Of a stretch of 64,000 nucleotides of DNA, positions 1-64,000 are shown piece by piece. Under the pieces are notes generated by a model that worked only from the letters and a program-made list of their open reading frames with translations, was not told the origin of the DNA and did not search any database. Within the stretch, counting starts at the first letter, position 1. Every line of letters starts with the position of its first letter. Origin of the DNA: Ophelia neglecta (taxonomy: Eukaryota); the NCBI GenBank assembly GCA_965285935.1, contig OZ260664.1, positions 31,744,001 through 31,808,000 of the forward strand, given 5' to 3'. Both the position numbers and the translations under genes were made by a program.

Positions 1-252
1 GGTGATTCTGAAGCCATGGCGCAGGCCCTGGAGGATGAACTCGGCATCCGGGTCATTGGAGGCAGTAAGTTCCTCCTCCCAGGCGGGTAGGGAGGCAGCG
101 ATGGACCCTTTAGGCGGTATCTGAGGAAGATTGGTTGGTGGGGGAAGTGGTTGTGAGTCCACGGGCGAGGCTGGTTGGTGGTGGCGTTTGTCGTCATCAG
201 GGCAGGTCGGCAGGGTAGGGGTGTCCAGTGCTAGTTTGCGTTTTTTGAGTGG
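1..252 (-). CDS. pol: N-terminal part of RT/RNase H ORF2 (partial, no ATG, -1 frame relative to gag)
   Basis: Manual translation of 84 open codons after TGA at 255-253: PLKKRKLALDTP...LPAWEEELTASNDPDAEFILQGLRHGFRIT. W-x-DPD-x-FIL-x-G-x-R-x-GF-x-I is the block that precedes RT in DIRS/Ngaro elements. Not listed in the ORF track. Confidence 0.8.
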
Positions 253-1685
253 TCACTGGCTGGGTGGTCGGTGGCGAAGCACGTGGAACACGCATGTGCA
301 TAGCGACACTGGGCAAAGTGACACTGGCCTCGGTTGTAATTCATGCACAATTCTCTGCCAGTTTTTGGGTCAATGGTACCAGTCCGTCTGGGTAGTGGGG
401 CTTTCTTACTGATCATGTTGACCGTTGGGGCCGTGGGCTGCTGGCGGGCCATCAGGTGGACACTGGAGAGGTGTTGAACATCCACCCCCCAGGGGAAACC
501 CAGTTCTGCCTGTAGGTGACGATATTCTCTGTCATAGAGGAGTACTGACTCCCACTCAAAGCGTAGTGCCAGCTGGTGTACTTTTACCGTATATGCCAGG
601 TATGTGGAGATCTGGGGGAGGGGAAGGGACCTCTCTTCCAATAGACGGTTTAATATCCGAGTGTTGGCGATCCCCCACTGATGGGGACTTATTTTATGGA
701 GCTGTGGCTTGCGCGGTCCTGTTTCGAGTACAATCTTACCCCCTGTGCCTGGGACCTCGACGCGTTCCCTTTCGACTAGGAGACCGGGCACGAAATCCAC
801 AATTTCAAGGGCAGCTTTACTCTTACCCTGCGGGTTGAGCAGGATGGCCGGGTCGTGGTAGTCCAAGTGTGCGGGCGGCCGAAGGAGCGTAGGCCTAGCT
901 GGTTCTGAGGCTTGATTGGTGTGGGGTGGCTGTACCAAGAGTGCTTGGAGAGCCTCATGGAGAGGGGCTGATTGTTGTGGAGCGTTAAGCTGTATGGGAT
1001 AATCCGGGGTGGCAGGCTGTCCCTTGGCAGGAAGAGGTGGCTGGGATGACATCCGAGGTGCCATCGGTTGGCCTGCTGGGGTGCCAATAGGAGGTTGGAC
1101 AAGGTCTGTTTTGGCAGCTATCCTACGCAGGATGAGTACCTGGCGAAAAGGGGGTGGCTTGTTACCTTCTCGGGAGGCCAGGAGTTCCTCTAAACTGTCA
1201 GGGTCCAGGTCTGCCAGGTGTTCCGGGTGAGTGAAGCCCTCCGAGTTGAGCCACTCTATAATATCTGCCGATAGACCTTGATCTGTCAGGGTGTTGGTGG
1301 CGAGGGGCAAGGTTGGGGGCTTGTCACTAGAAGGGCGGCCGGTCTTCCTTGTACGGGCCCTGGCGTCTGACTGTGGTGTTTCTGTGATTGGGTTCAGCCT
1401 GATGTCCTTGTTACGGGGGGGTTCCAGTGTAGCTGCTGTGGACTGCAGTGCTGGATCGTGGGTGGTAGTTGGTTGTCCCGACATGTGTGGTGTGTGCTGA
1501 GTGGCCTGGGGTGGCATGTGCTGAAGCCACTGGTTAAGCTGACCTGGCGTTGCTGGAGTATGCTGATACGTCTGCTGGCCATGAGGTGCCTGCATTGGCT
1601 CTTGTGTAGAGTTCCAGGCAGCTAGAGGTCCGGCTGGGCCAAGTATTGCCAAGTCTAAGTTGAACTGGTCTGTCTGAAAAGCCAT
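231..1685 (-). CDS. gag: Gag-like ORF1 protein of DIRS/Ngaro-type retrotransposon, 484 aa
   Basis: The track ORF 231..1733 uses GTG; the first ATG at 1685 has a strong Kozak context (GCACCATGG). Q/P-rich N-terminus, SAM-like segment (LSADIIEWLNSEGF...QVLILRRIA), conserved gag block YLAYTVKVHQLALRFEWESVLLYDREYRHLQAELGFPWG, C-terminal CMNYNRGQCHFAQCRYAHACSTC zinc finger. Confidence 0.85.
   Translation of the reverse strand: MAFQTDQFNLDLAILGPAGPLAAWNSTQEPMQAPHGQQTYQHTPATPGQLNQWLQHMPPQATQHTPHMSGQPTTTHDPALQSTAATLEPPRNKDIRLNPITETPQSDARARTRKTGRPSSDKPPTLPLATNTLTDQGLSADIIEWLNSEGFTHPEHLADLDPDSLEELLASREGNKPPPFRQVLILRRIAAKTDLVQPPIGTPAGQPMAPRMSSQPPLPAKGQPATPDYPIQLNAPQQSAPLHEALQALLVQPPHTNQASEPARPTLLRPPAHLDYHDPAILLNPQGKSKAALEIVDFVPGLLVERERVEVPGTGGKIVLETGPRKPQLHKISPHQWGIANTRILNRLLEERSLPLPQISTYLAYTVKVHQLALRFEWESVLLYDREYRHLQAELGFPWGVDVQHLSSVHLMARQQPTAPTVNMISKKAPLPRRTGTIDPKTGRELCMNYNRGQCHFAQCRYAHACSTCFATDHPASDHSKNAN
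240..246 (-). other. Candidate -1 programmed ribosomal frameshift slippery heptamer A_AAA_AAC
   Basis: The gag frame reads TCA AAA AAC GCA AAC TAG; the -1 frame reads AAA AAA CGC AAA CTA, which is the RT frame. Confidence 0.7.
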
Positions 1686-1740
1686 GGTGCAGAGGAGGCA
1701 GAGACAAAACCTGCTGACGCGTCCCGCGGACACTAAAGGA

Positions 1741-1775
1741 AGACTGAAGGCCCATGGTATGGGGTTGCCTTATAT
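1741..1775 (-). promoter_or_regulatory. Internal Pol II core promoter of the retrotransposon (TATA + Inr)
   Basis: Minus-strand TATAAG starts at 1774 and Inr TCAGTC has its +1 A at 1745 (29-bp spacing), 60 nt upstream of the gag ATG. Confidence 0.55.
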
Positions 1776-4423
1776 CCCTGAGCTTGACACTTACAGTACA
1801 CAAACTGCACCCCTAATGGCAATTGAAGTCTGGTCTGGTACAGATGCTGGGGCCAGGCCCCAGGCCTGTCCAAGCGAAGGGGGAGAGACTGGGTGGCACA
1901 CAGTCTTCCTGATTGCACTCCAGGCCCTCCGAAAACACAAGGGCTGGTAGACACCAGTGCCACCGGTGTCTGCAGTGAACGACACCTAACCAGGTGTGAA
2001 ATAAAACAACAAGATATGAGCTGGCAGAGTCATCCATGCTTACCCTATTTTTAACACAACCTCAGTACAGAGGTTACATTTATACTGAAGAGGATTGCTT
2101 GAGGATCATAGCTTCATTAGTCCTATACTGCCGACTTGTTTTGCTAAAAGACAAATCCCAGAAAACGACTGTCTTGTGGAGAAGGAGTCAGCTTGAGACT
2201 TACTCCTGTGGAGAAGAAGCATTGTACTTGTCTTTGGAGTTCTATCTATTTTGTATGGTTAGCCTTGTCCTCTGGCCCCATAATGAGTTGGTGAGGTCAC
2301 TGAGCCACAGAACAGCCAATTCATCAGACAGGGATCTGGCAATAGCTTGATCACAGAAAAAAGCAGTAGATGTTTCCTTGCAAGTTTCAATACTGTCAAG
2401 CATTGGTATGGACTTATCTTATGGTTGCATGGGCAGACATATAGATGTGTGTGCATTCTCTAACAATAAATCTAGTAAATAAATGTCTGGGTTGTCTTCT
2501 TGGTAAGGCACCAGTTGCTCTGCTGGCCAATACCAGCCAGTAATTTCACTTGTTAGGCAACAGTCTGAAGTTGATTCTCAGATATTATGAATCATGGCAG
2601 TGAATCAGATCGTTTTTTTGTCCCATCAGTTAGAGTATTGGGAGACATGATTTAATTCCTCATGTTCTTGCCAGGCCATTTTTAACTAAATAGTCTTTGC
2701 GCTGTAGCCTTGTACGGGGTTTTCCTCCCTAAACATGTATCATACCTTCCTATCTGCTATTTGAAGCCCAAAACCTGATTCTTACTTAAAGCAGGCTGAT
2801 GCCTCCTATTTCTGATCCTTTACCAAGGCCACAAAAGTCAAAGTTTCATTGATTTTGCCATAAATAACTTGAACTTGCTCCACCTATAAACAGCAGGCTA
2901 GAGATTCACATGACCAGAGCCTTTTGGATCATTTTCGTATGGGTAGCTGGTGTGTCTCTATACTTTTAACTACATGGAGGCTAGAATCTTAATGGTTTTT
3001 TAATGTATTCATGCATCCATTCTGGACATTCAGAGATCAGATATTGATACCAGTGTTTATGTAAGAATTTTTGTAAACTTTTCGCCTGCCTTGTTAGATT
3101 TTCTCAGTTGTGTCTGATGCAGACTACAGTTTTAAATGACCTCTGGCTTACTTACAATGACAACATGTGTGCTGCTGACAGGGTGTTTTGATGTTGACTG
3201 AGTCCTATAGCACAATGTCTTACAGCTGTCCGCGAGCTGTATGTCCTTATAGGCTCTGAATAGACCAGCATAAAGTGTAGCTTGTTCCTCATCAGGCGGC
3301 AGTAGTCCGTGTAACCCTTGCACTTTGCCTCAAGCTCCCATAGATACCTATAGATACCCCTGAGCTAACAGTAATAGCACTTGTTATAAGGACTGTGCAA
3401 AAAGTGTTAATCTCTTCTGATGTTTCATTGTTAAAATTTTGTAGTTTAGATTTTACAGCGCTGGGTGTAAGGCCAACCGGTTTTGGGCAGGGTCTGTAGT
3501 GTACTGGAAACAAACTATACTTTGGTTTTGGCCTCATCGAACTGAAATTGATAAAGACTTTCAGTTCTGTCTGATGATTTTAAAAACACAAAAAGGAAAT
3601 TCCATATTCCAACACATTTAAAATAAGTGACATTCTCTATGAGTGTGAGGAAACAGTCTGCGGCAGGTTTGTTGGTAGATTAATAAACTTGGAGTGTTCC
3701 TAAGAAAACACATTAAAAGTACAAATGTATGTTTTAAGATGCTATAAATCTTGAGTAAAGCACAGGCTGATGGCTCTGCCCACAATGTGTGCTGCTCATT
3801 TGGTAGCTAAAAGCCTCTCATAAGGTGTTGTTTAATGCGGAAATATAGCACTAATTATGAAGGCAATTTGTTAGTCTGCCCATTATACAGGAGCTTCAAT
3901 CCATCATTTTGCTTTGAGAACCTGTCATTATTTGGACATCTTAGGAAAGGAGTTTTATGAAAGAAAAGACAGTGAGAGTCATCTCCTTCTTGTTTACTTT
4001 GAATTTATCTTTGCTGCAATTCAGCAAACACAATCATGTAGTGGCTTTTGCAAATTAAGCCAAACTTCTTGATATGAAAGCAATATCACAAGTAGATAAG
4101 TCAATGAATGATGTTATTGAATTGTATTTACCTACTGAACAGAACAAAGCAGGTCAGATCTTACTGTAAATTAGTTGAGAATATTGACAGGGACACTCTG
4201 TCAGTAATAATAGCCTTTGGGGAAATGTAATCAATAACCAGGCTGCTTGGGAAGGTAAAGTCACTTCTGGGTGTCACTTGTACCTTATTTTCTGGTTTTC
4301 TGGCAGTCATTAGTAGGCCTAAGATGACTGATGTGAATTTTTTTTATTTATGTCCTTGTGCACACTAAGTTAATATCTGGAGATTTGTTCTACTTCTACA
4401 ATATGCGAGGTGCTGACTTGTTC

Positions 4424-4558
4424 AGCAGTAATACTGGCTGGTATATCAGTAGTACTGGCTGGTTTATCAGTTGTACGGCGGGTTTATGAGTAGTACGGCG
4501 GGTTTATGAGTAGTACTGACTGGTTTATCAGTACTGGTTTATCAGTAATACTGGCTGG
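4424..4558. repeat. Minisatellite, 20-21 bp unit (agtagtactggctggtttatc), ~6 copies
   Basis: Direct tandem units at 4447, 4468, 4488, 4508. Confidence 0.9.
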
Positions 4559-5046
4559 CTCCTTGGCCCTCCAACCCTCCTTGGCTCTCCTGCACTCCTA
4601 GGCTCTCTTGCACTCCTTGGCTCTCCTGCACTCCTTGGCTCTCCTGCACTCCTCGGCTCTCCTGCCCTCCCCAGTTCTGCCCTCATGGGGTCTCCTCTGC
4701 TCTCCTGCCCTCTTCGGCTCTTTTGCCTTCGGCTCTCCTGACATCTTTGGCTCTCCTGCCCACCTTGGCTCTCCCGCACTCCTTGGCTCTCCTTCCCTCC
4801 TCGGCTCTCCTGCCCTCCCCAGTTCTGCCCTCATGGGGTCTCCTCGGCTCTACTGCCCTCTTCGGCTCTCCTGCCCTAGCCTATCCTGACATCCTTGGCT
4901 AATCTGCCCTCCTGCACTCCTCGGCTCTCCTGCCCTCCTCGGCTCTCCTGCCCTCCCCAGTTCTGCCCTCCTGCACTCCTCGGCTCTCCTGCCCTCCTTG
5001 ACGTTCCTACCCTCCTTGGCTCTCCTGCCCTCCCCGACTCTCCTGT
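4559..5046. repeat. Minisatellite, 18-bp unit (ggctctcctgcactcctt) with an interspersed ccccagttctgccctc variant
   Basis: Period 18 (4583, 4601 ...). Source of the spurious AGEPRS/LLGSPA ORFs. Confidence 0.95.
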
Positions 5047-8000
5047 AAGCCATGCCCCTTGGGTGCCAAACTCTTTTCTTCCACTACAACTGCCTTACTC
5101 CTGACACGTTCTTTGTCAAAGTCAAGTTTCAGCCACTAATTAAAGGTGGCGTGCAGCAGTTTTTATAGTAGATTAGCACATAAGCTGTCTTCTCTGTCAG
5201 GTTATGGTCGGCTCATGCCTGTTTCAGTATCAATTACCACCGGTTGTGTAGGGATTTTGTCTAATTTTGGTATCTGGTTGCCCCATGAATTGTTATGGAT
5301 GGCTATGCCCCCTGGTTTTGAAAGAGATGTCCATCGGGTTGACAGTAAAAACTGTGCTGATCTTTTGTCTGGAGTAGTAAATACAAGACCGGAGACATCG
5401 CTGGCAGAAAGCTATTAAATCTGTCGCTGATACCACTCTGCATTATAAATCAGCCATGAACAACTGTGGGAGAATGTTGCACGGTCTTGTGTTCTGATGG
5501 CCTCATAAACTGGTCTCTCAAAGAAGGTCATCTTAAGAAACGGACTCCTCTGCTCTCCGTAGTTCTCTATATATATAATAGTCAGACATCAGCTTATAGT
5601 CTATACTGTTAGGGATAAGGTACATGTAGCGTTATCAGGATATCACAGGAATACACAGGGTATTAGGCTAATCATGATAACCCAGGACCTCTTACGATTC
5701 CAGACACTGAGATGGTTCAAGTAGCAAGTACATGGCTATAAACAACTGTAGAACCCTATAGTCACTCACTGCCAAACGTGAAGAGAGTTTGTAATATGGT
5801 TAATGTTACAATGTCCATCTGGGTCAATGATCCTGCTATAAATCAGACTGTGTGAAGCCCAATGATGGTTTAAGCCTAATATCACAAAACCTTAACCATG
5901 TTGTGACCAAGCACCAGACACTGCTATGCTTTCTCAGTCAATCCTAGTAATGGGGTAATCATCTGAGTGTCCTTCCATGTCCATTGTTTACACTGGCTGC
6001 CCCAGATTTGATCCAAGATATTGTCTCACTAGAGTCATCGGATTCCTCCACTGAAATGCAGTTACTCAAATATACAGTCTCATTCTTAGTTTTTTTCAAC
6101 TAATTCTAAATAAACCAAGTGTATATATTACTTAACCATTAAAAAACCGTTTGCTTGTTAGAGCAGTGTTGACCATCGAAACTTTTATTTATCAGATATT
6201 TACATTTATAAATTAGTGAGAGGTTAGTATGGTCCAGATCTCCTCTGTTCACCTGACTTATCTTACTATCAGTCACTCAGTGACTTTTGCCTGTATTATA
6301 TGTTCAATATGGAGATTATCAACTAACAGTTGATCCCCTCCCCTTTTTAAGCTACCTCAAGTCACGTTCTGGTCAGCTGGTCCCTGCTGTTTGCTGTATT
6401 AAATTGCTCTCTCAGAAATTGATTCACGCCATGAATCTGGCTGCGGAATCTGGTCTCACTTCTATTGTTTCGGTGATATGCCTGGAATCAAAACACGGAG
6501 CTTTGCCGTGTTGTTCCTAAGATGATCTAGACATGTTGAGGGTCAGCCAGCCAAAACACACACCAGTTAAACTGTTATTTGAGAGCATTAGGCTGGCTAG
6601 GAGCAACAAACAAAACCAACTGTTTGGCATATAGTGAAATGTCTGGAGTATCATCTAAATATAAAAAAAAAGAAATCAGAAATCCTAGCCCTCTGTCTTA
6701 GCTGATAACTTTTATGAACGCAATAAGATACTAGTATATGTGTGTGAATTATTAAGTACACTTGACCATTGGAATATAGTTATATATTACTTACAGCATG
6801 AAATAAGTGTAACGATTTGTACCGGTATTTCCTGTTTGCTAGTAATCTGGTTTTCAAGCTACTCTGTGACTCAGGTGGTATGTATGTCACATAGGGTAAG
6901 ACGTGCATGAGCAGAGATTGATGATAATTAATGAAACACATAATAGACCCCTGCTCCACCTGGTCTTGTATTGATTGACTTACCTCAACGTCCTCCCCCT
7001 CCATGTTATTATACAGGTATTAATTCAGAATACCTTTTTATATTAGGTGTTAGTGCACACTTCTAGGTATCATTGAGATACTAGATTCCTAGCAGTATCT
7101 TTGGCTTTGAAGGGTTGTGTATTATGAACCCTACTTTACATTCTTTCAAGCTCCTTGACTACATTCCTGAGTCATATTAGCATGATTTTCGCTGGCATGT
7201 ACCCCCCAGCTTGTGTCGGTGCGTGTCCTACATGTGCCCTGACATTCCATGGGGTCGCCCTGTCGGCAGCTTCTCATAAAGATGGCAGGCCATGTACATA
7301 CATATCAGACCAAAAACAAGATAAAATAGGAGCTTCTCCTATTTGTTGGTCATCCTATGATTTATAAGCATCATAGCTTGCACGGCGGCCATGTCAGAGA
7401 TATCAGTGTCTTAAGAAAAACCAAAAAAAAGCCATCCTCCAACCTGACATACGTGTTCAGCACTTCCCACCACATAAACCAAGTTTATAACTCAAACTAT
7501 TATGTAACCTATTTGTTTTATATATTGGCGGTGAGCTTGTACATATGGCAGGTTTATCTTAACGAGCTTACCAATAATATTCATTCCTGGATTATTGGAA
7601 TATACATGCACAGTATATGATGTAGTATATTTTACACGGGAATAAATATGTACTGCCATAAGTAGGCCTTACAACAACATTAAAGGTGACTTATATATGC
7701 CCTGGGTCACCAGGTTTTGCAGAGCATGCTGTGTTTACTACAGATTTTATTTGGCCAATAGCTAATTTTGGGCATTCTACAGGGAAAAATTAATTCCAGC
7801 AAGCTTTGCTAGTAAAGATGAAATTTTAAGCAACAATAGTGAATGATATGAACATTCAATCAATTATCTGCTATTGTCGAAAGTTATTGTCACTTTTTCA
7901 GAATGTGCTAGGTCAGTTTTATGAAAATGATAGTCATTTTTACGACATACCCCGAAGGCAACCCGAAGCACCGCATGATGCATCATGTGTCCATATTCAT

Positions 8001-9087
8001 AGTGAACTATCAGTTCAAAGATGTATTCACTTTCAATCTGCCACTCTCCTGTACAAAAATTCTGGTTGGTATAAAACAGGTAAAAAGTGGCAGACAAGGG
8101 AAAATTAGGGTAAATGTGTAAAATTGACCCAATTGTCACATACTGGTGTATAATATGCTGTATGAAGGAATCCCTTTGGTGTGGGGTGGGGCTGGGGGTA
8201 GTCTTTGTAAATAATAAATGAGAATAAACACCATTATCAATATCATGTACACAAACTGGGACATTCCTGCTCTCCTCAGAGGATTTTAGTATATTTTCAT
8301 GACATGGGTCAGGTAATTTGGTCAGCTATTCAATGAGGTTGATGAGTAGGAGAAAATTCGTCCTTCCAGGCCAACATTAGTCTTTTCGGGATCAATTGGA
8401 GAGATTGCTTTGTAGATGGTAATGATAATGGCGGTAGTCTGCGTACCTGACACATACAGTTACATGTATCTTGGTGGTACATATCACTGTTTGGTAAACT
8501 TAACACCGAGGCCAGCTCACTTTGTAATGTCTTCACTCAGCCTTGACCTATATTTAAGGGCCAAGGCTATCTTTTGTGTCACCACATGTAGACATTGCGT
8601 TCTTTGAACACACCATGTATTCAAGGTGGCCCTTGAACACCCTGTGCAGGAAATGCAATTAACTTTTGATATTTTGTATTCAGCTTAGTTTTACCATTCT
8701 ATTAACTTTAATTATTCCTGATAAGAGATTCTAGGACTGGTACCAATATATAACCTTTGGTGTTTAATTGAATTAATTAAGACACCAGTAGCTGTCTTCA
8801 TTGGGTTCCTTTGGTTCCAGCAGTCACCCTGCACGGTGTGTACTAGATGAGTTTTTATAACCAACATGTATTGTATTCTCTGTCTTGGATTGCATGCCAC
8901 ATTTCATTTCCCAGCAATTACTCACCAGGTTTTGTTTTACCCTGAATCTCTTCTTTGTATCAAACAGTCTTGCCTATTTCAGTTTTTTCACTCACACCTG
9001 CTGTTTTTGCCTGTTTTTATTCATCACAAAGCATCGGGCATGTTGTGAAGTTCTTCATGATGCCACTAAAATCATCTGCTGTTAATC

Positions 9088-9163
9088 AGAAAATATTTAG
9101 GATTTTCACGATAATCACAAAAATTCCGTTTTGTGATTATCGTGAAAATTGGGAATATTTCTA
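9088..9163. repeat. Inverted repeat / hairpin (perfect 21-bp stem, 6-nt loop, outer 10-bp stem)
   Basis: attttcacgataatcacaaaa (9102-9122) / ttttgtgattatcgtgaaaat (9129-9149); agaaaatatt / aatattttct on the outside. Confidence 0.9.
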
Positions 9164-10734
9164 CTAGAAAAAACATCTTGATGCCATATCCATACATAGC
9201 CCTATTGTCCATAGCAAACTACTCTCTAAACCTACTCTGTGACGAAATTTCTTTGGTCGAACATATACATGTATGGTAAAAAGAGATCTGCGAAATTGTC
9301 TTGGTTTAAAGTAATGTGTTGTTTCCATTCCCGAGAGTTGTCTCAGCTGTTCATCAATTATTGAGTCAATAACTGTGGGATGAGAGTTTTGTATGTGGAT
9401 ATTAAGTTAGGAGGAGGTTCACCTGGGAGACATACGTGCAAGAACAATAGATACAGAATGGACTAGAAGGTATTAATGGATTTGCCTTTTTTTATCACAT
9501 TATCTCTCTGATGTCCAGTAAATAGGAAAATGTACTTGTAACCAAATTGATCAATTCTCGCTGTCTCAATTTGCATATTGATGAGTGAATAATGACTTTC
9601 CAAATGGAACATCATGTTTTGTTATGAAATAATGACTGGACAGTTTGTGCCTTTTGAAATATCATGGCCAGTTCGAGTAAGTTCCTGATTTATTAAAACA
9701 ATAATACTAGCCCTTAGGGATATTTAAAAATCCTGTTAACTTACAAGCAACTTTTTGTGTGTGCAGATTTTGAGAGGGAGTAATATAAGCAAACAAAAGT
9801 CCCCAATACCAGGTGAGTACCGGGTATTTAGATTTGCATTCTAATACTTTGATATTCCTAAGTTATAAACCATTGGAAATCAAGATGATATAAGAACATG
9901 AAATACCTTGTTATGATTAAAGAAAGGTCTCATAAAAGTGATTTGCCAATAATATCATCATTTGCTTCCCAATATTTTCAATCATTTCAAAGATCCATTC
10001 TTGGCTTAATATTCAATGGAAGTGTGCAGATCAAAAGCAAGACTAAAGCAGTTTGAAGTTGCATCTGTATTCTGTAGATTACTACCCTGGTATATAGTTA
10101 TTTGATAATGGCAAGTAACTATTCAACAATAAAAGGACATCCATGAGATATGAGAATAAAATGGTGATTCGAGCAAATTTTATCAGACAAATTAGAATCT
10201 CAGGACCTAGTATCATCAATTTTGACTTGTAATTTATTAGCTAGCTTTTTTAATTTGTTTCTTGTTATAGTTTTCAAAGTTTCACATATATTGGTGAAGT
10301 TCAAAACAACAAACACAATGAACATTCATTTTATAGTTGAAAAAACAATCATGATCATTCTTTACACTTGTGGGCTTTGGTGAAGCTTTTTACTAAAGCA
10401 ATGATGATGGTATGACACCCATGACAATATAAATACGGACTCCTTCTTTAAGACATTTGGATTCAAACATGCTTAAATCTTCAGTTCCAACCAGTAACGG
10501 GGAAACCATCTCTTTACAATAGAATTAAACCTTAATGGGCAATTCATTATCTCCCCAGTTATTTAATGAATGTCTTTTGCATTGTTCATTGAACAGAAAC
10601 ATTTGCTTAGTTTATGACTGCACAGGGATGCTTTTTGTGAGTCTGATGATCATATTATACCAGCAGCATAAAGTCTGGAGACTAGTTGTGCGAAAAAAAA
10701 ATACTCGAAGCATCAAATATGAAATCTATGCATG

Positions 10735-10972
10735 TGTGACGCACTCACATGGTGAACGCTGATTGGCCCAGAAAGCAAATGACGCTTGGCCTACTATCGG
10801 CGATGACGTCACCACCAGAAGGCAGTGGCACCCAGAGACACAGTGCTCTGGCAAAACGCGTCACTTGCCTTCGGGTTTAGATAGGTCAAACGTCATACAT
10901 AGCAAGCCAATTAGAGGCAACCTTTTTTTAAACACACCAATTACACATAGACAATAGGCTATGTGCGTCAGC
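10735..10972. promoter_or_regulatory. Putative CRE/CCAAT-rich cis-regulatory module
   Basis: Full TGACGTCA at 10804; TGACG/CGTCA at 10737, 10780, 10859, 10891, 10966; CCAAT/ATTGG at 10762, 10907, 10937. Confidence 0.5.
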
Positions 10973-13944
10973 AGTAACTTGTGCACACTGTTTTCTAGCT
11001 TCGTATGATTTGAAGCCTTTTTTCTGAAAGTCTCCAACCTTTATGTGGCTGGTATAAGGCAGCATATACATAACCGTATCAGCTTTAATCTGACATACGT
11101 AGTACAGAATGTATCCAAGACTCCTCTGACAGTAGTAAAACATAGTAAAAGGGCTTTTCTGTGTTATATGAGCTCAATTACTTAGCTGTCATATGCTGTG
11201 TATTGCCGGGGCAGGCTTATTTTGCTACACATTAATTTGCCTATCAATCTAATACAACTTTTTAGATAACTTCGGTATCGTATCTCTGACGCTGCCATCC
11301 AAGTAGATTTTGTTATACATTCATCTCAGGTTAATTTTATTTTCTTGCCATGCCTTGCATAAACAGTCTTGATCGATGTATAATAAATGCATCCCAACTC
11401 AATTTGCCTGAGTTTGATATTGGTGAGGCCCATTTTTCGTGATAGGATGAGGAAAGGCAGCAAGATTTGCTGTCAAATTTCCAGATCTACAGGAATTTTT
11501 TGACAACTTCCACAGAGGTTGATCAGATTATTGCCAATTGATGGCCCAGGGTACCTTAGCCATGGAAAATGTCTTTCACAATGTTGTCACCAATCTTCTA
11601 GATTTTATTTTGAATGAATATTGAGTCCTGCCTTGACCTTTGGGGTAATACAATAATACCTTACTCCACTTTTGTTGCTTTGCCTCCTATTTCACATTTT
11701 ATTGTGACTCAACTTTTGTTTATAGCATTTCCCCGCCTTTTCTTCTACAATGAGTTCTTATCACAAAGCCTGCAGAAGTCATGTCTGGATAGCCCCCAGA
11801 GATACAGGCCTACATGTAAAGCTTTGATTACAGACCATTTTATATCTTTCTCCCCAAACTTCATTGATTACTATTTATTGTGGCTGCTCTCAAGTTTTTG
11901 CCAGACCCAAACCCTGGCTTTCTTTTGGCTTCTTAGAAAAACTGGATATTGGAAATTGTCCTGCGAGTGTCTATGATGGATCACGTCTAGAACAGATAAT
12001 AGCATATCTGCCTCATGGTGGTTTTTCATTCCCCACTTGTACCTAGCTTGAATCTCAATCAACCGATACAGCATTTACTGTGTACATGTATCACCATAGT
12101 TTGATACTCATATTGTGGTATTGTTGTATTTTTTATTTTCCAAGGGCAGAGGGGTTTGCATCTCTGATACGTAAATTGCATGAGTAACTATTTGGGGACA
12201 GGAGGGACAAATTGAAAGTCTAAACGTTTGATGTATTAGCAAAACATATGTCTATTTGTGATGTATGAGTGCACCGGTAGAGCAAGCTTGGGCCTTGTAT
12301 ATAACATAGATAATGTATTGGCTACAAGAATGGGGGTAATATGATTGTAAATTACAGTGTGGTCTACCCACTCATGTGGGGCTGGTTATAATGGGCTTGT
12401 AGAAGTCCCTGAGAAATCAGCTCTTGAAAACTGTAGAATGATAGCCTCATCAGCTTTGATCATGTAGTTCTAATATATATTTATACATGCAACATTATGA
12501 AAATGGTGCCAATGGTGTACATGTATATGATTCGCTGATGGGTTCCTTGATGCTGCTCTATTCTAATTGAGAAATGGTGTCCAAAAACTGCAGAGTTCGC
12601 TGCGGGAGCATTGCATTGTGACCACGAGACACTGGCTCCATCACAACAGGAAGTATTTAATTCTCCACGGGCAGAATCAATCACACATCTGCCAAATGAG
12701 AAATCATTTACCAAAATCCGGAAAATAAGTCCGCGCATTGCAGGAAATAATGAGACAAGTTTTGTATGATGACGGGGCATGCCTGCGACAAGAGAGAGCG
12801 CTGCCACTATGCTTGGTCAAGACTCCGGGACAAATAAGGAATGTGGGGTTGCGGAGATCTAGTTTCTTGTCATTGTTCTCACCTGCCCAGTGGACCAATT
12901 GGTTTGTGATGGCCAGATTACCTGTGTCAACAGTCTGGACCAGAACCTGATCAAGTCAGCATGCCCTGCCTGTCATTACTGGACTTCTGTTGTTTGTCTT
13001 TTACACATTAAAATATAGGCGAAATCTCCTGGCTGACACATTTCACTCAGAAGGAAATTCCATAAAACTGAAATATGTAAGATTCCCTCTTTTGTCAGCA
13101 ATATATTAACCCTTTGCTCTTAATGGATTCTTTAAAATCAATACAGCATAATCAGCTAGTATAATGGCCTCTGAGTACTCTTGGCTGAATATGCCGCACT
13201 TCTGAAAATCTATATTTAAGACTTAATAAATGGATAAAACCCCCATGTCATTGTAGTTCAGTTAGAGCCAAGACTGGCATTGAAATTGTCTTGAAAATTA
13301 CAGGACATGCTGATGAAATTGATGTCAACATTCTACTAGTGTTAGTTTTTTGAAATTTGAAATTTAATGTGTTTAATTTTTGGGTCAAATTGACTTGTTT
13401 TTAAAGTAAAAAGTTCTTTGTTATTGGGAATTATGGGCACTGTTAAGAAAATTAAATAAAAATTGGTATTGTGTACAAAATCATTCCTCCTTTTTAGTAA
13501 TTTCTAATAATTAGCCAGATACAAAGGTCCTCATTCACTTTACTTGGATGGGAGTCCAGTGTTATCACTCCCGGTAATGAAGTCATGCATATTAACTTAT
13601 AAAACACTAAATGTGGTACTGTGTATCAGGAAATGTTCATGTCTTTGTAGAAAATGCCCTGCTTCATACACCTACTTTCTACAGGATACCACTCTCTGGC
13701 AATACTCAGTGACAGTATTTATCGTCTACTCACGAACTTTTTATGCTGTTGAAAATGTTTTGGTTTACATTAAGTTCTGATACCTAATTGGTAGATTAGT
13801 ACTTCCTCTTTCACCAGATTATCACTCCAGAAAGTTTGGGATGAGCAATGTACAGTGAATTTGTAACCAGATTTAACACATTTATGATGAATCATGACTG
13901 TTTTATACAATTTAGTTTTATGAACATATACCTATAGATTATAT

Positions 13945-14100
13945 ATTCAATTCAATTCAATTTATTTGCCATGGCATTTACTGATATAGTACCAACATTG
14001 ATCTAATACATGTACATGTATAAACTTAATGAACAGTTATATTGAGGTAATTATAATCAGATGGGAGGAGAAGTCAAAAGCTTTTATACCCCATTAATAT
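13945..14100 (-). mobile_element. Probable 3' tail of a CR1/L2-like LINE or SINE
   Basis: The minus strand reads AATAAA followed by TTGAA repeats (plus strand attcaattcaattcaatttatt). Confidence 0.35.
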
Positions 14101-15312
14101 CATAATGAAAACATATAATTAATGTTGCTCATGGCACTTTATAGCATATTATATGAGGGTGCAAAACATAAAGTATGACTATGTGAATATCGCACGTACC
14201 ATAATCATTGACTTTTGACCATGAGTCAGAGAGCAGTTTTGTACCACTCTGCTTTAATTTAGATAAATGTTGTATTTACAATGCTGGTAATACCACCCAG
14301 GATCAGTTCTAGGTCACAAAAGTGGTATTTTTTGTTGTTATTTGTTAATTTTGTGGATTAATGGTATCATTGGATCTGTTTTTGTGGTCATTCTATTACA
14401 AGGGAACACGCATAATTGCCCATTAATGTGTGTCTCGCGAGCATTATCCCAAAATAAAATCTGTGCCATTAACAAAAACCCTCGTGCACCGGATCCTGTT
14501 GGCATTTAAAGGCTTATTATTGGCCATAATGTTGTGTATTTGGCGTCATAGCACACGGGAAATTTGTCGCCATTTGCTCGCAAATTATCACCCTTCTATA
14601 CCAGATTGGTGCAAAATAGATAAGTATAAAAACCATACTAGTGATTTATTGATTTCTATAAATCAATTCAAGTGCCATCCTCTTAAGGCTTCTGTATATT
14701 GATTTTAGTGAAGTTAGTAGCGTGTTTTTACATGTATTCATGAAGGCCACAAACCCGAAGGCTTCCTTTGAACAATACATAATATCAGGAGCCATATTTC
14801 TCATTAAATCTCCATGCATGTTGTATAAGACTTTTGACAGCCTTCAGCTTCAGTCCCTCCTACCCTATAAACCTCATTCTCCAATCTGCTCTTATTAAAT
14901 GCCCAATTCAGACACGTGAGGAAATGTGTTAGCCCTTTTACAGATTGTAACTCGTCCCTATACAAATTGCTCTGTGTCCATTTCTGCTGAGATGTTGACA
15001 GTGTAATAAGGGCCAGCAAGATATAGCTGTCAGAGGCACCTGTAACTTAGTGCAAAACAAATGTGAAATCCCAATGACATCTTGTCCAGATCTCTATTCC
15101 ATCAGGAGGTCTTGAAAGGGGGGTATTCATGCAAGATACAAACGGCAGCTTGACTGAAATCAAACACAGTCAAATAAGCTGTAGTGCCTGGTATAGTTTT
15201 TGGTCAGCTGGTAAGATTAGTACCTTCAATGTGTCACTGTGGGGTAACATGACACAGATTAATTTAGTGTGTGAATTTCCAGTTTTCCGAGCACAAATAA
15301 GCCAAATGGGAA

Positions 15313-15566
15313 TAAAGTGGTCCCTGCGATGTAGGGCCGCCCTTATATCCAAGGAAAAGTGGCCCTACACTAAAGGTGGCCCTTCATCAGAGTGAGAGGT
15401 ACTTTAATATGGAAAAGATAGGAAATGGGAATTCAAAAGCTGTCCTTCCATCGCAGGTGGCCCTTCATTGTAGGGGCCCATCATCGCAGGTGGCCCTTCA
15501 TTGTAGGGGCCCATCGTCGCAGGTGGCCCTTCATTGTAGGGGCCCATCATCGCAGGGACCACTTTA
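15313..15566. mobile_element. MITE with 19-bp perfect terminal inverted repeats including TA ends (Tc1/mariner-like); internal 33-bp unit triplicated
   Basis: taaagtggtccctgcgatg (15313-15331) / catcgcagggaccacttta (15548-15566). A second, inverted copy lies at 43002. Confidence 0.8.
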
Positions 15567-15794
15567 CCAATTACAAAAAAACAGAAGTAGATACTCGGCA
15601 GAAAGGCTAAATCATCAGTTAGTCAGTTGTTCTAATTCATAAGGAGACATCAACACTAGAGAAAGTATTGGCTAATACCTACCAATCATAAACATTAAGC
15701 TCTGTAAACAACTACCGCAGACTCACAAAAACATAAAACATAAAGATGTGATACTGTCAAACCAGACTCACTAAACTTAAATCTCAAGGTTTGT

Positions 15795-16400
15795 CCCATC
15801 AAACACAGGCACATAACACATAAACATACAGGTGTGTCCCATCAAACACAGGCACATAACACATAAACATACAGGTGTGCCACCATCAAACACAGGCTCA
15901 CAACACATAAACATCTAGGTGTGACACTAACAAACACAGGCACATAACACATAAACATACAGGTGTGTCACCATCAAACACAGGCTCACAACACATAAAC
16001 ATATAGGTGTGACACTAACAAACACAGGCTCACAACACAACAATATCAAGGTGAGTCACCATCAAACACAGACTCACAACACATAAACATATAGGTGTGA
16101 CACTAACAAACACAGGCTCACAACACAACAATATCAAGGTGAGTCACCATCAAACACAGACTCACAACACATAAACATACAGGTGTGTCACCATCAAACA
16201 CAGACTCACAACGCATAAACATCAAGGTGTGTCACCATCAAACACAGACTCACAACGCATAAACATCAAGGTGTGTCACCATCAAACACAGACTCACAAT
16301 GCATAAACATCAAGGTGAGTCACCATCAAACACAGACTCACAACGCATAAACATCAAGGTGAGTCACCATCAAACCCAGGCACATAACGCATAAACATCT
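15795..16400. repeat. Minisatellite, 44-bp unit (catcaaacacagactcacaacgcataaacatcaaggtgtgtcac), ~14 copies with degenerate flanks
   Basis: Period 44 (16148, 16192 ...). Confidence 0.95.
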
Positions 16401-19175
16401 AGCTTTGAAACTATCAACCACAAACTCACAAAGCCTAAAACATAAAGCTCTTTAACCACCAACAAGTTTGTAACAAAAATGAATGGATTAGGTAAATGAA
16501 ACAAGAATGAGAAGTAGTCCACAGTTTTCATGATGTGAGTCAAAGCAAAAAGCAGTCAAGCCAGTGGTCAAAGTAGGGCAGAGATGAAGTACACCCAAGG
16601 AGAGTCCAGGATGGGCTAAGCCGTGTTCAATGTCCTGCAAATTTCAAAGAGGAAACTGGATTTTATATCTCTTCGACACTGCTATAAAAATCAGGTTACT
16701 GCAGTTTTATTGTTATTGATGGGTCACCCTGAAAGTAGCTTTGGCCAGTTCAGCGCAGGGTGCAAAAACACAAGGCGCAGGCAATCAATGATGGGAGATA
16801 AGTCATCGGAAAGGTTAAACACACCAAAGTCTGCAGGGAATCTCTCCAGTACTTTGTGTTTTTCAGTACTAATTGTTTTTCTAGAACAAAGGACTGGGGA
16901 AGCCCCCAACCCGTGCCCCCTTCCATGGCACTAATGTAAAAATACGTAAAGCTTGTAAATGTCAGATGGTGGAATATCATAGGCCTCTATAGGTGCCCTA
17001 GGGAGATTAGATTGCCTACACTTTCTGTGGTTAGACATATATAATGATAAATCAGACCTGTTCGCTATACTTTCTTTACAATGGGTATAGAGAATGCCTG
17101 ATCATTTTCTTTTAAACATTCCCGTGAGCAATCCTTATGCCTTCAATGAGACCAGATCCAGACAAAACCTGCCATCTCCCAGGGCATTCGTTTCTCACTG
17201 GCCATTCACTGTAGGTTGTGAAACCTATGACAACTAGTGAAAGCCAACTTAAGGTTAGAGTGGCAATCAATAACAGAAACAAGTCTAGTAACTTGGTAAG
17301 TGAATTCATTACACTTTTATTGTGGCTAAACAGGCAGACATATTGAATGATATGGCCTCTAGACCTACATATAAGATGATTGGAATTGGTTAATACTCAA
17401 ATGAGTTTCCTATAAGAACTCACAAATCTTCAAGGTGTGTGCTGTATTTAGATAGGCTGGAAGAATATCTATAACATGTCTGTCTTACCCCCAGAGCTCT
17501 TGACCCCAGCTACATGTAGGTCAAAACTGTGTTCACCAGAGCCACCACGTGTCCTTGTTATAATCAAACAGAGAATTTTGTACTTGATTTTGCCAAGGCC
17601 ACAAGCCCTAACTGTATTGGCTCTATACACTTAAGAAATGTGAATCTTGCTATCACTGAAGGGCAGGTTTACACAAGGATCATCTCTACTTTCATAAATA
17701 TGTGAATTTACAAGTAAAAGCCAGCTTTTTAATAGATATATAAAAATGTTTGTAAATAAATAAAGAAAAACATCAGCCTTTTTTATTTACAGTATATCTT
17801 TTAGATATAAAATGTTGCTAACATAATGTTAAGATGAAGTCATTGTTATTGAACAGTGACTTTTATGGTCTCAGTCTGCCTACTCTCTTTGGATTCAAGT
17901 CAGCCGATTGCTAGGTAACCACCTGGTGCTCTAGTCTAAATTCTCAGTCTCAGTATCTTTGCTATGCTTTGTTTTACGGAGTCTTGAATTAGATGCCATT
18001 CTGAAGTGATATTGCCACCAGAGGCCCATGACATTCGGCATTCTCCAGGAAGATAATTCAAAGCATGGTAATTTTTCAGTATTCTCTGACACTGGTGTAT
18101 GATAAGAAAATCCTAAAGCACTGCCAAAGGACCCCGTATATATCAAATGTCAAATCGGGATAGTTGGAGAAATGTTTATAAGCGAAGTGAAAGCTGCATG
18201 CCTGCAGATGTTATTTTGCCTAATAAAATTAAAGCTCCTACCTATATTTACCTTGGACAAGTGGACCTATGTAAGGCACAGATTTGAGTCTAAAGCCAAT
18301 GTCCATTCACACCTGTCAAGTTATTTTCTAACCACATTAGAAGAAACAACACAAAGAAATCTCTTAACTATCTGATTAATGCACTGTGCAATGACTAGTA
18401 ACTAAATTAGTCATTGATAATTATCCGACATTTAACATAGGGTCTTTTGATTAATGTTTGTGTTTTCATATTGATGCAAAAGAAATTTTGATATTGTCAA
18501 ATGAAAATACACAAGAACTGCATAGGGCTACTCCATATAGAATAGGTCTACATAGTGTGATCGTTAAAGGCTTATTCAGCTCTAAATATACTCGGCATAA
18601 GTCCGAACACTAAATTGTTTAGTAACCAGCACTGTGATTGGCACGAATTTCTCAGGTGATTTTCCGCCAAACAGCAGATGAAACAAGTGTTCTGATTGTG
18701 ACCCACGTTTTGTCGGTCGAAAATCACTTGAATGCATGTTAATATAAAAAGACCTAGCTCTGGACAGCATAACTTTGTCCTAGAGCTAGTCACTGGAATG
18801 ATAATTTGAGACTCATGTTAGACTGCTGCTAGCAGTTTCTGATGATTTCATAACAATTTAATGAATATTTTTGCATTGTCTTCCTGTTATATACCCCTGT
18901 TTTTAGAAGGTAACTGGATGGAAGTGACTGGAGTCCGCTCCCTGGGATGTATCTTACTGAGATGTATCTTACTGAGTGTCAGCCAATTGCAGTATCTGAT
19001 TCTATGGTCTCTGCTCAACAAAATTCTAGTTTTTTAACAGAGCTTCATGGGAACCCAAGCCCGCTTTGGTTAGTTTCTAACTTTGTTCTTTACTTGAACA
19101 TAATGTCATTTATTTGTATATCTAATAAATGTTGCCCAGGTGGAACTGAAGTCATCCAGTTACACAAATACATCA

Positions 19176-19490
19176 AAGCGTGGCCGAGTGGTTAGGGTGT
19201 CCGCCTCACAAGTGGGAGATAGGGTTCGAATCTCGATCGCGTCAAACCAAAAAAAGGTACTGATAGCTCCCCTGCCAGGCGCCCGGTATGTCAGGGGTAG
19301 TATCAGGACTGGTCAACCCAGAGTCAGTATAATGTGACTGGGTGGGGTTACCTGTCTGGTGTCTACGGCAGGTACTCCAGTGAGGCAGCACTCTAAAGAG
19401 GGCATTGAGCCCACTGTCACAAGTAGGCACCATGGCAATATGACCGATAAGTGTTGAAAGCCACATAAAACCCCAAACAACAACAACAAC
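19176..19490 (+). mobile_element. tRNA-derived SINE (resembles Meta-domain SINEs), apparently full length
   Basis: A box TGGCCGAGTGG at 19181, B box GGTTCGAATC at 19223, central domain ggtactgatagctcccctgccaggcgc...cagtataatgtgactgggtggg, LINE-like tail tgaccgataagtgttgaaagccacataaaacc plus (CAA)n. Possible ATACAT target duplication. Confidence 0.85.
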
Positions 19491-19589
19491 ATACATGAAT
19501 AATTGTAGGTGGTCCATTGAATAGGACCATTGCAATCAACTGGTATGCCTGTATCCAATACATCTGTAAGTAAATCTTGTATATTTAGA

Positions 19590-19645
19590 TGGGGAGTGGG
19601 GTGGGGTGGGGAGTGGTGGTGGTGGGGGGGGGGTGGTGTGGTGGC
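19590..19645 (+). repeat. G-rich tract (GGGGT/GGT repeats plus poly-G), G-quadruplex-prone
   Basis: Multiple runs of 4 or more G. Confidence 0.7.
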
Positions 19646-22600
19646 AAATACTCTGTCCATCTAGCGCTCTGTCCAGCTATCTGCCACTTCAACTAGATTT
19701 TTTATTTCATAAGATTTTACATACAATCCTATGCCAAAATCCTGCTCATTTTTCTCTTGATGTAAACTAGTTATCAGTGAGTATTGCTAGCAGACAGACA
19801 ATCCATACAAGCCTGACCTACCACAACCTTTTGTCATTTGTCTTGGGTTCTGGCCTTGAACATGTACATGTACATGTATGCCTAATAAGGGCAAAAGTAC
19901 TAATTACAGACTGGCAATTACCTCTGTCTTCACTGGATTTTGACCCACTTTATTTTGGTGTCCAGCTGAGGGGGCATCGCTGAAAACATACATGCCTTTT
20001 TTTAAAGAGACTGTACTTAGACAACTTGGTGCAGAAATTACAATATATCGTGGAGACTAGTTTTCTCCATCACATGGTGATTTATTCAATCTGAAAAAAA
20101 GAGATTAGATTGATTTTCTCCTCATCTTATGTTTTCTTATGTTTGCTTGGTTTTTCCATTTGCCTATTATATCAGGTTCTGTTTAATGCAAACTAATTAA
20201 TTTTATGGAGCCTTGTGTTTTGCAATAAATACAGAATAGTTCTTTATTGTATACTATTATACACACGCTGGTCCTTGCATGAATCCCAGGCCAATATCTT
20301 TTACTAACCATGGAGATAACTAGACCTCCATACATCTTGTGGGATAGGAAATGAGGGCTTAGCCATGACATTACTCATACCTTCCAGCCCGACTGTGTGC
20401 CACCGGGATATTGCTGGGGGAATTAAGTCGTGGGTTGGGAAGAGAGTCCCTGGTTAGACTGATATCTATATTAGGGAGGTGATGAATTCCCTCCACTGTG
20501 CAGACAGCCTTTTCCTCTTTCAGGTGATTTGTTTGCTCCAGTTACAATTCGGTATCAGCCAACACAGACATTTTGTATTCAGTGCTGGCCACCCTGTTCA
20601 TCCCTCTTCATAAACCATAATAATCTCTGCTTCTCCATTATCATAATGGCTTTCTTGTGCCAGTATTTTGCCACTATCAGCAAACTGTGAAGAAACTTAT
20701 TACTCTTTTATATGTTATTTCTATGTCTTTCACATATGAAAACAATAATTGATGATTTAAGTATATGAAAACTTGCAATAAGTACCAAAGAAAGATTTGT
20801 GAAGACTAATAAATTGTCAGTTTTACTCTGATCAAGTCTAGAAATAGCTAGAAATATAGGGCAGTCTGAGATGTAATAAAGGCTTATGCACTCAAAAGAG
20901 TGTTTTATTAACTGCCCCATCATAACTCCTCTCTGATAAATCAAATGTAACCCATTCTTATTTGAAATTGTGTGGACAATAAGCAGTGAATAATAGTGGA
21001 CAGCTGATCTGGCAAATCCCTCCCGTCAAAGAGCCGTGCCCAGAAGGGAAGTTGTGGAAATTCACTGAAAGTTCATAAGATCACCTCTTATTCCAACTTG
21101 GCTGTGTAGTGCGGCCGGTGATAGCGGTGATAGCGTAGTGAGAAGCGCTTGGCGCCCCATTGTCCAATACCCAAGCTGTCAGCCGGAGGCTGGCCAGCTT
21201 TGTCAGTCAGGCTGCTGATCCTCCCGTAATTTACCTGCAATCCTGGATTACCACGATAAAGATTTGTCGGGAAACATGAATCACTTTTACGTGGTTTGTT
21301 TCTTAATGGATGATTAATGTTGCAATTGTACCTATCACCTAAAAGGCAATTTCTGGGCAAATCCCATAATGCTTCATTGTATCATACATCATATAAGTTA
21401 CACTCACTGTTTGTGTAATGCCCATGGCTATATAACTCGTAGTAAAAAGTTATAATGTCTTGTGGACAAGAAATATGTATCACTTCAGTCAGTATTGGCA
21501 TATTGGTACTTATGAACAATCCATCTATATCTACAAGGTTATTCAGTCTGGTCTAAAGTGTGCTGCACAAGCTGAAGATTGATGTATATATATATACATG
21601 TACATAAATCATGTACTCAAAGTTTTGCTCAGTTAAACACATCCATGTAGACAGGGTATTAGGATACAATGTGATATTACAATCAGAAAATGGTTTCCTA
21701 TTCATTATTCAGCACCCATTTGTGTTTTATCGCCCTGGTTCTCCTGAATAGCATACCATCATTACCTTTGTTTTATACATTATCAATTGGTGTCACCAGA
21801 TTGGGGTCCTCTTGCGGCCAGCCTCCGTTCCCCCTGTCCAGGCCTATCCCCGTCCTTCATGGCCGCACCTCGCCATTTACCCGTTAGTCATATTGCCAGC
21901 TTGCACTTAACTACTACATCCTTCCCATAATGCCCAATTGCCTCCACGCATCAATCGGGAGCCCATTTCTCTGCCTAATAGCCCTGATTCTCCATCCATC
22001 TTGGATTAGGGCTATGGCCAAATCCTCTAACCATGCACTACAACATGCATATGTATCGTCTACTTGTCTACATACCCATGGGGCTCTCTAGTTTTACAAA
22101 AGACAAACTGTGACAGTCAAATTCTGTTCAAGGCTTTTTTCCAGCAGTAAGCAACACATCATGAGTTCTTTTGTTGTCCGTTGGGACTTTAGTAATAGGA
22201 TGATCAAGGGCTTTGTGAACTTGGCATTGCCAAACAGTTCCAAAATGATGAGAGCCATTGAGTTTTTATAGACATTGAGTCTGGGTTGGAATGACTAGCA
22301 ACCCTTTGGGTGAAGTCTCTCTGGAGCTTGGGACACCAGGGGGGTCAGTGGGTCTGTTTGTCTGGTGGAAATATAGTGTCCTTCACATTCAATTAGATCA
22401 TTTTGACTGGATATTGATGAAATATAGTAATGAAATAAAAGCTGTTGATATTCCATAAAATATATTATCATCTTTGCCCAATTCATTCATAGAAAATATT
22501 GATGTTATTAGTGCAATATTCTAAAAGATATCAAATCAGTAGAGACTTGTTAGCCAGTATTTTGTGTTACTATCTTGTCTATATATATCATGACGGGGAG

Positions 22601-25600
22601 GAGAGGACATCCATTACAGTACGTGTACATGACCACAGGCGCTCGAAGCATGGTCGGCTTATAACCTAGTTCTTACTCACCCTATTACTGCATGCTTTGA
22701 TGGATGAGTTTTTCAACATGACAGACTAAAAGTTTTATAAAGTGTAAGTTAAGGACGATACAAAATCACTGGGAAGACCTGTCTGATAAGCCTGTTCATG
22801 CCTGGAAAAATCTCCCTAGTTACAAATATCTATTTTATTGAATCGATTCATGCTCAATCAGATTGTTGTCTTTGGGGTCATCTCACCCCGGACAATAACA
22901 CGCTGGAGTTTGATAGATTACTTACATCTTGATTCTACCAGCTTCGGAGCTAAGACGCACAACAATAAAACGTGGAAAAAGGCTGTCAAAAGGATATTGA
23001 TTGCTTTGGAATACAGATATATCTGTGATTGGCTCTAAAACTGATCATAAGAGAACTCCTTGCCAGTACATATACAATTTTTATTTTCATCTTAAAGTTG
23101 GCTTCTTTTCCATCTAACTTGTGTTGTCTTTGTATATTGTCAGGCTCATAATTCACCCAGGAAAGTTAGACTCTTTTACATTTTGCTGTTCAGTGTGTGT
23201 GACTTGTTCAGAAGTATACATGTGCTGTAGAACTCTAACAACTTTTTGTTACTGAGCTGACAATAATTCTCTGAAAGTGCCCACCGTCATTGTGGGACCA
23301 GTGTCTGAGAGGAGGAGTAACACATTCCATATAGACATGTAAAGGTCAGGGTTCAACAAGCAGAAAAACTACACAAGGAAATAGGACAAGTTGAGATCAA
23401 CATTTACATGTTCTATCTATAGCAAAAATTTAGGCACATAAAGCATGGGTAGCCTGCTGGAGTATTAAATGAATGAGGATATAACTGACCCAATAAAAAG
23501 GTTTTTAAAACAACATTAATAAATACTTTATTAATTTTCTCTGACTGTTAGCTAGGCACTATGGAAAGTACGAGCCATTTTGTCTGTATGGTATGATTGT
23601 CTGTTTGACTTACTTGTCCTACACACTAGACTAGTAGAGATTGGAATTGACTTGCCCTGTGCTTCTCTACGACAAAGGAGCAGGCTAAATTAGACCCTTA
23701 AAGTCGAGTCTTCATGGAATAAAAGAAGGTCTGTAGTTAATAGGGAACTATAATGCTTCATATAGCACATATGGAAATGCCTTTTTTTCTTTTTTTTTTG
23801 CATGAAGGGATGACCCTCATCCTTTTTCAGTGAATAAAGGTATATCCTTGGGTGCAGAGTCTGCATGGCAATATGTTATATTTTTTAGAATGCAAGTCAA
23901 GCCATAGGTTAGAGTTTGTGTTTTTCTCCCATGAACATTTCACATGGTTGTGGGTGCCCCTGTCGGCTTTGATGATTCAGATGTACTGCCAGTGATCCTC
24001 ATGACCTCGGTCTATGATCCTGTTTTTTTCAGATGTTTTTTTTGCTATATCTGATACGTACAGCAGGCAGATTCCGAGCTTGCCGCCCCATCAAATTTGA
24101 CCCATTAAACAGCCATAACATCTCATTGCTTGATGGTTACGTGCTCTTCCCCAATTAGTGCCTGAGATATGTCCAGACACTATGGGCAGCTGTGTTTTGG
24201 TGATGCTCAGACCAGGTTGCCCAGGTTTGCCATCAAGAGATCCCAGCTTCATCTAAGCTCCACCTGCTCCCACTCAAATCAGCTATGTTCCTGCTGAACT
24301 TTTCATCAATAATTTCAACTTTGAGAAGTGATGGAACACGGTCAATCCAGTTTTATCAGGATTAAAAGGGTTGGGCCATTAGAGGATTCACAAATTGTGT
24401 TTTGACATTTTTAAGGCAATTTGATTGTTTATTCTGGTAGCAAATGCTGTGAAATTGTTTGTTTGCCATGAACTATCTGGCAGCTTGCTGGTAAGTCTCC
24501 CGGCATGTCTGTTTGTCAGCACCAGGAGACGGAGAGGAACCATACCCAGGCATATTGCCACTTACTAGGTCATAACCCAGAATTAATTATACAAATCATT
24601 TGCCAGGATTACAGTTCAGCTGAACATATTATACCTGATGAAAAAAAGCAGATCAAGAGCAGTGACCTGAAAAATGTTCCTAAACAAAACCTTTTGCCAC
24701 CTCGGTTGAGTTTTATGTCAGCACCTTTCCTTGAGTGTAAAACTGAGCTTGAAATATTGTGTAGATAAAATAAATTGTTTAAGTGTCTGGTGAACCAGTG
24801 TCTTGCACCCCATGTATGTTTATCTCCAGGGTAAAATGACCCATTATCTTGAGAAATTCAACAGATAATTTGACTTAATGAAGACATCCCAGGTTCCTTT
24901 CTGCTTGGAAGCACTAGTGATGCAGAATATGTATCTGGTCTTTTAATTAAGAGAAGAATTTAGAAGATTTTGAAGTGTTTACTTCCTACAGCCCTCAGAT
25001 TTCAGGATACATTGGTATCTACTGATGAAGTGTGCCCCGAGGCAAACTAACTCCAAATGAATTGACCGTAAACTGGCATGAAATTTAACTCGAGATTCTG
25101 GAGAATGTCGCGTTTGTTTCATTTCAGAAGTTTAAATGACTAACTACTTGAGTAGGTTGCTCATTTCATGGATGACAAACTGAAAATAGACTGGCTTTCA
25201 TAGCATTTTAATTACTTAAATAAGTTTTAAGTAAGAATTAGCACCCAGCTTGCAGATTTACATATACTTTGATTGAGGGAATGTCAACTAGTAGTCCTTT
25301 TAAAGAATGTAGAGCATTGGTGAACAAAGCTGCTCTTGGTGAATTGAGGCACAGTCTCACCGCATGCAATGGCAAATGGGTTGTGTCAAATAACTTTACT
25401 GTTTTAAACTCATTTTTTGTGAAACTTTAACCTGATATTAAACCCACATTCTTAAACAGTTTGTATTAGATTGTGTGTGAAGGGTCTTTACAGTGTGTAG
25501 AGATTGAGGACACCTATCTATACAAGGAAACAGGTGCAACATGTTGTTCAACAGTTGTTAATTTACTGTCATCAAGGCTAGTTGCCAGATTGCATTAAAT

Positions 25601-25678
25601 TGCCCATTAATCAAACTATGTCAATTTGAAATATCATCTTTCAAGAAACGTCCAGTGTTGTAGCACAATAGCATTGGC

Positions 25679-25818
25679 CGTAAAGGAGACTGGGTGTGAA
25701 GGAGACTGGGTGTAAATGAGACTGGGTGTAAAGGGGTGTAAAGGAAACTGGGTGTAAAGGAAACTGGGTGTAAAGGAAACTGGGTGTAAAGGAAACTGGG
25801 TGTAAAGGAAACTGGGTG
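25679..25818. repeat. Minisatellite, 16-bp unit (aaaggaaactgggtgt), ~9 copies
   Basis: Period 16 (25741, 25757 ...). Confidence 0.95.
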
Positions 25819-28800
25819 GCAGACGTCTGCTATGATCCACATCTACATTAATTGGATACATAAGCATCTGGTCTATGGACATCCCTGAGTGTTAATGTCT
25901 TTATATACTAGGTCAAGATGAACATTAATTAATGCATTTTTTATACGTTTTTGTGCATATAATGCCATTATGATTCAATACATCTTACACAGAAACCATA
26001 TATTTGTATTAGAATACTGTTGTGAAAGCTTATCCCCCTTATATTGAAATTTAATCTCTTTTTTTCAGGGTTTGGAAGAACATAGTACAGTGAACCAGAC
26101 CAGTGCTTCATGGTATGGTACATTTATCTTTTAATTTAAATTGCATTAATAATCTAATGCCAACTTTAATAGTCTGGCAAATGATTTGTGTTTAATTTCA
26201 TGTAAAAAACCCAGTTCAGCACCACTTAACTGCTGTTTACTCTGGGTAGTGATTGTGTGGGATGCTGGAAAACATACATCACTCAGTGGAGTTTTAGGCC
26301 AGCTTTCTTGGCATGATATAATCGTGGTTTGTGTTTTTACTTCATTTAAACAAAGGCCATTTTTTCCTGGTGCTGATGAGAGAATTGATATGATGGATTA
26401 GGGGATTGTTAGGCCACTGGTGAATAGCGTTTTGTAATCTGCTTTGTACTGATAAGCACCTTTATTTTTATCCAGGGTTGGCTTGTTTTAATTGCCAGTA
26501 TTTGGGGAAGTTTTATTAAGAAATTTTACAGTAATGCCCTTATTCTATGCATGATTTTCATTATTTTTGACCCCGACTATGACTCCTAGCTGTTCTCCCA
26601 AGTGGATGACACGAAAGCTATCATGTGACCACGTAGAGAGATGGGTATCAGCCCTATGACTTTACTCCTCTCTCATAATAACAAGGCGATGATGGCTAGA
26701 CAGCAGGAATTAGAATAATCAAGAATTCTCTAGGAAAGTATTTGAAAACTGTCAAAATGTACCTATCTTTCTCATAACATACCCTTTTGTGTTTGTTCTT
26801 ATTCAGTCTTTGTCACGGAGCATTGCTGGGAAGACAGTTAATACTTTAGTAAAGATAGCCATTGGCTGAATGATTTTCTGTTGTTCAAGAAATAATTTTC
26901 GTTGCTCATTTTTAGAAAAGACAAAGTTTTAACCCGAATATTGGAGAATGAAACAAAAAAGTTTTGGGCCAATGCTATTTTAAAACTAGTAGGTAAAAAT
27001 GACAATTTTGCAAAACCTTGGAAAGGAGTACAACAAAATTTTTGAGGAAGAAAAAGTTTGTTCCAAAAAAATCTTGTAGTCCGTACCCAAATGTGTAAAT
27101 GTGTGTCCCTTAAACATGACTTAAACTGTGTTATAGGATTAGTACACACATTTAACTAGGCTTGATGGGAGCTGTGTGTAAAACTTTAATATGGTGTATA
27201 ACATTACATCAATACACCAGTAAGATGAGTGTAAACTGGATAGGCAGGGACTACCGGCCAAAGTGGATTAAACTTCAAGATAACAGTAAGATATGGATCC
27301 AAAGTAAAAGGATGCCATGATAGGTAGAGTTTAAGATACTTGATATCAGAGTGTAGAGACTGGGCACTGAGTCCCAGTGGGGTGACTGTCAGTCAGTCTC
27401 CTCCCTGACCTTTCCCAAGACGTTGTGCCCGAGGGAGCTCACCCCCTCAAGGCTCACCTCACATCACTACGGCTGGTCCTCGCCCCATAGAACAACAAGC
27501 CACAGTTAGAAACCAATTGTGAAGTTTGCGCAGAGTAGGGTTGAATATTTCAGGCCATGTCAGATCCAGCCATCATTGAGAGTGTCTTACATTAGACCTT
27601 ACCTTGAGACAGGCCATTTTACCAGTTGTTAACTTTCAATTGTGTGTTTATACAGCCACATGATACCCAACCTGTTTCACCTCCAGTTTTACAAATATTT
27701 AGCCAAGTTCACACAGCCCTGGACCTTCAGTTGTGAACAGAAACAGACTCTGGAAGGTTCTGTCTCGGTATAAAAGCTTCTCTGACTATCTGATGGCGAT
27801 GAAGCCAATTCCTTCTCTGTTCAGCCTTTGACATCATTCAATTAAAAGTTGCAATCTGAATTAAGTGATATTTTTCAACAAGATAATCATGGTTTACCAC
27901 TTTTTCAACTGAAAAATTCGCTAGGATCAATGAAAATAAATAAATTGTAACTAAATTAATGGTCTGTCAGATACAAATAGTAATTGCAGAATAGGCAAAG
28001 CCTCTTTAATTTAATCAGCATGTGAAAACATATCCTAGAAGCACGAAATATCATGATATTGCTATGCCATCCTTCTCTAAAACCAAGCATGCTCTGATTG
28101 TAACTGTGAGCCTCAAGTCCAACCACAGAAAAAAGGTTATAGGAAAAAAACAGTATTGGAAGGGAAAATTTAAATAATAGTAATTGCTTGGAAATTTACC
28201 ATATATATCCTATTCATAAAATACCAATAAGGGACAAAAAAAGCAACTTGCTTGCCAATAATTTGCCTAATATGTGTATAATTAAACTTAGATGAGGTTG
28301 TGGAATGAGAAGCTCATACTTTTATTATCTAATGACATCCACATGTCTCCTATTTGGACCGTTCATCTCCGATTTAATCCAACTATCAATTGTCCATGCA
28401 AGTCATACACACATGTAATAGATGTAGCAGTATTTGTAACTAGAGAGGGAACCGACCAAGGATTACAACTGTTCTGTTTGAGATCTATTAGCCGTGGGCC
28501 GGTGTAATGTCCGGTTTGGGAGAGCCGGTGGATTTCGAGCTGGCCTCAACTGGCGACTAAACAGCTTTTATAGCCACTATCCATCCATGAGAGGAATTAC
28601 AATGGAGAAAATCACCCCAAAAACAGGAGTAAGGATTTGAGGATTGTGTAGATTAAACCAAATCCATTATCATGACTGTTGCTCATATCTATGTGTACAT
28701 GTATATAGATGGCTGGTGAGCTGGGAGGGGTCTACTGTTGTTGGTTTTGGGAGGTGCGGTTTAGCTGGTTTACTGATAGTCGGTTTCATCACATTGTCAA

Positions 28801-29849
28801 ACTGATAGTGTCAGCCTGCACGGTGAGCTAGGAGGCCAGAGAACACAACCCTTGTAGTGATTTCCATATAATTGATAGGAAATCGCTACCAAGTTGATGG
28901 ATAGTCAGCAACTTACCTCCTTGTTAACTTATTGGGTCCTCCTGTCTGCAATAGTATCTGTAGTGTCATATGCTGAAGCTGTCAATTAGGTGCATTAGTC
29001 GAAGACAGATCTGTCCCTGATATGATATCCAAGAAATATCATGATATACATGCCGAATAGTCAGGTTTTATTGCCTTCTCCATAAATACCTCCAACAATA
29101 GGGATGCAAAACAGAACACACCCATTATGTTTCCCATTGCAGCACACAATTATGTGATATTTTTGTGAGTTATTTCTTATGGGATGGCCATACTTATTTG
29201 TGGTGAGGCACTTACCATCAGCTTTATGTGAGAGCACATTAGGCTGAAATTGTTTTCGAGAGATGATAGTAAGAATATGGCTGAAAAGAATGTGTAATGA
29301 TTGGGAGTCTTTTTGGCACTGCCTATGATTACAATTAGACTGGATGGCATTTAGAGACGCTCCTGATTCTGTTCCTGAGAGTTGAGAAGCTTCATCTTCT
29401 TCTGTGATCATCCTAAAATGCTTCATGTGCTTTGTGTGGGGTTTAGCTCAGAAAATATCTCCAAGTCACTGCCTTGCCAAGACAACACCATAAGAAAAAG
29501 GTTTTAATCCTCCTTCAATCAATCTCCATTATTGGGAATGGATCATAATTTGAGCGAGCACTCCTTGTAACACAATCTGCCATCTCTCCCCCATGGCCTC
29601 CACTACATTTGTCTGTGTTTCTCTGATGGTAATTATAGAGCTAACTCCCAGTATCTGGGCCTCACAATTGCTCTAACACAGGATGGCAGATAAAAAATGG
29701 ACCTTTGATGAGGGAAATGGATGATAACTTATTAGATCTGTCCCCTTGTATCACCATTATTTTACGGAAAAATGTTTAGCGGGAAAGGTAATAATATAAT
29801 TCATCTTTCCTGCCTAAACTGCAGGGACTTACATGGTCTCCTAAATCAT

Positions 29850-30241
29850 CAAAACCTCTGCAGGGTCAGCTGGTGGAAAAAACTAAATAAACATGAAAAC
29901 CTGAGGGTCAACTGGTGGAAGAAATCCAAATAAACATGAAAACCTGAGGGTCAACTGGTGGAAAAAACTCAATAAACATGAAAACCTGAGGGTCAACTGG
30001 TGGAAAAAACTCAATAAACATGAAAACCTGAGGGTCAACTGGTGGAAAAAAAACTAAATTAACATGAAAACCTCAGGGTAACTGGTGGAAAAAAAACTTA
30101 ATAAACATGAAAAACTCAGGGTCAACTGGTGGGAAAAAAACTAAATAAACATGAAAACCTGAGGTTCAACTGGTGGAAAAAACTAAATAAACGTGAAAAC
30201 CTCAGGTCAACTGGTGGAAAAAACTAAATAAACATGAAAAC
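29850..30241. repeat. Minisatellite, 42-44 bp unit (aaaacctgagggtcaactggtggaaaaaactaaataaacatg), ~9 copies
   Basis: CATG anchors at 29892, 29935, 29977 ...; length varies in the A-run. Confidence 0.95.
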
Positions 30242-30419
30242 AAGTAAAATGGATGTGGGGCAAGTGAATTTCACTGTTATTTTCATGTGTCCTATGTAAG
30301 CAAGTCCCAGAATTAAAGTTTGGGGCAGCTGGTTATTCAAGTTATGTCAGGCCCTGGGTATATTTTGCTGAGAATGATGTGCCCACTCCTAGGACATATT
30401 TTTGGAAATATGTCCCCCT

Positions 30420-30511
30420 TTATTCAAACATTTTATGTCTTGTTTTATTGTGTTCCCTTTTATTGGACCAATAAACAATTTTTGTATTGAATTAGAATTG
30501 AAGAATTGAAT
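30420..30511 (+). mobile_element. Probable LINE/SINE 3' tail
   Basis: T-rich stretch, then AATAAA, then degenerate (TTGAA)n. Confidence 0.3.
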
Positions 30512-31487
30512 ATGTATATATCTAAGTTGAGAGGAGTTTGATACTTCTGGTACAGTATCTCAAGCCAGTAATCTATAAGTATGGTACATGTACTTTGATG
30601 ATTCCCCAGAAGCTCAGGTGGTCAGAGTCTGAACTCCCCCCCCCCCCCCCCCCCGCCCTGACCCCTATGTTTTGTATAACGAGGCCAATGTTAGCAATAT
30701 AGGTAATTAAATTGGCCATGTAGTGAAGATGATGTCCACTCAGAGGATTAGGTGACATGGCCACACCCCATGCAATCTCCTTGATTAATGGTGAGCTGAA
30801 CAGTTTGCAGGTATACAGAGATGGCAGGCTTCTAAAGGTGGGAAGATAGGCTGTGTAAAGACCCTACATTTATCTTTTCCATTATGTGTGTGTGTGTGTC
30901 TTGGGGGGGGGGGGGGGGGGTTGAATTCAAACCACTTATTCTGAAAATCTACTACCCACTCCTGAACTACAGAGAAAAGGATTATCTGCTTGTTTCCAAT
31001 CTACCACTGTACCTTCGAATGGTTTTCCCAGGGAACAGAAAAGCCAAAAATGTTAAGCCCTCACAATTGAAGCCATATTATGACCACTGGTATGCGAGAC
31101 GCTTGTTTGCTACTACTTATGTATAACTATATACTATAACCTCCGATAGTTATAGGTAGTATATATAGTGTACATTATATATAGATTTTTCTTGAGGGCA
31201 TTTATAACATGTTGTAGTGGTTGAATTATAATTTAATGGGATGATAGTTGCCACCGACTTCAGGACTTCATAAGGAGTTCATTTGTGATGTGCAAAAATA
31301 CTCCCTGACTGTTAAAGTGACTGTTAACAGGGAAAATGGACATTAAACCATACCAAAAGCTTTAATATTTAGAGTAAAACCAGTACCATAGTTGTGGCAG
31401 TTAAATGGTTTGAATGCCTACAGTGGGTGGTTAACTGGACAAAGTTTGACTGCATCATCCATAGTTTTATTGGAAACCTATAAATGG

Positions 31488-32792
31488 TGTGACTTTTGAT
31501 TTGATCGGACCTTGGTAACGTAGGACTTGACATGTTATATGGGTGACTTTTGATTTGATATGATCATGGTAACGTAGGAGTTGACAGGTTATATGGGTGA
31601 CTTTTGATTTGATCTGACCTTGGTTACGTAGGAGTTGACAGGTTATATGGATGACTTTTGATTTGATCTGACCTTGGTTACGTAGGAGTTGACAGGTTAT
31701 ATGGATGACTTTAGATTTGATCTGACCTTGGTTACGTAGGAGTTGACAGGTTATATGGATGACTTTAGATTTGATTTGACCTTGGTTACGTAGGAGTTGA
31801 CAGGTTATATGGATGACTTTAGATTTGATCTGACCTTGGTTACGTAGGAGTTGACAGGTTATATGGATGACTTTTGATTTGATCTGACCTTGGTTACGTA
31901 GGAGTTGACAGGTTATATGGGTGACTTTTGATTTGATCTGACCTTGGTTACGTAGGAGTTGACAGGTTATATGGGTGACTTTTGATTTGATCTGACCTTG
32001 GTTACGTAGGAGTTGACAGGTTATATGGGTGACTTTTGATTTGATCTGACCTTGGTTACGTAGGAGTTGACAGGTTATATGGATGACTTTTGATTTGATC
32101 TGACCTTGGTTACCTAGGAGTTGACAGGTTATATGGGTGACTTTTGATTTGATCTGACCTTGGTTACGTAGGAGTTGACAGGTTATATGGGTGACTTTTG
32201 ATTTGATCTGACCTTGGTTACGTAGGAGTTGACAGGTTATATGGGTGACTTTTGATTTGATCTGACCTTGGTTACGTAGGAGTTGACAGGTTATATGGAT
32301 GACTTTTGATTTGATCTGACCTTGGTTACGTAGGAGTTGACAGGTTATATGGGTGACTTTTGATTTGATCTGACCTTGGTTACGTAGGAGTTGACAGGTT
32401 ATATGGATGACTTTTGATTTGATCTGACCTTGGTTACCTAGGAGTTGACAGGTTATATGGGTGACTTTTGATTTGATCTGACCTTGGTTACGTAGGAGTT
32501 GACAGGTTATATGGGTGACTTTTGATTTGATCTGACCTTGGTTACGTAGGAGTTGACAGGTTATATGGATGACTTTTGATTTGATCTGACCTTGGTTACG
32601 TAGGAGTTGACAGGTTATATGGGTGACTTTTGATTTGATCTGACCTTGGTTACGTAGGAGTTGACAGGTTATATGGATGACTTTTGATTTGATCTGACCT
32701 TGGTTACGTAGGAGTTGACAGGTTATATGGGTGACTTTTGATTTGATCTGACCTTGGTTACGTAGGAGTTGACAGGTTATATGGGTGACTTT
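31488..32792. repeat. Highly homogeneous minisatellite, 54-bp unit, ~24 copies
   Basis: Unit ggtgacttttgatttgatctgaccttggttacgtaggagttgacaggttatatg; only a few substitutions, no indels, no spacers. Confidence 0.97.
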
Positions 32793-33829
32793 TCTACTTC
32801 AGAGGGAGATGACAGTGCTGATCTATAAATTTTGAATAAAATCCATCCATACTGACTGTTATATGAATGGTAGAAGAGTGATCTGATTTTAAGTTTTGTA
32901 ACATTCGTTAATTTCACCTTTATTGGTTTGGTTGTTGTGTGGGAATAGCATGTGATAAACTGTTAATTTGGCTGGAACATATTATCCTCCAGACATCTAG
33001 TAGAAATTTTTGGTAACCATAATATAAATACCATTAAAGCTGTGAATGTGATTTGGATATATTGATGAAAGCATTAAAGCTAATAAGTAAAGTCCTATCT
33101 GAACCCTGCACATTGATGAGCCTTATACTGCAGGTTTATTGTTAATACATTCCTCTTTATATGCAACATTAGAGAAATTCATCTAGCTGACTTGATGAGA
33201 ATTGTTAATATAGAACTCGTAATGTCTCTTTAACACATTGAGCAACTATTTCAGGGCTCCAGCTTAATGAGTTGCTGGATGAGATAGGACTTCTATGGAC
33301 TATAAGTATCCCAAGGTGCCTTTGCAGACGTTGACCCTTGACCCAGATTGAAACTGCTATGACCTAAAGGTCATAGCGGTTATTTGCCAGGGTTTGACAG
33401 GCCATTAATTGTGGCCAGTCATCTCTTCCATATCCTTATTTCTGTGCTAATGGTACTTTGAGTGATATTATCTTTTTCTTCACTGAAAGGAAATTAAATA
33501 AAGTGGGCATATTTGTTATTATTCAATGAATATTGGCATAAAATGTACCTCATAAAAGGTGTATGCAAGGCAAGCAAGGAATTTCTATTACCGGGTAGTG
33601 CAGCCTACTTTTCTTTCCTATTATGTAATAACAGTCACATTATTTTTTGGCATGGGCTCATAATCAATGTTGAACTAAAAGATGAATGGACAAAAAACTA
33701 AGTTAAATTTTTTTTTAATAAAGCAAACAAAATAACATGTTATTAACCCTGAATGTACCTGAAGGTTTCTGTCACTGCGTCTCACTCTCGAAGCTGGTCC
33801 TGCCAGGGGCTGGAGAAAGGTAGTGTTGC

Positions 33830-35345
33830 CTTAGCCCTGTTTAACATCTAAGCCTGGGCTAACATCTCAGCCCTGCGTGACATCTTCTAAGCCCGGGCTA
33901 ACATCTTAGCCCTGTCTCATATCTTAGTCCTGTCTAATATCTTTGTCCTGTCTGATGGTTAAGCCCTCTCTAGTATTTTAGTCCTGTCTATCATCTTAGC
34001 CCTGTTTATTATATTAGTCCTGTCTGACGTCTAAGCCCTGTCTAACAGCTAAGCCCTGTCTAATATCTTAGTCCTGTCTAACGTCTACCCTTGGCCTAAT
34101 GTCTCATCCCTGTCTAAAGTCTAAGCCATGTCTAATATCTTAGTCCTGCCTGACATCCAAGCCCTGTCTAATATCTTAGCCCTGTCTAACATCTAAGCCC
34201 TGTCCAATATCTTAGCCCTGTCTAACATCTAAGCCCTGTCCAATATCTTATTCCTGTCTAACAGCTAAGCCCTGTCCAATATCTTAGTCCTGTCGGACGT
34301 CTAAGCCCTGTCTAACATCTAAGCCCTGTCCAATATCTTAGTCTAAGCCCTGTCTAACATCTAAGCCCTGTCCAATATATTAGTCCTGTCTGACATCTAA
34401 GCCCTGTCTAACATCTAAGCCCTGTCCAATATCTTAGTCCTGTCTGAAGTCTAAGCCCTGTCTAACATCTTAGTCCTGTCTGACGTCTAAGCCCTGTCTA
34501 ACATCTAAGCCCTGTCCAATATCTTAGCCCTGTCTAACATCTAAGCCCTGTCTAACATCTAAGCCCTGTCCAATATCTTAGCCCTGTCTAACATCTAAGC
34601 CCTGTCCAATATCTTATTCCTGTCTAACAGCTAAGTCCTGTCTAATATCTTAGTCCTGTCTAACAGCTAAGCCCTGTCCAATATCTTAGTCCTGTCTGAC
34701 ATCTAAGCCCTGTCTAATATCTAAGCCCTGTCCAATATCTTAGTCCTGTCTGACGTCTGAGCCCTGTCTAACATCTTAGCCCTGTCTAACATCTAAGCCC
34801 TGTCTACCATCTAAGCCCTGTCCAATATCTTAGTCCTGTCTGATGTCTAAGCCCTGTCTAACATCTAAGCCCTGTCCAATATCTTAGCCCTGTCTAACAG
34901 CTAAGCCCTGTCCAATATCTTATTCCTGTCTGATGTCTAAGCCCTGTCTAACATCTTAGCCCTGTCTGACATCTAAGCCCTGTCCAATATCTTAGCCCTG
35001 TCTAACATCTAAGCCCTGTCCAATATCTTAGTCCTGTCTGACGTCTAAGCCCTGTCTAACATCTTAGTCCTGTCTAACAGCTAAGCCCTGTCTAGTAACT
35101 TAGCCCTGTCTAATATCTAAGCCCTGTCCAATATCTGAGTCCTGTCTGATGTTTAAGCCCTCTCTAGTATCTCAGTCCTGTCTGACATATAAGGCCTGTT
35201 TAATATCTCAGTCCTGTCTGTCATATAAGGCCTGTTCAATATTTCAGTCCTGTCTGTCATATAAGGCCTGTTTAATATCTTAGTCCTGTCTGACATCTAA
35301 GCCCTGTCTAGTATCTCAGTCCTGTCTGTCATATAAGGCCTGCCT
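33830..35345. repeat. Complex minisatellite of 18-bp monomer variants (ctaagccctgtctaacat / cttagtcctgtctgacgt / ctaagccctgtccaatat), ~80 monomers
   Basis: Period 18, with 36- and 54-bp higher-order grouping and degenerate edges. Confidence 0.95.
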
Positions 35346-38300
35346 ACCATCTATCTCGTGCCTACATATTTATCTCACAGCCACAAAGTAGGTGACTCAC
35401 AACATAAAGATGTTTAACTGGATCCTGAGGATTACTTGTACCTTCTCACCATCTCTAGATGATATATGATATTAATAATTCTCTGGCAGAAGATTATACC
35501 AGCTTGCCAGGGTATTGATGGGGATTTGCCCTGTTCCACTCATTTTTGTGTTCTTCAAACTCCACACATTTCCATGGCTGGCCTTGAGAAACACAGAAAT
35601 CAAGGGTATGGAGAGTGTCGAATATTTGGATAAGAAACATTGACAATCATCTTTTAGGTTTGTTTTAAGTCTAAAAGTGTGAGCCATTTTTAAGTTCAAA
35701 TTATTTTATCAGGAGATTTTGGGGCATTAAAACTACAACATCAAACTGGAGTAATATTTATCAGGGTGAATCAGAAGGTCAATTTGCTAATGGATCCAGA
35801 CAAAACTTACCAATCATAGCCACCTAGTTGCTGTTTTTTGTGGAGCAGTCCAGGATATTCGATGAGCAGGGATTTGTCTGTGAGAGGAGCATTAGGCTGA
35901 GCCATGTTAGAAGGTGTAAATAATATGGGATAATAGTCATTGATAGACGCTAGCCTGGGATTGATATGTACCCTCAACAGGAGTTTGGGTCTTCAAAATG
36001 GCATGTCATAGAAAGATTAGTGTAAAAAATCATTAATTTGTGACACCAGATGTTGGTGGTCCGGATGCAAAATAGTTCTGCAATATATTTCCTCACACCC
36101 AAAATAAAGTGTGGCTCAGTCCATACTACCTGATCAAGTTTTAAATATACAATTTTGCCTAGAATTAGGATAGATGGAGCACCTTTCACTCTACATTCCA
36201 CGTAGTGTCAGGGGAGACAAGTGGTCTTCTGAACAGAATGTGGCCAAGAACTGATGGGAGAATGCAGAGAGTAATTACAAGGTGATGGGGGTTACAGGAA
36301 GCATGCTGCTAGCATGCAAATCATGGCCAAAGATATTACACCTGTCCGGAAATTAATGGTCCTGGAAAATGGGCATGTGTGGCAGGAATTTGGGTCATTC
36401 ATGCCATGCCCCTCTGCTAAAGTCATTGTGTGTAGTCAAGCGTGCCACAGTCAAAGTATATATCTTTTACTAAGTCTTGTATCATCTGTCCAACAGTGGG
36501 GGATCACTTTCCTTAATTCTTAGATGAAGATGTTATACCAGATGAAGGGTTTCCCAGAAGAGGCACCACCATGTTCTAACATGGCTCAGAGAGGCCCCAG
36601 CTCAAATGTTAGCTGTTTACTCATCAGGGTGGCTATGGGTCACTTCTTTGTCCATCTATCATAGACATCAGTCAAAGGTCATCTCCAAGAAAAACTGTTT
36701 CATGGGAAAACTAACAGATAAACTAATATTCCTGGCCACCTGCCTACATCCTGTAGTGAGTTATCTTAGAAGACTGTTGTAGCTGGGCAAAATAAACAGA
36801 GGTACATGAACCTTTACTAGCGAGATGATAAGGTGTACTAAATTTATTATAAATTGGGCACAGCTTTTTCAAGAACAATAATACATTCTCCTAATGGTTT
36901 TCAAGTTATAATTAGGTCTGGTAGTCAAAACAGAAAGAACCAATGTGTAGACACTTGTCTTGCTCTGCTCCCTACTCCTGTTGACCTCTTTGAACTGGCC
37001 ATGACTGTGGAGATCACAGACTTACTCAACACCGCTCAATGCAGATTTCTCATTCAATTACAATATTTGAGTTATAATACTTACTCTACTATGTCTCAAC
37101 TGAAAATAATCCTAATAAGCCTTTACGTAAACTGAACATGCTTAACATTAAAATAAAACTGCATGTGAACATTAATACTTGAATTACACAAATTCTGAAC
37201 AAGCAGGTGTCCCATGTGAGTGGAACACATTGATGTAGCTTCATGTTTTATGTATGTCCCATTTAATATGAAGGTTGTGATGATGGTTGACTATTAGATT
37301 GAGTACACTGGTTACTAGTTGGTGTAGCCCTGACGGTCACATCAGTGAGATGGTTAGAATGGAAACGGTCATTGTCCTTGGTCATAATCCTATATTTTGC
37401 TCAGTTCCTCTTCACTAAATTACATTCCATTGATGGCTTAAATGTCCAATTTTCATGCTTTATGTGTGTTTTATGTTAAACCACTAACTCATCATGTGGT
37501 AAGTGCCCGTTAAGACTATTGTCATAGTGTCATATTCTATTATAACTAGATAAAGCTGCTCTGATTAGGTATTATGACATAGTTTGATAGCAGGATGTCA
37601 GTTTTAATGTCCTGATCAATGCATTTTTGTATCAGAGTGATGGCATTTCTCTGATCTAATGTGCTCTTTACTTAAACGGAATATGTAATTTTCATACTTT
37701 ATTGTATAGTACAAAAATATGAGTTGTCTTCCTTGGTAACTTGCTTTGCAATGTATGTTAACTGGTTAATAACTCACTATTACCTGATTAATAACTTATT
37801 TTCAGTAATTTATTGCTTTCTCAATAAATTATTTAGGTTTGCAGCCAGTGAATTTATGAGCTCTCTTCAAATTCATTAACCATCTTCACCATCACAGGAA
37901 GTTGTGTGCTAAAGTGAGCAGTCGGCAATGCTGTCTCTGTCTGACTTCTTGTCTTGGACACAATGATGCATTCCTGCAATCAGAACACTGCTTGCTCAGG
38001 CCCCGGGACATATTTGTCACACCTGAAGTGTGCTTGATTTAAGAAATAACGTTTGTACCAAATGGCACAGTTCTTTTCCAGCTCAATCCATTTTGTTGTA
38101 GCAGTTTAATAACATGTTATAAATGAATTATTAGGAGTTGTCAAATTGCTATTTGGTCATATCAAATAAGTTATCAGTGTATGATTTCATTGTGGTTAAT
38201 GAGTTGTCAACCAGTTATCAGGACAACAGCTTTAATGTGATACGTATTTCATACATGTTTAAGTGTACACTTTGTATATGTACATGTATATAAAATTATA

Positions 38301-38404
38301 TTTATCTGAACATGGTGAGCCTGTCCTGTACCCTATATGTCAGCACTATATATGAAAACACATTTTACCCCTAGCCCTCTACATATACGGGGTTGTAGTA
38401 GAGG

Positions 38405-38800
38405 AATTCTTTTTTTATTTTTATCAAGGTTTATTGGATGACTTTTTGCAGATGACAGATCATGAATGCCAACAGAGCTTCACATTATCATAACAGTTTT
38501 ACTGTTAGAAATAACTAAAAATCAATTTAGATAAATAGAACAAATCAACCTATAACATACTTGTAAGTGAAACAAATAGAGACAAAGCAAATTCAGCTGA
38601 TATAATAAATACACAAGTTAATGCAGGTAATCTGGCATTGATTTGGTTGTCAAATTCTTGTCCATATTGTTTTGTAGCAATCTCACTTAATTTGATATAT
38701 TACAATTGAAATATTAGCTGCAGTAGAGACTTTTCCGAACGGTTTTAATAGAAATTTTAATTCCTTTAAATCTGTGGGATACATACATATACATGAAAAG
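38405..38800 (-). mobile_element. Possible very old L1/Tx1-like LINE 3' end
   Basis: Minus strand has AATAAA followed by an A-rich tail at 38409-38436, and an upstream fragment EIATKQYGQEFDNQ loosely resembling Tx1/L1 ORF2 C-termini. Confidence 0.25.
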
Positions 38801-39507
38801 TTGTGTTTTACTCTATAACTCTATAAAAATTTATTACCATTAAAACAAGTGAAGTGCAATACATTACATATTGTTGACAATGAACAACAACAATGGCCTG
38901 ATGAACAGACATGGATGCCAAACTTGCTCCTTGTTTAGTTTTATGACAATAAATATTTGGCTACCAGTTCAGTGCCTGAGGACACAGTGGTAGGATATCC
39001 TTTTAGCGAGCACCGTGTGATGCTTTCAGATTTGATGTTATTAAAACTGACTCCGTATAATTTGAAATATCTCCAAATATTGTACAGATAGGTTAGCACT
39101 AAATATTTTTGTAGAAATTTAAAAAAAGTAATGCAGTTCTAAGGTGGTTGATGATAAACTCCTTCAAATGTTCTGTCCTAACAGGCCTGAAGGAATGATG
39201 ATAAAAGTTTGCCTGGTTGTACACATTATCATTTTATTTCTATTCCAATTACAATGTAGAAGCATACTTGCACTGTACATAACTGAGTGTGATTTGACAA
39301 TCACACGTACTACCTTATCTTTGTACCACATGTTTTTGCCTACTCTAGCTATTTGTCTGTTTGCCACACAGACATACAGGGTGTTTCATAATTCAAGTCC
39401 AATTTTTGTGTGTCCTTTTTGGGCAAATAAATTCTTAGAATTTTTCATTTTATAATTAACTTGCCACTTTTACATAACTCTGGGTGAATAAATTACACTG
39501 TATGTAT

Positions 39508-39570
39508 TAGAAATGTGGATATGTAATAGAAATATGGGAATGTAATAGAAATGTTGGAATGTGATAGAAA
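39508..39570. repeat. Short tandem repeat, 19-bp unit, ~3 copies
   Basis: tagaaatgtggatatgtaa / tagaaatatgggaatgtaa / tagaaatgttggaatgtga. Confidence 0.8.
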
Positions 39571-41934
39571 CGTCATCATAAAAGTTTGCCAATTAGTTGT
39601 CAGAATTGATTGTAGCCAATGTTTTCAACAGCAAACCTGAAGAAAATGGGGAAAGTGTTTTCTCTTTAAAATATTTAACCAGTCTGACAGGCATACATGT
39701 ATTGGCTAGCTATATTTATAGTTCAGGGCATTCGTTTCTAAAAAGATCATACTGTTGCGTCATGAGTTCTGAAACGAGCATTAGCATTGATGGGTTTACC
39801 CGGACATGGCTTTATCTCATGGAAGTGAACACAGTTGTAAGTCACAGTTCTTCAGATATAGATCCCAAAGAGAAAAGTAATGATATGAGATTTGGAGCTA
39901 CACATATATATGTTCAGAGGGTTTTTGGCATATCAGCATATCCCAGCGAGAAGTTCCTGCCAGGTTGGATGTTTACCATATTCAGGCTGATTGACCAGTG
40001 GATTTCTTGTTTAAGTTTTCACCTGGTCACTTGATTTGTATTTATATCAATCAGTATTCTTTAGAATTGTGTTGAATGTGAATTGACCTTCCCGGAAATC
40101 TAACAAGTCTGTGAAAGAATGACACTGTAAATATATTGAGCAAGACAGCCTCGCCTGGATTCCTGCAGGAGTATTGTGTTCTGGCCATGGTTATGGATGA
40201 CAAATTGATCTTCTCACCCGCAACTGATCTGGCATTTCCTGACATCATACATGTAATAAGCAGAGATGTATATACCTGTATATAGATCTCTGATATAAGA
40301 GGCCATTTCTTGGGAGGGAACATGGATTTGACCAAACCAGCTGTATAACATCTATAACTTAGGTGATATAAACAAGGTTTTTACTGTTAAAAGATAGTGT
40401 ATGCATGGAGTACTTTTATCATTATTAACTATTACTACATCAACAAGCAGAATATCATGCGGCAGACAGATTTTGGATTGCTATATTTTTATACCCTCAT
40501 TTTTCCACGCAAACAAGGCCCACAGTTTCCTGGTCACCCTGTACCTGTACAGGTATGTTTACACACAATAAGCATTCCTCAAACAGACTCAGCATCTATA
40601 TATACAAATTTTAAGTAATCTATGGACCTTACTTGCTAGGGGGATTTTTAGAGTTTTAGTGGCAACTTAAGTAGAAATTTGTGTCAAATTTCTGCTGTAT
40701 GTATACTTGCCTTTTGCACAGTTTAAGATACACGAGTTGAGTTTACATGTACACTTGTAGATGTACATGTATGTACACTGCTGTTCATAAGCACAGGTCT
40801 GTCTAGGCAGTAGAGGCCCACACCTCAATCACCATGTAGTCATCAAACAATAGGAGAGATATTACTTTATCATTTATTTCGTTTTATATCTGTTGTTAGT
40901 AGTAAAGTTAATGACTTCCCTGGAGGCGATGACCTCGCTGGGCTAATTATACCTGTGAAATATTGGCATCCGATACACCTGACATCGTTGATGGTCTATT
41001 GTCTGATGACTGCTCTTTCATCAGCCATATAATTACTACCCATCCTTCAGACATGTACCTGTCATGGCTGTTCAGAATATGGGCATATCATTAATAGGTA
41101 TAGCCTAAATATATACTCTAACGCAAGTAGTAAAATTGTTATTAAAAACTTAATTTACTTCCAGATATATTTGTTTTCTGGCGGGGTGGGCATGATAGCA
41201 TGTTTTTTTTGGTGTTTTTTGGGTGTAATGTGCATTTAGTAAGTTTAACCAAATGTATGTGTGAAAAATTTATTATTGTTTTGGAACATTTTAGAAATAC
41301 CTGCAATGTATTGTGACCCCGTATTGGTCCAGGCCAGGTCACACAGCAAGGCTTAGAATGCCCTATTTCACCGGATATCAGAATATAATAGTCAATAATT
41401 GAAATGTATCATATAAGCTTGCAAAGTATAATAGTATACCTTTCAGGTATTGAACAGTGCCTGCAAAGGAGACATTAAGCGTGTACCAGTTTAGCTTATT
41501 GGTATGTGGAGATGTAAGCTCCATGAATTCGAAGCATGTTCTGTCATTTAATACAAAGGTATCATTTTCCCAAAGGAGGATCATTGAAAAGAATAATTTG
41601 GCATGCTGCTCCCCAAGTCAAGTACATTTGTTGGTTATACAGTGGATCTCTTCCCCCAAGCAGGATTTACCATAACGCCAGACTAAACCCTAATAACCCA
41701 ACTCACTGGCAACATAGTGAGCGCAAACAAGTCCTTAATTTCAAGCTAATTTGCAAGAATATTTTGGAATAGCCCATAGAAATGCCTTTTCCATTAGTAA
41801 GAATATGTATCTGAGTGGGTTTGTACCATATTGATAAACATATATATGCCATTCTTATTATGGCCCTGAAGTAATTATCATCTCTTTGGGAATATGGCTT
41901 AATTGGAAGTGTCCCTTGGCTTGTGCCCCTGCCT

Positions 41935-42305
41935 AAAACCTCCCTCACCCACATACATAGCACCCTACCCATAACCTGCCTCACCCACAACCAAAGCACT
42001 CTATCCACAACTTGCCTCACCCACAACCATACACCCTACCCACAACCTGCCTCACCCCCATCCATAGCACCCTACCCACAACCTGCCTCACCCACATCCA
42101 TAGCACCCTACCCGCAACCTGCCTCACCCACATCCATAGCACTCTACCCACAACCTGCCTCACCCACTCCCATAGCACTCTACCATAACACTCTACCCAC
42201 AACCTGCCTCACCCACATCCATAGCACTCTACCCACAACCTGCCTCACCCACTCCCATAGCACTCTACCCACAACCTGCCTCACCCACATCCATAGCACC
42301 CTAAC
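41935..42305. repeat. Minisatellite, 36-bp unit (catagcaccctacccacaacctgcctcacccacatc), ~10 copies
   Basis: Period 36 (42063, 42099 ...). Confidence 0.95.
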
Positions 42306-43001
42306 CATCCAGTGCCCTCTGGCCCATACCTGCCCCATGTGCATGCATCACACCCTGCCCATAACTGTCCTATTACTCCCAACCAGGAGAGACCCGTTAC
42401 AAAGTTTGACAAATGTAACAACATGACAATAGAATACCCCAAGCATTTTTTTTCAAACAATCAGAATCATATTTTATAAAAGTATCACAAAATAACAAAT
42501 GTTTGGCATCAATGAAAGAGAACAAAGAAAGAAAAACATACATTGACACTCCAAACATTCAGTTTGGTTGCAACTGCCAATAAATTCATTGTAAGAGAAA
42601 TCCGGGGATTAAAACATAAAGAGTAACATGCGTTTGATGACAAGTTTTAGTATTGCTCTAATAAAAGTTTATGTATTATTCAGCGTTTCCACCAGTCAGA
42701 GCATTTCAGATTGTTTCAACAACACCAATAAGCTTCAGCTCATCAGTGGGATATTAATTAATGATTTATGTTTATTATTCATACCATGTTTATATAAACC
42801 AAAAAGTACATTTTTTCTAGCAAGCTAGCATCAATAAAATAAAATGGAGACATTATTACCCCACTCATGAAGGACAGCACTCCAAACATCATGCATTTAT
42901 TAATATTAGGTCTTTTGTGATAGTGATCTATGAAGCATTGTGTTCTGTAGCTCATTATGTACATGTTGGGATCTGTATACAAATAACATGAACTGTACAA
43001 G

Positions 43002-43159
43002 TACATTGGTCCCTGCGATGTAGGGCCCCTCTGATGAAGGGCCACCTGCAATGGCAGGACAGGTTTTGAAGTCCCATATCCTATCTTTTCCATGTTAAAG
43101 TACCTGCAATTTAGGGCCACTTTTCCTTTAGGGGATTAAGGGAGGGCCCTACATTGCAC
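43002..43159. mobile_element. Second, inverted copy of the 15.3-kb MITE family; one end decayed
   Basis: Begins tacattggtccctgcgatg. Its reverse complement aligns with 15330-15566 (shared aggtacttta...atggaaaagatagga...ggtggcccttcat). Confidence 0.8.
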
Positions 43160-43228
43160 GTTTCTAGCATGGTGCTTTTTAAAACATAGACTTGTGATTT
43201 GGTGAATGTTTTGTAGTGTGTACTGGAC

Positions 43229-43632
43229 CCGGCTTGATGGTCTGATTTGGCTTGGTGGTCTGATCTGGCTTGGTGGGCTGACCTGCCTTGGTGGTCTGAC
43301 CTGGCTTGGTGGTCTGATCTGGCTTGGTGGTCTGACCTGGCTTGGTGGTCTGATCTGGCTTGGTGATCTGACCTGGCTTGGTGGTCTGACCTGGCTTGGT
43401 GGTCTGATCTGGCTTGGTGGTCTGATCTGGCTTGGTGGTCTGACCTGGCTTGGTGGTCTGACCTGGCTTGGTGGTCTGACCTGGCTTGGTGGTCTGACCT
43501 GGCTTGGTGGTCTAACCTGGCTTGGTTGTCTGATCTGGCTTGGTGGTCTGATCAGGCTTGGTGGTCTGACCTGGCTTGGTGGTCTGACCTGGCTTGGTGG
43601 TCTGATCTGGCTTGGTGGTCTTGGTGGTCTGA
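43229..43632. repeat. Minisatellite, 18-bp unit (ggcttggtggtctgacct/tct), ~22 copies
   Basis: Period 18. Source of the spurious SQVRPP/WLGGLT ORFs. Confidence 0.97.
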
Positions 43633-46600
43633 CGGGGACAGCTAGACCACACAACTAAAACCAGGCTAGGTGGCACTGTCCACTCTTACTGGTGTCATTT
43701 TTGTAGCAGTTGTAAAGAAGGCAGACACCATAATCTGATTTGGCGCCCCTTGAAGTGGACCCAGTCTCCATGAGTCTCCTATGACCCCTGGCTATAAAGG
43801 TCATCCCAGGGACAGGGGACAACTTCCAGGGGCCCACAGTCAGATTATCACCTGCAACCTCCTCTCAATTGGCAAATATAAAATACGAAACAGTGGAGGT
43901 GGTAGCACCACGGACCATAATACTTGCACTGTATACTCGGTGCCTGTTTTATGATGTAATAACCATACTCAGGGGCATTTTATGGACAAAATCAATTATT
44001 TGTAGCAAACTTGATCATTAATATGTCAAAGAGTGGACACATAAAAATTGGCATGGTTTCCATGGGTAGACCAAAGTCAGGTACATATATGACCCATATT
44101 CATGTATAATAGAGAACATTAGTGACAAGAGCATCCTACAACAATCCTCAGATGTCTGCCATCTATTCTGAAATAAATATTACATCCAATAAGTCTGCCA
44201 TACACTATATCCTTAAAAAACAACGATTTTGCATATTTACCAAATTTCTTATCAATATCCTCCTTTATTTGCTATTAGTGTGCAACAGAGAAACAAGATT
44301 ATAATGTGCACTTACTAAGAGTTTCTTGGACAAATATAATGTCAAACTAAACAGTTAATGTTTCTCCATAATTAATCCTTGTGAAATTAAATTTTCTAAA
44401 AAAAACTCTTGAATACCGAAGTGGACAATTATGATAACGTACTCAAATGCCATTGCTTTGGGTTTTGCAGACATGTGGCACTGTCTCATTGTCTGAGAAT
44501 ATGTTAAATAGATTTGACCTGCATTTAGTTCATGTGGAAGTAAAATAGCCTGCATTTAATACTGCTTTAACCCTTTATCTATCAAGGTATTGTATTAAAA
44601 TTGTTAACCACAATCATCTAATACAAGAGGAAAGGAGTTAATAAAAAGAATAGTTTGTAGTTGGTGACAATTAGCTTGATGATTGATTCAGTGCAGAGCA
44701 GTAAAAGTCATTGAGGAAATATGTATTAGAATATTATAATGATCGCAGGTTGTAGCATGAATGGTGTTTCATTTCCTCTTTTTCTCACTCTACCACAAAA
44801 CCACTTACAAATAGTTGTTTAGCTAAAATTGTCCCTATATAAAATAAAATATTTTCGAAAGTAAAAAAAAAAGTGTCCTTATGTTTATAAGTCCTAAGAT
44901 GTCACATAAATTGTAATGCACTGACTGGCTGAACCCTCCCTAGTGACAGAGTCGATTTGTTGTCATTCCATAGGTTAGAGATCACCTCAGATCTGGAGAT
45001 TGGTCCCAAGGGGGCTTTTAAGGTCGGTTCAAAGTTCACCGAGGATTAACATCTTTGTGGATCTCTGTGGAAATAGCAATCATTAGTCTAAGGCTGGAGG
45101 CTATAGCAACTGTCCATCCTGGAACATGAAAGGACACTAATTTACATAAGTCACCTGTTTTTAATAGTTAGCATGGATAAACACTCTAATCAAATACTGA
45201 TGGTTGTTAACTCATGAGCCCAAAACCCTAGAACTGACAGGCATGGGTAGATATGATTGATTGAAGGTGCAGCAAATGTTGTACATAAAATGACTCCTTT
45301 TTGCACACCCCCCCCCCCCCCCCAGGGGCTGCCAGAGGATGTTTATTTAATAAGGATCCAGAGATCCAAATATCCTCTCTCATAGCCACTTTAAAGCCAC
45401 ACTCTCTTTAGTTTATCTCGAGCATGGTTTTTTTTAATAAACTTTTTTTTTCGCTGTTTGTGCCTGTGACCATTGGTTAAGCTTATTCCTGACCAGTTTT
45501 GTGTTTCTTCTGCTCATTTCCTATACAAATGTTTTGCCTAAATGCATCTTTTTACCAGACACTTCTTGTTGTGAGCAGAAAGGCACAATCCATCGTTTGG
45601 CCTCGGCAAATCCAGTCAGGCATACTTAACTTGAAAAGGACAACCAGGTTTTGCAAACTTATTCAGTGGGCATCTCAAAAATGTCATCTTATAATCCAAT
45701 GAAACCAGATTTTTATTTTGCCATAAAATCCTATTTAGTGAAGAAATACAAATATATAAGTGGTAGCATGGTTGAGAGATGACATCAGAAATATAACAGC
45801 TGATTGGGATATTATGATCTTTGGGGATACCCATGAAAATCACTGTTTCTTTACATTAATTAGGATCATTCTTTATGGTCTAGTCAATTAGAAAATGAAA
45901 AATTGAGTGCCTTTAATCTTTTAAGATCCAATTTATACAACGTTAACATGTGTGACTACCTGTATGTACAGTATAGGAACTCATTACATTCTTTTTAAGT
46001 AATTTAAATTATACCGTGTTCATGTAGATGTAAATGAAATTAAATATGATCCATAGACAAACAGTGTAACTGTACATGCACTGGGGCAAAAAATACAGAA
46101 AATTAGTTATAGCGATTAAATAAGACTTTTTGTCTCTCCTGATAACTTTTGTTAATTTGAGTTAATTATCATCATGACAGAATAAAACCTGTGTTTTTTT
46201 GTTTAAACAAACCAAAAGGTTTGACAGCTCCTGACATATGTGGTCTCCTCCTCAGAGGTATAGCTTACTAACAGTGGAAGTTTTTATGTAACATTGTAAA
46301 GGTGTCACGGTTAGAGGTTTATCACCCGAGAGACGGTAACTTGAACACCAATAACTTGCCATTGTATTCTCCTATTTTGCTCTTAAGCTGTATTTTTCTA
46401 ACCTTACAGATGATGCCTGTCTGACACAGATAAATCGTGAGCAACACTCTGCTTGAAGAAAAGGTAATTATTATGATATAATCTTCTTTCTCAGACATAG
46501 GGCCTGATTTAATTTGCCTTGATATTTGCACGCCCACTGAAAATGTCTCGTACAATCAAGATGTCATGACATTAGCCAAATTAAAGCCTTGGAGTCTTGG

Positions 46601-49600
46601 TTTTATCTGATGTACCTGGGTGGGAAGAGCTATTTTCTTGTTATTTGTGAGGGCCTAGATATTATCATCAGATCTCTATTAAATAGACTCCTCCAACAGC
46701 AAGTTGTCAGGCATCTGTTTGGGAGACCAGCGCAATCTTCTGTGAATGGAGGCAAATCATGCTCCATTTGGCCTTATTGGCATGTCTCTCCGCCTTTTAG
46801 GTATTTCATCTCAAATATGGACTTGGAGTTATTGTCCAAGGTTGTTTTTCTGTCACCTGCTCCCAGTTGCTCCTAGTGTGGCATGACATGCGGCAATAGA
46901 AATTGGCCGTGTTCCTCACGCAGATGACGAGGGATGACTACCGCATGCGCCGAGGACCTGCCACTACTAAGGCATCCACACCTCCCCATGTCTACTCTAC
47001 CAGAAAATTACCTGCAATGCCAATGCTAGATGGCATTCACTACTGTCAATATTAACTCTTAATTCCTCAAATGTGACCAAAATAATACAGATACAGAATA
47101 TAGCTTAAGACTAACATGCTTTATCAATCTTGGAAAGCTTCATTTCTTTAAAGGAGCTTAAGAGGAATATAAGTATTTGATTAAGTGTCTGTTCCTGCTG
47201 AGGCCTGTAAGTTTAAGGGTCTATTCACAGGTTTTCTTGTTAAATTTGAACGGGTCAAGTTGGATGTCATCACCCTACATGGTAATTGTTTGCAGTATTG
47301 GAGAGAGTTGCCGCTTCAGGGACTGTGACAATTAATGACATATAAACCAAGAAACTGTGTCAAACTGTAAGACACCCGCACCAAATATATACCTGCCATC
47401 CCACATAATTTGCTTCAAAGAATTTCTTAAATTGAGCACAAATTAAAGAATGTAGGCATTATTAATGTGTAGAGGGACCCGCTGGGAGGTTCTGATAATA
47501 AATCACACCTGATGTATGGGTGATGATGAACATATACCTGGGTTATAATGGTAGGTGTCAGAGTTGGGGGGTCCTTTGTCCCCTCATTGGTACCTCAGAT
47601 GAGGGGTGTGCTATTGGCTGGCAGGGGGCCACGACCAACTCAGAGTTAATAAAAGGGGGGTAATGTCATGAGTGGAACCTTTGGCTTCACACCACAGGGC
47701 TATTGTACCACCAAACACAGGAAAACACATAGACTTCCTTCTACTTTCATCCCCATGCGGTCACATTTCTCATCCTTTCGGCCATTGTGGGAGATGTCAA
47801 CTGCACCTTATTTGGACCAATTTGCGCACCTAAGTTGGTATTACAATATAATATCTAGGTGGAAACTACCACTTTGGGTAATAATGTATATAAATTGTTT
47901 TTGTAACCTGGCCTCTGAGATATCCATCTCAATATCAGTCTCAGCCAGGTCTGTTTAACTGTGGCTATTTTACCTTAGGGTAAACATCTTTGATGAGATT
48001 CGTTAATGGAAACATTAGGTAGTCAAGCATTAACATTTTATGATTGGATATAGCATAAATGAGGACAGCCATCAAACAATATCAATGAATACACAATAAT
48101 CCTATTGGCCTGAAATAATGACTGCACTTTATATATACATATCCCATTAATTCCCTTATAAATTAAAACTTCCTAATCATGGACAAAAGTCACTGTTACA
48201 TAATGATAATGCGTAAATCTTCTTAGTAAATATTTGTCTTTGACTGTTTTCAGTTTTAAACATGGCTTTGTAGATAGAATCATCCTTTGGGTATTACTTA
48301 TCTCTAAAACTAAATTCATTCATCACAAATAGTGTTTAGTTGATTGGACTTGTCTTAATTCTTCTGAGAAAGTCTTCTGAAGAAGCCATCTATTTAGATG
48401 TTGTAGTCAAAGGGCCAATCAGCTGTGATAATGTATGGAGATAACATAGACAGCTGTTAAATTGTGTGGAAGAAGGAGACATCTTGGTGATAACTTTTCC
48501 AAAGTTTAGAGTCTTAACTATCTCCAATTGTAAACTTAATGATTCTCAATCGTCTGCTGTAATTTTTTCTATGGCCTCTCTTGAAGTGAGTGTTAATAGA
48601 TAGACAGCAGGGGCTGTGGAGAAAACTTTATAGAATAGCTTTGATAGTACCTAGTCTTAGAATCAGGTTTACATTGAAAACAATGGTTCTATACTTCGAA
48701 AAGAAAATATTGATTTTTGTTGATTGGGTGGAGTGAACAGTCAGAATACAAGCAAATCTACTCTATAATGTATTGCTCCATAATGAGGGTAACACAGGTG
48801 GTTTAACAAGTATTTAGAAACGCCAATAACACCTACCTTAACCCTTCTTTAACCCTACCCAAGTACCCATGTACACTAAGCATGTTCTATCATCCCCTTA
48901 AAAAGGCAGGAGTCCCTTGAGGGACAGAGAGGACATTCTCTGATTCCTGCATGCTTGTTCATGTACTTGTATAGCGCTACACTGCTCAACGTAGTTTTCA
49001 AACCACGTCCCTTCTCTACTAATGAAATATGGTAGTATTTCAATGTGTTAGCAGGCAAGCATATTACCAGTATGTTCTGAAAGATTTATATGATTATAAG
49101 TTTATGTGTACATGTATATTAATTTGTACCAGTGTATAACACATTATTCTGATACATTGATACATGAAGCAATAAGGTCTACCACTTTCCCCACCCTGGG
49201 CACACTATAGTAATTCATTATAGTCAGAATGAGGTACAGCTGTCTATTGTAAAATAGACTACAACCTATCCATCACACCCACAGTAGATAATCATCTTCT
49301 CAATAATGTAGGTGAGACCATTAGATATTAAACCAAACGGATATCAATGGCGACTCTAACACTACTGTTGACCTTTTATTGCTTCAAATGCAAGCCGTAA
49401 AATTTGACATTTTTCCATGCCATGCTTTTTCTCCCACTTAGTAATGATCATACTGAATTACTGTATAAATCTACCTATAAAACTATAATGGCCATTTACA
49501 ACTTGGTGCAATGGATTGTTGTTAATTATACTGAAGTGACCCCTAGTCAGTTAGGAGCTTGATAAGTACTCGGTTGCCTTATACTCTGTGACAGATGGGG

Positions 49601-52451
49601 GTGATGGGGGGAGATGTTTTTGTTAATTTCTGACTTTTTACTGGCTGGTCATTATGGTTAAGTCTCAGATTACAGAGATAAGCAGTAGGCCGGCTGACTG
49701 ATTGACCATTATCTGATGGGGACACACTTACCTGGCTGTGATAATAGGCAAGGCCAGCCGGCACAAACAATGTACTATCAAGGGGTCAGCTTGTGTGGCT
49801 AAAGAATGGGACTTATCCAGGGTACATGGAATATTAAGAAATGCAGATCTTTTGTTTCGATTTTTGTGTTAATCAAATGGGTATGGTCAGTTATACAATT
49901 TAAAATGTATTTTAGATGTAGTTAGTCAGTCATGTGACCAGTTTACATCTTTTTGCCTGGCTCTGTTTAATTGATGACCCCTGTCATTAGCTAGGTGTCA
50001 ACTACAAACTCTCAGTCTGTCTGACAACTGACTTTCTATGTCAGACAGTCTAAGAGCCCCCCCCCCCCCCCCCGCCCCCAGCCCCAAATCAAATCAGAAA
50101 ACACACCTTTTGTTAGATTACATACATGTATGTGTGTATGGTCCAGCTTGTCTCCAGACTTGAGACACATCCCAGGTGAGTTGATTGGCTGTTATCTGGT
50201 GTCTGTGGTATGGTCTGTGACAGTCTAGTACCTGACAGCTGTACACGGCTTATTGTGAGGTCTGGCACTTGTAGAACTCCAGGCTGATTTCCTCCCGGCC
50301 TGAGATATCAGAATTGACTCAGTGTCACTGTGTGTGTCCACCACTGACTTGCTAGCCTGGCTGTCCAGTCATTGGTACCTTCTGGTCACCTGTGTCCAGT
50401 GTGTGGTCAGTTAGACTTCAGGATCAGAGGAAGCCACTACACTTAGCTCATCTGTGATACTTTTCATTCAATTTGGATTATTGTCCTCAGTTTGGCTTCC
50501 CAAGTGCAATTCGCCCTACAGGTAAATTATATATTATTGGGGTGTGTATATAATGTACATCTGATTCTTCAGCCATAGTTTTTGTTTATAAAACCCTAGA
50601 CTCCAGTGTGAATGCTCTACAGAACACAAACATCATTGTACAGATAGCAATTCAGGATTTTTTTAAATCTTCACAAAGTGTGGGTATGCCACATAAACAT
50701 GTACCTGTATGGCCTGTTCTACAATGCAGGCATAGAATCTGTATAAAAATAATATTAAGGGCAGTCATAGTTAATTAATAGTCTTGACTTTCATTTTTAG
50801 CAAAAAACTATGAAGTTCATTTTCATGTCACTGGGCTAGAACACTGGGTAATTGTATTAGAGATGATATGATTCAGACTCTTGGGATAGAAGCTTAAAAA
50901 TTGTTTCAATTAGTTAAAAGCTGGTGAACAAAACTAATTTAACCATGATAGAGTGTACATGTAACTTCCTATTTCATGTGTCTATCTTCAATCTTAAACA
51001 GTCCCTGCAGAGCCTTGTATATATCACAGGCCTTTATACCAATGTGCCAGGTCTGGCTACACTCCCTGAAATTGTTAAGACAATTTTAGTTAGCGATTCC
51101 CTGAGGTTTTAAATCCATTAACATGGTACTGTTCCCGTTGTTTACATTGTTATAAGTTTTACTTCAGTGTTTACAATAACTGTCTCCTGGTGATAATGAA
51201 TCCATTAGTAAAATTACCCACACCTATAGAAAAAGCATAGCCATTCTGATTTAATATGTCTTCAGGTGGCAAGCAGCCATTCTTAGGTGTTAAATGGAAT
51301 GGAAGAGTTAAGAAATCAGTTTGGTTTAATGGGAGTAGGCGGGCCTGTCCTGGTTGTCAGGTCTCCAGGGCTTAGGATACACCCATATCTTAGCAACTCT
51401 TATTGTACCATGATGCTCGGGATGGAATAAATTAAGGAGCTTGTATAATTGATTAAGGGACACATTACATGTGTGTATCTTATTAACCATTTATTGTTAA
51501 GCTTATTATTTGGATGGTATTTTATTTAAACTTGATCTCATTTTGGTCCATGTACATGCATATGGACATGTGCACTGTAGTTGCCCTTTTGAAAGTCCTT
51601 GCATAAAGCCCTTGATTAAAGGTAGCACATGTTTTTTTTGCAAATTTGATCATTTATTCATTTATTTTGAGTAGTTTGTGCTTTGAAGTAATGAAGAGAG
51701 TGTTTTTAGAATGGTTATTAGCCATCAGCTTAATATTAACTGATGGCGTGAGAGTAGATGGAACTTGGCTTTTCAAGATGGGGAAATGACAATGCATGTA
51801 CATGTACATGTACATGTAAGTTGGAGTATCTTTGCCACCTCAGCAGACATCACATCTTTTCAGTGTTAGGGCTGTAGAGTCTTAATATGAAGACATAATT
51901 CTTCCTAGTCTGTTGACTCAGCCAGTGTGGTTTGTTCACAAATCTCCAACTTAAGTGTTGGCAAACTTGTTGTTCTTGTCCCAGATAAACCATTGACAGT
52001 AGAGAGGTGAGACTTTTCAAGGGCCCTTGTGGGTACTTTGCCACTTCACCATACTGAGAATTCTCCCTTGGAGAGGCCCTCAGCCCATTATATTGTAATC
52101 TATCAAGGGCTACAGTAGTTAAGCTATTGGTTTGCTAGTTTTCCTCTGGGTGGTAATCTTTGAGTATTGGCCATGATGGACAAGCAAGTGTCAATGTACA
52201 ATGTCATACCAAGGTGTTAACACCTGTGTCAAGCCAAGACAAACAAGGCTTATCATGTTAGTATAGGCTGTGTTATGGTCTGAGGGTTAGGTGTGATTAG
52301 TGTAAAAAGTCTACACATTATTAAGTATTATGAATTCCATTTACTCGTGCATAAAGATTATTAGAGATTATTAAATTTGGAAGAGTCCCTAATACACCTT
52401 GACCCTCTAATGGCCAAAGACGGGTTAGTGGGGAAAGCCTCCAAGCATGTG

Positions 52452-52630
52452 TCTGGACTCACTCCATTGCCGGACAGTGCACCCGGCCCACTCCATTGCC
52501 GGACAGTGCACCCAGCTCACTCCATTGCCGGACAGTTCACCCGGCCCACTCCATTGCCGGACAGTTCACCCGGCCCACTCCATTGCCGGACAGTGCACCC
52601 AGCTCACTCCATTGCCGGACAGTGCACCCG
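52452..52630. repeat. Minisatellite, 29-bp unit (actccattgccggacagtgcacccggccc), ~6 copies
   Basis: Period 29 (52461, 52490 ...). Confidence 0.95.
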
Positions 52631-55600
52631 TCACCACACTGACGGAGGCATGTTTTATCAACGCATGACATGTTCCTCTAATTTAACATGACCACCATCT
52701 ATGGTTCCATGTAACTTCTGAATACAACAATGTTAAACTCAAGGCAATTGAACATGTGAACATGAGCATACTGGAAATATCTGGAATAGTGCATGGTCCT
52801 TCTCTCTGATTGAATGTGAATATGGAATAATTGTACTGCAGATTAGGAAATTTTCTTGAGATGGATACTTGCGAATATCAATAAATATCTGCTTTGAGGT
52901 CACAAATATGCCCTGTCTGTGATTTCCCTATGTAGTTCTATTTTCCAGGACAAACCTCTCACCAACATTGCTTGGCGACAAAATTTCATATGGAAAATGT
53001 ATGGTAAAATATTGTTCACAAAATTTTCCTGCTCAAAAAAATTTGTTGGTGTACAGTGACAATAACTTTAAATGTCTTGTACAGGAATCTTAGTCAAAGG
53101 AGTCTTAGTCAAAGATGAGATAGGTTCTGTCACAAAACTTGGCCTGATTTTTTTCCCACTTCCCGGCTGTAATTACTAACCAACTTTAAGCTGTCAAAGA
53201 AGATTCCAAAATGTCCCCAAACCTAACAAAATGACAAAACGGACAAGTGATTTGTACATTTGATCTCAGCGTAAAGCTCTTGTTTTCAGATGCTGTGATA
53301 TCTGATGCAGTATTTATGCCACAATCAATAAGCATTAGAATAAGTTCTGAGAATGTGAAAATCAGCAGGACTTTCTATTGTTGAAGTGTGCCTTTAATTG
53401 GCAGCTACTTCTGTCGGGATGATTTAGCCTCGTTTGAGCTTGCTTTCCTGTCAATATTTGTCTGTTGGATTGATCAATAGACACTGATGTGATGCTTTGT
53501 GGGTTTAAATAGAAAGAAATTGCACTGCTTTTAGCTCCTACATCAGAGTAAATACAAGAACGGGGCTCAACAACATGTATGTCACAGGTTTGAAGCACAA
53601 TTTGTCGTTTGGAACCCGCTGTGCATTTTACACCCACCTGTTTGCAAGAAACAAGGTTTTTACCATTACAGAAGTGTGATTTAGACCCATGCAACCTGCT
53701 TATTAAAGGAACAGTGTTAGGTAGGAGCATGCTGCGAGCTTTGATTCTGGCCTATTATGAACATGTTGAAGCAGACGTACATGTACCATATTATACAGGT
53801 ACATCCTGTAGATGCAGTTTAGTGTTCCTGTCATCAAGTTCTACTCCAAGTCTTCCATCTGACTGACCAGCAATCCACTATGTGTGCTGTACGTGTATTA
53901 TAACAACCGCATCTGTAGTTTATAATAAAAGAAGGGAAAATCCTGTCTTCATCTTCTGTGAGGATTGAGGTTGTTTTCAGATAACAATTGCCGCTAGACA
54001 GCTACAGTTGTATATAAATAACAGACAAGCACATCATAGTGATCTACATAATGGTAGATTTATTTATGTACACAATAATGAAGCCTCCAGGTAAAGCTGT
54101 GATTAAAAACACTTATGTCTCTCATTCTAAACCCCAGCCTAGTTGTCCCCGTAGCCTGGCACTGTAACTGAAGGGAGGTGATTAGTGTTGAGTTTGCTTC
54201 CAGGGATCTCCTCGATACACATATCTCCCGTTGTTTTATTGTGTTTACAACAAACCAGATTCCTCTGTCCCTACCCTCCCCGCAACCAACACCTTGATAA
54301 TGGAAAATGGTGCGACAAAAACCTAAATTGACACCAAATCAAATACAATGATTTTAATAATTAAATGGATGCATTTGCGTGTTCTCCGTAGGTATTGTCT
54401 GCAATTTCTTTAGAGGTGTTAACAATGAATTGAATGGAACAAAGTCAGTGTATGCAGTGCTTCAAGGTCCAATACAGTGTTTTTGCTGCATAGAATTTGT
54501 AGCAAAAATATTTCTGCCATTGTGTTATTGTTGATTTTGGTCGCTTTAGTCTAGAACTAACTTCCAAGTTATCTATATATCTATAGTATTCTCAGTTGTA
54601 TGTGAGTGCTAGCCAGGGATATTCCTGCTACATTGTTACATGGGCAGAGCTGTGAAAGCTGCTGAAGATTGAGGCTTTGATTTCTACAAGAACACACATG
54701 ATCCAAGCCTGTGTTATACACATGATCCATCTGTGTTATACAATTCCTATCTAACAGTGCCCAGTATATTTGTCCACAAGCCTCATTTACAGCTCACAGA
54801 TGGCAAATTTAGGGAATACAGAAAGCTGTGATTGCATTTTTAATTAGATCAAAAGATCATTCATCAATAGAGTTATAGTTTAATAATCTTAACTAGGTTA
54901 ATTAAGCAGGTAATCAAAGGGTTAAAGAGCAGTATTTGCCTGCTGATTGTCTGGCTGGGTGTATTTAAATCTGGGATCTTCTCCGATTGTGTCACACAAA
55001 TAAATCAGGATTCCCATTACACATCAGAATATTGATCAAGCTCCAGTGAAAAGTGTGAATTTATACATAATTCATCTGCCATTGTTGTGATGACAGCCTC
55101 GTGTTTGGTCCATGCAGGCTTGGAGAATCGTCTGTGACAACTCGGCCACTTTTGTCTAGTGATTAAATATGAGGTAAGACGGAGAAATCTAATTTACACT
55201 TTCCTTTATTTAATTGCAGGAAATTGCAATATTCAATTATGACTTTTTTCCATAGTGTTCGCTAGCCACAGCAAACACCAATAGCTATTTGCTGACATCT
55301 GTAGTATACAGCATACAGGAGCCCAGGAAATGATGGCCAGTTAGCTGGCAAATTCTCATTGGGCACCAATACTTTGCACCCCATTATAACCATCTAATAC
55401 CCAAGTTTCATTTAACATCACCTCAATAGCCACTTTTTTCTAGTGGCAAAAAGTCATGTTGCAATCTCTGTCAATAGTTCACGCCACCAAAATATTGTCT
55501 GTGGTTTTCAGTGTACCTGTTGTGTTATACACTTACTGTAACACTAAGAGTGGCATTTCTAGTGTTAGAAAACTCCAACAATGGCCATAAACAACAGATA

Positions 55601-56135
55601 CCCGGTACATTAGGTAGTCAGGGTAGTTTTGCAGCGAGCACCTTTTTCAGTTTCAGTTGATCATGTTTTGTTTTGTTGGCAGACGACTTCTCTTGTTTCC
55701 TCATTATCAACATATGTGACACAACTTGTTCATTAATGGAACAGGCAGATGATTAGTTACAATGACAGTTTTTGGCAAATATAGCAAACAATTACAGCCA
55801 TGTTATTTTATATTCATTATACATGACACTTTAGAATGTACAGGTGCTTAAAGCCTATTTATATCCAGCTGGAGAATCATGTGACTTGACTTTTTGTAAC
55901 CAATCATTGAGTGTTTTTTCCTCATATAAATGATCAGTGCACTTACCATCGAATGATGGAGTCAGGACATTTTTGTAAGATAAAACACATGCACAATGAC
56001 TGACATATCCTGATGTCTCTCCATAATGACCAAAAACCAGTCTCACTCAGTTACCCCGGTATTGGGATTTCAATTGTTTCTTTCATAACTACCTAATTAC
56101 ACTATCATGCACCACTACAATTGAAAGATTGTTAC

Positions 56136-56335
56136 TGTAGTCATTGTTTATAGGATCCTCTCTCCCAAAGACATATTGTTAGTCATTGTTTTATAGAACC
56201 CTCTCAACCAAAGATGTATCGGTAGTCATTGTTTTATAGTACCCTCTCAACCAAAGATGTATCGGTAGTCATTGTTTTATAGAACCCTCTCACCCAAAGA
56301 CATACGAGTAGACATTGTTTTTATAGAACCCTCTC
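56136..56335. repeat. Minisatellite, ~43-bp unit (gtagtcattgttttatagaaccctctcaaccaaagatgtatcg), ~4.5 copies
   Basis: Direct tandem units. Confidence 0.9.
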
Positions 56336-58262
56336 CAATGCCCCTCCATGTTCCTGTAGAACCCGTTTTCCATTTCAAGCCCCCCCCCCCCCCCCCCCGC
56401 TCCCAGTGGACAAAGCTTTAGATGGGTCGCTGTGTTTTAGGGGGAGTATGACAAGGTACATTGTCCTGTGTGATGAGATGTCTCATCTGCTGGACAGACA
56501 GCCATCCGTTCACCCCTATCTCCTCTTTGTCTTGGCCATTGTGTGTCCTGTCCATCTTCTGATAGACCTCCCTTCCTGCCGCTATAGTTACCCCATTCCC
56601 AGGTGTTGTTCCCCGTGCCCAGTTTACCAGTCTTTCTTGCCATGGTGACTACCTTCTCATCATGCCCTCCTCCTTTTGTCTAAGAAAACATTAACTTAGC
56701 CCTTAGGGCCAAGTCATAGATTACTGATTTGTAAATTGAACTCATGTGGCTAAGGCTGTTATTTTCTAAATTGCTACATGTGTTCAAAAGGCAGCATTAC
56801 TGGATCATGACTTCGTTGTTGGAAAAATGCTCATGTATTTGTATAAGTATGTGGCACACACATATACATGTACAAGTATATATACAATTGTGGCTCAATG
56901 TAGAAAAGCTAGAAAAAGAAAATAGAAATATTAGATATAACTTTACAATAAATGCACTTGCACTTGTATACATGTATATGCTTTCATTTTTAGGGCATAT
57001 TATAAAGCATTACTAGAGAAAATCCTAGGTATTTTTTTTGCTGATTTCTCACAAACACATATAAAGTCATATCTGTGTGAATACCACCGGTCTGTTATGT
57101 ATCCCCCCTGAGGTCTGCCGGCATCTACAGAGTGCCGCAGTTGTTACTGGCTCTTGTCAGCCAGTCCACCGTCCACTGAGAGTCCACCATTTGAATATGT
57201 TAAAGGTGTTAGAATTCATTCAAGATTGTTATAGAAAATAACTTTTCAAACAATGAGAGCATGATAGTGTGTCCCAAATGGTAAAATGACAAGAGTAAAT
57301 CTAGATGCCAGTCTGCCATCCTCCAACTCTCTTGACTGTGCATGTAACTTTTAAAAATAATTTATCATTCCACCACTTTAATACAATTGCTACTGGCCTC
57401 ACTCTCCTTGGAGGTCACTTTACAAGGCAGGGGACCCTCTTAACAAGTCTCCAGACTGGATATGTAATTATGACTAATAGGAGCTTTCTTTCTGGCTGTT
57501 CACCACCCTTTATTTTGAGTAGAATGTTAATTATCAGACTAGTTTGAAGAATCCCTACAAGTGGTCTGAAAAATGCACAAGATTGGTGACAAGCATGGAA
57601 GCCTACCCCTCCTATGGGTTTACGAATTGCCCTGTCGAGATCGCCTTGATAAAAAAAGGAGATCTCCTCGATAAAGAATGGCAATAATTACTTTAACGAG
57701 AAACACCTGTCAATGAAAACAATGATAAAAATAAAAGCACCACAATCAGAGCAAAAAAAAAGGATCGCTGTCTTATTTTTTTCAGCCAAATTTATTCTTT
57801 TTTCCTCATTAAACAAAAGGTTGTGCACCAAAGCATAGCTTATGAAGTTGGTGCAGAACTTTAAATTTTAACGAAGCCACTTTTGAATGATGTGCTTCAA
57901 GAGAAAGATCATGTCAGGTATGAATCAGATAATTAGGAGTTCACAAAACCACGATTGTGCTTTTATCGATATTTACCCAGTTATGTTTATAGTAAATGTT
58001 AGACTCCCACTCCCTCCGTCCACAACACCCTTCTCTCCTTTCTCTCCCATCTTTCTTCCTCTCCTCCTTCTTCTCCCACAAATACTAGTTTTTTTTATTA
58101 TGTTTAATGGCTTTTTGAATTCCATTTGTTTATGCCTGTTAGAGAAACCCAAAAGCTTCTTCTCTAAACTCTTTAAAATTCCCTGTGAATTTGAGGGGCA
58201 GAAGTTCTCACATTTTCATTTGGCAGAGTTAACTGATGTAGACAGAAGAGTAGGGAGATGTT

Positions 58263-58741
58263 TGAAGAGGTCAGGGTATTTGGTGGCCCATGTGATGTCA
58301 GAAGAGGTCAGGGTATTTGGTGGCCCATGTGATGTCAGAAGAGGTGAGGGTATTTGGTGGCCCATGTGATTACAGAAGAGGTGAGGGTATTTGGTGGCCC
58401 ATGTGATTACAGAAGAGGTCAGGGTATGGGGGTCCATGTGATGTCAGAAGAGGTCAGGGTATTTGGTGGCCCATGTGATGTCAGAAGAGGTCAGGGTATG
58501 GGGGTCCATGTGATGTCAGAAGAGGTCAGGGTATTTGGTGGCCCATGTGATGTCAGAAGAGGTCAGGGTATGGGGGTCCATGTGATGTCAGAAGAGGTCA
58601 GGGTATGGGGGTCCATGTGATGTCAGAAGAGGTCAGGGTATGGGGGCCCATGTGATGTCAGAAGAGGTCAGGGTATGATGGCCCAGGTGATGTCAGAAGA
58701 GGTCAGGGTATGGGGGTCCATGTGATGTCAGAAGAGGTCAG
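58263..58741. repeat. Minisatellite with 37-bp and 35-bp variants (gaagaggtcagggtat[ttggtggc|gggggt]ccatgtgatgtca), ~13 copies
   Basis: 37-bp units on the left, 35-bp units on the right, alternating 72-bp pairs in the middle. Confidence 0.95.
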
Positions 58742-59656
58742 ATTGGTCTCAGTCGACATCAATTTTAATCTAAAAAAAAGACGTATATAGAGGATTCAAA
58801 GTATTATACGTTTATAAAAATGCTCGGCCTCCTACACAGGTAAATCCAATCTTTGTTATACCATCTACGATATGTACATATAAGTAGACTTCTGTTAGAA
58901 AATAATCTAATGATACAACTACATGCATTGTTATATATATACACCATGATGTGTATAGCTATATACGTGTATATATATATATCTATATCTATATCTCTAT
59001 CTATTCTTGATGATGAACTTGAAAGCTCAATATTGGTAAGATCAATTCAGATGTCTAAGTCTAGAGCTAATAAATAATGTACATGTACATGTAAATGACA
59101 GCAAATAAAAACATGGGCTTTACTGTGTATTGTACTAGAAAAACACAGTAACCATTAAAAAAGATATGCAGGAATATTAAATAATTGCAGATCCATTTCC
59201 TTAGCAGTCCTGTTTATTACAATACTGTTCACCTGTAATGAGATTTTACCTGTGGTACATCACCTGGTTATTTTTGAATTCTGTTAATTAGAACTGTGTA
59301 TTAAGAGTGTATAATTGGTTTGTGCATCCTGCCAGCGTTACCTGCTGTGGCTGGCTCCAAGCTGTCTGTAATGACGCTGGCAATGACAGACAGCAGGATG
59401 ACTGCTGGCCACTTACAGGTGTATTGTAAGAATATTACCTCTGCTAAATCAACCTCATACCCCAGGCAACAATCTGCTCCTGACCTGAGCACTTATAGAG
59501 CTGAAACAAAACGTGTGACATCTCTGCAAGACATTCCAATTTTATGTATTTATATTGATACAATGACTCATTTAAAAAAGAGGTATTGATAAAATTAGAT
59601 AAAGAAAACTAAAATAAATGACTGAGTAGAGTAGAAAAGAACTTTATACTCCATAT

Positions 59657-59875
59657 CTAACTCAGTTTATGATTTGTAGCAGTCCTGATAAACTAAGGTT
59701 ATGATTTGTAGCAGTCCTGATAAACTAAGGTTATGATTTGTAGCAGTCCTGATAAACTAAGGTTATGATTTGTAGCAGTCCTGGTAAACTCAAGTAATGA
59801 TTTGTAGCAGTCCTGATAAACTCAGGTTATGATTTGTAGCAGTCGTGATAAACTCAGGTTATGATTTGATAAACT
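59657..59875. repeat. Minisatellite, 32-bp unit (ggttatgatttgtagcagtcctgataaactaa), ~7 copies
   Basis: Period 32 (59669, 59701 ...). Confidence 0.95.
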
Positions 59876-59917
59876 ACAGTTTCTGACTGTATGCTGGGGA
59901 AAAGTTCTACTAAGAGA

Positions 59918-60186
59918 ATGGCATGACTCGAGTGTAATGCATGAATCGATGGAACGGCATGACTTGCATGTATGACTAGCATGTGCAGCTAGACTTGAAG
60001 GAGTGTCATGACTGGAGTGAGAGGCAGGACTCAAGTGAGATTTGACCTGAGCAAGGCCTAATTCTGGTAAATGGCATGACTAGAGTGAGCAGCAAGACTT
60101 GAGCAGGCCATGACTTGAACAAGGAATGACTTGAGCCTGACTCAAGAGAGGCGTGACTCGAGTGAGCAGCATGACTTGAGTGAGCG
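59918..60186. repeat. Old degenerate 18-bp minisatellite (gcatgactcgagtgagca)
   Basis: gcatga anchors at 59921, 59939, 59957 and 60151, 60169. Confidence 0.8.
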
Positions 60187-63100
60187 CTCATTGTTCTTCT
60201 CTGCCATACAGTGTTCTTTGACAGGGATCCAATAGTGATCCATCCAGAGGATAGGTTTCTCTGAAGTAGAGAAGCTTTCTCCAATGTTTCCACATTCTCT
60301 TAAGCAGAAACCTTTCCACATCTTTCCTTACAAAAATAAATTCTCCAACCAGGCACCATTTTCTTGGCAGACACCATTTTTCCAAGTGTTCCTGGGTCTC
60401 CTCAGCTAAGACCTACCCTCACCCCCCTCCTGTCTGCCCCTCAATCTCACACAAATAAAGGCATTCCTTAAGTCTTTACCACCTTCATTACCAGTCTGTT
60501 ATAATATACCTACACTGGTCTCTCATACCAGCAGAGACCTTTCGAGTAAGGGTAAACCATCCCTCGTTTCTAACCTGTCTGTGTGGACCCCCCCCCCCCC
60601 CAACAAGCAGCCATCTTAGCCAAGTCCCCCATGTATTGACCAGAGGCCACCTCCCACCTAAGGCGGCATTGTGGTCATATTACCACCCTGATTAACTAAC
60701 ATCTCCTTGGGGCCCTTAACACAATGCCATCATCTACTGCTAACTAAATTATCACCACAGAAAAACAACACCTTTCCGGGGTACAGGTGCTAATTGTATC
60801 ATTGCCACCATATATTTGCTGCCTATTATATTCCTGTATATATGATTCCTACTTGGAATACAAATTTCTTTAGCTTCTTCCCGAAGGAAAACAGTTAATG
60901 AAACAAACATTCTACCTTGCATAGTTGATTAGGGGCTAATTAGAAGTATGTGCAGCAAATTGATTTGCAAATAGCTTTCTAGGAATTGCTGCTTTTAGCA
61001 TCATGTTATAAGATGTATACAAAGGGTGATGTATGTATTGCCTGAAAGCCAGGTATAACCGACTCGTGCAGCCTTTTCACATTGTTGACATCCGGCTTCT
61101 TGAATCCACAAATACAGTCACAAGTAAACAGTTGTCTGTTCTCTCCTACTTGTTTGTCAACAATTGTGTATAATTTCCCTCTAAATGAGCATAATGTATT
61201 TACAAGTGTCACATTCTGTCACTAGTGTATCATTTCTCAAGTCAATAGTCTGTATTGAGGGAAGTATGTAGAAGTGTATGTGATCTGTTGACTAACAGAC
61301 GCAAGTTGATTCCTGTTCAATTGTCTACTCTGATACTGTGAATATTTTCTACCTTATTTAATGAACTATTTCTAGAAGTGTGAAGTATTGACAAGTTTTT
61401 GTTCATTCCTTGCATACTTTATGATGCCTTCCACATGGAGATCTAGCCGTCTCTGTTTCTGTTTCCTGTTAGCTTGGATAGAAACAGACAACTTTATGTA
61501 AAAGTTTTCAAAACAAATCAGTAGGTACACGAGGATGATGTCTCAATGAGGCTGAGAAGTGGGAGACTCCCGGGGGCAGACACCAGGCCAGCCTGTGTAG
61601 AATCACTGGGAGATCGGCAGTAAAAGCCCGCTAAACGCTCAACTAAGTGGCAACATGATGCCAGCCTGTGTTTCTAATTATGCTGACAAGCACCCCGAGG
61701 TTTGGCGGAGGTTTGGCAGGGAGTTGATACTGTGCTGTTCCAGGTATCTCCTCGTACCTGATACCCTGCTAGCCCTCCACTGACAACCCGTCATGGTATC
61801 CCGAGAAAATGTCTTGACCCAGACAAAGGCTGGGGGCATCTTGCATTATCTACATGATAATTCATATTGAAAAATATTCACTTCTACCTATTTCACTATG
61901 TGAGCAAAGAAACTATTTTTTAGTTCAAAAGCCTCAACAAGGCTAAGTGTAGGATGCACATTCTTAAATTTCCCACCATCTTCCTTAAACACTTGATTAC
62001 TAGTTTTTCCTGCTGGTACCTTGGAGAAATGGGTGTTAACCTCCAATTGGGTAAAGTACCTTCTGAAACCCAAACCTAATCAGCACTGGATGTGATGCTA
62101 TCAATGATACTAGCTTGATACAGGCATGCATCCCTAATTTTCTGACTTATTTTTTGCTGTAGTATTGATTAGGAGTGTTGCATGGAATCCGATGATTCAT
62201 TTAGTAGATGTGTTGCCGACTGATCATGTAATACTAATCAAATCTTATTTAATTGAACATTGGGCAGTTCATGTTGTGTGTTTTCGATGAATAACAATCT
62301 TTTCACCCTTGAAATCCTTTTGAATGCATCCAAGTGAAACTAGCTCATGTCCAAATGAAAAGTGCCAATGAGGACAGGCATGTTGGACAAAGACAGCCAT
62401 TGATTAGAAGGAGATACAAGGGAAATACAATGAAACTGAATTAATTTACGTCTGAAATGTTGACTGTTGGGTACTTGTTTTTGTCAAGTGTTCTGAAAAC
62501 CAGACTAGTGCTATTGATAGAAAGTGATCTTTGTTTTTTTGCATGCGGCTGATTGCTTTTCTGGGCTGTTTCCCCACTATTGACTTGATCAAATCAACAT
62601 TCTCTGTTACAAGCTAGGCGTAATGATGATTAGAAAGGCAATCAAGCAACCACCATTAAAACAATTCAAATATTGGTGGTAGTGAAAAATCCGGATGTGT
62701 TCCTCATTGTCTTAGTAATTGGTGGAAAAAAGTAATTGTTATTAAGTAAGGGTCTTTCACTAATTTGTAGGGTGTGCATGTCAGCTTCTCCTTTTGATAA
62801 GGCATCACATATCATTTAGAACATGAAAAACCTTCACACTACATCTTTGTCACTTTATACACTAATTACTGGCCCATTATACTTTCCCACTCTTTGATTA
62901 GTATTTGATGTAACTCTATTGAAGTTTGATTAGATTTAAACAGGACTTTTTATGTGATTGTTCCATTTTTACAGGTCCCTGTCAAATCTGAATGGGTTCA
63001 TATTGTTGTTTTCTGAATATTTTTTACAACAGGTATATTTAATTCAATATCTTAAATTGCTTTTAATTTGACAATTGAAACCAATTTCATAGCCTATGAA

Positions 63101-64000
63101 AGGCTTAAACTTTTATTTTTAATTATCACCAGATACAGTGTGGATATTGTTTACTTGTTTAGGGTAAGGTTCAATCACTTTTTACCTGGCAAAGAGGTAA
63201 AGAAACTTGTTCTTGGCAGCCCTCCCTCTTGACTCGGCCCTTTTTAGTCAATGAGTTCTATATAATGGCTGAAGAAATTTGCTAAAAGATTTTATTTATA
63301 ATTAATTAAAGTGTTTTTATCAACAAATAAATGGCAAACTATCACCTGAAAGATACATTTCTCCTTGAATTTTTAGAGTATTTACACTATATGTGTTAAC
63401 CGGAATGCTTTGGATTTGCATAAAAAATCAATAAAATACTATCAGATGGACGTCTTAAATGTATTTAGTTTTCTACATAACACTGATTGGAATTAGTAAT
63501 ATTAAGTTGATGACCCTCCCTGAGGATCCGATGTGTCGTGTGGGTCTTGTCAAACATTCATCTACCATCTAGTGCCCTTTTTTTTACAAAGCTCTCAAGG
63601 CTAGTAATATCAAAGGTATAATCCTTGTAGTGGAGTGTGAGCACACTCAAGGCCCTAACTGGCCCTGTTACCTCCGAGCCTGGCTTCTTCCGATGTTGTG
63701 TGTGCCATGTACCAAATAGCTCCCCATAGTCTCTATATATGTATGTATATGAACAGAGAAATATAATTGCTTCGGATTGCTTTTGCCCGGAGGTCATTTT
63801 TAGCAGTTTATGCTGTGTGACAGTCGTTTTAGAGATGTACAGTGGCCACTTTGTTCAATATTTAGGACAATGGAGCTATTTGAGGTGGCTCCGGACACAA
63901 ACTTTGACATTGGTCTGGGTATTTACATTTGATTTACTCTATAGTTTGGTTAGTGCATGCCTGAATCAATGGGGTCCAGTACCAGAGCTCTTACCATTAA

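Follow-up and report, generated by a model that had tools for sequence, protein, structure and literature searches.

Ngaro retrotransposons are described, in the available portions of PMC3783388 and PMC9210276, as elements with split direct repeats in the layout A1...B1-A2-B2. The same two papers and PMC3266345, in the portions available, give overlaps between the frames and no slippery site, and in this the element considered here is different. For one of the overlaps a mechanism was proposed: Poulter and Butler (2015), as cited in the available part of PMC13003380, considered it probable that programmed frameshifting within the pol/YR overlap gives access to the tyrosine recombinase (YR) of Ngaro; in the element described below, by contrast, the frameshift signal is situated at gag/pol and the YR frame is accompanied by splice signals. 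No expression mechanism is given in the available portions of PMC3266345, PMC3783388, PMC6681497, PMC9210276, PMC7192593, PMC9341512, PMC2632668, PMC4157794 and PMC8547959, and the frameshifting review PMC5009743 does not mention DIRS elements in its available part. Neither a gag/pol slippery site nor a gag-YR splice was found for Ngaro in the literature searched; Goodwin and Poulter (2004), Poulter and Goodwin (2005) and Poulter and Butler (2015) lay outside it and may already note them. An earlier note on this DNA had called expression of such overlapping ORFs poorly characterised; for gag/pol we indeed found no proposal, while for pol/YR frameshifting had already been suggested.

Efficient −1 sites usually come with a stimulator. 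MMTV and HTLV use the heptamer A_AAA_AAC, and the −1/−2 frameshifting of arteriviruses is stimulated by a protein, with a C-rich motif ∼10 nt downstream. According to the available part of PMC5009743, few heptamers are more shift-prone on mammalian ribosomes than A_AAA_AAC and G_GGA_AAC.

We analyzed a window of 64 kb (the whole stretch of Ophelia neglecta DNA under study), one end of which carries a retrotransposon continuing beyond it; all features of the element given below in window coordinates are on the minus strand. The comparison of its gag/pol junction with those of its relatives indicates that a real, conserved −1 frameshift signal giving a Gag-RT fusion is very probably present.

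Structure and class of the element

The element is Ngaro-type, not DIRS1-like, a class that is read from its split direct repeats and not from a placement of its RT among named Ngaro references (our RT tree holds own-genome copies only, 39 of 91 loci having passed its filter). It is 4.55 kb long with the layout A1-gag-pol-B1-A2-B2, the A repeats being 389 bp at 99.5% identity and the B repeats 210 bp at 100%. The left repeat A1 (389 bp; 1694..2082), found by self-comparison with its ends fixed by the empty-site joint, forms the element’s 5′-end; the second copy, A2, is found between B1 and B2, beyond the window. The layout A1...B1-A2-B2 was also observed in other families with resolved ends. 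Self-comparison yielded direct repeats only, with neither inverted terminal repeats nor an internal complementary region of the DIRS1 kind, and Pfam showed no methyltransferase domain in the 604-aa pol frame up to E 1. From the initial label ‘DIRS/Ngaro-type’ the Ngaro part is to be kept and the DIRS1-like part dropped. The order of gag, RT/RNase H and a putative YR, the split direct repeats, the lack of a methyltransferase match and the lack of target duplication are shared with Ngaro as described in the available portions of PMC3783388, PMC3266345 and PMC9210276.

Compared with a full Ngaro element, most of YR is absent: only the beginning of this frame is left in the window copy. In sister families the YR frames have 340–360 aa and match PF00589 weakly, under the cut-off (E 0.006–0.011). 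An empty allele exists in the same sample, as a contig joins both flanks, omitting 4550 bases, with 3 letters that fit either side (L009:4029-8580); the insertion is, therefore, recent and made no target duplication. Presumably, a YR-depleted copy was moved by YR from another copy. Elsewhere in the window, positions 4426-5045 hold a compound tandem repeat with periods 18, 21, 59-61 and 148 bp, unrelated to the Ngaro element.

Frames at the gag/pol junction

The gag-like ORF (231..1685; 484 aa, ATG at 1685, TAG at 233-231) has 44 homologues elsewhere and carries near its end, at residues 443-464, a CCCH zinc finger (294..359; Pfam PF00642, E 1e-4). The pol frame, −1 relative to gag, is closed on the upstream side by TGA (253..255) and runs over 1..252 and then beyond the window to C7:31742441, 604 codons in total, with Pfam matches to RT (PF00078, E 7e-17) and RNase H (PF17917, E 4e-4). 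The overlap of the two frames is 22 nt, gag stop included. The conserved W..DPD block of pol begins from window position 81, and the first pol ATG is codon 184, far beyond this N-terminal block and, counted from the start of the Pfam RT match (137-309), 47 residues inside it. On the minus strand gag ends as TCA AAA AAC GCA AAC TAG, where the slippery heptamer A_AAA_AAC (240..246), in X_XXY_YYZ phase as seen from frame reading and from comparison with families and outside hosts, is two codons ahead of TAG. The earlier note was exact on the opening of pol after TGA, the 22-nt overlap, the absence of ATG over 84 visible codons and the in-phase heptamer.

The junction is read through, with no gap, in an independent contig from the sequenced sample, and it is identical in a 99.8% twin (4554 bp compared) on another chromosome; the −1 offset is, therefore, no assembly slip in the A run.

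A stem of 6 bp between CCAGUG (259-254) and CACUGG (225..230; +10 to +15 past the heptamer) was also proposed. Both halves exist and do pair when the RNA is folded; still, the stem is weak (z −1.59, 16 of 200 shuffles being equally stable) and not common to the families, the upstream half being absent, as compared by eye, from all 16 remaining ones. As the stem surrounds the heptamer, it would be opened by the ribosome.

The junction resembles retroviral gag-pro sites of the MMTV type (PMC5009743, available part) in heptamer class and phase, in its location just past the Gag zinc finger and in the predicted Gag-enzyme fusion. Unlike in retroviruses, there is no protease and no DDE integrase, and in the 12 nearer families (see below) the gag stop appears as early as 0–4 codons past the heptamer.

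Conservation of the heptamer in the genome

Searches of the genome gave 151 RT matches and 92 gag matches, from which we examined the best 30 of each as well as 60 further RT matches hand-picked for open frames. Linkage at 85% nucleotide identity gave 17 families, six gag loci with no pol match being excluded from the count. Sixteen families were chosen by RT identity of at least 40%, not by junction; the 17th (27% RT identity) was added once its junction had been seen.

A strict in-phase X_XXY_YYZ heptamer was found inside the overlap in all 17 families (one representative each), and pol was −1 to gag in all of them. The heptamer was A_AAA_AAC in 15 families, C_CCA_AAC in one and C_CCU_UUA in one. 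At ordinary gag codons in-phase strict heptamers are rare (16 of 6498, 0.25%); the number of families expected by chance is 0.81 of 17 from the gag background, or ∼2.85 if codons are redrawn with amino acids kept. The other two phases showed a heptamer in 0 and 1 of the 17 families. The very small joint probabilities that follow overstate independence, since the families share ancestry and are not 17 independent draws. Bases flanking the heptamer do not align between families. In the C_CCA_AAC and C_CCU_UUA families the amino acids differ and the slippery pattern is retained; these variants, together with C_CCA_AAA from outside hosts, would fit re-pairing of tRNAs and not a protein constraint. 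Thirteen of the 17 pol frames have no ATG ahead of the conserved block, and in the other four an in-frame upstream ATG appears at non-matching places.

Counted per locus, the heptamer was present in 41 of 43 cases and absent from two; it was lost in the 93% and 83% copies of the window element’s own family, both otherwise decayed. Gag and pol were brought into one frame by one extra base at 3 of 43 loci (L020, L036 and L077; 1 of 3, 1 of 4 and 1 of 2 copies of their families), the base being gained in the A run in one copy and in nearby single-base runs in two others. The expectation that AAAAAAC would be kept in phase across copies and relatives was borne out at the level of families, all 17 having an in-phase heptamer, and failed for two decayed copies of the own family; copies with gag and RT in one frame, regarded in the earlier note as evidence against frameshifting, do exist at these three loci. 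Both the losses and the one-frame copies look like decay or read error; nevertheless, they count against the frameshift reading. As a separate observation, L013 and L014 (C8) belong to a 9.9-kb stretch with a decayed relative, duplicated at 99.3% with a distance of ∼39 kb.

Relatives in other hosts and distant YR elements

Among 10 outside relatives (nine loci on MAG contigs, L190–L198, and a metagenome copy, L135) eight have an in-phase heptamer. On the MAG contigs seven were identified by script (five A_AAA_AAC and two C_CCA_AAA), and the eighth has the heptamer with gag broken; at L192 and in the decayed metagenome copy L135 no heptamer was found. In three outside loci the heptamer is tightly enclosed, with the TGA bounding pol immediately ahead of it and the gag TAG immediately behind; with an overlap of 10 nt, the heptamer is the sole place where the frame could be changed. 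The MAGs within which these Ngaro-type contigs are filed are bacterial (Sedimenticola, Thiodiazotropha and Flammeovirgaceae); the contigs are probably host DNA contamination.

Considering outside Gag homologues, we saw Lys-Asn in the last 14 residues of 20 out of 44, versus ∼2% expected. Four more of the 44 end with Gly-Asn-x-x-x-His, and three outside pol proteins show Gly-Lys-Arg at the corresponding place; both, as read from proteins with the DNA unseen, are compatible with G_GGA_AAC. The hosts of named pol homologues are hemichordates and a coral; no relatives were found among viral contigs. Of five loci from the metagenome scan, one was L135, a decayed relative; the other four, being too distant or spurious, allowed no judgement.

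Fifty more distant loci of the genome (RT identity 22–33%; L081–L130) have a different organization. In 33 of them pol is in +1, mostly with long overlaps and no shared heptamer; the others were called −1 with no heptamer (8), had no upstream ORF (7) or no match (2). As distant YR elements are mostly +1 and have no such heptamer, the −1 mechanism at gag/pol is not general to the order DIRS. In the distant +1 elements the gag overlap is ∼95–450 nt in intact copies and the conserved start, LPTP, lies close to where gag stops; several have no ATG ahead of LPTP.

RNA downstream of the heptamer

Contrary to retroviral sites, no pseudoknot or hairpin 5–9 nt downstream was seen in 15 of the 17 families. 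In the window element the 45 and 80 nt past the heptamer are no more stable than shuffled sequences (z −0.2 and +1.8), and a simple search for an H-type pseudoknot was negative for 15 of 17 families; fold and search both confirm the remark, made from inspection of the window element, that no obvious pseudoknot is present downstream. The mean z over families was −0.03 and +0.11 for the 45 and 80 nt, respectively. No shared partner for a long-range duplex was found; one family of 12 clearly beat its 8 shuffles. Only two distant families, L132 and L133, fall below z −2 (z −5.1 and −2.3), both yielding a pseudoknot candidate as well. Unlike other families, these two have the classic kind of signal, with a candidate hairpin or pseudoknot situated a few nt past the heptamer.

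What is seen instead in the window element is a C-rich, G-poor linker (85..224), unstructured by folds and family comparison, which codes for the proline-rich pol start. The first 45 nt after the heptamer contain 40–58% C in the 12 nearer families. The window’s CACUGG also has counterparts: CACURG, or a one-letter variant, is present at +10 to +15 in 9 of 12 nearer families, even in cases in which it does not contain the gag stop. The motif may stimulate the shift; alternatively, it may be vestigial and maintained by a leucine of pol. The unstructured C-rich 3′ region and the short motif at fixed spacing are reminiscent of arteriviruses; this is resemblance only, as our motif, CACURG, can be accounted for in part by the gag stop and the pol leucine and has no known binding protein. 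One could also guess, by analogy, that the C/U-rich tract beside the gag stop shields the RNA from nonsense-mediated decay; such protection by a C/U-rich tract near a stop has been described for another case (PMC5009743, available part).

Expression of the YR frame

The frame of YR relative to pol is −1, +1, 0 or detached, depending on the family, and the first YR ATG is often deep inside, which does not fit a single frameshift and fits a splice. Family conservation points to a predicted phase-1 splice donor in gag (821..829; GT at 826-825, after codon 286). At this one aligned place of gag, 11 of 12 nearer families carry G|GURAG or G|GUAGG, both donor-like, and the codon used there is GGT in every case; GGT accounts for 23% of Gly codons. 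The other families checked have phase-1 donor-like sites further upstream in gag. The candidate acceptor at C7:31742507 precedes the YR frame, at a distance of 2320 nt downstream of the donor. A pyrimidine tract with YAG in phase 1 is present at the conserved YR start in all 13 families with a usable YR match and in all seven outside loci that have YR; inspection by eye added two more families. In leave-one-out ranking the pre-YR acceptor took rank 1–2 in 9 of 13 families, rank 9–24 in the others and rank 1 in the window element; this score is partly circular, having been trained on the same pre-YR sites.

Since the conserved gag donor matches a strong acceptor before YR and not before RT, YR probably comes from a spliced message in which the first ∼286 codons of gag are fused to the YR frame, and not from a second frameshift. 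In this respect YR would be like retroviral env, a third ORF reached by splicing. Already-spliced genomic copies were not seen among the best 30 YR loci, nor were spliced fusion proteins among 20 YR and 120 listed pol homologues. The arrangement suggests that the published proposal of frameshifting into YR points to the wrong junction for this clade.

Alternative explanations of pol expression

The same donor might serve pol, if joined to a YAG at the gag end in such a way that the gag ATG is in frame with RT. Its conservation in 11 of 12 nearer families, its phase, which fits an AG at the position of the gag stop, the use of TAG as the gag stop in 11 of these 12 families and the presence in all 12 of an AG in pol-compatible phase at most 15 nt from the heptamer all speak for this possibility. 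Upstream of the gag-end AGs, however, the sequence is A-rich and lacks a pyrimidine tract; among ∼200 sites these AGs rank 71–207 in 8 of the 11 families having one and 10–21 in the other three (178 of 196 in the window element), and the donor has the better partner before YR described above (rank 1–2 in 9 of 13 families). A fusion with the front of gag only was not seen among 120 listed outside pol proteins, a weak argument because most were called on DNA. As splicing also leaves the phase-locked heptamer unexplained, we consider it a very improbable route to RT.

The heptamer would be needless, too, if pol started alone, whether from a non-AUG codon, by re-initiation past the end of gag or from a shortened transcript. 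The window element’s family and one relative do have CUG in good context just past the gag stop, and upstream ATGs exist in 4 of 17 families; yet CUA, which is not a usual start codon, takes this place in 7 of 9 families with the CACURG motif, and the ATGs are at places that do not match. An independent start is, in our estimate, slightly less probable still. Very little weight can be given to slippage of RNA polymerase or RT in the A run, with an added base making some transcripts one-frame. A genomic copy with an A gained in the run, and two others with a base gained in nearby runs, speak for such slippage; but slippage ignores codon phase, while in all 15 families having the run of 6–7 A it ends in the same gag phase, and the variants C_CCA_AAC, C_CCU_UUA and C_CCA_AAA are not long runs.

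Proposed mechanism and implications

We return to −1 frameshifting. With a startless pol frame and an in-phase slippery site found in nearly all distant relatives, RT is likely to be made by a backward slip of one base. The Gag-RT fusion proposed in the earlier note finds its support in cross-family comparison: the in-phase heptamer is kept, its variants obey re-pairing and 13 of 17 pol frames lack an ATG ahead of the conserved block. A minority of ribosomes would slip back one base on A_AAA_AAC, probably through tandem re-pairing of Lys and Asn tRNAs, entering the ATG-less pol frame and producing a Gag-RT-RNase H fusion, while most would terminate two codons later at the gag UAG. Given no stable 3′ structure, the rate could be low but sufficient from a bare heptamer, or else could be helped by UAG, by CACURG or by a protein on the C-rich tract. 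One RNA would then yield Gag, Gag-Pol and, when spliced, Gag(N)-YR.

Neither the class of mechanism nor the element family is new in itself; what would be new, with uncertain priority, is that they occur together, apparently with no 3′ structure and with a probable gag-YR splice alongside. For YR retrotransposons with overlapping, often ATG-less frames, exact and testable coordinates are given here for both proposed expression steps. Dozens of naturally diverged −1 sites, mostly with no usual RNA structure, make a panel for studying other stimulators in animal cells. The organization also accounts for gene callers truncating or mis-joining Ngaro proteins. Only tentatively, and with clearly less confidence than in the frameshift signal itself, one could speculate that a widespread animal Ngaro clade combines a structure-free −1 frameshift, stimulated by the motif, the adjacent stop or a bound protein, with a Gag-to-recombinase splice. 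If true, such elements would have arrived at a retrovirus-like programme by means of a novel type of frameshift stimulator.
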